Below are positions 1-64,000 of a DNA stretch of 64,000 bases, piece by piece. The notes under the pieces are model-generated. The model was not told where the DNA came from, ran no database searches, and was given only the letters and a program-made list of their open reading frames with translations. Numbering within the stretch: position 1 is the stretch's first letter; every line of letters begins with the position of its first letter. This stretch comes from Oscillospiraceae bacterium (GTDB lineage: Bacteria; Bacillota; Clostridia; Oscillospirales; CAG-272): assembly GCA_015063535.1 (NCBI GenBank), contig SVTY01000002.1, positions 16,034-80,033 of the forward strand, given 5' to 3'. Both the position numbers and the translations under genes were made by a program.

Positions 1-9
1 TAAGAAAAA

Positions 10-210
10 ATGCAAGTAACAAAAGAATCCATTATCGGCGACGTTTTGGATAACGCGCCCGGAACGGCTCAGTTTTTCCTTGAGATCGGCATGCATTGCT
101 TGGGTTGCCCCTCTGCCAGAGGCGAATCCATTGCCGATGCCTGCATGGTACACGGAACCGATGCCGATGCGCTGGTCAAAAAGATCAACGACTATCTGTC
201 GGCTCAGTAA
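10..210 (+). CDS. DUF1858-type small redox-disulfide domain protein
   Basis: 66-aa ORF with ATG at 10. The 'GMHCLGCPSA' CxxC core and size match my recollection of DUF1858 / hybrid-cluster-associated domain proteins. Confidence 0.7.
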   Translation: MQVTKESIIGDVLDNAPGTAQFFLEIGMHCLGCPSARGESIADACMVHGTDADALVKKINDYLSAQ

Positions 211-323
211 AAACGAATCCGAGCTTGTTGGGGACCCTGCCCGAGCCTGCCTTGCGTGTGGGTCGGACGGTGTCCCCCTTTGCAGAAATATCACAAAAAG
301 ATCAATATAGAAAAGAGAGTCTC

Positions 324-1031
324 ATGACCATACCGAAGCTAAGCAAACGCCTGCGCTGTGCCGCCGATCTTGTACGGAACGGCTCATTTATTGCGGACAT
401 TGGTACCGACCACGCCTATCTGCCCATCGCCCTTCTTGCCGAAGGGCGCATCCGAGGCGGCGTGGTATCCGATATTCACAAGGGTCCCATTGCCCGTGCC
501 ACCGAGCATATCCGTGCCTGCGGCATGGAGGGAAGACTTTTTCCCGTTCTGTGCGACGGCTTGAACGGCTTGGAGCATTATGCACCGCAGGACATTCTGA
601 TCCTTGGCATGGGCGGCGAGCTGATCGCCGACATCTTTGCAAGGGCTCCCTTGACCCGACGACCCGGCATTCGGCTGATCCTTCAGCCCATGACCCACCC
701 CGAACGCCTGCGGCGGTATCTGTATGGAGCGGGCTACACCGTTACCGAGGAGGCGTTGGTAGCCGAAGAAAAAATCTACCAGATCCTTTGCGCCGAATAT
801 ACGGGGCAGACCGAAGCACTCAGCGAGACAGAGGCGCTGTTCGGCAAGCACAATCTCCGACGGGGCGATGAGCTGACCGTAAAGCTGGTCACCGAGTGGG
901 AAGCGATCCTTACCAAGAGGCTTCGGGGAAAGCAATCGGCGGGAGCAGATGCCGCCGAGGAGCAAGCATTACTGAAAGAAATAGGAGAATGGAAGCATGA
1001 CTGTATCGGAACTGTATCAGAAGCTCAATGA
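324..1031 (+). CDS. trmK: tRNA (adenine22-N1)-methyltransferase TrmK
   Basis: ATG at 324 inside the longer 96..1031 ORF. Has the 'IADIGTDHAYLPI' SAM motif and 'GMGGELI'. Overlaps a downstream Nif3 gene, the usual Firmicutes pairing. Confidence 0.85.
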   Translation: MTIPKLSKRLRCAADLVRNGSFIADIGTDHAYLPIALLAEGRIRGGVVSDIHKGPIARATEHIRACGMEGRLFPVLCDGLNGLEHYAPQDILILGMGGELIADIFARAPLTRRPGIRLILQPMTHPERLRRYLYGAGYTVTEEALVAEEKIYQILCAEYTGQTEALSETEALFGKHNLRRGDELTVKLVTEWEAILTKRLRGKQSAGADAAEEQALLKEIGEWKHDCIGTVSEAQ

Positions 1032-1758
1032 GCAAATCCCTCCTTCCCTGTCCTGCGAATGGGACAATGACGGACTTTTGTGTTGCCCCGACGGAGGCAG
1101 AGAGGTCAAACGAGTCCTTATCGCCTTGGATGTCACCGAGGAAGCGGTAGAGCGAGCCGCCTCTGGCGGGTATGATGTCATCGTCTCTCACCACCCCTTG
1201 ATCTTCAAGGGGCTAAAGGCGATCACCCCCGAGCAATACATTGCCAAAAAGACGATCCGACTGATCCGTCACGGCATTTCAGTCATGTCCTTCCATACCC
1301 GCTTGGATGCGCTATCGGGCGGCGTCAACGACCGCCTTGCCGCTCTGTTGGGGATAGAAAACGCCGTGCCCTTCGGCGAGGAGGGCATCGGACGGATCGG
1401 AGACCTGCCCTGTGAGATATCGGCGGCGGACTTTGCCGCACGGGTAAAGGAACGGCTCCATGCACCCGTGGTACAGCTGGGAGATGCGGGTCTGCCCGTC
1501 CGCCGAGTGGCGGTTCTCGGAGGCGGCGGCAGTGACGATGCCCCTCTCGCCCAAGAGGCGGGTGCGGATACCTATGTCAGCGGCGAGATGAAATACCATC
1601 AGCTCTGCGACGCCCCCGAAGCGGGCATGAATCTCATTGAGGCGGGACATTTTTACACCGAACAGCCCGTGTGCGAACGGCTGCGGGAGCTGCTTCTCGC
1701 CATCGACCCCACCCTTAATTGCGATCTCTTTTTCAGCGATCGCATCCAAACTATATAA
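997..1758 (+). CDS. Nif3-like dinuclear metal centre protein (YqfO family)
   Basis: 253 aa with 'VIVSHHPLIF', 'SFHTRLD' and 'AGHFYTE' motifs. 35-bp overlap with trmK. Confidence 0.85.
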   Translation: MTVSELYQKLNEQIPPSLSCEWDNDGLLCCPDGGREVKRVLIALDVTEEAVERAASGGYDVIVSHHPLIFKGLKAITPEQYIAKKTIRLIRHGISVMSFHTRLDALSGGVNDRLAALLGIENAVPFGEEGIGRIGDLPCEISAADFAARVKERLHAPVVQLGDAGLPVRRVAVLGGGGSDDAPLAQEAGADTYVSGEMKYHQLCDAPEAGMNLIEAGHFYTEQPVCERLRELLLAIDPTLNCDLFFSDRIQTI

Positions 1759-1797
1759 AAATCGGAGGAGCCCCCTCCCGAAAGGAAACGTAAAACT

Positions 1798-2490
1798 ATG
1801 ACTTATGTTGTATCCAACCTTCACGGTTGCTTTGAAAAATTCACTCGCCTGCTCAAGGAGATCCGCTTCACGGACAATGACGTGATGTATGTCTTGGGCG
1901 ATATCGTGGACATGGGCGAGGAGCCTATGGAGCTGCTCTGCGACCTGAGCATGCGCTTCAATGTTATTCCCATCTTGGGCGACTGCGACTACCGAGCCCT
2001 TCGCCTGCTGACCGAGCTGGACAAGCTGTTGCGGGACGGCGGTGCGCCCGACCCCGAGATTTTGGGCGAGATGACCGCATGGATCGGAGAGGGCGGCGCC
2101 AAGACCATGGAGGGCTTCAAGGCACTCGACGACGATATGAAGGAGGGAGTCCTAGAATATCTGTCGGATATGTCGCTGTATGAGGAGGTAGAGGCGGGCG
2201 GCAAACGCTACCTCCTGCTCCATGCGGGTATTGCCGACTTCGACCCCGCCACACCGTTGGAGGACTATATGCCCGAGGACTTCATCCGAGAGGCGCTTGA
2301 TCCCGATACGCCCTACTTTGACGACGTGACCGTCGTTGCGGGACATGTTCCCACCTATACGCTCCCGAATGCCGAAAAGGGCAGAATCTATCGGGGAGAA
2401 GGCTGTATCCTCATCGACTGCGGTGCCGCCTTTGACGAGCCTCTTGGCTGTCTGTGTCTGGAAAACGGACGGGAATTTTACGTTTCATGA
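1798..2490 (+). CDS. metallophosphoesterase (calcineurin-like Ser/Thr phosphatase family)
   Basis: 230 aa with 'VLGDIVDMG' and 'GHVPT' metal-ligand motifs. RBS-like GGAAA upstream. Confidence 0.75.
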   Translation: MTYVVSNLHGCFEKFTRLLKEIRFTDNDVMYVLGDIVDMGEEPMELLCDLSMRFNVIPILGDCDYRALRLLTELDKLLRDGGAPDPEILGEMTAWIGEGGAKTMEGFKALDDDMKEGVLEYLSDMSLYEEVEAGGKRYLLLHAGIADFDPATPLEDYMPEDFIREALDPDTPYFDDVTVVAGHVPTYTLPNAEKGRIYRGEGCILIDCGAAFDEPLGCLCLENGREFYVS

Positions 2491-3854
2491 AGAAAAACGA
2501 CTTTCTTACCCTCACCGTAGATGACCTGAACAACCTTGGCTGCGGTGTCGGTCATGCCCCTGACGGGCGGGCGGTGTTCGTCAAGGGTGCCGTCACGGGC
2601 GACACGGTACGGGTCAAGATCATCAAGGTCAATCAAAGCTACTGCGTAGCACGTCTCGAGGAGCTTCTCTCCCCCTCTCCGTATCGGCTCACAGCCGAGC
2701 ATTGTACGGCTCCCCTTTCCTGCGGCGGCTGTGTTTACCGCCATATTACCTATGAGCATGAGCTGGATCGGAAGCGATCCTATGTGGAGCATGCCTTTCG
2801 CAAGGCGGGGCTTGCTTCTGTGACCGTCCTACCCGTCAGAGCCACGAAGCAGATCTTTGGCTACCGCAATAAGGGGCAGTATCCTCTGCTCCAAACCAAG
2901 GAGGGCGTTCGGGCAGGCTTTTACGCCACGGGAACCCATCGGGTCATCTCCGCCGACGGATGTGCCATCCAGAATCCCGCCTTTGCCCCCATCGTTGCGT
3001 TCGTTTGCTCCTATGCCGATAAGGCAGGCTGGAGCGTGTATGACGAAATAACGGGCAAGGGGCTGTTGCGCCATATTTATCTGCGGATCGGCGAGCAGAC
3101 GGGCGAGATCATGGTCTGCCTTGTAATCAACGGCGACCGCCTGCCGAACGGAGAGGCGTTTGCGAAAGCTCTTTGCGAAGCCTTCCCCGCCGTCGTCGGC
3201 GTGCTGACCAATATCAATCGGGAAAACACCAATGTGGTGCTGGGCAAGAGCTATACCACCCTGCGGGGCAAAGCGTTTATTGAAGACGAGCTGTGCGGCC
3301 TTTGCTTCCGTATCAGCCCCGATTCCTTCTATCAGGTCAACCGCAAGGGTGCCGAATTGCTGTACGGCTTGGCGGCGGATTCGGCAGATCTGCAAGGAAA
3401 CGAGACTCTGCTTGACCTCTACTGCGGCACGGGAACCATCGGACTTTCCATGGCAAGCCGTGTCAAGCGGGTGCTTGGTGCCGAGATCGTTCCCGCCGCC
3501 GTGGCATGCGCCAAGGAGAATGCGGCACGCAACAAAATTGCCAATGCCGAATTTTTCTGCGCCGATGCGGGAGATCGGGAGACCATTCTCCGCATGACAG
3601 GCGGAGAACGCCCCGATGTCGTCGTCATCGACCCACCCCGCAAGGGAAGCACCAAAGCCTTGGCAGAATGCCTCGCCTCTTTGGAGGTACCCAAGATCGT
3701 CTATGTCTCCTGCGCCCCCGATACACTGGCAAGAGATTGTAAATGGTTCTCGGAAGCGGGTTATACAATTGGTTCCGTTCAGCCTGTCGATATGTTTCCG
3801 AGAACAGGGCACGTCGAGTCCGTCGTGTGCCTCACACGCACTTTCAACAACTAA
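2487..3854 (+). CDS. rlmD: 23S rRNA (uracil-C5)-methyltransferase, RumA/RlmD family with TRAM domain
   Basis: ATG at 2487 overlaps the upstream stop (ATGA). Has an N-terminal TRAM-like segment, a Cys cluster 'CGGCVY', the SAM motif 'LDLYCGTGTIG' and catalytic 'YVSCAP'. Confidence 0.9.
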   Translation: MKKNDFLTLTVDDLNNLGCGVGHAPDGRAVFVKGAVTGDTVRVKIIKVNQSYCVARLEELLSPSPYRLTAEHCTAPLSCGGCVYRHITYEHELDRKRSYVEHAFRKAGLASVTVLPVRATKQIFGYRNKGQYPLLQTKEGVRAGFYATGTHRVISADGCAIQNPAFAPIVAFVCSYADKAGWSVYDEITGKGLLRHIYLRIGEQTGEIMVCLVINGDRLPNGEAFAKALCEAFPAVVGVLTNINRENTNVVLGKSYTTLRGKAFIEDELCGLCFRISPDSFYQVNRKGAELLYGLAADSADLQGNETLLDLYCGTGTIGLSMASRVKRVLGAEIVPAAVACAKENAARNKIANAEFFCADAGDRETILRMTGGERPDVVVIDPPRKGSTKALAECLASLEVPKIVYVSCAPDTLARDCKWFSEAGYTIGSVQPVDMFPRTGHVESVVCLTRTFNN

Positions 3855-3872
3855 GTTTGCTTTTACGGGTAC

Positions 3873-3928
3873 ATCCTTAAGCCTTCCCTTGTCAGGGAAG
3901 GGGGACCGCATAGCGGTGGATGAGTAGT
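3873..3928. repeat. left arm of the inverted repeat enclosing the DUF559 gene
   Basis: ATCCTTAAGCCTTCCCTTGTCAGGGAAGGGGGACCGCATAGCGGTGGATGAGTAGT. Its reverse-complement partner lies at 4333-4390. The arm itself folds as two hairpins. Confidence 0.8.
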
Positions 3929-3948
3929 CCATACATACGAGGTAACAA

Positions 3949-4320
3949 ATGAAAGCATATAACAAAGCTTTGGTCAGCAATGCACAGGCTCTACGAAAAA
4001 ACATGACGCCCGAAGAAAAGCACCTTTGGTATGATTTTCTTAAGCGGTTACCAATGAAGGCGCACAGACAATATAACATTGGAAACTATATCGTTGATTT
4101 TTATATTCCCAAAAAACAACTTGTTATAGAAATTGACGGAATACAGCATCTAACTGAAGAACATAAAGAAAAAGACCAAACAAGAGATAAATTTCTTGAA
4201 GGACAAGGCTTGAGGGTACTAAGAGGTCCAAACGAGAGCATACGTAAAAATTTTGCCGATGTGTGTCAAGTCATACTAAATCACATCGACGTTAACTTTG
4301 AGGATTTAAAAGAAAGTTAA
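3949..4320 (+). CDS. DUF559 (Vsr-like) endonuclease domain protein
   Basis: 123 aa with 'MTPEEKHLWYDFL', 'IVDFY' and 'VIEIDGIQH' motifs of the DUF559 family. RBS GAGGT. AT-richer than the flanks. Confidence 0.8.
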   Translation: MKAYNKALVSNAQALRKNMTPEEKHLWYDFLKRLPMKAHRQYNIGNYIVDFYIPKKQLVIEIDGIQHLTEEHKEKDQTRDKFLEGQGLRVLRGPNESIRKNFADVCQVILNHIDVNFEDLKES

Positions 4321-4332
4321 GTTGTGTGAAAA

Positions 4333-4390
4333 ACTACTCATCCGTCACGGCTTCGCCGTGCCACCTTCCCTAACAAGGGAAGGCTTGGAT
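4333..4390. repeat. right arm of the inverted repeat enclosing the DUF559 gene
   Basis: ACTACTCATCCGTCACGGCTTCGCCGTGCCACCTTCCCTAACAAGGGAAGGCTTGGAT, the imperfect reverse complement of 3873-3928. Confidence 0.8.
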
Positions 4391-4514
4391 GCGAACTCGC
4401 CTCTGCTCATCGTCAATTTCCGAGCAAAGCTCGAAAGTTTATTTTGCAGCAATTTAATTCTTGACCCATGTCGAAAGTGTCGTTTGCCTGACGAGGAAAT
4501 AAAGGAGAACCCCG

Positions 4515-5180
4515 ATGAAATTAATTTTTAGTGCGCTCACAAAATACATAATGGGACTTATTTTACTCAGTGCGCTTTTGTTTCTTCCCGCATGGACGCT
4601 GAACTTTTTCGGTGCGTGGTTGTTTCTCGCACTGTTGTTTATCCCCATGCTGATTATGGGAACCGTCCTTCTCGTAAAGGAGCCTAACCTTCTTGAAAAG
4701 CGGCTGAACAATAAAGAAAAAGAAAAAACACAACAGGGTGTTGTCGCACTTTCAGGGTTAATGTTTCCAATAGGCTTTGTTGTATCGGCACTTGATTTTC
4801 GCTTTGCTTGGTCAAGCGTGCCGACATGGCTCGTGACCGTCGCCTCTGTGCTGTTCCTGCTTGGCTACGGCATGTACGCCGAGGTCATGCGGGAAAATGC
4901 CTATCTGTCCCGCACAGTGGAGGTGCAACAGGATCAAACGGTCATCAGCACAGGATTATACGGCATCGTCCGTCATCCGATGTATCTGGCAACACTTTTT
5001 ATGTTTCTGCCGCTTCCCTTGATTCTCGGCTCATTTTGGGGGTTGATCCCCTTTGCGCTATATCCCGTTGTGACCGTTATCCGCATTTTAAATGAAGAAA
5101 AGGTTTTGACAGAAGGGCTTGAAGGATACGCAGAATACAAAACGAAAGTTAAATATCGCTTGATACCGTTTATTTGGTGA
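4515..5180 (+). CDS. isoprenylcysteine carboxyl / phospholipid methyltransferase family membrane protein
   Basis: 221 aa with multiple hydrophobic segments and an 'RHPMYLA' motif. RBS AAGGAG. Confidence 0.7.
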   Translation: MKLIFSALTKYIMGLILLSALLFLPAWTLNFFGAWLFLALLFIPMLIMGTVLLVKEPNLLEKRLNNKEKEKTQQGVVALSGLMFPIGFVVSALDFRFAWSSVPTWLVTVASVLFLLGYGMYAEVMRENAYLSRTVEVQQDQTVISTGLYGIVRHPMYLATLFMFLPLPLILGSFWGLIPFALYPVVTVIRILNEEKVLTEGLEGYAEYKTKVKYRLIPFIW

Positions 5181-5322
5181 CAATAGCTGTTTTCCTCCCT
5201 TGAGGGAACTCGAATGATTGCCTTGCATACGCCCAACAAAACAAACCACGAGCGTCTTGCGGTTTACAAATTTTGAGAGTACGAAACAGTACCGTTTCTC
5301 TCGCACAGAAAGGAAATCCATC

Positions 5323-6261
5323 ATGAAAAAAATAGAACTGATCTTAGACACCGACATAGGCGGCGATTGCGACGATATGATGGCACTGGCGTATCTGGTA
5401 TACGCCACACGGTATCGCAACGTGGAGCTGAAGGCGATCACCCATTGCAACGGCTGTCCGCACGGTGCCGAGCTGATCCAAAGCTTTTTTGAATTTTTGG
5501 GTGAGAAGGTTCCTCCCATCGGACACGCAGCCAAGGGCACCAAGGCGTTTGACACATATGCCTCTCTCGTTACCGAACGCTTCGGCGTATCCGAAAAAAT
5601 GCCGACAGCCGATGCCGTCACGACCCTGCGGCGAGCCTTAGCGGAAAGCGACAAGGCAGTGTTGTGCGCCATCGGGCCCCTGACCAACATTGCCGCTCTC
5701 TTGGAGAGCAAGGGCGATGAGATCAGCCCCTTGGACGGTGCATCTCTGATACGGGAGCATTGTGAGAAGCTGGTCTTGATGGCAGGTGGCTTTGTCCCGG
5801 GCGAGGACGGACGGAACAGACCCGAATTTAATGCCTATGTGGACATCGAAGCCACACAAAAGACCGTTGCACTCTGCCCGATCCCCATGGTCTTTTTGCC
5901 CTTTGAGACAGGTCTTGATATGCTGACCGGCAAGCCGATGATGGATACCTTCCATGACACAACCCCCCTTTCCCTGTCCTTTGTCAGCCACGGTCACACA
6001 AAAGAGCATGGCGGCAGACATTCTTGGGATCCCGCCACCGTGTTGTATGTGGTGGAGGGACTTGCCGATCGCTTTAAGGAAAGCGAGGGCGGACGGGTCA
6101 CGGTGGACGGCGAGGGTCGAACCACCCTTGTACCCGAAAAGAACGGAATACACAGCGTGCTGACCGTCAAGACCCACGACGGCATAAGCGAATCAGACTG
6201 CAAAGCCCGCATTGCCGCCTATATCGATGCCTGCGCCATGAAGGTGCATGAAGGTATATGA
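5323..6261 (+). CDS. nucleoside hydrolase (inosine/uridine-preferring family)
   Basis: ATG at 5323 with RBS AGGAAA. Has the N-terminal 'DTDIGGDCDD' aspartate cluster characteristic of IUNH enzymes. Confidence 0.8.
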   Translation: MKKIELILDTDIGGDCDDMMALAYLVYATRYRNVELKAITHCNGCPHGAELIQSFFEFLGEKVPPIGHAAKGTKAFDTYASLVTERFGVSEKMPTADAVTTLRRALAESDKAVLCAIGPLTNIAALLESKGDEISPLDGASLIREHCEKLVLMAGGFVPGEDGRNRPEFNAYVDIEATQKTVALCPIPMVFLPFETGLDMLTGKPMMDTFHDTTPLSLSFVSHGHTKEHGGRHSWDPATVLYVVEGLADRFKESEGGRVTVDGEGRTTLVPEKNGIHSVLTVKTHDGISESDCKARIAAYIDACAMKVHEGI

Positions 6262-6262
6262 C

Positions 6263-7036
6263 ATGAAACGGTTTTGCTTTACGGTAGATGATAATATCCG
6301 TGTTCTGCGTGAGCTGACCGAGAGCGGCTGTAACAGCCTATTCGACCATCCCTACCTTAGCATGTACCGACGCTTGCATGAAAAATACGCCTTGAAGGTA
6401 CAGCTGAACCTGTTTTACGAAATGGCAGGCTTTGATCTGTCCCGTATGACCGACCGATACCGCACCGAATGGCAGGCAAACGCCGATTGGCTAAAGCTGT
6501 CCTTTCATTCCAAAAAGGAAAACGTCAATCCCTATGAGCAGGCGGGATACAAAGAGGTAGCCGCCGACTGTCAGGCGGTGCATCGGGAAATTCTCCGCTT
6601 TGCGGGAAAAGCCTCTTTGGCAAAAACCACCACGATCCACTACTGCCGTACCACCGAAGAAGGCTTGAATGCCCTACGGGATCAAGGCGTTTTGGGATTG
6701 CTCGGCTTGTACGGAACCGAGGAAAATCCCCGTATCTCCTATGGGGTCAGCGAAGCGGAGGGCAACAGGATCCGTCGGGGAGAGATGCTCCTATGCGACG
6801 GAATGGCACACGGAAGCATTGATCTGGTGCTGAACCTCTATGGCAAGGAGGATGCACTTGAGCGGCTGAGCCACTTCACAGACCGACCGCTGATAAAGGT
6901 CATGATCCACGAGCAATACTTTTACCCCGACTATCCCCGCTACCAACCCGATTTCGAAGAAAAGCTGTCGGCAGTCTTTGACATGCTGACAAGTCAAGGC
7001 TATACAAGCGTATTTTTTGAAGCGTGCTTGGAATAA
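6263..7036 (+). CDS. hypothetical protein, possibly a polysaccharide-deacetylase-like fold
   Basis: ATG at 6263 lies 2 nt after the upstream stop, with GAAGG 8 nt upstream; an alternative start is 6248. 'FTVDDN' resembles the NodB 'TFDD' motif. Function not recognised. Confidence 0.5.
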   Translation: MKRFCFTVDDNIRVLRELTESGCNSLFDHPYLSMYRRLHEKYALKVQLNLFYEMAGFDLSRMTDRYRTEWQANADWLKLSFHSKKENVNPYEQAGYKEVAADCQAVHREILRFAGKASLAKTTTIHYCRTTEEGLNALRDQGVLGLLGLYGTEENPRISYGVSEAEGNRIRRGEMLLCDGMAHGSIDLVLNLYGKEDALERLSHFTDRPLIKVMIHEQYFYPDYPRYQPDFEEKLSAVFDMLTSQGYTSVFFEACLE

Positions 7037-7065
7037 AAACACTTAGACAGAAAAAGGAGACTGTT

Positions 7066-7866
7066 ATGAAATTCAAAATCGACCACGACTATCACATCCA
7101 CTCCCACATTTCTCTTTGTTGCCACGAGCCGGAGCAAAACAACGAACGGATCCTGCAATACGCCAAAGACAACGGACTGCGCCGTATCATTCTGACCGAT
7201 CACTATTGGGATGAAGCGGTACCCGATGCCTCCGGCTGGTACCGCAAGCAGGGCTTTGCGCACATTTCCCAAGCACTTCCCCTGCCCCAAGCGGAGGGGA
7301 TCGAATTTCTGTTCGGATGCGAGACCGACATGAACAAGGACATGACCGTCGGCATTCCTCCCGAGCGATGGAAGGATTTTTCCTTCGTGCTGATCCCCAC
7401 CACCCACCTGCATATGGTCGGCTTTACCTTTCCCGCCGAAGAGGCAGACAGCCATGAGGCCAGAGCCGCACAGTGGGTCAAGCGATTGGAAGCACTGTTG
7501 GCTATGCCTCTGCCCTTTGGCAAAATGGGGATCCCTCACCTTACCTGCGATCTGTTGGACAACCGCTCCCGTGAAGATTATCTCACTACACTCTCTTTGA
7601 TCGGCGATGACGATATGGAGCGTTTGTTTGCTAAAGTAGCCCTGCTTGGCTGCGGCATCGAATTGAATCAATCGGATATGAGCTTTTCCGATGCAGAAGC
7701 CGATACCGTTTTACGCCCCTACCGAATTGCCAAGGGCTGCGGCTGTAAGTTCTTCTTAGGAAGCGATTCCCATAGGTCAAAAACCCTTCAGACCGCAAAA
7801 GCCGTTTTTGAGAGAGCCATCGACCTGTTGGCGCTCACGGAATCCGATAAATTTTACATTTCATAA
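7066..7866 (+). CDS. PHP (polymerase/histidinol phosphatase) domain protein
   Basis: ATG at 7066 with RBS AAGGAG. Has a 'DYHIHSH' N-terminal metal motif and 'LTDHYWD'. Confidence 0.75.
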   Translation: MKFKIDHDYHIHSHISLCCHEPEQNNERILQYAKDNGLRRIILTDHYWDEAVPDASGWYRKQGFAHISQALPLPQAEGIEFLFGCETDMNKDMTVGIPPERWKDFSFVLIPTTHLHMVGFTFPAEEADSHEARAAQWVKRLEALLAMPLPFGKMGIPHLTCDLLDNRSREDYLTTLSLIGDDDMERLFAKVALLGCGIELNQSDMSFSDAEADTVLRPYRIAKGCGCKFFLGSDSHRSKTLQTAKAVFERAIDLLALTESDKFYIS

Positions 7867-7906
7867 AATCTGCGCCGTGCCATACAGTAAAAAAGGAGAC
7901 AATACC

Positions 7907-8689
7907 ATGCTATTCGATCTGCACGCTCATTCATCGGGCATCAGCCATTGCTGCCGCATTCCCGCCGAAGAGGTCATACACCGAGCCTTGGCGGTGGGGC
8001 TTGACGGAATCGTTCTGACCAATCACTATCAAGACCTTCGCAACTATTTCAATGGGGGGTCCTGTGACGACTTTGCCCGCCGCTATGTGGCGGAATATGA
8101 GTATGCCAAACAATGGGGCGAAAAGCTTGGCTGTCGGGTATTGTTCGGCGTAGAAGTGACCATGGAACAGTACAACAACGAGCATTTGCTGGTTTACGGC
8201 GTTTCCCCCAACTTCGTTCTTGTCCACCCCGACCTGTACGATATGACGCAAAAAGACCTATACGCCGCCGTCAAGGCGGAAGGCGGTGCTGTCATTCAGG
8301 CACATTCACTGCGAAAGGGAAGCAATGTTCTGATGGATCCCTCCTTCCTTGACGGCGTTGAGTTGAACTGCCATCCGGGATATGACGGAACCCACGCTGA
8401 GGAATTGGCGGAATTTGCCGTGAAACACGGATCGATCCTCACCTGCGGCGGCGACTACCATGCCGACACCTACCGCCCCCATTGCGGCGTCTCCCTGCCC
8501 GATACGGTGCAGACCGAGGCAGACCTTGCCGCCTACCTGCGCAACACCGAACAGATCGACCTGCGTATCCATGAGCCTAACTCTCAGGAATATACCGAGC
8601 TGACCTTCTTGCGTGGAAAAGGATTGATCAAGCCCACAGTCTATCCCTTGTCGCAAAAGGATATCGAAAAAGAGATTCAATTTACTTAA
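7907..8689 (+). CDS. PHP domain protein (second paralogue)
   Basis: ATG at 7907 with RBS AAGGAG. Has 'FDLHAHSS', 'LTNHY' and 'GGDYHAD' motifs. Confidence 0.75.
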   Translation: MLFDLHAHSSGISHCCRIPAEEVIHRALAVGLDGIVLTNHYQDLRNYFNGGSCDDFARRYVAEYEYAKQWGEKLGCRVLFGVEVTMEQYNNEHLLVYGVSPNFVLVHPDLYDMTQKDLYAAVKAEGGAVIQAHSLRKGSNVLMDPSFLDGVELNCHPGYDGTHAEELAEFAVKHGSILTCGGDYHADTYRPHCGVSLPDTVQTEADLAAYLRNTEQIDLRIHEPNSQEYTELTFLRGKGLIKPTVYPLSQKDIEKEIQFT

Positions 8690-8698
8690 GGAGCCGAT

Positions 8699-10945
8699 AT
8701 GAAGCCACACAAACTCCTAAAAAAGACAGCGGCACTTTTGCTGACCCTGTCTCTTCTGCCCACCCTGCCCCTGCTTCAAGCAGCGGCGGCAGAGCCGCAA
8801 ACGACCGAATACAGCATGACCGTTTCCACGGGTGAGCCACGCCTGCTGCACAGTACGCAGAATAGCTCTGTACAACTCATCGACGGTACGGCGGTGCAGT
8901 GGATCGACCGTGTCGTCCTCTCCGATGACATGCGGAAGCTGTATGATATCTTGGTCGAGGGTGCCGATGCCGACGGCTATCAGGACATCCTGATCGACGA
9001 CAGCTACCTTGACGAGGACTACATGATCGAGATCAAAAGCAAATCCTTCGCCCTTACCTCCTTCGACCGAACAGCGGAGATCGAAACGGCGGCATATGCG
9101 TTTTTGGATGCCGAGCATGCCCCCATCTACGCCGTCCTTTCCGCCTTTGACCGAGATCATCCCGAGGTATTTTGGCTGAACGGCAACTATACGATCAGCT
9201 GTTCTCCAAGCGTATCGGGCAGCGTCTGCACCCTGACGCTTCTTTTGAAATTACAGAATGACGGCGAAACCGTCCGAACCTCCGCCTATTCCTCCGATAC
9301 ACAGATCCGAGCCGCCATCGCTCAACGGAATGAAGCGGTGAATGCGATCCTGTCCAATCTCTCCGCCACCAACTCGGTCAGCGAGACCCTGCTGTATTTC
9401 AACAATACGCTTACTAAAACCAATCAATATAACACAAGCTATAATTTGAACAACATCCCTCCCGACTGTCGGGAGTGCATTGCGGCGCTGGACGGACGGA
9501 TCGGACAGAACGGGCCCATCTGCGAAAGCTATGCCCGTGCCTTCAAGGTGCTGTGCGATGCCAAAGACATCCCCTGCGTGCTGGTGGACGGAGAAGCCAT
9601 CAACAGCGCAGGAGACCGCGAAGGACACATGTGGAATTATGTGCAGGTCGGCAGCTTTTGGTATGCGGTGGACGTCACATGGAACGACCCGTCAAGCTAC
9701 TTTTCCTCCGGTGCCCTTTCGGGAGACGAATGCACCGACTGGTTTTTGGTCGGAGGAAATACACAAGTCGGAGACAGGACCTTCCTTGCCTCTCACCCCG
9801 TCATGAATCAGGCGTATGAGAATGCCGCTTGCTTCCCCAACGGGCCCACGCTCAGTGCCGACCGCTATACCGATTCGATCTCGGTCATCCCCGTCCTTTC
9901 GGACGAAGGTCTCGTCTATGACGGAACGGCGCACACGCCCGAGATCCTTGTAAAGAACGGTGCCAACATCATCGACGAATCGTTCTACACCGTTTCCTAT
10001 TCCGATAACATAAAGCCGGGAACGGCAACCGTCACCGTCTCGATTGCAAGCGGTGTCTATGCGGGAAGCTATACAGCAAGCTTTGTCATTCGGAAGCGAC
10101 CGCTGGAGATCCTTCCCGATGCCCCCACCAGGGTCTACGACGGAACGACCAAGGTCGCCCTCACGCCCCAATACGATGCCTCTGCGCTGGTAGCGGGAGA
10201 CGAGTTCGACCTCACCCTGCGAGGCGAGTTCTCCTCCCCCAACGTCGGAACAAATATCCCTCTGTCAGTACATATCGAGGAAATGGGCGAGGATATGCGC
10301 TTCTATGATCTGATCCTGCCCGACCGCCTGTTCGGCACCATCACCAAGGCAACTCTTCCCGACCTGAGCGAACAGGCAGGAACGATCTCCTTCTCTCCCA
10401 AAGGCTTCACCAAGCCCACCTTTTTGGGAGCGGACGGAGCCGCCCTTACGGGCTCCTATTCCTACTATTTCGGCGACTGGGGTCCCTTCACCCATGAGCA
10501 ACTGTCCGCCAAGCTGTCCGCTTGCCTCTCCGAGAAGCCCACAGACGACCCCGTGATCACAGCCATGAAGGAAGCGCTTCTGTCGGACGGCTCCCTGTCC
10601 ATCCGATGCAGCTTTTTTGACAGCCAAGGAAATTACGGCGAGCATTCGACCCTTCTGACCTTTACTCCTGCCGAAAAGCGGGAGGAAGCGACCGACACAT
10701 CGGAGGAGAAAACCCCCGACACGGCAGAGACACCAAACGGTAGCAGCAACAGCAGCAACCGAGGAACGACCTCTCAAGGCGGGGATACCGTTCTGAAGCT
10801 CATTCTCTTCTGCGCCCTTGGCAGTATTGCCCTGATCCCCACAGGACTTGTCACCTTCGTCATCATCTTCTTCGCCGTCCGAGGACATAAAAACAAAAAA
10901 GCAAAAAAAGAAGCCGAACGACAACAAGAGGATCAGTCCCGCTGA
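8699..10945 (+). CDS. secreted, C-terminally membrane-anchored transglutaminase-like cysteine protease domain protein with YDGT (MBG-type) repeats
   Basis: 748 aa. Carries an N-terminal signal peptide, a Cys/His/Asp core ('CESYARAF', 'GHMWNYV', 'AVDVTWND'), 'VYDGTAHTP' and 'VYDGTTKVA' repeats, and a C-terminal TM helix with a K-rich tail. Confidence 0.7.
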   Translation: MKPHKLLKKTAALLLTLSLLPTLPLLQAAAAEPQTTEYSMTVSTGEPRLLHSTQNSSVQLIDGTAVQWIDRVVLSDDMRKLYDILVEGADADGYQDILIDDSYLDEDYMIEIKSKSFALTSFDRTAEIETAAYAFLDAEHAPIYAVLSAFDRDHPEVFWLNGNYTISCSPSVSGSVCTLTLLLKLQNDGETVRTSAYSSDTQIRAAIAQRNEAVNAILSNLSATNSVSETLLYFNNTLTKTNQYNTSYNLNNIPPDCRECIAALDGRIGQNGPICESYARAFKVLCDAKDIPCVLVDGEAINSAGDREGHMWNYVQVGSFWYAVDVTWNDPSSYFSSGALSGDECTDWFLVGGNTQVGDRTFLASHPVMNQAYENAACFPNGPTLSADRYTDSISVIPVLSDEGLVYDGTAHTPEILVKNGANIIDESFYTVSYSDNIKPGTATVTVSIASGVYAGSYTASFVIRKRPLEILPDAPTRVYDGTTKVALTPQYDASALVAGDEFDLTLRGEFSSPNVGTNIPLSVHIEEMGEDMRFYDLILPDRLFGTITKATLPDLSEQAGTISFSPKGFTKPTFLGADGAALTGSYSYYFGDWGPFTHEQLSAKLSACLSEKPTDDPVITAMKEALLSDGSLSIRCSFFDSQGNYGEHSTLLTFTPAEKREEATDTSEEKTPDTAETPNGSSNSSNRGTTSQGGDTVLKLILFCALGSIALIPTGLVTFVIIFFAVRGHKNKKAKKEAERQQEDQSR

Positions 10946-10949
10946 TCCC

Positions 10950-10997
10950 AAAAAAGAGCGAACCGTCTCCCTTGCGGAGCGATTCGCTCTTTTTTTA
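10950..10997. terminator. bidirectional hairpin between convergent genes
   Basis: AAAAAGAGCGAA...TTCGCTCTTTTTTT: an A-tract, an 8-bp outer stem plus inner CTCC/GGAG, then a T-tract. Confidence 0.65.
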
Positions 10998-11001
10998 AGG
11001 C

Positions 11002-11571
11002 TTACCGTCTCTTCTTTTTCTTCACCGAAAAGCCAAAGGTACCGATCCGCCGACCCAGCTCAAAATACTCTCCGTGAGCAAAAGCGGCAAGACCGGCTCG
11101 CTCCAGATGGAGCTTTCCCTCTCCGTCCAGCAAACTCTCCTCCACATCCACTGCCACGATATCCGCCAAAAACATATCATGACTGCCCAAGGGAAGGATG
11201 TCAGTCACCCGACATTCAAGGGTCAGCGGACTTTCGGCAAGAATGGGACAGGACAGCTTGGCGGCGGGAACGGCATGCAGCCCACACTTCTCAAACTTGT
11301 TCACCTTTTTCCCCGTATAGATCCCGCAGGTATCGGCGGCACGAATGAGAGAGGCAGGGGTCAGATTCACCGCAAATTCTCCCGATTCCCGAATCAGCCC
11401 ATAGGAATGACGGGAGGGCCGCACCGAAATGTAGGTCTTTGGCGGAATTGTATTCACGATCCCCGTCCACGCCACGGTAATGATGTTCGCATTTTCTCCC
11501 TCCCCGCAGGTAACCATACAGGGGGGAACGGGAGCGGTCAGTGCCCCGCCCTTCCATACTTTTTTACTCAT
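11002..11571 (-). CDS. flavin reductase family protein (FMN-binding split barrel)
   Basis: 189 aa. 'NIITVAWTG' and 'FAVNL' are typical of flavoredoxin/flavin reductase-like domains. Confidence 0.75.
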   Translation of the reverse strand: MSKKVWKGGALTAPVPPCMVTCGEGENANIITVAWTGIVNTIPPKTYISVRPSRHSYGLIRESGEFAVNLTPASLIRAADTCGIYTGKKVNKFEKCGLHAVPAAKLSCPILAESPLTLECRVTDILPLGSHDMFLADIVAVDVEESLLDGEGKLHLERAGLAAFAHGEYFELGRRIGTFGFSVKKKKRR

Positions 11572-12313
11572 GCTCGCTCTCTGCCTCCCCGCTCTCGGCT
11601 TCGTTTTTTCGCTTCAACAGACATTTGACCGCCTCAGCGGCGGCGATCAGTCCCGCCACGGACGGAACAAAGGCAAGACTGCCGGGCGTCACCTTTCCTC
11701 CCGCATGCTCTCCTGCCGCCATCGGAACCATGGCAGGCTCCTCGGAATAGATCACAGGCAGATGCAGGATCCCTCTCTTTTTCAGCTCCCGCCGCATGAC
11801 CCTTGCCAACGGACAGACCGAGGTCTTGGACAGATCGGTCACCCGCAAAGCGGTTGGATCGCTCTTGTTCCCCGTTCCCATACAGCAGATCATCGGCACA
11901 CCCGCCCGCACTGCCGCTTCGGCAATGGCAAGCTTGCCAGAAACCGTGTCAATGGCATCGATCACAAAATCATAGGCAGAAAAATCAAACTTCTGCGCCG
12001 TTTCGGGCAGGATCACCTCTCTGCGGCAGATCACTCGGATCTCGGGGTTGATGTCCCGCATCCGCTCCGCCGCCACCTCTACCTTGGCACGTCCGACGGT
12101 GCTTTCGAGGGCGATGAGCTGGCGGTTGATGTTGGTGCGGCAGACCGTATCCCCGTCCACCAGCTCCACCATTCCCACGCCGCTTCTCGCCAGTGCCTCA
12201 GCGGCATAGCTTCCCACGCCGCCCACGCCGAACAGTGCCACACGGCAGGTAGCAAGATAGTCCACCGCCTCCTGACCCAACAGCATCGCTTCCCGTTCAA
12301 ATCGTTCATTCAT
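11564..12313 (-). CDS. tcdA: tRNA threonylcarbamoyladenosine dehydratase (ThiF/E1-like)
   Basis: 249 aa with 'LFGVGGVGS' Rossmann loop and 'DTVCRTNINRQ'. 8-bp overlaps with both neighbouring genes. Confidence 0.8.
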   Translation of the reverse strand: MNERFEREAMLLGQEAVDYLATCRVALFGVGGVGSYAAEALARSGVGMVELVDGDTVCRTNINRQLIALESTVGRAKVEVAAERMRDINPEIRVICRREVILPETAQKFDFSAYDFVIDAIDTVSGKLAIAEAAVRAGVPMICCMGTGNKSDPTALRVTDLSKTSVCPLARVMRRELKKRGILHLPVIYSEEPAMVPMAAGEHAGGKVTPGSLAFVPSVAGLIAAAEAVKCLLKRKNEAESGEAESEHE

Positions 12314-15300
12314 GGTCGTTTGTTTCTTTCGTTTTTTTCTTTATTTTTCGGTTCTTCTTTTTTCGGTGCAGGATCACCAACGCCACAGGTGGCATGGCAA
12401 CGGCAACCGCCACCACCAGCACTGCCAACGCCACAGGCGGACCCAAGCGGCGCACGATCCCTCCGATGGCGCCCCCTTCTCCGTTGTCGCTCACCTCTTC
12501 GATCTTCACACTGTAAAACTTCGCCGTGTAGGTAGCATCGGAGGTCACGGGAACGATCGGAGAGGACCAGCCGATAAAGGTGTAAAAATATCCGTTTTCC
12601 TCAAAGGAGGTATCGATCTTCGGCACGGTCACCTCATCCCCCAGCCGATACTGAGCACTCTCGGTCTTGCCGTGCCAAACGAAGGTCACGGTGTACAGCT
12701 TGGGAGCAAACGCCACGGTAATAGTCGCATGGCAGGAGGGCATCACGGGCTTGGTCGGATCTTCCTGTACAATGACCTCTCCCGTATCGGTTCGGGTCAT
12801 CACCACGTTACTCACCACCTGCTCTGCATGGGGATCCAAAAACAGAGCAACAGCCTCCCGCTCATTCCACAGAGTGCGTTCCGCATAGGCAGAACCGTTC
12901 TCGCCCGATACCACCGTCAGAAGAAATCGTCGCATCAGCTTGTAATACACACCCGACTCCGCCAGCAAAGCAGTCCGTCCTCCCTCCGACTCAGAGGCGA
13001 CCTGATCGTTGTAAAAGCCCTCGGCATAATACCCTCTGGCGTAAATATTTTCGTCCGAGTCAAAGCCGTGAGGAAGCTCTAAACGCAAATATCCCATTGG
13101 AAAGACGGTCTTTCCCTCCCTGTCGGTAAAGGCAACGCCGATCCCCTTGCCGTCCTCTCCCTCCTCCCGAAGCAGGGACAGAGCGGCGCCGTTCTGCCGT
13201 ACAAGATCGGCAATGGCTTCGGCATCCATCGACAGAGAAACCTCCGTATCCGTAAAAGAAACCGTCAGCCGCCGATCCTCCGTAGCGCAACGCTCCCACA
13301 AGCCCGACAGCAAAACAAGAGAGCCCGACGTCTCCAACGAATATCCCCCCGGCGTTTCGGTCACAAGGAGCGAACCCTCAGCTTGGTCGGGCAACGCCGC
13401 CAGAACCGTCTGACGGTACTGCGCCGTATACACGGCATCGCTCTCTACCGAAACAAACTCCCTGTCCCAGCCGGAAAATTCATAGAAGCTCCCCTCCTTG
13501 ATAAAGGATACGGGAAGCACGGGACATATCGGCTCCTCCCCATATCCGTAGGTTCGGGAAAGAGACCGATCTCCCAAGCGAAAGGTCACCGTATACTGCC
13601 GCTCCTCCGACAAAAAGCACGCCTCATAGGAGCAATCCGCCCGCACAGGACGAAGCGAGGGCGACCAAGTAGAAAATACATAGTCATGCTGTGCATCGCT
13701 CTCCTTGGTGGGAGAGGCATCGGGATAGGTCGGCATCTCGCCCAAAGCAAAGGTCTCCTCACAGATTCGATCTCCCGATCGGAAGGTCACCGTAAAGCGT
13801 TTCGGCTTTGCGGTATACAACGCATAAATGCAGGATTCCTCTCTCCCTTCGGGGGAGATTTTCTCGGTCAGCGACACCGACCAGCCCGCAAAGGTGTACT
13901 CATAAAACGCATCCTGAAGCCCTTCCATGGCATCGGGCAGACTGTCGGCAGACAGCCCCATCCGTTCTCCATCGGCACCGTATACCCCAACTCCCTCGGA
14001 GGATACCGCCTTCTGCGCCACCTCGGGCAGAGCGATCCGCCATTCTCGGGCGGGAATCTCCCGCTCGGTCAGCCGTCCGTCTGCCAGTGCCGTCTGAATC
14101 CCTTGGGTCCGAAGAAGCAGAGCGTGGTCGATATCCTCAGGAACCGTCGGCTCCGCCACCTCCGCAGGGCGTTGCGGCTCGGACTGAGGCGCAGGCTTTT
14201 GCGGCTCGGACAGCGTCGGCGGCTTGATCGGCATAACGATCGGTTTCGGCTCTGCGGGAGGCACAGGCGGCTCCACCCGCTCCACCTCCGCCATCCAATG
14301 AAGCTTGGCGGGATCGGCGGCATCGGTATCGGTGATGATCACCTTCTGATCCAACAGATCACTGAAATAATAGATGTGCGGATCACCGTCATCGGCAAAA
14401 AACGACCAAGTCTTTTCTGCGGTTTTCGTGTCGTCTAGACACAGACAGATCAGATAGATGTGACAAAGCACATTCTTGATCCGCCATTTCTTGTATGAGG
14501 CTTCCTTCCCGTACTCCAGCTCGATCTTCCCGCACATCAGATTGTAGATCGTGGGGGTCATGATAGCGGTCATCTTCTCGTACAGATAGGTAAACAATCG
14601 GGAAATGCGCTCATAGTTTTTCTGATAAAAGGCAAACGCCGCCTCCTCAGATTCCTCCCGTGCGGTCGCATACTCCCGCAACAGTCCGTTCAGCTCGTCG
14701 GAATAGGCTCGGATGGCGTCAATGTCCGAGGAGGGAACGCCAAAGCTGTCACTCAGGATATTCCGATACCGCTCAAACATCAGCACCAGCTCCTCATTCT
14801 GAAGTGCCTCATATAAGCACCGCACGCCCTCAGGCTTGGTAAACAAACTTTCCATGGCATGAGTCGATGAGCGGATCCTTCCGAGATTCTCCAGATACGC
14901 CAGATACTCCGCCGCCACCGTCTCATATTCGGCATATGCCGTCCGATACGCCTCCATCTCGGCAAGATAGGTCTGTCTTGCCGTCAGATACGCCCGATAC
15001 GCCTGCTCCTTTTTTTCATACTCCAACAGGTCGGCTCGGTTTTTTTCATATTCGATCTTCGCCTGCTCATACAGACGCACCGCCGCCAGATATCCCTCAT
15101 AGTCTGCCCGCTTTGCCTCATATTCCTCCAAGGCTCGCAGATATTGCCGATATTCGGCAAGTGCCGCCGTGTAGGCGGTAAAGGACTGCCCCGACGTGCG
15201 GGCGGCTTCCGCCTCCCGAAAGGCAAAATTCAGTAAGGTCTGCGCCGTTTCCTCCGCCACCGTCAAGAAGCCGCCGTAATAGACCGTCACCTCCGCCTCA

Positions 15301-15764
15301 GCATCGGCAAAGGAAAAAACATAGCCGCTCTCCGTTGCCACGGGAGACAAGGTCTGCCCACCGCAAACGGCTCGGATCGGCAGATAGACCACCTCGCCCC
15401 CGTTCGCTCCGATATAGGAATAGGCTTGCGCCGTGACCGTCTGACCCTCCGCTTCCCTCTGCGCCGAAACCAGATCGGCAGGGAGCCGCTCCGAATAATA
15501 CAGCGAAGACGGATAGTAGTCGTTCAGATACGCCCGCTCCTCCTCGGAAAGAGCGCCCTCCTCCCCCGTCGCCTCCAATAAAAGAGATACCAGATCGGCA
15601 GGAGAAATAACCGCGCGTAAGGAATACGGCGCACTGAAGTCCAACGGATCCGCCGCTTCATGTTCCAAGCCCGCACGAATCATCGGCTCAGCCGCCGTCG
15701 CAACGGGCGAACCGACCAAAACCATCGCCAAAAGCACCGCAACTGCGGCAAACAGCTTCTTCAT
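12306..15764 (-). CDS. large secreted, membrane-anchored surface protein with Tyr-rich coiled coil and Listeria-Bacteroides (Flg_new) repeats
   Basis: 1152 aa. Has a signal peptide 'AMVLVGSPVATAAEP' and a ~130-aa 'EYxxYL/AYxxY' heptad-like segment. At least three 'YTVTF...Y.F.GWS...Y.A.F' repeats, a Pro-rich linker and a C-terminal TM plus K-rich tail. Confidence 0.75.
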   Translation of the reverse strand: MKKLFAAVAVLLAMVLVGSPVATAAEPMIRAGLEHEAADPLDFSAPYSLRAVISPADLVSLLLEATGEEGALSEEERAYLNDYYPSSLYYSERLPADLVSAQREAEGQTVTAQAYSYIGANGGEVVYLPIRAVCGGQTLSPVATESGYVFSFADAEAEVTVYYGGFLTVAEETAQTLLNFAFREAEAARTSGQSFTAYTAALAEYRQYLRALEEYEAKRADYEGYLAAVRLYEQAKIEYEKNRADLLEYEKKEQAYRAYLTARQTYLAEMEAYRTAYAEYETVAAEYLAYLENLGRIRSSTHAMESLFTKPEGVRCLYEALQNEELVLMFERYRNILSDSFGVPSSDIDAIRAYSDELNGLLREYATAREESEEAAFAFYQKNYERISRLFTYLYEKMTAIMTPTIYNLMCGKIELEYGKEASYKKWRIKNVLCHIYLICLCLDDTKTAEKTWSFFADDGDPHIYYFSDLLDQKVIITDTDAADPAKLHWMAEVERVEPPVPPAEPKPIVMPIKPPTLSEPQKPAPQSEPQRPAEVAEPTVPEDIDHALLLRTQGIQTALADGRLTEREIPAREWRIALPEVAQKAVSSEGVGVYGADGERMGLSADSLPDAMEGLQDAFYEYTFAGWSVSLTEKISPEGREESCIYALYTAKPKRFTVTFRSGDRICEETFALGEMPTYPDASPTKESDAQHDYVFSTWSPSLRPVRADCSYEACFLSEERQYTVTFRLGDRSLSRTYGYGEEPICPVLPVSFIKEGSFYEFSGWDREFVSVESDAVYTAQYRQTVLAALPDQAEGSLLVTETPGGYSLETSGSLVLLSGLWERCATEDRRLTVSFTDTEVSLSMDAEAIADLVRQNGAALSLLREEGEDGKGIGVAFTDREGKTVFPMGYLRLELPHGFDSDENIYARGYYAEGFYNDQVASESEGGRTALLAESGVYYKLMRRFLLTVVSGENGSAYAERTLWNEREAVALFLDPHAEQVVSNVVMTRTDTGEVIVQEDPTKPVMPSCHATITVAFAPKLYTVTFVWHGKTESAQYRLGDEVTVPKIDTSFEENGYFYTFIGWSSPIVPVTSDATYTAKFYSVKIEEVSDNGEGGAIGGIVRRLGPPVALAVLVVAVAVAMPPVALVILHRKKKNRKIKKKTKETNDHE

Positions 15765-15802
15765 CGTATCCCTCCTTGGTTAGATTTGAATGGAAAAGGG
15801 CT

Positions 15803-15850
15803 GTTCTTTTTTCTTTTAAAAAAGAACCAAAAAAGAAAATGAAACAAATT
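15803..15850 (+). repeat. A/T palindrome + AAAAGAAAA block (modules A+B), short variant
   Basis: GTTCTTTTTTCTTTTAAAAAAGAAC followed by CAAAAAAGAAAATGAAACAAA. Confidence 0.7.
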
Positions 15851-15994
15851 TTTGCTTACTTTATTTTTTATACAAACCTTAAAGATAATCTTTTCAGAGT
15901 TTTCTTTTGCTTACTTTATCTTTTTTGCAAACTTTAAAGATAAATTTTGCAAAGTTTTCTTTTGCTTACTTTTCTTTTTCAAAAGAAAAGTAAG
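15848..15994 (-). repeat. ~55-bp tandem units ending in modules B and A
   Basis: TTTTCTTTTGCTTACTTT restarts at about 15848, 15900 and 15955. The reverse complement of about 15890-15994 is nearly identical to 49614-49715. Confidence 0.75.
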
Positions 15995-15995
15995 A

Positions 15996-16022
15996 CGCAT
16001 CCTTCGCATCCTTCGCATCCTC
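15996..16022 (-). repeat. 9-bp tandem CGCATCCTT x3 (module D)
   Basis: On the minus strand this reads GAGGATGCG AAGGATGCG AAGGATGCG immediately after, and overlapping, the AraC stop codon. Confidence 0.8.
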
Positions 16023-16842
16023 ACACATCCTTGGATTTTGTGCGGTAGGCACTAGGAAGCTCGCCCACGAGTCGGAGGAAGGTACGGGAGAAATAGGATT
16101 GATTGGCAAAGCCGCAGGCACGTGCGACCTCGCCCACGGTCATCTGATCCTCCGCCAGCAATGTTTTTGCTTTTTCACAGCGGATCTGATTCACATATGC
16201 CACGAAGGTATAGCCGGTAATACGCCGAAATTCTCTGGCAAAATAAAATTTACTCAGCCCCACGTGCATTGCCACCTCATCTAAAGAAAGATCCCGATGA
16301 CTTTCGGCACGGATATATCCGATAGCGTACTTGATCGAAGCCAGCAAGCGGGAATCGGAAAGAGGAGTCTGTCCGACATGCCCGTAACGGCGGCAAAGCA
16401 GGACCATCAGATGCAATACAAGAGCCCGAATCGCCTGTACTCGGTACAGCGATTCTTCCTCAGAAAAATATTCATCTGCGATCTGTTCGATCAAGGCATA
16501 CAGCTCCTCATCCCGAACCCATGAATCAAAGCGAATCGCATTGGTATCAAAATGGTTGGCAATACAAAAGGATCGATCAATGATCAAACAGTAAAAGCTG
16601 ATCCCCTCTTCCGAAAGCATGGTATGCAGACATCCCGTATTGATCACGGCGATCTCTCCCACCGTTACGGAAATGGGCAGCTCGCCGCCCATTACCACCC
16701 CGCTTCCCCGAATGGGAACGAAGAGCTCAATATTTTCATGCCAGTTTTCCAGCCCCAAGCGATGGTGAGGGCGATAGGTAAAGCGATGCAGGATCAGCGG
16801 TAAGCGAGGATCCTTCATACGGTGGGTCTCATATTTACTCAT
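16021..16842 (-). CDS. AraC family transcriptional regulator (cupin sensor + HTH)
   Basis: ATG at 16842 preceded by GGGAGG; the track's longer start is TTG. C-terminal AraC HTH ('YFAREFRRITG', 'GFANQSYFSRTF'). Divergent from the sugar isomerase genes. Confidence 0.85.
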   Translation of the reverse strand: MSKYETHRMKDPRLPLILHRFTYRPHHRLGLENWHENIELFVPIRGSGVVMGGELPISVTVGEIAVINTGCLHTMLSEEGISFYCLIIDRSFCIANHFDTNAIRFDSWVRDEELYALIEQIADEYFSEEESLYRVQAIRALVLHLMVLLCRRYGHVGQTPLSDSRLLASIKYAIGYIRAESHRDLSLDEVAMHVGLSKFYFAREFRRITGYTFVAYVNQIRCEKAKTLLAEDQMTVGEVARACGFANQSYFSRTFLRLVGELPSAYRTKSKDV

Positions 16843-16992
16843 GGTTCCTCCCAAAAAAGCAAGATTGTGTTAAATCGGAGCAAAAATTTAGTCTTGACTT
16901 TTTCCTTATTTTATTATACAATAAAATAGAACAAAAAGCAATGGTGTGCTTTTAAAAATTTTAAAAATTTTATCAAGAGAGGAACAAATACC

Positions 16993-17847
16993 ATGTATAA
17001 TTTTCCCATCGGCGTCATTATCGACTCCTTCCGTACCGATACCCGTACAGCGATCCAAAAGGCAGCGGCGCTGGGTGCCGACGGCATCCAGATGTACTCC
17101 ACCAGAGGAGACAACTGCCCCGAAATCCTGACCCCCGAAAAGAGACGGGAGCTTTTGGATTTTGTCAAATCCCACGGCTTGCGTTTTTCCGCTCTGTGCG
17201 GTGACTTGGGCAAGGGCTTCGGAAATCCCGAGCTGAACCCCGAGCTGATCGAAAAATCCAAGAGAATTCTTGACCTTGCCAAGGACCTGGAGACCGACGT
17301 TGTTACGACCCACATCGGTGTCGTTCCCGAGGATCCCACCCATCCCCGCTACGGCATCATGCAGGAGGCTTGCTTTGAGCTGTCCCGCTATGCCGACAGC
17401 GTAGGCGCCCATTTTGCCATCGAGACGGGTCCCGAGACCTCTGCCAACCTCAAGCGATTCTTGGACGGTCTGCACTCCACAGGCGTGGCAGTCAATCTGG
17501 ACCCCGCCAATCTGGTCATGGTCACAGGCGACGATCCCGTACAGGCAGTGCATAACCTGAAGGATTACATCGTACACACCCACGCCAAGGACGGCGTGAT
17601 GCTCCATCGCACCAACCCCGAGTACATCTATCATGTAACACCGAAGCCGGAGGAAATCGAAGGCATTACCTTCTTCCGAGAGGAGCCCCTTGGAAAGGGC
17701 TCGGTCGACTTCCCCGCCTACCTGAAGGCACTGGAGGAGATCGGCTACAAGGGCTTCCTGACCATCGAGCGGGAGGCAGGTCCCGACCCCGCAGGAGACA
17801 TCACCCTGGCAAAGAACTTCCTGACCGACATTATAAAAAACAACTAA
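16993..17847 (+). CDS. sugar phosphate isomerase/epimerase (xylose isomerase-like TIM barrel)
   Basis: 284 aa with 'THIGVVPE', 'FAIETGPE' and 'HTHAKD' motifs. Confidence 0.75.
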   Translation: MYNFPIGVIIDSFRTDTRTAIQKAAALGADGIQMYSTRGDNCPEILTPEKRRELLDFVKSHGLRFSALCGDLGKGFGNPELNPELIEKSKRILDLAKDLETDVVTTHIGVVPEDPTHPRYGIMQEACFELSRYADSVGAHFAIETGPETSANLKRFLDGLHSTGVAVNLDPANLVMVTGDDPVQAVHNLKDYIVHTHAKDGVMLHRTNPEYIYHVTPKPEEIEGITFFREEPLGKGSVDFPAYLKALEEIGYKGFLTIEREAGPDPAGDITLAKNFLTDIIKNN

Positions 17848-17863
17848 AACAGGAGAGCATTCC

Positions 17864-18748
17864 ATGAAACTTTCAGTCAGCTCCTATTCCTTCCACTCCT
17901 ATATCAAGGAAGGAAAACTAACTCAACTCAGTGCCATCCGCAAGGCGGCAGAGCTGGGCTTTGAGGGTATTGAATTTACCGATCTTGCCCCCGTTTCGGG
18001 TCAAAAGCCCACCTTGGAGGAGCAGCTGGCATATGCCAAGGAGCTTCGTACCGAGGCAAAGACCTGTGGAATCGAGATCGTCGCCTATCTCATCGGTGCC
18101 AATCTCTACACAGGCGACCCACAAACCGATGCCGCCGAGGTGGCACGGGTCAAGGGACAGGTGGATGTAGCGGCGGCACTGGGCGTCAAGCTCATGCGCC
18201 ATGACGTCTGCCGTACCGAACGCTTTGGCGATCGGGTCCTCAGCTTCGACCGCATGCTTCCCACCATTGCCGCAAACGCCCGTGAGATCACCGAATACGC
18301 CGCCTCCTTGGGCATCCGCACCTGTAGCGAGAACCACGGCTTCATTGCGCAGGACAGCGACAGAGTGGAAAAGCTCTATCATGCGGTCGCTCATGAGAAT
18401 TACGGCATTTTGGTAGATATGGGCAACTTTGCCTGTGCCGATGAGGATTCGGCAAGGGCAGTCTCCCGTTTGGCACCCTATGCCATCCACGCCCACGCCA
18501 AGGACTTTTTGATCTTCCCCTACGATCAGAAGCCGGAGGAGGGTCTGCGTGCCTTCCAAAGTCGGGGATGCCGTTGGCTGGTAGGATGTGCGGTCGGTGA
18601 CGGGAGCATTCCCACCGGACAGTGCGTGGCGATCCTGAAGAAGGCAGGCTACAACGGCTGGTTGACCATCGAGTTTGAGGGGAACGGCGACTGTGTCGAA
18701 GGCATCGCCAAGGGCTTTGCCACCCTCAAGAAATATCTGACAGAATAA
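17864..18748 (+). CDS. sugar phosphate isomerase/epimerase (TIM barrel), second paralogue
   Basis: 294 aa with 'GFEGIEF', 'CSENHG', 'HAHAKD' and 'LTIEFEG' motifs. Confidence 0.75.
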   Translation: MKLSVSSYSFHSYIKEGKLTQLSAIRKAAELGFEGIEFTDLAPVSGQKPTLEEQLAYAKELRTEAKTCGIEIVAYLIGANLYTGDPQTDAAEVARVKGQVDVAAALGVKLMRHDVCRTERFGDRVLSFDRMLPTIAANAREITEYAASLGIRTCSENHGFIAQDSDRVEKLYHAVAHENYGILVDMGNFACADEDSARAVSRLAPYAIHAHAKDFLIFPYDQKPEEGLRAFQSRGCRWLVGCAVGDGSIPTGQCVAILKKAGYNGWLTIEFEGNGDCVEGIAKGFATLKKYLTE

Positions 18749-18750
18749 AC

Positions 18751-18784
18751 ACAATTGGGCAGATGCACGCATCTGCCCAATTGT
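18751..18784. terminator. bidirectional GC-rich hairpin between convergent genes
   Basis: ACAATTGGGCAGATG CACG CATCTGCCCAATTGT, a perfect 15-bp stem. Confidence 0.7.
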
Positions 18785-19426
18785 CTATTTGACCCCGAAA
18801 AGATCTTCTTCCTCACACGTGAACGTCATCGTCTCCCCCGTCGTCGGGTGCGGGAAGCACAGCCGACAGGCAAGCAGAGCCAATGCCCCCTCTCCCTTCG
18901 GTGCGCCGTACCGACGGTCGCCCCGCAAAGGAAGCCCACGAGAGGCAAACTGCACACGGATCTGATGCGTGCGTCCCGTCAGAAGCCGTACCCAAACCAA
19001 GGTATATGCCCCTTCGGTTCGGATCACCCGATACCGCAAGACCGCTTCCCTCACACCTCGCCGTTCTCGGTCAACGACATAGCTTTTACTCCGTCGGCGG
19101 TCATAAAACAACAGATCCCTCATCTCCCCTTCCGGCTCTGTCGGCGTACCGCACAGCACCGCCAAATACTCCTTTTGAAGCCGTCCCTCCGCAATGGCGG
19201 CGGACAGGGCAGCGGCGGCGGCAGACGTGCGGGCATAGACCATCAGCCCCTCAGTCTCCCGATCCAGCCGATGCACGGGAAAGACCGCCGTATTCGTCTC
19301 GCCCCGCTCCCTCAACGTTCGGGCAAGCAATGTGGGAAGCGCCTGCTCCCCCTCTCCCTCGGAGAGCCATCCCGCCGACTTTCGGCAAACGATCACCTGC
19401 CCGTCGGCATATACAATATGTACCAT
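18785..19426 (-). CDS. RluA-family pseudouridine synthase (no S4 domain)
   Basis: 213 aa with 'HRLDRETEGL' catalytic Asp motif and 'GRTHQIRVQ'. Confidence 0.85.
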   Translation of the reverse strand: MVHIVYADGQVIVCRKSAGWLSEGEGEQALPTLLARTLRERGETNTAVFPVHRLDRETEGLMVYARTSAAAAALSAAIAEGRLQKEYLAVLCGTPTEPEGEMRDLLFYDRRRSKSYVVDRERRGVREAVLRYRVIRTEGAYTLVWVRLLTGRTHQIRVQFASRGLPLRGDRRYGAPKGEGALALLACRLCFPHPTTGETMTFTCEEEDLFGVK

Positions 19427-19478
19427 AGTCCCCCATCGGAATGGGCTTACACAGGGCTACCCTGTCCCATCCCGTTTT

Positions 19479-19733
19479 TCAATCGGATATCCACGAACAC
19501 AGCCTACGCAAAAGGGCAACGATCAGTACCACGGCACCGGCGATCGCCAAAAGCCGCCACAGCTTCTGACGCCCTGAGCCCTTCAGATGACAGGAGCATT
19601 CGGGAGAATGCGTCGAATCGTCCGCATACAGCGACAGCGTCATATCGTAGTCCTTTCCCATGCTGTATTCGCACAGTGCGCCAAAGCCCTTCGCAAGCTT
19701 ACGGCACACCGTACAGTCTTTGAGTGATCTCAT
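19479..19733 (-). CDS. hypothetical Cys-rich tail-anchored membrane protein
   Basis: ATG at 19733 with AAAGGAG 6 nt upstream. 84 aa with a C-terminal hydrophobic helix 'LLAIAGAVVLIVALL'. Sits downstream of zapA on the same strand. No family recognised. Confidence 0.4.
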   Translation of the reverse strand: MRSLKDCTVCRKLAKGFGALCEYSMGKDYDMTLSLYADDSTHSPECSCHLKGSGRQKLWRLLAIAGAVVLIVALLRRLCSWISD

Positions 19734-19819
19734 GGCTCGGCTCCTTTCGGATGATCGGATATCCACAGACATCCGTTGCCGTTAGTATACCGAAAAAACC
19801 TTCTTTCTATACCCCGACT

Positions 19820-20143
19820 TTATTTTGCGATCATCATTTTCAGCTCTTCCAGCTCTCTCCGCAGATTCTCGTTTTCGGTCTCCATCTCCTCCATTGCCGT
19901 CTCGGTAAAGGCAAGCTTTGTCTCCAACGCCTTCACCTTCCGCTGAGATTTGATCCGCTCCGAGCAATAATCCAAAGCACAAAGCAGAGCCGCCTCACTC
20001 TTGGGACAAGCACCGTTCGGTCCCAAAATTTCCCGCATCTTCCGATCCACCAGCCCCACCAAGGACTCCACCGCCTCGGGGGATTCATCGGTCACCACGT
20101 TCATTTGCACATCCGCAATGGTAATTGTGTACTTCTGTTTCAT
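19820..20143 (-). CDS. zapA: cell division protein ZapA
   Basis: 107 aa. An N-terminal 'YTITIADVQMNVVTDESPE' ZapA-like domain followed by a C-terminal coiled coil. Confidence 0.75.
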   Translation of the reverse strand: MKQKYTITIADVQMNVVTDESPEAVESLVGLVDRKMREILGPNGACPKSEAALLCALDYCSERIKSQRKVKALETKLAFTETAMEEMETENENLRRELEELKMMIAK

Positions 20144-20196
20144 AACATTCCTCCGTCATACTCTCGTTTTTCTTTTTTCTTTTTTCGCTCAGCTAC

Positions 20197-20225
20197 TTGA
20201 AATACGCAAAAAAAGAGTGTATAAT
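20197..20225 (+). promoter_or_regulatory. sigma-A-type promoter for proB
   Basis: TTGAAA, 17-nt spacer, TATAAT. Confidence 0.5.
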
Positions 20226-20306
20226 ATATGTTACTATTATTATAATACAAATCTCTCGGTTTTTAAAGAGGATTTGAAAAAATTTATAGAAAGAATCGAA
20301 AAAACT

Positions 20307-21095
20307 ATGAACTACTTCAGAGACAGTCATCGCATCGTGGTCAAGCTGGGAACCTCCACCCTGACCCATTCCACGGGGCACCTGAATCTGCGCCGTATCG
20401 AAGCCTTGGTCAAGGTTCTGTCGGACATGCAAAATTCGGGGATCCAGATCATCCTCGTCTCCTCCGGCGCCGTCAGCGCAGGCGTTGCCAAGGTCGGATT
20501 CGGGCAGAAGCCCACCACCATGGCAGATAAGCAGGCCATGGCAGCAATCGGGCAAAGCGAGCTGATGAAGCTGTATGACCGCCTGTTCTCGGATTACGGT
20601 CATACCGTGGCGCAGATCCTCATGACCAAGGATATTCTGGCAAATCCCGAGCGGAGAGCGGCGGCAGAAAACACCTTCAACCGTCTGCTTGAGATGCGTT
20701 GCATCCCCATCGTCAACGAAAACGATCCCGTCTCCACCGATGAGCTGACCAAATTCGGAGGAAACGATATCCTGTCGGCTTACGTGGCACAGTTCTGCAA
20801 GGCGGATCTGTTGCTCAACCTGTCCGACGTGGACGGTCTGTACGACAGCGATCCCCGTACCAACCCCGACGCCAAGCTCATCAGCCGTGTGGATGACCTT
20901 GACGCACTCGAAGCCAGTGCGGGCGGAGCGGGCACCGACCGAGGCACCGGCGGTATGATCGCCAAGCTCCAAGCCGCCCGCATCGTCACCGAGTCGGGCA
21001 TTCCCATGTTCATCCTCAACGGACATGACCCGGAGCTGCTCTATACCCTGCTGGACGGCGGCCACGTGGGAACGTATTTTAAAAGTAAGAAGTAA
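20307..21095 (+). CDS. proB: glutamate 5-kinase (no PUA domain)
   Basis: ATG at 20307 within the longer ORF. Has 'VVKLGTS', 'LVSSGAV' and 'NENDPVSTDE' motifs. Confidence 0.85.
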   Translation: MNYFRDSHRIVVKLGTSTLTHSTGHLNLRRIEALVKVLSDMQNSGIQIILVSSGAVSAGVAKVGFGQKPTTMADKQAMAAIGQSELMKLYDRLFSDYGHTVAQILMTKDILANPERRAAAENTFNRLLEMRCIPIVNENDPVSTDELTKFGGNDILSAYVAQFCKADLLLNLSDVDGLYDSDPRTNPDAKLISRVDDLDALEASAGGAGTDRGTGGMIAKLQAARIVTESGIPMFILNGHDPELLYTLLDGGHVGTYFKSKK

Positions 21096-21109
21096 AAAGG
21101 AAGAGGGTT

Positions 21110-21802
21110 ATGAACCAAAAGCAAAAAAAGGAGCGGATGACCGAGATCGTCGCCGCCCTGGAGCAGCTCTACCCCGAGGCGGTCTGTGCGCTGGAATACG
21201 GCGGCGAGCCGTGGCGGCTGCTTGTCATGGCAAGGCTGTCGGCGCAATGCACCGATGCCAGAGTCAATCTGGTCTGCCGTGACCTCTTTGCCGCCTACCC
21301 CACTCCCCGTGCCTTGGCGGATGCCCCCTTGGAGAACATCGAAACGATCGTCCGTCCCTGCGGACTGTTTCACACCAAGGCGCAGAGCATCAAGGAGGCG
21401 TGCGGCATCCTGTGCGACCGCTACGGAGGAAGCATCCCCGACACCATGGAGGAGCTGTTGGCACTTCCCGGCGTGGGACGGAAGATCGCCAATCTTCTGT
21501 TGGGCGATATCTTCGGCAAGCCCGCCGTGGTCACCGATACCCACTGTATCCGTATCTGCGGACGCTTCGGTATGTATCCCACCGAGCTGAAGGAGCCCCA
21601 TAAGGTCGAACAGATCCTTGTCCGCCTGATAGAGCCCGAAAAGCAATCCGATTTTTGCCATCGGGTCGTCCAATTCGGCAGAGATATCTGTACGGCACGG
21701 GCACCAAAATGCGACACCTGCCCACTGGGAGCCCTATGTGAATATAAAATAAGAAAAAAACACAAGGAAAAAGAAAAAAAGTCTATTGACTTACCCACAT
21801 AA
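21110..21802 (+). CDS. nth: endonuclease III
   Basis: 230 aa with HhH 'LPGVGRKIANLL' and 4Fe-4S ligands 'CTARAPKCDTCPLGALC'. Confidence 0.9.
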   Translation: MNQKQKKERMTEIVAALEQLYPEAVCALEYGGEPWRLLVMARLSAQCTDARVNLVCRDLFAAYPTPRALADAPLENIETIVRPCGLFHTKAQSIKEACGILCDRYGGSIPDTMEELLALPGVGRKIANLLLGDIFGKPAVVTDTHCIRICGRFGMYPTELKEPHKVEQILVRLIEPEKQSDFCHRVVQFGRDICTARAPKCDTCPLGALCEYKIRKKHKEKEKKSIDLPT

Positions 21803-21814
21803 ATTGTCTATAAT
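21786..21814 (+). promoter_or_regulatory. sigma-A-type promoter for glcK
   Basis: TTGACT, 17-nt spacer, TATAAT. Overlaps the 3' end of nth. Confidence 0.5.
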
Positions 21815-21849
21815 ATAAGTAATCAATAAACCAAACGGAGGAACCAACC

Positions 21850-22794
21850 ATGTACAGAATCGGAGTGGATCTGGGCGGTACGAATATCGCCGTAGGTCTT
21901 GTCAACGAAGAAATGCAGATCGTCAAAAAGAAGAGCACGCCCACAGGAGCAGAACGCCCCGGCGAGGAGATCGTCAAGGATATTGCCGCCCTCTGCCGTG
22001 ATCTCTGTGCCGAGGAGAATGTCGACCCCAAAACCCTTGCCTGCATCGGCATCGCCACCCCCGGCATCGCCAACCACGATACAGGCGTGGTGGAATACGC
22101 CAATAACCTTCCCTTCCGCAAATTTCCCATCGCTGACCTGCTGGAAAAGGAGCTGGGGGTAGAAAACGTCCGCATCGAGAACGATGCCAATGCCGCCGCA
22201 TGGGGCGAGGCAATGGCAGGTGCCGCCAAGGGAACGAAAAACAGCGTTATGATCACGCTGGGAACCGGCGTCGGCGGCGGGATCATCATTGATAATAAAA
22301 TTTATTCGGGCTTCAACTACGCCGGAGCCGAGCTGGGACACATCGTTATCGAGGTAGACGGTGCGCCCTGCTCCTGCGGACGAAAGGGCTGCTGGGAGGC
22401 ATACTCCTCCGCATCGGCTCTCATCCGTATGACCAAGGAAAAGATCGACTATTGCCGCACCGTCGGCAGAGCGACCCTTATGTCCGATCAGCCCAAGGTA
22501 TCGGGCAGAACGGCGTGCGATGCCATGCGGGCAGGCGACTCTGCTGCCAAGGAGGTCTATGACGAGTATATCAAATATCTGGCAGCGGGGCTGACCAACA
22601 TCGTCAACATCTTCCAGCCCGAGGTGATCTCTTTGGGAGGCGGTGTGTCGGGTGAGGGTCAATCGCTCATTGACGCTCTTTTACCCACCATTCGCAAGGA
22701 ACAGTACGGCGGCGGTGTCGTTCCCCAGACCGAGATCCGTATTGCCAAGCTCGGCAACGATGCCGGTATCATCGGTGCCGCCATGTTAAAATAA
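21850..22794 (+). CDS. glcK: ROK family glucokinase
   Basis: 314 aa with 'GVDLGGTN' and the ROK zinc motif 'CSCGRKGCWE'. Confidence 0.85.
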   Translation: MYRIGVDLGGTNIAVGLVNEEMQIVKKKSTPTGAERPGEEIVKDIAALCRDLCAEENVDPKTLACIGIATPGIANHDTGVVEYANNLPFRKFPIADLLEKELGVENVRIENDANAAAWGEAMAGAAKGTKNSVMITLGTGVGGGIIIDNKIYSGFNYAGAELGHIVIEVDGAPCSCGRKGCWEAYSSASALIRMTKEKIDYCRTVGRATLMSDQPKVSGRTACDAMRAGDSAAKEVYDEYIKYLAAGLTNIVNIFQPEVISLGGGVSGEGQSLIDALLPTIRKEQYGGGVVPQTEIRIAKLGNDAGIIGAAMLK

Positions 22795-22895
22795 AAAATA
22801 AAGAAAGAAGATACGATGGGGAAAACTTCTTAAAAGAAGCTTTCCCCATACCCCTTTCAAGAATTTTTAAACTTTAAAAATAAGGAGCTTGAATC

Positions 22896-23984
22896 ATGAG
22901 CAACGAAGTACAACAACACCCCGACCGCCTGATGCTGCCGGGCGACGATCAAATTCAGGACGCTGATCTTCGGTATCACGACGTACTGGAGAATACCGCC
23001 TTTGACCTGTACGGTCTGTACAACCCCAGAGAGGAGGGCGGCTTCAAGCGCATGCCCGATGAAATTGCCAAAGCGGTCAGTTCGGGCGTCGCATATCTGT
23101 ACACCAATACCGCAGGCGGACGCATCCGCTTCTGCACCGACTCCGCCTATGTGGCGATCCGCCTGACCCTCCCCAGGATCACCCGTTTTTCCCACATGAC
23201 CCTCATCGGCACATCGGGTGCCGACCTGTACGAGGATCATCCCGAAACAGACCGTTCTTACCACATCGGCACCTTCCGCCCGTCCGCATCCATGACGGAG
23301 GGCTACGCCTCCATCTTCCGCTTCGGCACTCGTAAGCGTCGCTATCTGACGATCAATCTGCCCCTATATAACGATGTGAGCCGTGTGGAGATCGGCTTGC
23401 AGGAGGATGCCTTCGTCGAGGGTGGCATGAAGTACAGAAATACCCTGCCCGTGATCTTTTACGGAAGCTCCATTACCCAGGGAGCCTGTGCCTCCCGCCC
23501 GGGACTTTGCTACCAGAACATGATCGCCCGTCGGCTGAACATGGACTACATCAATCTGGGCTTTTCAGGATGCTGCATAGCAGAGGATACCATCGTGGAC
23601 TACATGGCAGACCTGCCCATGAGTGCCTTCGTCTCCGACTACGACCACAACACCCCCAACGCAGAGCATCTGAGGAATACCCATTGCAAAATGTATCAAA
23701 AAATTCGGGAAAAGAACCCCGACATTCCCTACATCATGATCTCCATGTGTGATTTTATCCACCATTGGAATCAAGCGATCCTCCGTCGGGACGTGATCTT
23801 CGACACCTACCGCTTTGCCCGTGAGCAAGGCGACAAAAACGTCTATTACATCGACGGAGAGAGCTTCTTTAAGGGAGAATGGGAGGACTGCTGCACCATG
23901 GAAGGAACCCACCCCAACGATCTGGGCTTCCACTTCATGGCGGAAAAGATCGGCAACACCCTTGGAAAGCTGATCTTAAAGTAA
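22896..23984 (+). CDS. two-domain SGNH/GDSL hydrolase (esterase), paralogue 1
   Basis: 362 aa. An N-terminal beta-rich domain, then 'FYGSSITQG' block I and 'THPND' block V. Confidence 0.75.
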   Translation: MSNEVQQHPDRLMLPGDDQIQDADLRYHDVLENTAFDLYGLYNPREEGGFKRMPDEIAKAVSSGVAYLYTNTAGGRIRFCTDSAYVAIRLTLPRITRFSHMTLIGTSGADLYEDHPETDRSYHIGTFRPSASMTEGYASIFRFGTRKRRYLTINLPLYNDVSRVEIGLQEDAFVEGGMKYRNTLPVIFYGSSITQGACASRPGLCYQNMIARRLNMDYINLGFSGCCIAEDTIVDYMADLPMSAFVSDYDHNTPNAEHLRNTHCKMYQKIREKNPDIPYIMISMCDFIHHWNQAILRRDVIFDTYRFAREQGDKNVYYIDGESFFKGEWEDCCTMEGTHPNDLGFHFMAEKIGNTLGKLILK

Positions 23985-24009
23985 AAAATAAAAAAGGAAG
24001 GAAATTTTC

Positions 24010-25083
24010 ATGAGTACCGAAGCACAAAACACCGTTGTTTATATTGGCGAAGAAGCCATCAAAGAAACCGACATCCGCTACTGCGATGTCCGCAAAAAGC
24101 CCTTTGATCTGTACGGCTTTTATAACCCTCAAACCGAATCCGAGCTGATTCGTCTCCCCCATGCGCTGGCAGAGGTCAGCGAGGGCGTGCGGACCCACTA
24201 TAAGCACAGTGCCGGTGCGAGGGTTCGCTTCTGCACCGACTCCTCCTATGTAGTCATCCGAGGACGCATGACCGAGGTCGGTCGGCACCCCGTAATCACC
24301 TTTTCCTGCACAGCGGGCTTCGACCTGTATCGGGACGAGCCGCAGACCGAGCGCTCGGTCTTTTGTGCGGGACTGATGCCCTCCTCCCGCACCACCGACG
24401 GCTTCGCCTTGATCCATCGCTTCCCCGACCGCCGTTTGCGCTATCTGACACTCTATCTTCCCATGCACAGCGCCCTCCGTTCCTTGGAGATCGGCTTGCA
24501 GGAGGATGCCGCCGTCGGCGAGGGCATGCCCTATCGCAACACCCTGCCCGTGGTCTTTTACGGCAGCTCCATCACCCAGGGGGTCAGTGCCTCCCGTGCG
24601 GGCAATTCCTATGTCAGCATGATCAGCCGCCGCTATAATATGAATGTTCTGAATTTAGGTCTTGCGGGAAGCTGTAAGGCAGAGGACCCCATCGTGGATC
24701 ATCTGTCCACCCTTTCAATGAGCGCCTTCGTATCGGACTATGACTACAATGCCCCTTCGGTAGAGTATCTGCGAAATACACACTGCAAAATGTACCAAAA
24801 GATTCGGGGGGCACACCCCGATATTCCCTATATCATGATCTCCCGCCCCAACTTCTCGGCAAATTCCGAGGACAATGCCAACCGTCGGGATGTCATCATG
24901 AACACCTACCGCTATGCCAGAGAGCAGGGCGATAAAAACGTGTACTACATCGACGGCGAGAGCTTCTTCAAAGGAGAATGGGAGGATTCCTGCACCGTAG
25001 ACGGCGTACATCCCAACGATTTGGGCTTTCATTTCATGGCAGAAAAGATCGGCAACACCCTTGGAAAACTGATCCTTTCCTAA
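24010..25083 (+). CDS. two-domain SGNH/GDSL hydrolase (esterase), paralogue 2
   Basis: 357 aa, same architecture. The last ~55 aa are nearly identical to paralogue 1. Confidence 0.75.
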
Positions 25084-25193
25084 AAAATTTGTTAAAAAAA
25101 GGAATTTTTTTAAAAACCCCCTGTACAAACCCAAAAAAACGTGGTAAAATAATAGGCGATGATTTTATTTTTCATGTGCAAAGGAGTACAACG

Positions 25194-25892
25194 ATGAAAA
25201 AGCTTTACGAAGGAAAAACCAAGGATGTATTTGCGCTCGATAACGGCAACGTGCTGTTGAAATTCAAGGACGATTGCACCGGCAAGGACGGCGTGTTCGA
25301 TCCGGGAGAAAACAGCGTGGGATTGACCATCGAGGGTATTGGACGGGCAAATCTCGAAACCTCCGTCTACTATTTTGAAATGCTGAAGAAAGCGGGCATC
25401 AAGACCCACTATGTCAGCGCCAACGTACAGGATGCTACCATGGAGGTCCTTCCCGCCGAATGCTTCGGCAAGGAGCTGGGCGGCGGCGGACTGGAGGTCA
25501 TTTGCCGACTGGTCGCCACCGGTAGCTTTATCCGCCGCTACGGCGAATATATCAAGGACGGCACCCCCTTGGAGGGTGGCTATGTGGAATGCACCTTCAA
25601 GAACGATGCCAAGGGCGACCCGCTGGTAACGGGAGAAGGCCTTGTAGCACTGAAGGTCATGACCGCCGAGATGTTTGAGAGCCTGAAGGCGCAGACCCTT
25701 GCCATTACCAAGATCGTGGCAGATGACCTCAAAACCATCGGTCTGGATCTGTGGGATATCAAATTTGAGTTCGGCTATAACAACGGCGAGGTCATTCTCA
25801 TTGACGAGATCGCCTCCGGCAACATGCGTGTCTATAAGGACGGCACCATCGTCAGCCCCGTTGAGCTGACCAAGCTCATCCTGAACCGATAA
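25194..25892 (+). CDS. purC: phosphoribosylaminoimidazole-succinocarboxamide synthase
   Basis: ATG at 25194 with RBS AAGGAG. Has '[10 protein letters not shown]' and 'DEISPDNMR'-like 'DEIASGNMR' motifs. Confidence 0.9.
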
Positions 25893-25900
25893 AATCAAAC

Positions 25901-25941
25901 AACTTCCCCGATGATGGAACCGTCATCGGGGAAGTTTTGTT
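25901..25941 (+). terminator. intrinsic terminator of purC
   Basis: AACTTCCCCGATGA...TCATCGGGGAAGTT followed by TTTGTT. Confidence 0.7.
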
Positions 25942-25981
25942 CTATGCAAATGAACCTTCAAAGCCTTCCTATCAGAAGCAA

Positions 25982-26050
25982 CGGGCGACCACAGGTCACC
26001 CCTACGAAAAAATACCCTACATACCCGTAGGGGCGACCTGTGGTCGCCCG
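25982..26050. repeat. inverted pair of TGTAGGG/CGTAGGG-type REP-like hairpin units
   Basis: CGGGCGACCACAGGTCACCCCTACG, 19 nt, CGTAGGGGCGACCTGTGGTCGCCCG. Each 25-mer is itself a hairpin (GGGCGACC/GGTCGCCC). Confidence 0.8.
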
Positions 26051-26138
26051 AACAAAAAATCTGTGTCGGCTTTTTTCCCGCACCCTCTGCGAAAAAAATT
26101 AAAACTTTCGTAAAAATGCCGTAATTTTATGAAAGCTA

Positions 26139-26167
26139 TTGACAAAATTTGCGGTTTATGGTATTAT
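26139..26167 (+). promoter_or_regulatory. sigma-A-type promoter upstream of rfbH-like gene
   Basis: TTGACA, 17-nt spacer, TATTAT, with TG two nt upstream of the -10. Confidence 0.5.
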
Positions 26168-26269
26168 AATCTAAAGATATTTTGCACTTTTTGGGAATGA
26201 CTTCCAACAAAATGCAAAATACTAAACCATGCACTATTGCATAACAAACAAGAAGGGATTTATTTCATC

Positions 26270-27610
26270 ATGATGAATCATTCGGTAAACGAGAGGGAAG
26301 CAAGAGAAGCGATCCTCCGTCAAGTCAAGGAATACTGCGAGACCTACCATAAGAAAGCACCCTATAAGGAGGGCGACCGCATCTCCTATGCCTCCCGTGT
26401 CTATGACAGCGAGGAAATGTGCAATCTGGTCGATTCTGCACTGGAGTTTTGGCTCACCGCAGGTCGCTACACCGACCAATTCGAAAAGGAATTTGCCGAG
26501 TATCTGGGCGTGCGCCATTGCAGCGTCGTCAACTCCGGCTCCTCCGCCAACCTGTTGGCATTCATGACCCTGACCTCTCCCCTGTTGGGTGAGAAGGCAG
26601 TCAAGCTGGGCGATGAGGTCATCACCGTTGCCGCCGGCTTCCCCACCACCGTCACCCCCATCATCCAGTACGGAGCCATTCCCGTGTTCGTGGATGTCAC
26701 CATTCCCCAGTACAATATTGACGTAACCATGTTAGAGGCGGCTTTGTCCGACAAGACCAAGGCGGTCATGATCGCCCATACCTTGGGCAACCCCTTTGAT
26801 CTCGGTGCTGTCAAGGCATTCTGCGATAAGCACGGTCTGTGGCTTGTCGAGGATAACTGTGACGCGCTTGGCTCGGAATATACCCTTGACGGCAAGACCT
26901 ATAAGACAGGAACCGTCGGCGATATCGGTACCAGCAGCTTCTATCCCCCCCACCATATGACCATGGGCGAGGGTGGTGCTACCTACACCGATAATCCCCT
27001 GCTTGCCAAGATCATGCGTTCTCTGCGTGACTGGGGACGGGATTGTATTTGCCCCTCCGGCATGGACAACCTGTGCAAGCACCGCTTCGACCGTCAGTAC
27101 GGCGAGCTTCCCTTGGGCTATGACCATAAATATGTATACTCTCACTTTGGCTACAACCTGAAGGCATCCGACATGCAGGCAGCTGTGGGCTGTGCGCAGC
27201 TGAAGAAGTTCCCCTCCTTCGTGGAACGCCGCCGCCATAACTTTGCTTATTTAAAGGAAAAGCTGGCACCCGTAGCGGACAAGCTGATCCTTCCCGTAGC
27301 TTGCGACAATTCCAACCCCTCCTGGTTCGGCTTCCTCTTGACCTGCGCCGAGGGAGTAGACCGTGAAAAGGTCGTTCCCTATATCGAGGAGCGAGGCGTT
27401 CAGACCAGAATGCTCTTTGCGGGCAACCTGACCAAGCATCCCTGCTTTGACGAAATGCGGAAGACCGGTACAGGCTACCGCATTGTCGGCGATCTGAAGA
27501 ATACCGACCGCATCATGACCGACACCTTCTGGGTCGGCGTTTACCCCGGCATGACCGACGAAATGCTCGATTATATGGCAAAGACCATCATCGAAGCGCT
27601 GTCCGTATAA
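26270..27610 (+). CDS. rfbH: DegT/DnrJ/EryC1-family PLP/PMP enzyme, RfbH (CDP-4-keto-6-deoxyglucose 3-dehydrase)-like
   Basis: About 446 aa from ATG 26270. 'RVYDSEE', 'NSGSSANLLA' and 'FYPPHHMTMGEGG' match my recollection of RfbH/DdhC-type proteins. Confidence 0.75.
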   Translation: MMNHSVNEREAREAILRQVKEYCETYHKKAPYKEGDRISYASRVYDSEEMCNLVDSALEFWLTAGRYTDQFEKEFAEYLGVRHCSVVNSGSSANLLAFMTLTSPLLGEKAVKLGDEVITVAAGFPTTVTPIIQYGAIPVFVDVTIPQYNIDVTMLEAALSDKTKAVMIAHTLGNPFDLGAVKAFCDKHGLWLVEDNCDALGSEYTLDGKTYKTGTVGDIGTSSFYPPHHMTMGEGGATYTDNPLLAKIMRSLRDWGRDCICPSGMDNLCKHRFDRQYGELPLGYDHKYVYSHFGYNLKASDMQAAVGCAQLKKFPSFVERRRHNFAYLKEKLAPVADKLILPVACDNSNPSWFGFLLTCAEGVDREKVVPYIEERGVQTRMLFAGNLTKHPCFDEMRKTGTGYRIVGDLKNTDRIMTDTFWVGVYPGMTDEMLDYMAKTIIEALSV

Positions 27611-27680
27611 ATACCCACCACCGTCAAACTATGTTTGACGGTGGTGGCGTTAAGTTAAAAAGAAAGGAAAAAACACTTCT

Positions 27681-29501
27681 ATGAAACTTCGTCTTGCTGA
27701 TTATGTTGCCGATTTCTTGGTTTCCCACGGTATTACCGATTGCTTTACCGTTACGGGCGGAGGTGCGATGCACCTCAACGATGCGTTGGGTCACAAGGAA
27801 GGCTTGCATTGTCTCTATAACCATCACGAACAGGCATGCGCCATTGCCGCAGAGGCATATGCGAGAATCCACAATAAGATCGCCGCAGTCTGTGTAACCA
27901 CCGGTCCCGGCGGAACCAACGCCATTACGGGCGTGGTAGGAAGCTGGCTGGACTCGATCCCCATGCTGATTCTGTCGGGTCAGGTGCGTTATGATACCAC
28001 GGCACGAGGAATGGGAGTCAATGTCCGTGCAGGAGGAGATCAGGAATTTGATATTACCAAATCTATTTCCTGCATGACCAAATATGCCGAAATGATCGAA
28101 GATCCCAAACGAATCCGCTATGCTTTGGAAAAGGCATTGCACCTTGCTACCACAGGAAGACCCGGCCCTTGTTGGCTGGACATTCCTCTGAATTTCCAAG
28201 GCTGTACCATTGAGACCGATGAGCTGGTGGGCTACGATCCTGCGGAGGATGCCCCCGAAGCACCTGCCGTTTCCGAAACGGTCATCGACACCGTTTTGGA
28301 AAAATTAAAAAGCTCTGCTCGTCCTGTCTTTTACGCAGGAAACGGCATCCGCCTGTCCGGCGCTTTTGCCGAGTTCAAGTCAGTCGTCTCGAAACTGAAT
28401 ATCCCCGTTGTTACCGGCTGGGATAATATCGACATGATGGCAGATGCCGATCCTCTGTATGTAGGACGCGGAGGTATTATGGGAGATCGCCCCGGCAACT
28501 TTGCGGTACAAAACGCCGACATGATTCTTGCCGTCGGAAACCGTCTGTCCATTCGTCAGGTAGGATATAGCTGGAATACATGGGCAAGAGAAGCATATGT
28601 TGTAATGGTAGATGTGGATGCGGAAGAGCTGAAAAAGCCGACACTCCATGTAGAGCTCCCCATCCATGCCGATGCCAAGGACTTTTTGACTGCTTTGGAA
28701 AAGAAGCTGCCCAAAACGGGTATGTTCTATGCCGAAAACGGTTGGCAAGAAACCTGTCGGGAATGGAAAAAGAAATATCCCGTTGTTCAGCAAAAGCACT
28801 ATGATGCCGAAGGCTTGACCAACCCCTATGCCTTCATCGGTTCTCTTTCCTCTCGCTTGCCGGAAGGCTATACCACCGTGGTCGGAAACGGAACTGCTTG
28901 CGTAGTAGGAAGCCATGGCTATGTCATCAAAGAAAATCAGCGCTTTATCATCAACTCCGCAATTGCCTCTATGGGATATGATCTACCTGCCGCCATCGGC
29001 GTTTGTGTTGCCTTAGGCAAGCAAGAGATCGTCTGCATTTCGGGTGACGGAAGTATCCAGATGAATCTGCAAGAATTGCAAACGATTCTGACCAATCAGC
29101 TGCCCATAAAGATCTTTGTAATCAACAACGATGGCTATCACTCGATTCGACAGACACAAACCAACATTTTCGGACACCATACCAAAGTAGGTATCGGCCC
29201 CGAAAGCGGCGACCTGTCCTTCCCCTCTTTGGAAAAGCTGGCATGGGCATACGGCTATCCCTATGCCGCTTGCCGTACCAACGCCGACATTGAAGACACG
29301 CTTCATTGCGCCTTTGAAACCGAAGGACCGTTCCTTGCCGAGATTTTCGTGGATGCTACCCAGTTCTTTGAGCCAAAGAGTGCAACCAAAAAGCTGCCTG
29401 ACGGAAGCCTGTTCAGCCCTCCTTTGGAAGATCTTGCTCCCTTCCTACCCAGAGAAGAGTTAAAGTCGATTATGAAAATCCCCTTGGTGGACGAAAAATA
29501 A
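27681..29501 (+). CDS. thiamine-diphosphate-dependent enzyme (acetolactate synthase large-subunit-like, YerE-like)
   Basis: 606 aa with 'TTGPGGTNA' and the ThDP motif 'SGDGSIQMNLQEL...NNDGY'. Confidence 0.8.
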   Translation: MKLRLADYVADFLVSHGITDCFTVTGGGAMHLNDALGHKEGLHCLYNHHEQACAIAAEAYARIHNKIAAVCVTTGPGGTNAITGVVGSWLDSIPMLILSGQVRYDTTARGMGVNVRAGGDQEFDITKSISCMTKYAEMIEDPKRIRYALEKALHLATTGRPGPCWLDIPLNFQGCTIETDELVGYDPAEDAPEAPAVSETVIDTVLEKLKSSARPVFYAGNGIRLSGAFAEFKSVVSKLNIPVVTGWDNIDMMADADPLYVGRGGIMGDRPGNFAVQNADMILAVGNRLSIRQVGYSWNTWAREAYVVMVDVDAEELKKPTLHVELPIHADAKDFLTALEKKLPKTGMFYAENGWQETCREWKKKYPVVQQKHYDAEGLTNPYAFIGSLSSRLPEGYTTVVGNGTACVVGSHGYVIKENQRFIINSAIASMGYDLPAAIGVCVALGKQEIVCISGDGSIQMNLQELQTILTNQLPIKIFVINNDGYHSIRQTQTNIFGHHTKVGIGPESGDLSFPSLEKLAWAYGYPYAACRTNADIEDTLHCAFETEGPFLAEIFVDATQFFEPKSATKKLPDGSLFSPPLEDLAPFLPREELKSIMKIPLVDEK

Positions 29502-29512
29502 TGCGTGTTTTC

Positions 29513-29540
29513 ACAAGGTCAAGCCATAGCTTGACCTTGT
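29513..29540 (+). terminator. hairpin after the ThDP enzyme gene
   Basis: ACAAGGTCAAGC CATA GCTTGACCTTGT, a perfect 12-bp stem with a weak T-tract. Confidence 0.5.
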
Positions 29541-29580
29541 AACCCGTTTTATACATATTTCTTATATGAAAGGAACAAAT

Positions 29581-30189
29581 ATGAAACTCTTAGAACAGAT
29601 CAAACAAGTCAAGCTGGTACCCGTCGTGGTGCTAAAGGAGCTTTCGGAAGCCGAGCCCACCTTACAAGCCCTCTGCGACGGAGGACTGCCCGTGGCGGAG
29701 ATCACCTTCCGTACCGCCTGTGCCGCCGATGCCATCCGCTTAGGATGCGAAAAATTCCCCGATATGCTCATCGGTGCGGGTACCGTTATCAACGCCGAGC
29801 AGGCAAACCGTGCCATCGACTGCGGTGCCAAATTCATCGTCGGACCGGGCTTTGCCGCCGAGGTAGCAGAGGTCTGCCGCGATCGGGGGATCCTCTATCT
29901 CCCCGGATGCGTCACTCCCACAGAGATCATCACCGCCCTGTCCTATGGCATCGAGGTCGTCAAATTCTTCCCCTGCTCCAACTTCGGCGGATTGTCTACT
30001 CTGAAAGCCCTTGCCGCCGCCTTCCCCGCCGTGCGCTTCCTGCCCACAGGCGGTATCTCCGAGGAGAACGTGCGGGAGTATCTTGCCTTCGATAAGATCA
30101 TCGCCTGCGGCGGTAGCTGGATGATGAAGGGAACCCCCGACGAGATCCGCCAAAAAACCGCTTCGGCTGTGAAGTTAGTGAACGGTTGA
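29581..30189 (+). CDS. eda: KDPG / 4-hydroxy-2-oxoglutarate aldolase
   Basis: ATG at 29581 with RBS AAAGGAA; an alternative start is 29566. Has 'VAEITFRT', 'GAGTV' and 'VKFFP' motifs. Confidence 0.85.
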   Translation: MKLLEQIKQVKLVPVVVLKELSEAEPTLQALCDGGLPVAEITFRTACAADAIRLGCEKFPDMLIGAGTVINAEQANRAIDCGAKFIVGPGFAAEVAEVCRDRGILYLPGCVTPTEIITALSYGIEVVKFFPCSNFGGLSTLKALAAAFPAVRFLPTGGISEENVREYLAFDKIIACGGSWMMKGTPDEIRQKTASAVKLVNG

Positions 30190-30195
30190 TGAAAA

Positions 30196-30223
30196 TGCGA
30201 GGATGCGAGGATGCGAGGATGCG
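30196..30223 (+). repeat. 8-bp tandem TGCGAGGA x3.5 (module D)
   Basis: TGCGAGGATGCGAGGATGCGAGGATGCG starts 7 nt after the eda stop. Confidence 0.85.
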
Positions 30224-30255
30224 TTTAAGAAACTTTTTGAAAAAAGTTTCTTAAA
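30224..30255 (+). repeat. A/T palindrome (module A variant)
   Basis: TTTAAGAAACTTTTT GA AAAAAGTTTCTTAAA. Confidence 0.7.
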
Positions 30256-30364
30256 AATCTTCAAAAACTTCCAAAAAATTTAAAGCATACCATCCGCCTT
30301 TTTCACATGCGATGAGGAGATCGCCTTTCGATCTGACTATCAAATAATATAAACCCCTTTTCAA

Positions 30365-30434
30365 GTTTTTTGAAATTCTTAAAAACTTTTTTCCAAAAAA
30401 GTTTTTAAGTGGGGTTTGGGGTGAAACCCCAAAA
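30365..30434 (+). repeat. 70-bp double-hairpin element (module C), copy 1
   Basis: GTTTTTTGAAATTCTTAAAAACTTTTTTCCAAAAAAGTTTTTAAGTGGGGTTTGGGGTGAAACCCC. Ends 30 nt upstream of the kdgK ATG. Confidence 0.8.
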
Positions 30435-30464
30435 TAAAAAAAACACATAAACGAGGTAACAAAC

Positions 30465-31484
30465 ATGAAAGTTGTATGTTTCGGCGAGCTGATGCTGCGG
30501 CTCGCACCCAATGGGTATTATCGGTTTTTCCAAAACGATCAGATGCAAGCCACCTTTGGCGGCGGCGAGGCAAACGTAGCCGTTTCGCTTGCCAATTACG
30601 GCATTGACAGCACCTATGTCACAAAGCTCCCCAAGCACGCTATCGGACAGGGAGCGGTCGATTCCCTGCGCTACTTTGGCGTAGACACCTCCAAGATCGT
30701 CCGTGGCGGCGACCGTGTCGGCATTTACTTTTTGGAAAAGGGAGCGTCTCAGAGAGGCTCTGTCTGCATCTATGACCGTGCCCACTCGGCAATTTCCGAA
30801 GCAAAGCGAGAAGATTTTGACTGGGACACCATCCTTGACGGAGCCGATTGGTTCCACTTTACGGGCATCACCCCCGCACTGGGCAAAAACGTGGCAGAGA
30901 TCTGTCTGGATGCCTGCAAGGCTGCCAAGGCAAAGGGCGTGACCGTCTCCTGCGACCTGAACTATCGGGGCAAGCTGTGGACGAGAGAGGAAGCACGGGC
31001 GGCAATGACCGAGCTTTGTCAGTACGTAGACGTTTGCATTTCCAACGAGGAGGATGCCAAGGACGTGTTCGGCATCGAAGCCGAGGGAACCGATATCACG
31101 GGCGGCAAGCTGAACCATGAGGGCTACAAGTCGGTGGCAAAGCAGCTGGCAGACAAATTCGGCTTTTCAAAGGTCGCCATCACGCTCCGTTCCTCCATTT
31201 CCGCCAGCGACAACGACTGGGCGGGCATGCTCTATGACGGCGAAAACTACTGCTTCTCTAAAACCTACCACCTGCACATCGTAGACAGAGTAGGCGGCGG
31301 CGACAGCTTCGGTGGCGGTCTGATCTACTCTCTGCTGAGCGGAAAGACCACACAGCAGGCGATCGAATTTGCCGTAGCGGCATCGGCATTGAAGCATTCC
31401 GTCGAGGGCGACTACAACCGTGTCAGCGTCTCCGAGGTAGAGAAGCTGGCAGGCGGCGATGGCTCGGGACGGGTTCAGCGGTAA
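30465..31484 (+). CDS. kdgK: 2-dehydro-3-deoxygluconokinase (PfkB family)
   Basis: 339 aa with 'FGGGEANVAVSL' and 'DRVGGGDSF' motifs. Confidence 0.85.
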   Translation: MKVVCFGELMLRLAPNGYYRFFQNDQMQATFGGGEANVAVSLANYGIDSTYVTKLPKHAIGQGAVDSLRYFGVDTSKIVRGGDRVGIYFLEKGASQRGSVCIYDRAHSAISEAKREDFDWDTILDGADWFHFTGITPALGKNVAEICLDACKAAKAKGVTVSCDLNYRGKLWTREEARAAMTELCQYVDVCISNEEDAKDVFGIEAEGTDITGGKLNHEGYKSVAKQLADKFGFSKVAITLRSSISASDNDWAGMLYDGENYCFSKTYHLHIVDRVGGGDSFGGGLIYSLLSGKTTQQAIEFAVAASALKHSVEGDYNRVSVSEVEKLAGGDGSGRVQR

Positions 31485-31516
31485 AAATCCGCCTCCTTTA
31501 TCGACAATTTTTTCTG

Positions 31517-31580
31517 CCCCATTTCCTCATCACAGAGCAAAATTTTCTCTGGTTGTGATGAAGAAATGGGGTAGATTTTT
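31517..31580 (+). terminator. long hairpin after kdgK
   Basis: CCCCATTTCCTCATCACA, 19 nt, TGTGATGAAGAAATGGGG (one mismatch), followed by TAGATTTTT. Confidence 0.5.
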
Positions 31581-31645
31581 ATCTTTGTGCATTTCGTTGA
31601 AAATAATTTTTTTCAAAAAAGGACTTGACAAGCTCCCCAAAAAAG

Positions 31646-31763
31646 TTTTCCATAGGCACCCGAAAAAAACTCCTCAAAAAAGCCTTGATTTTGCAAGGTT
31701 TTCCACATTATCAACAGAGTTTTCCATAGGTTTGAGCGGAAAATTCTGCGGGGGTATGGAAAA
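31646..31763. other. secondary cluster of DnaA-box-like 9-mers
   Basis: TTTTCCATA 31646, TTTTCCACA 31699, TTATCAACA 31708, TTTTCCATA 31720 and TATGGAAAA 31755. These are the same variant box as in the dnaA-dnaN spacer. Confidence 0.6.
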
Positions 31764-31820
31764 CTTTTTGAAAAATCGGGCTTTGTGAATCCTGCCGAAT
31801 TTTACAAAAAAAGGAATACA

Positions 31821-31889
31821 GGATGCGAGGAATGCGCCCTCCTTTTCTTTTTTAAAAGAAAAGGAGGCAAAAGAAAACCGAGCAAAAAT
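31821..31889 (+). repeat. modules D-A-B
   Basis: GGATGCGAGGAATGCG, then CCTCCTTTTCTTTTTTAAAAGAAAAGGAGG, then CAAAAGAAAACCGAGCAAAAAT. Confidence 0.75.
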
Positions 31890-31934
31890 ATTCTCATGAA
31901 AATCAGTGCAAACATACGAAAAAACGCACAAACT

Positions 31935-31961
31935 TGTAGGGACAGGCGTCCTCGACTGTCC
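31935..31961 (+). repeat. TGTAGGG-type REP-like hairpin
   Basis: TGTAGGGACAGGCGTCCTCGACTGTCC (GGACAG/CTGTCC stem). Confidence 0.75.
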
Positions 31962-32061
31962 AAGAAAGAGAATCTTATCCTTCTGCATAAACGCATTTCC
32001 TCCCGCTTTTGAAATTCTTCAAAACTTTTTAAAAACTTTTGAGCGATTTCAAAGAAACTCC

Positions 32062-32090
32062 TTGTAATATCCCCGCAACAATGGTATAAT
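32062..32090 (+). promoter_or_regulatory. sigma-A-type promoter for the rluD-like gene
   Basis: TTGTAA, 17-nt spacer, TATAAT, with a TGG extended -10. Confidence 0.5.
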
Positions 32091-32101
32091 ATAATAAATA
32101 T

Positions 32102-33091
32102 ATGTATCTGCTTGCAAACGGAGGAAGGGACTTGGACTATCGAGTGGACGAATATGCGGCGGGAAAGACCGTTCTGGAGCTCGCCAAACAGACCTTGGGA
32201 CTTTCCACGGGACTTCTCCGCCATCTGAAATTTCTGGACAACGGAATTCTTGTCAACGAAAGACGTGTCACCGTCCGCTACATTCTGCAACAGGGAGACC
32301 TTCTTTCTCTTGCGGTGGAGGATACTCGGTCGCCCGACTTTCTGTTGCCCAACGATCTCCCTCTCCCCATCGCCTATGAGGATGCCGACACGGCGGTACC
32401 CGAAAAACCGCCCCATATGCCGACCCATCCCTCCTGCGGACATCGGGAGGACACCGTTGCCAACGCCCTTGCCTTTCGGTATGCGGCAGAGCAGATCCCC
32501 TTTGTGTTTCGCCCCATCAACCGCTTGGATCGCAATACCAGCGGTCTGCTGCTCATCGCCCGAAACCGCATGGCGGCGGCAAAGCTGTCCCGTGCCATGA
32601 AGGACGGATATATTCAAAAACGCTACCTTGCCATCCTGTGCGGAACCCTGCCCCAAGAGGAGGGGCTCATCGAGACCCACATCCGCCGAACGGCGCAAAG
32701 CATCATCGTGCGGGAGAACTGCTCCCCCGACGAGGGAGGCGACCTTGCCCGTACCCAATACATCACCCTGTCTCGGACAGACACCCATTCGCTGGTCTGC
32801 GCCATTCCCCTGACAGGACGGACGCACCAGCTCCGTGTTCATTTTTCGGGACTCGGCTGCCCCATTTTGGGAGACGACCTGTACGGCACGCCCTCTCCCC
32901 TCATCGACCGCCATGCTCTGCATTCCTGCCTCCTTGCCTTTCCCCGTCCGTCGGACGGAGCCACGCAGACCGTCCGCTCCGCCCTGCCCGACGATATGAG
33001 GCAGGCGGCGAATGCCTTGGGGCTTTCCTGCCCCGACCCCGATACGCTTGCTTCGCTTCTTCAAATTTCCCCGAAAGGAGCCAAACCATGA
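32102..33091 (+). CDS. RluA/RluD-family pseudouridine synthase with S4-like N-terminus
   Basis: 'NRLDRNTSGLLL' and 'GRTHQLRVH' motifs. The start is uncertain: ATG 32102 has no SD, while TTG 32132 lies 7 nt after GGAGG. Confidence 0.8.
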   Translation: MYLLANGGRDLDYRVDEYAAGKTVLELAKQTLGLSTGLLRHLKFLDNGILVNERRVTVRYILQQGDLLSLAVEDTRSPDFLLPNDLPLPIAYEDADTAVPEKPPHMPTHPSCGHREDTVANALAFRYAAEQIPFVFRPINRLDRNTSGLLLIARNRMAAAKLSRAMKDGYIQKRYLAILCGTLPQEEGLIETHIRRTAQSIIVRENCSPDEGGDLARTQYITLSRTDTHSLVCAIPLTGRTHQLRVHFSGLGCPILGDDLYGTPSPLIDRHALHSCLLAFPRPSDGATQTVRSALPDDMRQAANALGLSCPDPDTLASLLQISPKGAKP

Positions 33092-34221
33092 ACGCCGCCA
33101 AACGAACCGTAACGGAAGAACGCCCCCATACACCCGTAAAAAATCGCCTTCCTCTCTTTGCCCTGATCTTTTACGGGATCGCCCTGCTTTCGGCAGTGCT
33201 GTATCTGCTGTTTCTCGTCAGCGAACGCTTTGCGGACTTTTTCAATCGCTATATCAGCTCGGTCTTGCGAGCAGCTCTCGCCCACCTGACCAACCTCATT
33301 CCCTTTTCGTTGGCGGAATTTCTGCTCCTGCTCCTTCCCGTCCTGCTGTTTGTCGTCGTGCGCATCGGTCTGCGGCATTACGCCGATTCTTGGCGTCGGG
33401 TCTTTCTGTTCTGCGCCTCTGTGCTTTCGGTAGCGGCGCTTCTGCTTGCCCTGTTTGCCTTGGGCTTTGCCCCCGCCTATCGGGGAACCACCCTTGACAA
33501 AAAGCTGGCGCTGGACCGTCGGGACGTCAGTGCCGAAGAGCTGTACGACACCGCCATGACGCTTTCCCGACAAATCGCCAAGGAATCGGAAGCCATCACC
33601 TACTCCCCCGCCACCGATTTTTCGGTCATGCCCTACGGCTATGAGGAAATGAACGCCCGCTTGCTGAGCGCCTATGACGAAATCTGCGACGAGTACGCCT
33701 TCATCCAACGGCTGAACAGCCGCCTCAAGCCCGTCATGCTCAGCAAGGCAATGTCCTATACCCACATCACGGGCGTTTACTCCTTCTTTACGGGAGAAGC
33801 CAATATCAACGTGGACTTTCCCGACTACACCATCCCCTATACGGCGGCGCACGAGCTGTCCCACCAACGGGGCATTGCCCGAGAGGACGAAGCCAATTTC
33901 ATGGCATTTCTCGTCTGCATCCGCTCTGAGGATGCCTACATCCGCTACAGCGGATACCTGAATCTGTACGAATACGTGGCATCCGCCCTCTATTCCGCCT
34001 CTCCCACCCTCTATTGGGAGGTCTATGGCACCCTGCCCCGCAGCGTGACCAAGGAAATGGCGGCATACTCCGATTTCTTCGACCAATATCGGGAATCGGT
34101 GGCAAGCGAGGTATCGGAGACCGTCAACAATACCTTTCTGACCATTCAAGGAACCCCGGGAACCAAAAGCTACGGTATGGTAGTCGATTTGGCTGTCGCC
34201 TATTATCGTGATACGCCGTAA
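33088..34221 (+). CDS. DUF3810 family membrane metalloprotease-like protein
   Basis: ATG at 33088 overlaps the upstream stop (ATGA). Has N-terminal TM helices and an 'AAHELSHQRG' HExxH-type motif. Confidence 0.7.
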   Translation: MNAAKRTVTEERPHTPVKNRLPLFALIFYGIALLSAVLYLLFLVSERFADFFNRYISSVLRAALAHLTNLIPFSLAEFLLLLLPVLLFVVVRIGLRHYADSWRRVFLFCASVLSVAALLLALFALGFAPAYRGTTLDKKLALDRRDVSAEELYDTAMTLSRQIAKESEAITYSPATDFSVMPYGYEEMNARLLSAYDEICDEYAFIQRLNSRLKPVMLSKAMSYTHITGVYSFFTGEANINVDFPDYTIPYTAAHELSHQRGIAREDEANFMAFLVCIRSEDAYIRYSGYLNLYEYVASALYSASPTLYWEVYGTLPRSVTKEMAAYSDFFDQYRESVASEVSETVNNTFLTIQGTPGTKSYGMVVDLAVAYYRDTP

Positions 34222-34271
34222 CCGAATATACTGTCAGTAGCTTTTCTCAAATCTTGCCCACGGAGGCTGTT

Positions 34272-35528
34272 ATGGACAAATTGATGATCCGAGGCGGAAA
34301 CCCGCTCTACGGAGAAGTAAATATCAGCGGCATGAAAAACTCCGCTCTTCCCGTCATCTTCGGAACCATCGCAACGGGCGATCTCTGTACCATCGGCAAC
34401 GTACCCGATGTCAGCGACATTTCCCTTGCGCTGGAAACGCTCCGTTCTCTGGGCGCCAAGGTGCGTTTTGTCAATACCGATACCGTTCTCATCGACACCC
34501 GAGAGGTCGTCATGAAAAGCCCGCCCCGAGAGTTTGTCGGAAAGATGCGAGGCTCTACCTACCTCATCGGCGCCATGCTCGGCCGTTTTGGCGAGGCGCT
34601 TGTAGGCTACCCGGGCGGCTGTGACTTCGGCGTTCGCCCCATCGACCAGCATATCAAGGGCTTTGAATATTTGGGGGCAACCGTGGCATACAGCGACGAC
34701 GCCAACCTTCATGTCGTAGCGCAAAACGGACTGAAGGGCAATATGATCTATTTCGATATCGCCTCTGTCGGTGCTACCATCAACGTCATGCTGGCGGCAG
34801 TCTTTGCCGAAGGAACCACCGTCATCGAAAACGCCGCCCGAGAGCCGCACATCGTCGATATGGCAAGCTTTCTCAACGCCTGCGGTGCCGACATCAGCGG
34901 CGCGGGAACCGGCATGATTCGGGTGCGGGGCGTCAAGAAGCTCCACGGCTGTACCTATGAGATCGCCCCCGATATGATCGAAGCAGGTACATACATGGCG
35001 GCAGCGGCAACGGCAGGCGGAAGGGTCACTCTGCGGCGTGTGATCCCCAAGCATATGGAATCGGTGACTTTGAAGCTCCGAGAGATCGGCGTCACCGTCG
35101 AATCCGATGATCTCTCCATCACCGTGACATCCGACCGCACCTACCGCTCCACCCATATCAAGACCAACCCCTACCCCGGCTTTCCCACCGATATGCACCC
35201 CCAGTTCGGAGCCATGCTCTGCACCTCTCAGGGAATCAGCTCGATCTCCGAGGGCATCTGGGGCAATCGTTTCAAATATGTAGAGGAGCTGAAAAAAATG
35301 GGAGCCGATATCGACGTAGTCAACGGAACCGCCCATATCACAGGCGTGCCCACTCTGAAGGGGGCTGCGGTCAAAGCCAGTGACCTCCGTGCGGGTGCCG
35401 CCCTTATCATCGCCGCACTCGGTGCCGAAGGCGTCAGTACCGTTTCGGGGCTGGAATTTGTAGACAGAGGCTATCAGGATCTGGTCGCCAAACTCAAATC
35501 GCTCGGTGCCGATATTCGTCGGATTTAG
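34272..35528 (+). CDS. murA: UDP-N-acetylglucosamine 1-carboxyvinyltransferase
   Basis: ATG at 34272 with RBS GGAGG. Has 'ISGMKNSALP', 'GGCDFGVRPID' and 'FPTDMHPQF' motifs. Confidence 0.9.
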   Translation: MDKLMIRGGNPLYGEVNISGMKNSALPVIFGTIATGDLCTIGNVPDVSDISLALETLRSLGAKVRFVNTDTVLIDTREVVMKSPPREFVGKMRGSTYLIGAMLGRFGEALVGYPGGCDFGVRPIDQHIKGFEYLGATVAYSDDANLHVVAQNGLKGNMIYFDIASVGATINVMLAAVFAEGTTVIENAAREPHIVDMASFLNACGADISGAGTGMIRVRGVKKLHGCTYEIAPDMIEAGTYMAAAATAGGRVTLRRVIPKHMESVTLKLREIGVTVESDDLSITVTSDRTYRSTHIKTNPYPGFPTDMHPQFGAMLCTSQGISSISEGIWGNRFKYVEELKKMGADIDVVNGTAHITGVPTLKGAAVKASDLRAGAALIIAALGAEGVSTVSGLEFVDRGYQDLVAKLKSLGADIRRI

Positions 35529-35545
35529 TCAGAAAGAAAAGAGAT

Positions 35546-35603
35546 GGTACTTTTTTCTTTTAAAAAAGAAAAAAGTACCAAAAAAGAAAACAAAGCAAAA
35601 AAT
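35546..35603 (+). repeat. modules A+B after murA
   Basis: GGTACTTTTTTCTTTTAAAAAAGAAAAAAGTACC, then AAAAAAGAAAACAAAGCAAAAAAT. Nearly identical to 46799-46852. Confidence 0.85.
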
Positions 35604-35636
35604 ATTTTACCCTTTTTATGTTCGCACTTGCTCCAT

Positions 35637-35663
35637 TGTAGGGACAGGCGTCACCGACTGTCC
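35637..35663 (+). repeat. TGTAGGG-type REP-like hairpin
   Basis: TGTAGGGACAGGCGTCACCGACTGTCC; differs from the 31935 copy only in the loop. Confidence 0.75.
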
Positions 35664-35734
35664 GATTTTCTGTATTACAACATCCCATAATCTCTTCAAA
35701 AAATTAAAAATTTCAAAAAAATTCAAAAAAACTG

Positions 35735-35763
35735 TTGACAACCGATAAAAAGTGTGGTAAAAT
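35735..35763 (+). promoter_or_regulatory. sigma-A-type promoter of the T-box leader
   Basis: TTGACA, 17-nt spacer, TAAAAT. Confidence 0.55.
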
Positions 35764-35787
35764 TTTATTACTTTAATAGAGAAAAGC

Positions 35788-36056
35788 GTTGATCGGAAAC
35801 CAGTATCCGCCCAAAATCCTTTCAGAGAGCCGTCGGTCGGTGCAAGACGGCAGGAGAGTCAGACGGGGAATTCCTTCCGGGAGCTTCGCACGGAACTTGC
35901 CGCACAAATCGGCAAAAGTAGGCTGCGACGGGTGCGACCGTCATATCGTCGGGACATGCAGGTGCCCCATGAGGCTCTCTGCCGCAAGGAGGGAGCAAAA
36001 CAGAGTGGTAACACGCAAGCAGCGTCTCTGTACCGATTCGGTACGGAGCGTTTTTT
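35788..36056 (+). promoter_or_regulatory. T-box leader (tRNA-sensing riboswitch), candidate specifier UUC (Phe)
   Basis: The expected T-box elements are present in order:
- K-turn GUUGA..GAG.
- Specifier loop: ACCAGUA on the 5' side, GAA-UUC-C on the 3' side (35868-35874).
- AGAGAG and GGUGCAAG distal motifs (35825-35848).
- T-box ACAGAGUGGUAACACGC (36002-36016).
- Antiterminator arm CUCUGU shared with the terminator hairpin CTCTGTACCG ATT CGGTACGGAG plus T6 (36026-36056). Confidence 0.8.
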
Positions 36057-36124
36057 ATTTTCTTTTTGATTCCGACAGCCACGGCTGTTGAAATAAATAT
36101 TTTTACTCACAGGAGAAAAAAATC

Positions 36125-37165
36125 ATGAAAACCAAAAAGCTTCTCTCTTTGGCGTTGGCGCTGATCCTTGCGCTCTCCGCCGTCGCCCTCACCTCTTGCG
36201 GATCCTCCGCTCCCATGGTTCCCATCGTATGCGGCGAGACCGGCATGAACGATCTCTGCGGCATTGCGACCTACGGTGTCAACTACTACAACCTTGGTGT
36301 CAAAGCCGGTGATATGGCAGCCGATATTCTGCTGAACGAAGCCGATACCGCCACCATGAAGGTTCAGGGTGACCCCGATCCCGCTTTGAGTGTCAATACC
36401 ACCGTTGCGGAAGCCATTAATTTCACCATTCCCGAATCGGTCTCCTCTAAGGTCTCCGGCGGCGAGACCAAAAAGGTCACCCGTGTCGACGAGGCACTGG
36501 CAGCAGAAGGCGGCGACTATACCGTCGGTATCCTTCAGCTGGTTCAGCACGTAGCGCTTGATCAGTCCAACGAAGGCTTTCAGGATCAGCTCTCCAAGAG
36601 AATGAGCGAGGCTGGCAAAACAGTTACGATTTTGGACAAAAACGCCAACGGCGACGAAGCCAACAACGTCACCATCGCCGAGAACTTTGTTTCTCAGAAC
36701 GTCAACCTGATCTACACCATTGCAACCTCCTCCTCTCAGGCAGCTGCCAATGCCACCAAGGAGAGCAAGATCCCCGTGGTATTCAATGCCGTCACCGATC
36801 CTGTGGATGCGGGTCTGGTCGCTTCCTTGGATGCTCCCGGTGCAAACGTAACGGGCGTTTCCGATATGAACCCCGTTGAAAAGCAGATCGACCTGATCGG
36901 CGAGCTGTTGGGCAAGGACGATGTCAAGATCGGCTTCCTGTACACCTCCTCCGAGACCAACTCTCAGATGCAGGTGAAGCTTGGCAAGGCGCAGTGTGAT
37001 GCCAAGGGCTATACCTATGTGGAAAAGGGTATCGTGGATATGAACGATATCGAAAGTGCCCTGACCGCTTTGGCAAAGGAAGGCGTAGATGCCATCTATA
37101 TTCCCACCGATAACGTGCTGGCAAATGCCTGCGCAATGGTTCACTCTGTCAATATCGGCGAGTAA
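36125..37165 (+). CDS. ABC transporter substrate-binding lipoprotein (ABC_sub_bind / COG2984 family)
   Basis: 346 aa with lipobox 'ALTSCGS'. 'GILQLVQHVALD', 'AVTDPVDAGLV' and 'NVTGVSD' are typical of this family. Confidence 0.8.
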   Translation: MKTKKLLSLALALILALSAVALTSCGSSAPMVPIVCGETGMNDLCGIATYGVNYYNLGVKAGDMAADILLNEADTATMKVQGDPDPALSVNTTVAEAINFTIPESVSSKVSGGETKKVTRVDEALAAEGGDYTVGILQLVQHVALDQSNEGFQDQLSKRMSEAGKTVTILDKNANGDEANNVTIAENFVSQNVNLIYTIATSSSQAAANATKESKIPVVFNAVTDPVDAGLVASLDAPGANVTGVSDMNPVEKQIDLIGELLGKDDVKIGFLYTSSETNSQMQVKLGKAQCDAKGYTYVEKGIVDMNDIESALTALAKEGVDAIYIPTDNVLANACAMVHSVNIGE

Positions 37166-37292
37166 CCCGATTCAAACAACCGTATAAGACGAGGGTTGCG
37201 GAAATTCCGCAACCCTCATACAGTCATTTTCGGGCTGATTTTTGTAACAAATTCATTCGGTAACATATCATTCAGAAAGGAACCACCGTCCT

Positions 37293-38222
37293 ATGGATTT
37301 TTTGTTAAAAGGTATCTCGCAGGGCTTGATCTGGGCGCTGTTGGCGCTTGGCGTGTACCTGTCCTTCCGTATTCTTGATTTTGCTGACATGTCCTGTGAA
37401 GGAAGCTTCGCCTTGGGAGGTGCTATTACTGCAAAGCTCCTGACCGTCGGCTTGAATCCTGTTTTGGGTCTGCTGATCTCCTTCTGCGCCGGCTGTTTGG
37501 CGGGAGTCGTGACAGGAATCCTTCATACCAAGCTGAAGGTACCCGCCATTCTTGCGGGAATTTTGACTATGACTGCGCTGTTCTCTATCAATCTGCATAT
37601 CATGGGAGCCGCCAACCTTCAGTTGAACAGCATCAAAACGCTGTATTCGTCTCTGACAGGTCTGTTCAAGCTGAATAAGACCAACCTTTCTCTCATTTTG
37701 GGAGGCGTTGTCTGCCTCTTTATCATGCTCCTGTTGTACTGGTTCTTCGGAACCGAGCTGGGAGCGGGCATCCGTGCCACGGGCATCAATGAAAAAATGT
37801 GTCGGGCGCAAGGAATTGATACCGACCTGACTAAGATCATCGGCTTGGCTCTCTCCAATGGCATGATCGCCCTGTCGGGCGCTTTCCTCTGCCAGTATCA
37901 GGGCTATTCCAATATCACCATGGGCGTGGGAGCCATCGTCATCGGACTTGCCTCCATCATCATCGGAGAAGCCATCTTCTCCCGTGTCAAAAACTTCTTC
38001 CTGACCCTGACCGGCATCGTGGTCGGTGCCATTCTCTACCGTGTCGTGGTAGCGTTTGTGCTCTACCTCAATATGCCCACCGAGGATGTCAAGCTCATGA
38101 CCGCCGTTGTGGTCGTAGTCGCTCTTTGCATTTCTCATTTCGGTACGGGCTTTAAGAAGAAGAATAAACAAGAAAAGGAACTGGCAAAGAAAAAAGGAAA
38201 GGGGGATGTACAGCATGTCTGA
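37293..38222 (+). CDS. ABC transporter permease (COG4120 family)
   Basis: 309 aa, polytopic. 'ILDFADMSCEGSFALGG' motif. Confidence 0.8.
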   Translation: MDFLLKGISQGLIWALLALGVYLSFRILDFADMSCEGSFALGGAITAKLLTVGLNPVLGLLISFCAGCLAGVVTGILHTKLKVPAILAGILTMTALFSINLHIMGAANLQLNSIKTLYSSLTGLFKLNKTNLSLILGGVVCLFIMLLLYWFFGTELGAGIRATGINEKMCRAQGIDTDLTKIIGLALSNGMIALSGAFLCQYQGYSNITMGVGAIVIGLASIIIGEAIFSRVKNFFLTLTGIVVGAILYRVVVAFVLYLNMPTEDVKLMTAVVVVVALCISHFGTGFKKKNKQEKELAKKKGKGDVQHV

Positions 38223-39033
38223 ACAAGCAGGAGTCTCCATGCTCTCCCTGAAGCATGTAACCAAAGCCTTTTATCCGGGCACCGTCAATGAAAAGATCGC
38301 ACTGAATGATTTGAATCTGGAGCTGAAAGCGGGAGATTTTGTCACCATCATCGGCGGAAACGGCGCAGGAAAATCCACCATGCTCAACGCCACCGCAGGT
38401 GTTTGGCATATCGACAGCGGAAGCATCTCGGTGGACGGAGTGGATATCACCAAGCTCCCCGAGCATAAGCGTGCCGCCTATATCGGCAGAGTATTTCAGG
38501 ATCCAATGACGGGAACCGCCGCCAATATGCAAATCGAAGAAAATCTTGCTATCGCTGCCCGTCGGGGCAAGCACCGTACCCTTCGCTGGAGCATCACCGC
38601 CAAGGAGCGAGAGGAATTCAGAGAGCTTCTGAAGGTACTGGAGCTGGGTCTGGAGGATCGCATGACCGCCAAGGTCGGATTGCTGTCGGGCGGTCAGCGG
38701 CAAGCGCTGACGCTGCTGATGGCAACGCTGAAAAAGCCCAAGCTGCTGCTCCTTGACGAGCATACCGCCGCTCTTGACCCCAAAACGGCGGCAAAGGTCT
38801 TGGAAATTTCGCAAAAGCTCATCGACGAGAACCACCTGACCGCCATGATGGTCACCCATAATATGAAGGATGCCATCGCCTACGGCAACCGCCTCATCAT
38901 GATGCACGAGGGACGTGTGATCTTCGATGTCAGCGGAGAAGAGAAAAAGAACCTGACCGTCGATGCCCTTATCAAAAAATTCTCTCAAACCAGCGGCGAG
39001 GAATTTGCCAACGACCGAGCCTTGCTCAACTAA
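38215..39033 (+). CDS. ABC transporter ATP-binding protein (COG1101 family)
   Basis: Walker A 'GGNGAGKST', signature 'LSGGQRQAL' and Walker B 'LLLLDEH'. Start is 38215 or 38206. Confidence 0.85.
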   Translation: MSEQAGVSMLSLKHVTKAFYPGTVNEKIALNDLNLELKAGDFVTIIGGNGAGKSTMLNATAGVWHIDSGSISVDGVDITKLPEHKRAAYIGRVFQDPMTGTAANMQIEENLAIAARRGKHRTLRWSITAKEREEFRELLKVLELGLEDRMTAKVGLLSGGQRQALTLLMATLKKPKLLLLDEHTAALDPKTAAKVLEISQKLIDENHLTAMMVTHNMKDAIAYGNRLIMMHEGRVIFDVSGEEKKNLTVDALIKKFSQTSGEEFANDRALLN

Positions 39034-39127
39034 TAACCCTATTATAAAAACATCGTATGATAGACAGGTTCTCCTAAGGGTATGAAGTAACATCCAAAAG
39101 AAATTACCGACTGAGAGTGGTTAAATC

Positions 39128-39167
39128 AAAAAATGCAACATGGACAAAAGTCTGCGTTGCATTTTTT
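39128..39167 (+). terminator. terminator of the ABC operon / left edge of the AT-rich R-M island
   Basis: AAAAAATGCAAC, 16 nt, GTTGCATTTTTT. Confidence 0.6.
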
Positions 39168-39230
39168 ATTCCTTTACTTTTCAAAAATTACATCGCAAAA
39201 TTCTTGTTTATAAGCAGTTAATATTCCCAC

Positions 39231-39259
39231 TTGCAAGAAAGCCAAAAATATGGTATAAT
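39231..39259 (+). promoter_or_regulatory. sigma-A-type promoter of the restriction gene
   Basis: TTGCAA, 17-nt spacer, TATAAT, with a TGG extended -10. Confidence 0.55.
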
Positions 39260-39291
39260 ATATTATCTTTAGAAAAGGACGGTGTATAACT

Positions 39292-40023
39292 GTGATTGTA
39301 ACATTAAACGATTTTATAGGGGAATTTGAGAAAGTAAAGGCGATGGGCTGGATTCAAACGCACCGCATCGGTCCTACAGGTATTGGTAAAACACTTGAAG
39401 ATTTACTTGGTATCCCCGAAAACAACCTTGATGAGCCTGATTTTGGTGATTACGAATTGAAGTCGTGCAGAATTGACTCCAACAGTATGCTCACCATGTT
39501 TACACGTGCCCCCGAACCTCGCCGTGCTAATACATATTTGAGAATGAAATATGGTTATTCAAGCAATGCTTACGATAACGATGAGAAGGTGTTACATTCT
39601 ACGCTTTCTGCCGACAGATTCACACCCGTCGCCGATACAGGACATAAACTCAAAATTTCCTGTGCAGCCGATGGCATTTATATCGAATGTGAGGATGGAG
39701 TTGAGAATATATTCTGGTCGCGTGAAGCATTGAGGGCGTGCTTTGAAAAGAAATATAAGAACAAGTTTGTTTACGCAAAAGCACTATCGCGCGGAGAAGG
39801 AGCAAACGAGGAATTCAAATTTATTGAAGCTTACGAGGTTTCCGGCTTTGATTACGATGCATTTATAAGTCTGCTTGAAGAAGGAAAAATATATGTAGAT
39901 CTTCGCATAGGTCAGTATCACCACGGGCGCAACAAAGGAAAAACTCACGATCATGGCACAGGCTTCCGTATCAAAGAAAACGACCAGCATTTGCTATTTA
40001 AGGTTAAAAACAAAATAGGCTAA
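39292..40023 (+). CDS. type II restriction endonuclease, MvaI/BcnI family
   Basis: 243 aa with a GTG start. 'GPTGIGKTLEDLLGIPENNLDEPDFGDYELK' and the C-terminal 'DLRIGQYHHGRNKGKTHDHGTGFRI' closely parallel the R.MvaI sequence as I recall it. Confidence 0.8.
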   Translation: MIVTLNDFIGEFEKVKAMGWIQTHRIGPTGIGKTLEDLLGIPENNLDEPDFGDYELKSCRIDSNSMLTMFTRAPEPRRANTYLRMKYGYSSNAYDNDEKVLHSTLSADRFTPVADTGHKLKISCAADGIYIECEDGVENIFWSREALRACFEKKYKNKFVYAKALSRGEGANEEFKFIEAYEVSGFDYDAFISLLEEGKIYVDLRIGQYHHGRNKGKTHDHGTGFRIKENDQHLLFKVKNKIG

Positions 40024-40028
40024 TCGTA

Positions 40029-40058
40029 AAGGCGAGCTTGCTCATACAAGCTCGCCTT
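40029..40058. terminator. bidirectional hairpin between convergent R and M genes
   Basis: AAGGCGAGCTTG CTCATA CAAGCTCGCCTT, a perfect 12-bp stem. Confidence 0.65.
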
Positions 40059-40063
40059 AAACA

Positions 40064-42244
40064 TTACAGCTTTCTCAAAACAACGATATGTTCTACCGTC
40101 ATGGTGCTTGAAGTTTTCCCAACTTCGTTTGTAGGAGAATTTGCCGATGGCATTACTTTATTTACGATATTGCGATCTATCGTATAAACATACTGCAAAC
40201 CGTAGTTTTGAGCAATTTCTTCGATAATTTTATCGGTAGGAATAACCTCACCTTTTACAGTTCGATTGGCAACTACCCAAAATTGATAACCGTCTTTCTT
40301 GGTTTTCTCTGCAATAGCTGCTATGGATTGTTCAAGATCATTGTAAAAACTAAATACATCTCCTGCACGCTCCAAGTCTATATCCTTAATTCTGTCAAGA
40401 ATATCTCGGAGAACGGTACTTTTTACTGTATATTCAAAGCCATTACGATACTTCCGACCACCCATTAAAGTGCGATCAACACCCATAATTTCTTTTTCTG
40501 TTAGTTCGAAGATATCAAGCCACTGCATTGAGAGTCTGCTGTATTCGCCGTAAGCAACGGTTGTTCGACTATCTCCATAAGGTGGTGATGTAACGATCAG
40601 ATCATATGTATCTGTCGGAACGGATTCTAGCTTGCAGGCATCCTCTCGGAATATAGTAACCTGCGGAGCAACAGAAAGATAATCATACGCATCGGTGAAA
40701 TCGCTCATTTTATCAATATTGCGCTCTAATATCTTAATAAACTCTTGCTTTGTGTCAGGATTGAATTTGGCAACCTTTTCAGGTGTCATTCGGAACATCT
40801 TAAATTCGCCGTTTCTTCTGTTGGATACAAGTCGAATCATTTCACTCATAGCGACAGAAAAGAAATCACGAATGTCCTTGTTACTTGTTTCTGCAATAGC
40901 ATTCTTAATCAATGTCAATTCAAAAATAACTCTTGGTCTAAACCAATACCCGATATTTTTGAAGGTAGGAGCTTTTAACGGGAGCTGATATTCTTGATAA
41001 AATTCATCCAAATAAATAGGTGCATCACATCCCCACCCGTCTTTGGCGGTTAAATCCAGTCCTTTAATTTTGACCATATAGTCATCTACAAAATGAATAA
41101 GAAAATCATATTTGTGGTAGAGTGTATCAAGGCAATTTTTTAACTCAATATATTCATTTTGCAGTTCCGTACGGTCAATCGGAGTTGTCTTAACCTTGGA
41201 GAGCAGTAACGCAAGAGGATTGATGTCGTTGCCTGCGATGATAGGAATATCTGCCAACATGCCTTCCACGAGAACTGTGCCGGAGCCTGCAAACGGGTCA
41301 AATAAAGAATCAACCTGTTTGAACTGCTTAACGATATCAATAATATTCTTGCTGATAGGGCTTACCATCATTGCAGGATAAGAATGTATTCCGTGTGTAT
41401 ATCCGTGAGTGTCGTCATCTCTGAAATCCCAATAGTCAGCAGGTAATTTTTTCAGGTATTCAACTAACTGTTCGTCTGTATCAAATTGAATAATCATAGG
41501 TTCAACAATTTCTTTTTTAGGTGAAGCATCCTTCTTCACTCCTTCGTGTGTCTTAACCTCTACGGTGCAGATTGTATCATTATGCCATCCACCGTGTGGC
41601 ACCATTAATATGCGAGTAATTTCGAATCCATATTTATAGCCGATTCCGCCACTGTTCCAACCGAATGTAATAACCTTTCCGCCCACCTTAACAATTCGTG
41701 AAATCTCTCGTTTGTGATTGCCCCAAAAGGATGCCTTGGTAGTATCCCAAGTAACATTGAAGCCAACATTGTTGTAGCATTCGCTGACCTGTCTTGGAGA
41801 GTACGGAGGATCGTACAAAACACCGTCAACAGAGTCATCTCCAAACATTTTCATAAAGTCGAGAGCATCCAAATGATAGTCTGTGTCGAATTCCTCACTC
41901 AAATCGTTTGTTATGGTAGCTAACTTGTTACGGTTGGCAAAGGGATCAATCCAAGTTCCTTCCGTCATCTCCTCAACGATAAGATCGTGTATTGGTTTGA
42001 CCTCAAAGGTATTCTTGTTTGGCATAGACCATATACGCTCAATTCGAACATTCTGATTGATAAGTTTTTTCTTCTCAACTGTTTTTTTACGTGCATCCTC
42101 CGGCTTTTCCGCATCATCGGGAATAACCCAATAGTTTCCTACGCGCTGTGCACCCAAGATTCTATTTTCATTACATAAAAGCTGAACTCGGCGAGGAGCA
42201 ATCCCCCATTTCTCAGCCGTTTCTTTTACGCTAATTAAGTTCAT
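40064..42244 (-). CDS. HTH - DNA methyltransferase - DNA methyltransferase fusion (two amino-MTase modules)
   Basis: 726 aa, RBS GAGGAGG.
- aa 1-45: excisionase/MerR-like HTH ('ISVKETAEKWGIAPRRVQLLC').
- Module 1: 'IDPFANRN' then 'VLYDPPYSPRQ'.
- Module 2: 'IHSYPAMM', 'FDPFAGSGT', and about 245 aa later 'IVTSPPYGD'. Confidence 0.8.
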   Translation of the reverse strand: MNLISVKETAEKWGIAPRRVQLLCNENRILGAQRVGNYWVIPDDAEKPEDARKKTVEKKKLINQNVRIERIWSMPNKNTFEVKPIHDLIVEEMTEGTWIDPFANRNKLATITNDLSEEFDTDYHLDALDFMKMFGDDSVDGVLYDPPYSPRQVSECYNNVGFNVTWDTTKASFWGNHKREISRIVKVGGKVITFGWNSGGIGYKYGFEITRILMVPHGGWHNDTICTVEVKTHEGVKKDASPKKEIVEPMIIQFDTDEQLVEYLKKLPADYWDFRDDDTHGYTHGIHSYPAMMVSPISKNIIDIVKQFKQVDSLFDPFAGSGTVLVEGMLADIPIIAGNDINPLALLLSKVKTTPIDRTELQNEYIELKNCLDTLYHKYDFLIHFVDDYMVKIKGLDLTAKDGWGCDAPIYLDEFYQEYQLPLKAPTFKNIGYWFRPRVIFELTLIKNAIAETSNKDIRDFFSVAMSEMIRLVSNRRNGEFKMFRMTPEKVAKFNPDTKQEFIKILERNIDKMSDFTDAYDYLSVAPQVTIFREDACKLESVPTDTYDLIVTSPPYGDSRTTVAYGEYSRLSMQWLDIFELTEKEIMGVDRTLMGGRKYRNGFEYTVKSTVLRDILDRIKDIDLERAGDVFSFYNDLEQSIAAIAEKTKKDGYQFWVVANRTVKGEVIPTDKIIEEIAQNYGLQYVYTIDRNIVNKVMPSANSPTNEVGKTSSTMTVEHIVVLRKL

Positions 42245-42271
42245 AGTGCCTCCTCAAAAAATATTAATACT

Positions 42272-42300
42272 ATTATATACCGAACTGCGAATAATTGCAA
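42272..42300 (-). promoter_or_regulatory. sigma-A-type promoter of the methyltransferase gene
   Basis: On the minus strand: TTGCAA, 17-nt spacer, TATAAT, about 25 nt upstream of the ATG. Confidence 0.5.
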
Positions 42301-42566
42301 GGGGTAAATTGTGAATTTTCTATTTTGTGAGTAAGTTTTTTGTAAAATGCTGAACTTCTCAAAACTTCTGTGATTATTTTCTCCTTCTTCCCAGCAAAAT
42401 CCTTGAAATTTGTAACAAAACAGTAGATAAATCAAAACGAAAGAGAAAAGAAAGTGTGAAGAAAGTTTGAAATATATAAAAAACACAAATTTTTGAGTTT
42501 TGAGAGCAAGAAAAAAGATGATAAAATTGTGCGGTTTGTCAAGACAAACTTTTTCCGCTTTCCACC

Positions 42567-42594
42567 TTGACAATTTTCAAAATCGTGATATAAT
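42567..42594 (+). promoter_or_regulatory. sigma-A-type promoter of copA
   Basis: TTGACA, 16-nt spacer, TATAAT, with an extended -10 TGA. The palindrome TTTGTCAAGACAAA lies about 20 nt upstream. Confidence 0.6.
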
Positions 42595-42626
42595 AATAGT
42601 GAATCTAACAGAAAAAAGGAAAATCT

Positions 42627-45227
42627 ATGAAAAAACTGCGATATACCGTCAAAGGCATGAGCTGCGCCGCCTGTGTCGCCCACGTCGAGCATGCGGCGGC
42701 AAAGGTATGCCCCAAGGATGCCGTCACGGTCAGCCTTCTGACCAATTCGCTGATCGTAACGGTAGACGACAACGAGAACGAAAACCGCTTATTTACTGCC
42801 TTAAACCGTTCTTTATCGGCATCGGGCTATGGCTTGGAGCGGGCGGATACTGCCAATCAAACGGCAGAGCGGGAGAGCCGCCGCAATTGGTATCGTCTGA
42901 TCGTGTCGGGCGTTTTGACCCTTCTTCTGATGATCGTTGCCATGGGTCATATGATCGGAATTCCCTTGCCTGCTCTTCTGACCGAAAATGGCGTACTTTT
43001 TGGACTTTGTCAGCTTGCGCTGACGGTTCCCGTCATCTGTTTGAATTTTAAATTCTATCGAAACGGCTTTTTTGCTCTGTTTCACGGCGCTCCCAATATG
43101 GATTCTCTCATTGCCATCGGCTCCTCCGCCTCCCTCCTGTACGGAATCGTCGCCGTGGGAATGATGGCATACGGATACCGTGTGGGAGATCTTTCCTTGG
43201 TTCATCGCTATTATCATACCCTTTACTTCGAATCGGCGGCGATGATCCTCACCCTTGTTTCCTTGGGAAAGACCTTGGAGGGACGGGCAAAGGCGGGAGC
43301 CGCCCGTGCGATCGGACGTCTTGCCTCCATGATGCCCGAGATCGCCTTGGTAGAAGAAAACGGTACCTTCGTTGAACGCCTCCTTTCCGAGGTACAGGTG
43401 GGCGACATCCTGCTTGTCCGTGAAGGAGAAACCATCCCCGTAGACGGCATTGTCTTAGAGGGAGCGGGTGCAGTGGATGAATCCGCCCTGAGCGGTGAGA
43501 GCATGCCTGTTGAAAAGACGAACGGATCGCATGTCAGTGCCGTTTGTACCTTGACAAGCGGCAGTCTGAAGATCCGCGCCGAGCAGGTCGGAAGCAACAC
43601 TGCTCTTTCCCGTATCATCGGACTGTTGGAGGATGCGACCGCATCCAAGGCTCCGATTGCCCGCATTGCCGATAAGGTCAGCGGTATCTTTGTTCCTGTT
43701 GTGATCGCCATCTCGGTGCTGACCGCCGCTGTTTGGTTGCTCATAACGAAAGATATCACACGTGCCTTTGACTGTGCGATTTCGGTACTGGTCATTTCCT
43801 GCCCCTGCGCATTGGGACTTGCCACGCCGACAGCAGTCATGGTGGGAATCTCCCGAGGGGCTTCTCTTGGGATCCTGATCAAAAGCTCTGAGGCATTGGA
43901 GCATCTGCATTCGGTTCGGTATATTCTGACCGACAAAACGGGAACCTTGACGGAGGGAAAGCCCGCCGTGACCGATCTGATCCCGTATCACACCGACGAA
44001 AAAACGCTTTTGTATTATGCGTACGGTGCCGAATCCCTTTCCTCTCATCCCCTTGCTTCAGCGATCTGTGAAGAAGCAAAAAAGCAAAAGCTTTCCCCTC
44101 CTGCCGTCTCCGAGTATGGATCCACGATTGGAAAAGGGATCTCCGCCAAAGTGGACGGTAAGACCGTTTTGGTGGGAACCCCCGAATTTCTTGCCGAGAA
44201 GGGTGTTGATCCATCAGAGGTCTCTTTCCTTACCGAAGCTATGAAAGCCCTTGAAACGAACGGAAAAACGGCTGTGTGCGTCTGCTTGGATACGACCGTG
44301 CTTGGCATCATCGGAATTGCGGATCATTTGCGTACAGACAGTATAAAGGCATTGAATGCCATGAAAAAGCGAGGGATCAAACCCATTATGCTGACGGGAG
44401 ACAATGAACGGACAGCCGCTGCCATTGCCAAGGAGTGCGGCATTGACTATTACGCCCGTCTGTTGCCCGAGGATAAGGAAGCGATTTTGAAGAACTATGC
44501 TAAAAAAGGCTTTTGTGCTATGATCGGAGATGGGATCAACGATTCTCCCGCCTTAGCGGCGGCAGATATCGGCATTGCTATCGGCGCAGGCACCGATGTC
44601 GCCATGGATTGTGCCGATGTGGTTCTTTCCCAAAATTCTTTACAGGATGTCGTGACCGCCATTGATCTGTCTCGGGCGACCATGACCTGTATCAAGCAAA
44701 ATCTGTTTTGGGCATTGATCTACAATGCCATCTGTATTCCCATAGCGGCGGGCGTGTTGTATCCCTTTTTCGGGATCGTTCTGTCACCGATGATCGGCTC
44801 TGCCGCGATGAGTATTTCTTCGGTCTGTGTGGTTTTGAACTCTCTGCGGCTTCGCTCGGTCAATATATACGGAGACGGAAAAAAACGCCGTAAGGAACGG
44901 CAACAAAAGGAAAAAAAGGCGGAGCGTGCGAAAAAAACAGTCAAGGCTTCTGCCATCTCTTACTCTTGCGATCAAAATTCATTTCATAATTTCAATCAGG
45001 AGGAACAAGCTATGTTCGGAAAAACGAAAACCGTCACCTTCGGTGTCGAAGGGATGATGTGCAACAATTGCAAAGCGCATGTAGAACGGGCGCTGACGGA
45101 GGTCAAGGGTGTAAAATTTGTGCTAGTCGATCTGGAAGCAAAATTCGTGACGGTACAGGCAAAGGATTCTGTATCGGAAAATACCCTAAAAGACGCCGTA
45201 AAAAAAGCAGGATATAAAGTCCTTTGA
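42627..45227 (+). CDS. copA: copper-translocating P-type ATPase with N-terminal HMA domain and in-frame C-terminal CopZ-like HMA domain
   Basis: 866 aa with 'GMSCAACVAHVE', 'CPC' ('SCPCALG'), 'DKTGTLT' and 'GDGINDSPAL' motifs. After a K/R/E-rich linker comes a second 'GMMCNNCKAHVE' ferredoxin-like domain. Confidence 0.9.
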   Translation: MKKLRYTVKGMSCAACVAHVEHAAAKVCPKDAVTVSLLTNSLIVTVDDNENENRLFTALNRSLSASGYGLERADTANQTAERESRRNWYRLIVSGVLTLLLMIVAMGHMIGIPLPALLTENGVLFGLCQLALTVPVICLNFKFYRNGFFALFHGAPNMDSLIAIGSSASLLYGIVAVGMMAYGYRVGDLSLVHRYYHTLYFESAAMILTLVSLGKTLEGRAKAGAARAIGRLASMMPEIALVEENGTFVERLLSEVQVGDILLVREGETIPVDGIVLEGAGAVDESALSGESMPVEKTNGSHVSAVCTLTSGSLKIRAEQVGSNTALSRIIGLLEDATASKAPIARIADKVSGIFVPVVIAISVLTAAVWLLITKDITRAFDCAISVLVISCPCALGLATPTAVMVGISRGASLGILIKSSEALEHLHSVRYILTDKTGTLTEGKPAVTDLIPYHTDEKTLLYYAYGAESLSSHPLASAICEEAKKQKLSPPAVSEYGSTIGKGISAKVDGKTVLVGTPEFLAEKGVDPSEVSFLTEAMKALETNGKTAVCVCLDTTVLGIIGIADHLRTDSIKALNAMKKRGIKPIMLTGDNERTAAAIAKECGIDYYARLLPEDKEAILKNYAKKGFCAMIGDGINDSPALAAADIGIAIGAGTDVAMDCADVVLSQNSLQDVVTAIDLSRATMTCIKQNLFWALIYNAICIPIAAGVLYPFFGIVLSPMIGSAAMSISSVCVVLNSLRLRSVNIYGDGKKRRKERQQKEKKAERAKKTVKASAISYSCDQNSFHNFNQEEQAMFGKTKTVTFGVEGMMCNNCKAHVERALTEVKGVKFVLVDLEAKFVTVQAKDSVSENTLKDAVKKAGYKVL

Positions 45228-45233
45228 CATAGT

Positions 45234-45262
45234 AAAAAAGCTCGCTTCGACGGGCTTTTTTT
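45234..45262 (+). terminator. intrinsic terminator of copA
   Basis: AAAAAAGCTCG CTTCGA CGGGCTTTTTTT. Confidence 0.65.
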
Positions 45263-45277
45263 ATTGTTCCGCTTATA

Positions 45278-45305
45278 TATAATATAGTAATTATAATATA
45301 GTAAT
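45278..45305 (+). repeat. perfect 14-bp tandem duplication TATAATATAGTAAT x2
   Basis: Two abutting copies inside a ~50-bp almost pure A/T tract about 30 bp upstream of the dnaA -35. Confidence 0.85.
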
Positions 45306-45333
45306 ATTATTTGAAGAAAATCTGAAAAATCCA

Positions 45334-57468: not shown

Positions 57469-57497
57469 ATAAAGGAATCAAACGCAAGGGGGATATC

Positions 57498-58355
57498 ATG
57501 AAGCGATCGGCGGAGGAGCTGTTGCGGGCATTTGCCCGAACGACGAATATGAGTATTTCTCTTTATGACAGAGGGCTTCACGGACTGTTTGGAAGTTCCG
57601 GCGGTCAATCGTCTCGGTTATGCTCCATGATTCATCGCTGTGAAGCCTGCCTGGGGCAATGTATCGAGTCGGATCGAGCCGCACGAAGCTTATGTCCCGA
57701 TTCGGGAGAGGCTATATCCTATCTATGCCCCTTTGGTATGTGTGAGATCATCGTAGCAGTTCGACAGAGCGGTTCTACCGTTGGCTACCTTCTTGCCGGA
57801 AAATCTCTGCCCGTGGGGGAGGATGCCGAGGATCGAGTGCGAGCGGCAGTGGCACCGTATCGGAAGGAGATCGGTAGCATGCCTCTTTTGGAGGAGGCAA
57901 TACAACAGGTTCCCCGCCATACACCCGACCAATACGATGCTATTTGCCGTATGCTGGAGGTCTTGGCGGAGGTCATCAGTGCGGATGATCTGTTTTTGGG
58001 ACAGGATGTGCGATTGCCCACCCTGATCCACCGATATTTGAAAAAAAATTATTACACACGGATCACGTTGCCGGAGCTGAGTGTATTGTTTCACTGTAAT
58101 ACGGTCACCCTCAGCGAAAAATTCCGTCGGGAATACGGACGAACGATCATTGAAGAATTGACAGAGATCCGATTGTCGCAGGCGAAAAAGCTGTTGGCGC
58201 AGACCGATCTTTCTGTGGAAGAGATCGCCGAGCGTTGCGGATTTTCGGAGCGGCGGTATTTTACCAAGTGCTTTCACCGCGCCGAAGGATATTCCCCCTC
58301 TCAGTGGCGGCTTATTCACGGAGACGATCGAAAATCAGCCTTGCCGGAATGGTAA
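57498..58355 (+). CDS. AraC family regulator with N-terminal PocR-like sensor domain
   Basis: 285 aa. A Cys-rich sensor ('CSMIHRCEACLGQC', 'YLCPFGMCEIIV', 'GYLLAGK') plus the AraC HTH ('GFSERRYFTKCF'). Confidence 0.75.
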   Translation: MKRSAEELLRAFARTTNMSISLYDRGLHGLFGSSGGQSSRLCSMIHRCEACLGQCIESDRAARSLCPDSGEAISYLCPFGMCEIIVAVRQSGSTVGYLLAGKSLPVGEDAEDRVRAAVAPYRKEIGSMPLLEEAIQQVPRHTPDQYDAICRMLEVLAEVISADDLFLGQDVRLPTLIHRYLKKNYYTRITLPELSVLFHCNTVTLSEKFRREYGRTIIEELTEIRLSQAKKLLAQTDLSVEEIAERCGFSERRYFTKCFHRAEGYSPSQWRLIHGDDRKSALPEW

Positions 58356-58404
58356 AAACCGATCACGTTGTGGATATTGTAACAGATTTTTCTCTCTTTG
58401 ACAA

Positions 58405-58440
58405 GGGAAAATCCTAAATAATAGGGGGAAAATTCTAAAT
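58405..58440 (+). repeat. two direct 15-mers GGGAAAATYCTAAAT spaced 21 bp
   Basis: 58405-58419 and 58426-58440, about 20 nt upstream of the mnmG ATG. Confidence 0.7.
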
Positions 58441-58459
58441 TCTGTTAGAAAGGAAAAAG

Positions 58460-60322
58460 ATGTCAGAATATACAGATATTGCCATAATTGGGGCGGGACA
58501 TGCGGGAATCGAAGCGGCGCTTGCCGCCGCAAGGACCGGGTCGGATACGGTTCTGTTTACCATGTCTCTTGAATCCATTGCCAATATGCCCTGTAACCCC
58601 TCCATTGGTGGCACAGGAAAGGGACATTTGGTCTATGAGATCGATGCTTTGGGGGGGGAGATGGGTCGTGTTACCGATCTGGTCACGCTGCAATCCCGTA
58701 CGCTGAATCTGGGAAAAGGGGCGGCGGTCCATTCCAAACGGGTACAGGCAGACCGAAAGGCGTATCATCGCTTGATGAAGCAGGTCTTGGAGACCACGCC
58801 GAATTTACGCTTGATTCAAGCCGAGATCGTGGAAATCGGTGTAGAAAACGGACAGGTCGTGTCGGTTACTACCCGCTTGGGAGAGCTTTGGCGTTGCCGT
58901 GCAGCCGTGATCTGTACGGGAACCTATTTGGATAGCCGTATTTTTGTGGGTGACGTGAATTATGAAAGCGGCCCCGACGGATTTCTTGCCGCCAAGGGCT
59001 TGTCGGATTGCTTGCGTGGGTTGGGGCTTCGGCTCATGCGATTCAAAACGGGAACCCCTGCCAGAGTGAATCGGCGTTCCATTGATTTTTCTGTGTTGGA
59101 GCGACAGGACGGAGAAACTCCCGTGATTCCCTACTCGGTTCTGACTGACGAGACATTTTTCGACGAGATTCAACAGCTTCCCTGCCATATTGTTTACACG
59201 AACGCCGAGACACATCGGATCATTCGGGAAAATATCACCCGCTCTGCCATGTATTCGGGGCAGATCCACGGAACGGGACCTCGGTATTGCCCTTCTATTG
59301 AAGATAAGCTGGTGCGTTTTGCGGATAAAGAGAGACATCAGCTCTTTGTGGAGCCTGTGGGAGCGGATACGGAGGAAATGTATTTGCAGGGCTTTTCCAC
59401 TTCCCTACCCGTGGATGTTCAGCACAGGATGCTCCGTTCTCTGCCCGGCTTTGAGCGGGCGGAGGTCATGCGGTATGCCTATGCGATCGAATACGATTGC
59501 CTTGATCCGACACAGCTCTATGCCTCGCTGGAGTGTAAGGAGATCCAAGGTCTGTACGGAGCGGGACAGTTTAACGGTACCTCGGGCTATGAGGAAGCGG
59601 CGGCACAGGGCTTGATTGCGGGCGTGAATGCTTCCCTGAAGCTGCACGGTAAGAAACCGTTGATCCTGAGCCGCTCGGAAAGCTATATCGGTACTTTGAT
59701 CGACGATCTGGTGACAAAAGGAACCAATGAGCCCTACCGTATGATGACCTCCCGCTCGGAATATCGGCTTCTGCTCCGTCAGGACAACGCAGATGCTCGC
59801 TTGACACCCAAGGGATATGCGGTTGGTTTGATCGACGAGAAACGATATAACCATTTTTTGGAAAAACAAAAGCAGGTGCGGCAGGAGCTCGAACGGATGG
59901 AAAAAACACATCTTTCTCCCGAACGTTGCAATCCGTTTTTAAGCTCTTTGGGAATGACCTCTGTTAATAGCGGTGTTTCTTTGGCGGATCTGCTCCGCCG
60001 TCCTGATATGACTTATGCGGCATTGGCTGCATTGGATTCAGCACGCCCTTCCCTTCCCCTTCGGGTTGTGATATCGGTGGAGGTTTCGATCAAATACGAG
60101 GGCTACATCAAAAGACAGTTGGCGGAGATCCGTCGGCATGAGAAGCTGGAGCAAAGACTGCTTCCGGAGGATCTCGATTATGCCGCTATTCGGGGTCTTC
60201 GATTGGAGGCGGCACAAAAGCTGGCACAGATCAAGCCCTTGACGGTCGGGCAAGCCTCTCGGATCAGCGGAGTGAATCCCGCAGACATTTCGGTTCTTTT
60301 GATTTATTTGGGAATGCATTAA
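58460..60322 (+). CDS. mnmG: tRNA uridine 5-carboxymethylaminomethyl modification enzyme MnmG (GidA)
   Basis: 620 aa with FAD motif 'IIGAGHAGIEAA' and 'GPRYCPSIEDK'. Confidence 0.95.
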   Translation: MSEYTDIAIIGAGHAGIEAALAAARTGSDTVLFTMSLESIANMPCNPSIGGTGKGHLVYEIDALGGEMGRVTDLVTLQSRTLNLGKGAAVHSKRVQADRKAYHRLMKQVLETTPNLRLIQAEIVEIGVENGQVVSVTTRLGELWRCRAAVICTGTYLDSRIFVGDVNYESGPDGFLAAKGLSDCLRGLGLRLMRFKTGTPARVNRRSIDFSVLERQDGETPVIPYSVLTDETFFDEIQQLPCHIVYTNAETHRIIRENITRSAMYSGQIHGTGPRYCPSIEDKLVRFADKERHQLFVEPVGADTEEMYLQGFSTSLPVDVQHRMLRSLPGFERAEVMRYAYAIEYDCLDPTQLYASLECKEIQGLYGAGQFNGTSGYEEAAAQGLIAGVNASLKLHGKKPLILSRSESYIGTLIDDLVTKGTNEPYRMMTSRSEYRLLLRQDNADARLTPKGYAVGLIDEKRYNHFLEKQKQVRQELERMEKTHLSPERCNPFLSSLGMTSVNSGVSLADLLRRPDMTYAALAALDSARPSLPLRVVISVEVSIKYEGYIKRQLAEIRRHEKLEQRLLPEDLDYAAIRGLRLEAAQKLAQIKPLTVGQASRISGVNPADISVLLIYLGMH

Positions 60323-60344
60323 CAAAAGCTATGATTTTTAAACA

Positions 60345-60360
60345 TGTTTCACGTGAAACA
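60345..60360. other. parS site 1
   Basis: Perfect palindrome TGTTTCACGTGAAACA between mnmG and rsmG. Confidence 0.9.
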
Positions 60361-60377
60361 AGCAAAGGATAAGAAAA

Positions 60378-61106
60378 ATGACAGAACAAGAATTTATGGA
60401 GGCATGCGAGCGAAGCTTTGCGCAGAATCATTTTGCTTGCTCTGCGAAACAGGCAAAGCAGCTATATGTGTTGACTTGCAGGATGCTGGAGGTCAACAAA
60501 AGCATGAATTTAACCGCAATTACCGACGAAAAAGAGGTGATTTTGCGGCATTATGTCGATTCCTTGACGGTATCGGCGCATATACCGCAACATGCGAGGG
60601 TGATCGATGTGGGATGCGGAGCCGGCTTCCCTTCTCTCCCCCTGGCGATCTTTCGCCCCGATCTGACCATTCTTTCCTTGGACGGAACAGCCAAACGGAT
60701 CGCATATGTAGCTGAAACTGCCCGTTTGTTGGGATTGGAACGATTGGAAGCGGTAGCGGGACGTGCGGAGGAGCTTGCCAATTCTTCTGCATATCGGGAG
60801 AGCTTTGATGTGGCTACTGCCCGTGCTGTGGCTTCCTTTCCGATTCTATGCGAGCTTTGCCTGCCCTTCGTTCGGGTTGGCGGTCAGATGATCGCCATGA
60901 AATCCCAACAAGCAACCGAGGAGCTGATGGCGGCAAAACACGGCATTTCCCTCTGCGGCGGTGGAAATACGACGGCAGTCTCCTGCGATCTTGTTTCCGA
61001 TTCGAGCGAAATCGAGCATCGAACCTTAATTTTGATTAAAAAAATTGAAGAAACTCCAAAAAAGTATCCCCGACATTTTTCTAAAATCTCTAAAAAACCC
61101 CTTTAA
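60378..61106 (+). CDS. rsmG: 16S rRNA (guanine527-N7)-methyltransferase RsmG (GidB)
   Basis: 242 aa with the SAM motif 'VIDVGCGAGFPSLPLAI'. Confidence 0.92.
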   Translation: MTEQEFMEACERSFAQNHFACSAKQAKQLYVLTCRMLEVNKSMNLTAITDEKEVILRHYVDSLTVSAHIPQHARVIDVGCGAGFPSLPLAIFRPDLTILSLDGTAKRIAYVAETARLLGLERLEAVAGRAEELANSSAYRESFDVATARAVASFPILCELCLPFVRVGGQMIAMKSQQATEELMAAKHGISLCGGGNTTAVSCDLVSDSSEIEHRTLILIKKIEETPKKYPRHFSKISKKPL

Positions 61107-61129
61107 AACTCTATTTCCCATTCAATCAC

Positions 61130-61161
61130 CCGACCCGATCTGTCATTCGGGTCGGTTTTTC
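61130..61161 (+). terminator. intrinsic terminator of rsmG
   Basis: CCGACCCGA TCTGTCAT TCGGGTCGG TTTTT. Confidence 0.75.
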
Positions 61162-61253
61162 TATCTCCAACCTCCTAAAAAAACATTTTCGGACACCCTT
61201 TCTTCGATGGCTTTTTTATTCCCCGTGTGATATAATAAAAGGCAGAAACGGAT

Positions 61254-61269
61254 TGTTTCACGTGAAACA
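61254..61269. other. parS site 2
   Basis: TGTTTCACGTGAAACA, about 18 nt downstream of a TGATATAAT extended -10 and 16-28 nt upstream of the noc-like start. Confidence 0.9.
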
Positions 61270-61296
61270 ATTCAAAAAGAAAGGATGGGTAAATGT

Positions 61297-62166
61297 ATGA
61301 CAGATCTGAAAGTGTTTAAAAAAACCAAGTCTGATGCGGAACAACTGGGAACGCCGGTCGTTCAAATCAAAACCGATGATATTCGTCCGAATCGAGCACA
61401 ACCGAGAGCAGAATTCGAACAAAATTCTATTATTCGGTTGGCGGATTCCATTCGTCGGTATGGGATCCTGCAACCGTTGACGGTACGGGTGTCGGATCCC
61501 GAGGATATCTACGGATACGAGTTGATTGCAGGAGAGCGACGGCTTCGAGCGGCTAAAATGTTAGGATATTTGACCGTTCCGTGCGTGATCATGGAGGTGG
61601 ACGAACAAACCGCGGCGGAGCTTGCTATTATCGAGAATCTGTTGCGTGAGGACTTGAATATGTTTGAACAGGCGTATGGGTTTAAAAAGCTGATCGAAAA
61701 TCATCATTTGACTCAAGAAGAGGTGGCACGTCGCATGTCATTGAGCCAATCTGCGGTGGCAAATAAGCTACGTTTGTTGCGATTATCCTATGAAGAACAG
61801 CGTTTGATCTTGGAGTCGGGCTTGACAGAACGGCATGCACGGGCAGTTTTGCGATTGGAACGGCCGCCGAAGCGGCTAAACGCACTTCAGCATATTACCG
61901 ATCACAAGCTGAATGTTCAGGCTTCGGAGCAATACATAGAAGAGCTTTTGGCGGAGGAAGAGCTTCGCCGTCGGGCGATGGAACGGATTTCGTCAGGTAG
62001 TAGGACGGTCAGAACCGATGTCTTTCAAGGGGAAAAAGAGATGATGGAAATGGTTCAGGTTTTGCGGCGACGTGTCGATTCTTGGAATAAAAGCGGTAAA
62101 CATGTTTCTATGGATGTGACAAACGGACAGAAAAGCGTTGAAATTTTGATTCGATTGGAAAAGTAA
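61297..62166 (+). CDS. noc: ParB-family protein, nucleoid-occlusion (Noc)-like
   Basis: 'IRPNRAQPR', 'YELIAGERRLRAAK' and the HTH 'TQEEVARRMSLSQSAVANKLRLLRL'. It lacks the N-terminal GLGRGL peptide. Start is 61297 or 61285. Confidence 0.8.
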   Translation: MTDLKVFKKTKSDAEQLGTPVVQIKTDDIRPNRAQPRAEFEQNSIIRLADSIRRYGILQPLTVRVSDPEDIYGYELIAGERRLRAAKMLGYLTVPCVIMEVDEQTAAELAIIENLLREDLNMFEQAYGFKKLIENHHLTQEEVARRMSLSQSAVANKLRLLRLSYEEQRLILESGLTERHARAVLRLERPPKRLNALQHITDHKLNVQASEQYIEELLAEEELRRRAMERISSGSRTVRTDVFQGEKEMMEMVQVLRRRVDSWNKSGKHVSMDVTNGQKSVEILIRLEK

Positions 62167-62171
62167 CGGGA

Positions 62172-62187
62172 TGTTTCACGTGAAACA
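62172..62187. other. parS site 3
   Basis: TGTTTCACGTGAAACA, 5 nt after the noc-like stop. Confidence 0.9.
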
Positions 62188-62206
62188 ACGCCTGTGCGGA
62201 TCAATA

Positions 62207-62222
62207 TGTTTCACGTGAAACA
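62207..62222. other. parS site 4
   Basis: TGTTTCACGTGAAACA, 19 nt after site 3. Confidence 0.9.
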
Positions 62223-62267
62223 CACGGAATAATCTAAATAAAATTTAAAAAAATCATAGCAAAGCCC

Positions 62268-62296
62268 TTGCATTGCAGGGGCTTTTGTGTTATAAT
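62268..62296 (+). promoter_or_regulatory. sigma-A-type promoter of parA
   Basis: TTGCAT, 17-nt spacer, TATAAT, with an extended -10 TGT. Overlaps the hairpin AGCCCTTGCATTGCAGGGGCT. Confidence 0.5.
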
Positions 62297-62388
62297 AATG
62301 GTGAATAAAGAAAATTTTGCGGTCTGTCCGAAAAATGGATCGCAATCGGTTAAAAATTGCGGAGAATCCGCAAAAGAAAGGAACAAGT

Positions 62389-63150
62389 ATGGGAAAAATT
62401 ATCTCATTTGCAAACCAAAAGGGCGGTGTCGGTAAGACGACCTCCTGTGTCAATATTGCCGCATCTCTTGGTATGCTGGGGCATAAGGTGCTGATTATCG
62501 ACCTTGACCCTCAGGGAAATACCACCAGCGGCGTGGGTGTGTCCAAAAAAGGCTTGAAGGCATCGACCAAAGAACTGTTGACCGGTGAAAAAACGGCGCA
62601 GGAAGTGATCGTGGAGACCCCGTATCAAAATTTGTCCGTGGTGCCTACCAATACCTCCTTGGCGGGAGCGGAGTTTGATCTGTTTGATTTTGACGAAAGC
62701 GAATTTCGCATGAAAACTGCTTTGGCAGAGGTGAAAAATGACTATGATTACATTCTGATCGACTGTCCGCCGTCGCTTGGAATGTTGACCATCAATGCCT
62801 TTGCGGCAAGCGACGGCGTGATCGTTCCAATGCAATGCGAGTTTTATGCGTTGGAGGGCCTTTCTCAGTTGATGATCACCATCAATCGGATCAAACGGCT
62901 GTATAATGCCGATCTGACGGTCAGCGGCATTCTCATTACCATGTACAACAGCCGCTTGCTGCTGTCCATGCAGGTGATCTCCGAACTGCAAAAACACTAT
63001 GCGGATAAGCTGTTTGAGACAAAAATATCCCGAAATGTCAAGCTGACAGAGGCGCCCGGCTTTGGAAAGCCTGCTTATTATCACGATAAAAATTCCAAGG
63101 GTGCCAAGGAATACATAGAGGTCGCAAAAGAGCTTGTAACTCGGATTTGA
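62389..63150 (+). CDS. soj: ParA/Soj chromosome partitioning ATPase
   Basis: ATG at 62389 with RBS AAAGGAA. Deviant Walker A 'NQKGGVGKTT' and 'IDLDPQGN'. Confidence 0.93.
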   Translation: MGKIISFANQKGGVGKTTSCVNIAASLGMLGHKVLIIDLDPQGNTTSGVGVSKKGLKASTKELLTGEKTAQEVIVETPYQNLSVVPTNTSLAGAEFDLFDFDESEFRMKTALAEVKNDYDYILIDCPPSLGMLTINAFAASDGVIVPMQCEFYALEGLSQLMITINRIKRLYNADLTVSGILITMYNSRLLLSMQVISELQKHYADKLFETKISRNVKLTEAPGFGKPAYYHDKNSKGAKEYIEVAKELVTRI

Positions 63151-63164
63151 CGGGAGGAAGAAAC

Positions 63165-63398
63165 ATGGCAAAAAAACCGTCCGGCTTGGGCAGAGGCTTG
63201 GGAGAGCTGATGGAGGACAACGCCCCGGAGATACACGGCGGAGGAACCGTGGTCAAACGGGAAGGCGCCGAATCCATTGTGATCACACCTACCTCGGGAG
63301 GCCCTTTGGATACGGCACAGGTCAAAAAGCCCAAGGGCTTATACGATGATCTGCCAAAAACCAACAGTCTGAAGGCAAATTTTAAAAATTTTAAGTAA
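63165..63398 (+). CDS. 77-aa protein consisting of a ParB-type N-terminal ParA-interaction peptide plus an unrecognised tail
   Basis: ATG at 63165 with GGGAGGAAG 4 nt upstream. The N-terminus 'MAKKPSGLGRGLGELM' is present, but no ParB-box, HTH or dimerisation region follows. Confidence 0.45.
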   Translation: MAKKPSGLGRGLGELMEDNAPEIHGGGTVVKREGAESIVITPTSGGPLDTAQVKKPKGLYDDLPKTNSLKANFKNFK

Positions 63399-63423
63399 AT
63401 TTAAGAAAGATAGGATGGAGAAA

Positions 63424-64000
63424 ATGGCAAAGAAAACCGAAGGAAGAGGACTCGGCAGAAGCTTTTATGACATCATGGGCGACAATGTTCTGGATGGCAA
63501 ATCGGGGGCAGGGGAAACTCTGCGGATCTCCGACATTGAGCCTCGGAGAGATCAGCCCAGAAAGACCTTTGACCGTGAGGCGTTGGAGGTTCTTGCCGAT
63601 TCGATCGGCACATACGGCGTCCTGCAGCCCATTATCGTGCGGGAAAATGCCACGGTGTCGGGTACGTACGAGATCATTGCGGGAGAACGGCGGTGGCGTG
63701 CCGCAAAAATGGCGGGACTGTCCGAGATCCCGGCTGTGGTATTTGACGGAGATGAGCTGAAGGCGGCACAGGTAGCCTTGATTGAAAACATTCAAAGAGA
63801 AGATCTGAATCCTGTGGAGGAAGCCATGGGATACGGAGCGTTAATCGAGAAATTCGGTCTGACACAGGATCAAGTCGCCAAGCAGGTGGGACGGAGCCGT
63901 TCGGCGGTTGCCAATATGCTCCGCCTGTTGGATCTGCCCGATGAGGTATTGGAGATGCTTCGGGTGGGGGATCTTTCTGCCGGTCACGCCAGAGCCTTGC
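63424..64000 (+). CDS. spo0J: ParB/Spo0J chromosome partitioning protein (3' end beyond window)
   Basis: Not in the ORF track because no stop lies inside the window. My translation from ATG 63424 gives 'MAKKTEGRGLGRSFYDIM...ISDIEPRRDQPRK...YEIIAGERRWRAAK...IENIQREDLNPVEEA...QVGRSRSAVANMLRLL'. Confidence 0.9.
   Translation, partial: MAKKTEGRGLGRSFYDIMGDNVLDGKSGAGETLRISDIEPRRDQPRKTFDREALEVLADSIGTYGVLQPIIVRENATVSGTYEIIAGERRWRAAKMAGLSEIPAVVFDGDELKAAQVALIENIQREDLNPVEEAMGYGALIEKFGLTQDQVAKQVGRSRSAVANMLRLLDLPDEVLEMLRVGDLSAGHARAL

Follow-up and report, generated by a model that had tools for sequence, protein, structure and literature searches.

Chromosomal ParA/Soj is usually viewed as having a single operon-encoded partner, ParB. 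What, then, is encoded by a small gene that lies between parA and parB in a gut Clostridium, and could its product act on ParA? The gene, for which we use the working name X, was found in an Oscillospiraceae contig, of which a stretch of 64,000 nt (the window) was analysed. The window covers the replication-origin region, with dnaA, dnaN, recF, gyrB and gyrA, and its downstream gene order is mnmG, rsmG, noc-like, parA, X, parB. X puts a second conserved, partner-like protein between the two genes of the pair.

A first-pass annotation, made from the sequence, had described X as an ORF between parA and parB with a strong Shine-Dalgarno sequence and a 4-nt spacer, and both the coordinates and the site itself proved correct (Table 1). 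The ORF, as read from the sequence, encodes the 77-aa protein MAKKPSGLGRGLGELMEDNAPEIHGGGTVVKREGAESIVITPTSGGPLDTAQVKKPKGLYDDLPKTNSLKANFKNFK. Its start codon follows the parA stop codon by 14 nt, the gap from its own stop codon to the start of parB is 25 nt, and no promoter-like or terminator-like sites were found inside parA-X-parB.

Table 1. Features of the parA-X-parB region and its upstream neighbour, numbered from the first nucleotide of the window
Feature	Position	Strand	Remarks
Further perfect parS sites	60345-60360 and 61254-61269		match to TGTTTCACGTGAAACA
Noc-like ParB paralogue	61297-62166	+	Pfam ParB_N and HTH_ParB; upstream neighbour; no ParA-binding motif
Perfect parS pair	62172-62187 and 62207-62222		just upstream of parA
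parA/soj	62389-63150	+	253 aa; first in transcription unit; Pfam AAA_31/CbiA/ParA
Shine-Dalgarno sequence of X, GGGAGGAAG	63152-63160	+	4-nt spacer to ATG; 1 nt past the parA stop codon (63148-63150)
X	63165-63398	+	77 aa plus stop; ATG at 63165, stop codon ending at 63398; predicted disordered protein with a ParB-type candidate ParA-binding peptide
N module, residues 1-21 (MAKKPSGLGRGLGELMEDNAP)	63165-63227	+	invariant residues, low pN, regex match, PDB match, hhalign
Putative ParA-binding core, L8-G-R10-G-L12-x-x-L15-M16	63186-63212	+	within N module
Variable linker, residues 22-55	63228-63329	+	opens with semi-conserved PE[IV]R..G.VV.R.....; remainder free in length and sequence
C module, residues 56-77 (PKGLYDDLPKTNSLKANFKNFK)	63330-63395	+	conserved, C-terminal
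Terminal cationic amphipathic helix (predicted), SLKANFKNFK	63366-63395	+	within C module
parB/spo0J, 5' part	63424-64000	+	Pfam ParB_N and HTH_ParB; continues beyond the window
Diverged motif of ParB itself, L10-G-R12-S-F14-x-x-I17-M18	63451-63477	+	within parB 5' part

Conservation and origin of X

X is a genuine, conserved gene. A word-indexed search returned 69 small homologues of 61-103 aa (37-100% identity), none with a Pfam domain, and an exhaustive profile search of 1.8 billion representatives gave 72 members of the family, counted at 50% identity, with whole-protein lengths of 39-160 aa. None of these 72 has an annotated domain, and no full-length ParB was among the profile-search matches. 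The X protein gave no match to Pfam and NCBIfam models even at E<=1; the flanking ParB and Noc-like proteins matched strongly. The homologues are annotated in the databases as 'hypothetical protein', and the family is without a Pfam or NCBIfam model.

The position of the gene is fixed. In a scan that took a single genome for each species and yielded 49 loci, an X homologue was present between parA and parB in all 35 loci with a ParA identity of 74% or more to that of the window, and 34 of these 35 orthologues have a Shine-Dalgarno-like site upstream. Members of a divergent subfamily, extended at the N-terminus, likewise sit between the two genes, and the gene order in a long (160 aa) subfamily, mnmG-rsmG-noc-parA-X-parB-serS, is as in the window. 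All carriers are uncultured MAGs, from a clade of gut/rumen Clostridia, and the exact X protein of the window occurs on more than 20 metagenomic contigs.

Selection on X was estimated from the closest pairs only, synonymous sites being saturated family-wide. Even in those pairs pS was 0.39-0.59, near saturation, versus a pN of 0.01-0.08. The resulting dN/dS of X, 0.010-0.083, indicates purifying selection comparable to that on parA (0.010-0.032, leaving out locus L012, where the contig has a frameshift) and on parB (0.020-0.038). Thus, the checks of conservation, synteny and dN/dS that the first-pass annotation had proposed all speak for the gene: the homologues, the invariable placement and the low dN/dS (0.01-0.08) show that the ORF is not a chance product.

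The same data bear on where X came from. In 13 outgroup loci, from Anaerotruncus and others (ParA 51-70% identical), there is no X gene, and the match to X is the N-terminus of ParB itself, MAKKPSGLG[RK]G. Outgroup parA and parB are 4-39 nt apart in 9 of the 13 loci. The long outgroup gaps (L029, L033, L044, L032 and L048) hold no X homologue; they are occupied by a parS site, the remains of a zinc-ribbon gene or insertions of unrelated genes. X is 65% identical to the outgroup ParB N-termini over 20 residues, versus 38% over 32 residues to the ParB of its own genome. From these comparisons, the most likely source of X is a duplicated parB 5' end. The simplest history would be a single partial tandem duplication in the ancestor of the clade, after which the X copy would have kept the canonical ancestral peptide, lost the other parts of ParB and gained a C-terminal helix, while the tail of ParB itself drifted.

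The first-pass annotation had raised the possibility that X is a remnant of a partial parB duplication. Duplication as the likely origin stands, whereas purifying selection and the presence of X in 35 of 35 loci speak decisively against a dead remnant. The wider suspicion that X is a non-functional leftover or a spurious ORF call draws on its shortness, its want of a Pfam or NCBIfam family and the resemblance of its N-terminus to that of the next gene downstream. That suspicion is effectively refuted by the retention of X in every in-clade species-level genome, the excess of pS over pN, the conserved Shine-Dalgarno site, the 72 representatives at 50% identity and a C-terminal module that ParB does not have.

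A ParB-type peptide at the N-terminus of X

Alignment divides X into three parts, an N module, a variable linker and a C module (Table 1). Eleven residues are invariant (M1, A2, K3, K4, G7, L8, G9, R10, L15, D18 and N19), the first nine of which fall within residues 1-16, and pN within X is 0.14 for the N module versus 0.59 for the linker. The first-pass annotation had described the N-terminus of Thermus Spo0J as nearly identical to that of X. The Thermus sequence it gave was accurate: when the X-family profile was compared with PDB sequences, the sole match was to residues 1-16 of Thermus thermophilus Spo0J (1VZ0_A, E=0.024), which begins MSRKPSGLGRGLEALL and is identical to X at 11 of 16 residues; nothing matched the C module. 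The first 20 residues of Thermus Spo0J suffice for stimulation of Soj (PMC7993993, citing Leonard 2005). The similarity also holds up in a proper alignment, since hhalign aligned X with ParB N-termini at 96-97% probability over 20-32 columns, with the match ending at column 20-32.

The published motif definitions lead to the same assignment. The published ParA-binding motif is LG(R/K)GL (PMC9712426), used operationally as the regex (L|F|I)G[KR]G(L|F|I) (PMC12704722), and residues 8-12 of X, LGRGL, fit it. Among in-clade X orthologues, 32 of 36 match the strict regex, and the remainder read LGRSL or LGRAF. In Myxococcus xanthus ParB, residues L11, R13, L15, L18 and I19 are each needed for ParA binding, which corresponds to a five-position pattern, h-G-[KR]-x-h-x-x-h-h, of four large hydrophobic residues around a central basic one (PMC12462528). 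This pattern, filled in X by L8, R10, L12, L15 and M16, is present in all 36 orthologues. Judged by sequence, then, the N-terminus of X is a ParB-type ParA-binding peptide, and X would be expected to bind ParA.

If so, is the equivalent peptide of ParB still in use? ParB of the window starts with MAKKTEGRGLGRSFYDIM and on identical contigs (L056) runs to 298 aa. Its motif had been called a more degenerate version of that in X, which is correct insofar as LGRSF..IM fails the strict regex; all five key positions are nevertheless kept. The same pattern extends through the clade, where ParB N-termini match the strict regex in 12 of 36 cases and the relaxed five-position pattern in 36 of 36. The ParB N-terminus of carriers has shifted to MAKK..GLGR[DSGQ]FY.I..DN, with an extra GR insertion in the subgroup of the window, and in one divergent lineage ParB reads GLGIDF, with the basic residue lost, while X of that lineage retains GLGRGL. 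Because all five key positions are kept, the diverged ParB motif is probably not dead. Since ParB in the clade thus keeps a plausible motif, X does not appear to be a simple replacement of the ParB tail.

The receiving surface on ParA appears largely kept as well. The closest solved structure to ParA of the window is that of M. xanthus ParA (8RAY, E=7e-75), with a gapless alignment in which the pocket residues V116/L150/L152/L155/L187/L192 correspond to F96/L130/M132/I135/R167/Y172. Five of these six positions in the window protein are hydrophobic or aromatic, and the sixth is R167. A change of the pocket in step with the arrival of X was considered and rejected, the in-clade and nearest-outgroup pockets being nearly identical.

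A second conserved module at the C-terminus

The first-pass annotation had X carrying only the ParA-activating peptide and saw no ParB-box, HTH or dimerisation features in the remaining 60 residues. The absence of these features is borne out, but the last ~22 residues form a second module, conserved to the same degree as the first, so that the peptide is not all that X carries. The C module was found in 103 of 128 X-family proteins, and in 99 of the 103 it lies 0-5 residues from the C-terminus. Its core consensus is [KR][NRT][RK]-S-[LIV]-K-A-[NLV]-F-[KR]-x-[FY]-K, with a longer form that begins …K.LY[ED].., and its constancy is high at S (99 of 103 copies), K (95), A (91) and F (95). The long forms of X, whose linkers are acidic and reach ~110 residues, end in the terminal helix RSLKALFRSYK; other tails, …LYRKDGVLNVQKSKRFRY and …SVLSNYR, occur in some subfamilies. 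Such near-invariance at S, K, A and F is no less compatible with a specific contact to another protein than with binding to lipid.

X is predicted to be intrinsically disordered except for two short helices. An AF2 monomer model built from the 36-sequence alignment, of low confidence overall (mean pLDDT 66, pTM 0.21), has helices only at residues 12-19 and 69-73; the first is the highest-scoring block (pLDDT 80), and the linker, at 55-63, has no secondary structure. Several assignments to known families were rejected. X is not a ParB (TIGR00180), as it is without the CTPase fold (GERRxRA box), the HTH and the C-terminal dimerisation domain, and has no family match. Nor is it a type Ib, ParG-like centromere-binding protein (~76 aa): the AF2 model has no strand-helix-helix unit, no ribbon-helix-helix (RHH) family matched, and no folded DNA-binding domain is predicted in the model. 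For the C module, clamp-binding (QLxLF-type) and FtsZ-tail-like motifs were considered and dismissed, the defining residues being absent.

The predicted terminal helix resembles membrane-targeting helices in part. As in MinD, FtsA, Noc and RocS, a variable spacer leads to a short, cationic and putatively amphipathic helix that closes the protein. Its hydrophobic moment is 0.50-0.68 with a charge of +3/+4, comparable to the moments computed for MinD, FtsA and Noc (0.41, 0.61 and 0.47). It differs from the known helices in its lower mean hydrophobicity (0.09 for the window helix versus 0.27-0.41 for MinD, FtsA and Noc) and in a polar Asn that often lies on the hydrophobic face. Against shuffled sequences the moment has a median z of 1.57, and on average 12% of shuffles attain the observed value. 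The membrane helix of Noc is highly conserved, intrinsically weak and dependent on multimerisation (PMC4331003), and the helix of X would resemble it in being highly conserved and probably weak. The conservation of the C module is therefore no argument against a role at the membrane, since the Noc helix is equally conserved.

A different reading of the C module is that it serves as a linear motif for ParB, the Noc-like protein, a division or polar protein, or DNA, with the N module binding ParA, so that X would be an adaptor. Strict patterns of this sort are typical of linear motifs that bind proteins, the basic residues of the module, six out of 15, could touch DNA, and the amphipathicity of the helix is just moderately above that of shuffles. 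ParB-type peptides are known on other proteins, namely ParZ, PadC and KorB, and there is precedent for adaptors of this sort in PadC, which links ParA to bactofilins, and in ParZ, which links it to its own centromere. Yet no partner can be named from the sequence, no folded DNA-binding domain is predicted, the long acidic linkers of the 100-160 aa subfamily disfavour coating of DNA, and a membrane helix, as Noc illustrates, can be as well conserved. We regard the adaptor role as somewhat unlikely.

It is also conceivable that both helices bind ParA, one X molecule spanning the two pockets of the dimer in the manner of the tails of a closed ParB clamp. L69, F73 and F76 of the C helix (i, i+4, i+7) are spaced like L8, L12 and L15, the linker is flexible and of variable length, and the two pockets of ParA lie face to face and are both occupied for full activation (PMC12462528). 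This spacing is generic to amphipathic helices, however; the C helix is without a G-[KR]-G core and has K in place of the fourth hydrophobic residue, and the profile search aligned the C module to neither the N module nor ParB. Such a bivalent arrangement is very improbable.

X as a putative partner of ParA

X is probably a third ParA partner in these uncultured gut Clostridia. In the reading that we favour, to which we assign a probability of about 45%, X docks ParA through its N helix and is tethered by its C helix, most likely to the membrane. L8, R10, L12, L15 and M16 would occupy the hydrophobic pocket that the ATP-bound ParA dimer forms at its interface and that the ParB peptide also uses, so that X would bind ParA-ATP dimers only and would compete or cooperate with ParB there. 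The C helix would provide a second, weak attachment, to the cytoplasmic membrane in the most likely case, as in MinD and Noc. X peptides concentrated on a surface would gain an avidity that a lone peptide does not have, and the net result would be the recruitment, sequestration or local turnover of ParA/Soj at a distance from the ParB-parS complex. We infer the binding to ParA, the membrane as the tether and the direction of the effect, be it activation or sequestration.

What is known of ParA activation shapes this proposal. As activators of ParA, lone, unlinked peptides fall short of closed ParB clamps, in which the peptides are juxtaposed, by more than 10-fold, and both face-to-face pockets of the ParA dimer probably need to be filled for full activation (PMC12462528). 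X is thus unlikely to be a potent free activator; being monovalent, it would need to be concentrated on a surface or would act as a competitor. Because the C module is as conserved as the N module, a tethered or adaptor protein is favoured over a freely diffusing peptide.

These points weigh on the possibility that X is a free, soluble modulator, stimulating ParA ATP hydrolysis everywhere or blocking the ParB pocket. X would then set the balance of ParA dimer and monomer and, through Soj, act on DnaA, and the C module would affect stability or turnover only. In other systems the canonical peptide can stimulate the ATPase on its own, X lies in the operon of ParA and hence is made together with it, and in Bacillus subtilis the monomer and the dimer of Soj regulate DnaA differently (PMC7022226). 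Against this, monomeric peptides activate weakly, uniform activation would, by the logic of the diffusion-ratchet model, flatten the ParA gradient that segregation requires, and the constancy of the C-terminal helix, equal to that of the N module in subfamilies with saturated linkers, is left unexplained. We consider a free modulator distinctly improbable.

A bolder form of the tethering idea is a membrane-anchored mimic of the ParB tail, which pulls ATP-bound ParA dimers, with the DNA bound to them, to the membrane or there strips the dimers off the nucleoid; we think it unlikely to be right. Were it true, a chromosomal ParA would gain a MinD-like surface cycle, and X would represent a class of 'peptide-only' ParA regulators. 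The diverged tail of ParB would in that event be freed for a separate task, a situation analogous to that of Borrelia ParZ and ParB, and this division of labour would need no DNA-binding domain.

How does X compare with known partners of ParA-type ATPases? With chromosomal ParB/Spo0J (Thermus residues 1-20, M. xanthus residues 11-19) it shares LGRGL-x-x-L-[LMF], the preceding lysines and an unstructured N-terminus. In X, however, the peptide stands without the CTPase, HTH and dimerisation body. Having no ParB body, X would be unable to bind parS, clamp DNA or juxtapose peptides by clamp closure.

The nearest precedent is ParZ of Borrelia burgdorferi, likewise a non-ParB protein encoded directly after parA with a ParB-type N-terminal peptide. 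ParZ controls ParA and is proposed to have arisen by capture of the ParB N-terminal peptide sequence (PMC9712426). ParZ binds a centromere, spreads on DNA and replaces ParB as the partner of ParA, the Borrelia ParB having lost its peptide (PMC9712426). Set against this description of ParZ, X is without a predicted DNA-binding fold, occurs alongside a ParB that retains a motif-like N-terminus and ends in a predicted amphipathic helix.

More distant parallels are found in PomX of Myxococcus, ParG of plasmid TP228, MinE and McdB, in which a short, unstructured N-terminal peptide with essential basic residues contacts the ATPase dimer (PMC7993993), a logic that X would share. The pairs PomX/PomY and ParB/PadC are cases of one ATPase with two partners. 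In PomX, ParG, MinE, McdB and PadC folded or coiled-coil bodies define the cargo, whereas X is predicted to be disordered with a terminal helix only, and no sequence similarity of X to these five proteins was detected in family scans. In the searchable literature, where generic terms swamped part of the results, we found no description of a gene between parA and parB or of a ParB-peptide mimic. By its sequence features, the X family would be a ParA partner reduced to two motifs in a disordered chain, and its gene is fixed in the par operon on the chromosome throughout its clade.

If X does bind ParA, the docking peptide would prove to be a module that evolution can move about, duplicated from parB and put to use again. 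X could then also serve as a natural, minimal probe of how the ParA gradient responds to a peptide that is monovalent and tethered in another way, a question raised by recent work on the juxtaposition of peptides in closed ParB clamps. Soj, and perhaps DnaA as well, would further gain a regulator in abundant uncultured Clostridia of the ruminant gut.

Some observations concern the upstream neighbour of parA. The Noc-like ParB paralogue scores 243 against TIGR04285, below the cut-off of 315, and it has no ParA-binding motif in its N-terminus, just as the first-pass annotation had said. That N-terminus, MT[DE]LKYFK[RK].K, is kept across the clade and is similar in flavour to the C module of X. 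A parS scan of the window found four perfect matches to the consensus (Table 1), versus 0.01 expected by chance, and the four sites cluster around the noc-like gene.

Organization of the origin region

The genes of the origin region form one same-strand run, in which dnaA-dnaN-recF-gyrB-gyrA and mnmG-rsmG-noc-parA-X-parB, where X encodes the 77-aa protein with the ParB-type ParA-binding peptide, are co-directional, whereas in B. subtilis these two gene groups are divergent around oriC. On identical contigs (L056), parB is followed by serS. Two ORFs of 300 and 464 aa lie between gyrA and an AraC-like gene, and neither has a Pfam match at E<=1e-5.

Four perfect parS sites, against 0.01 expected by chance, flank rsmG, the gene of the Noc-like paralogue and the promoter region of parA. 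Several "MFHVKQ" ORFs in the six-frame list are spurious, being no more than these parS sites in translation. The Noc-like paralogue scores 243 with TIGR04285, below the cut-off of 315; its N-terminus, MT[DE]LKYFK[RK].K, is conserved across the clade (loci L001-L047) and may be a Noc-type membrane helix.

Coordinates of features in the window and in par loci of related genomes
Feature	Locus	Position
Origin region	window	45411-64000
300-aa ORF	window	54779-55678
464-aa ORF	window	55726-57117
parS, perfect match to TGTTTCACGTGAAACA (n=4)	window	60345-60360, 61254-61269, 62172-62187, 62207-62222
Noc-like paralogue	window	61297-62166
ParB N-terminus	window	63424-63480
X; parB (divergent lineage)	L054	85-339; 308-871
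X; parB (divergent lineage)	L055	
Split parA	L012	~1745-2505
parA-parB insertion	L032	2952-3989
parA-parB insertion	L048	2777-3991
Zinc-ribbon gene remnant	L029, L033	~3673-4000

Variation in X and ParB

In the window subgroup, the ParB N-terminus carries a two-residue "GR" insertion (EGRGLGRSF), which creates the overlapping registers GRGL/LGRSF. In a divergent lineage, ParB reads GLGIDFW, with loss of the key basic residue. X of this lineage has an N-terminal extension of ~25 residues (MAIIRKIDGRTVVE…), so that the motif is internal, and the gene runs 32 nt into the start of parB.

The parA gene and its junction with parB

Unrelated insertions separate parA from parB in Anaerotruncus-like outgroup genomes; the encoded products are a protein of 345 aa, which has a zinc ribbon at its C-terminus, and a polytopic membrane protein of 404 aa. 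At two loci, all that is left of the zinc-ribbon gene is a decayed remnant. The junction seems to be a spot that tolerates insertions. On one MAG contig (L012), parA is split by a frameshift, and tblastn matches it as two segments that overlap at residues 41-42. The frameshift is probably an error of assembly; one dN/dS value was spoiled as a result.
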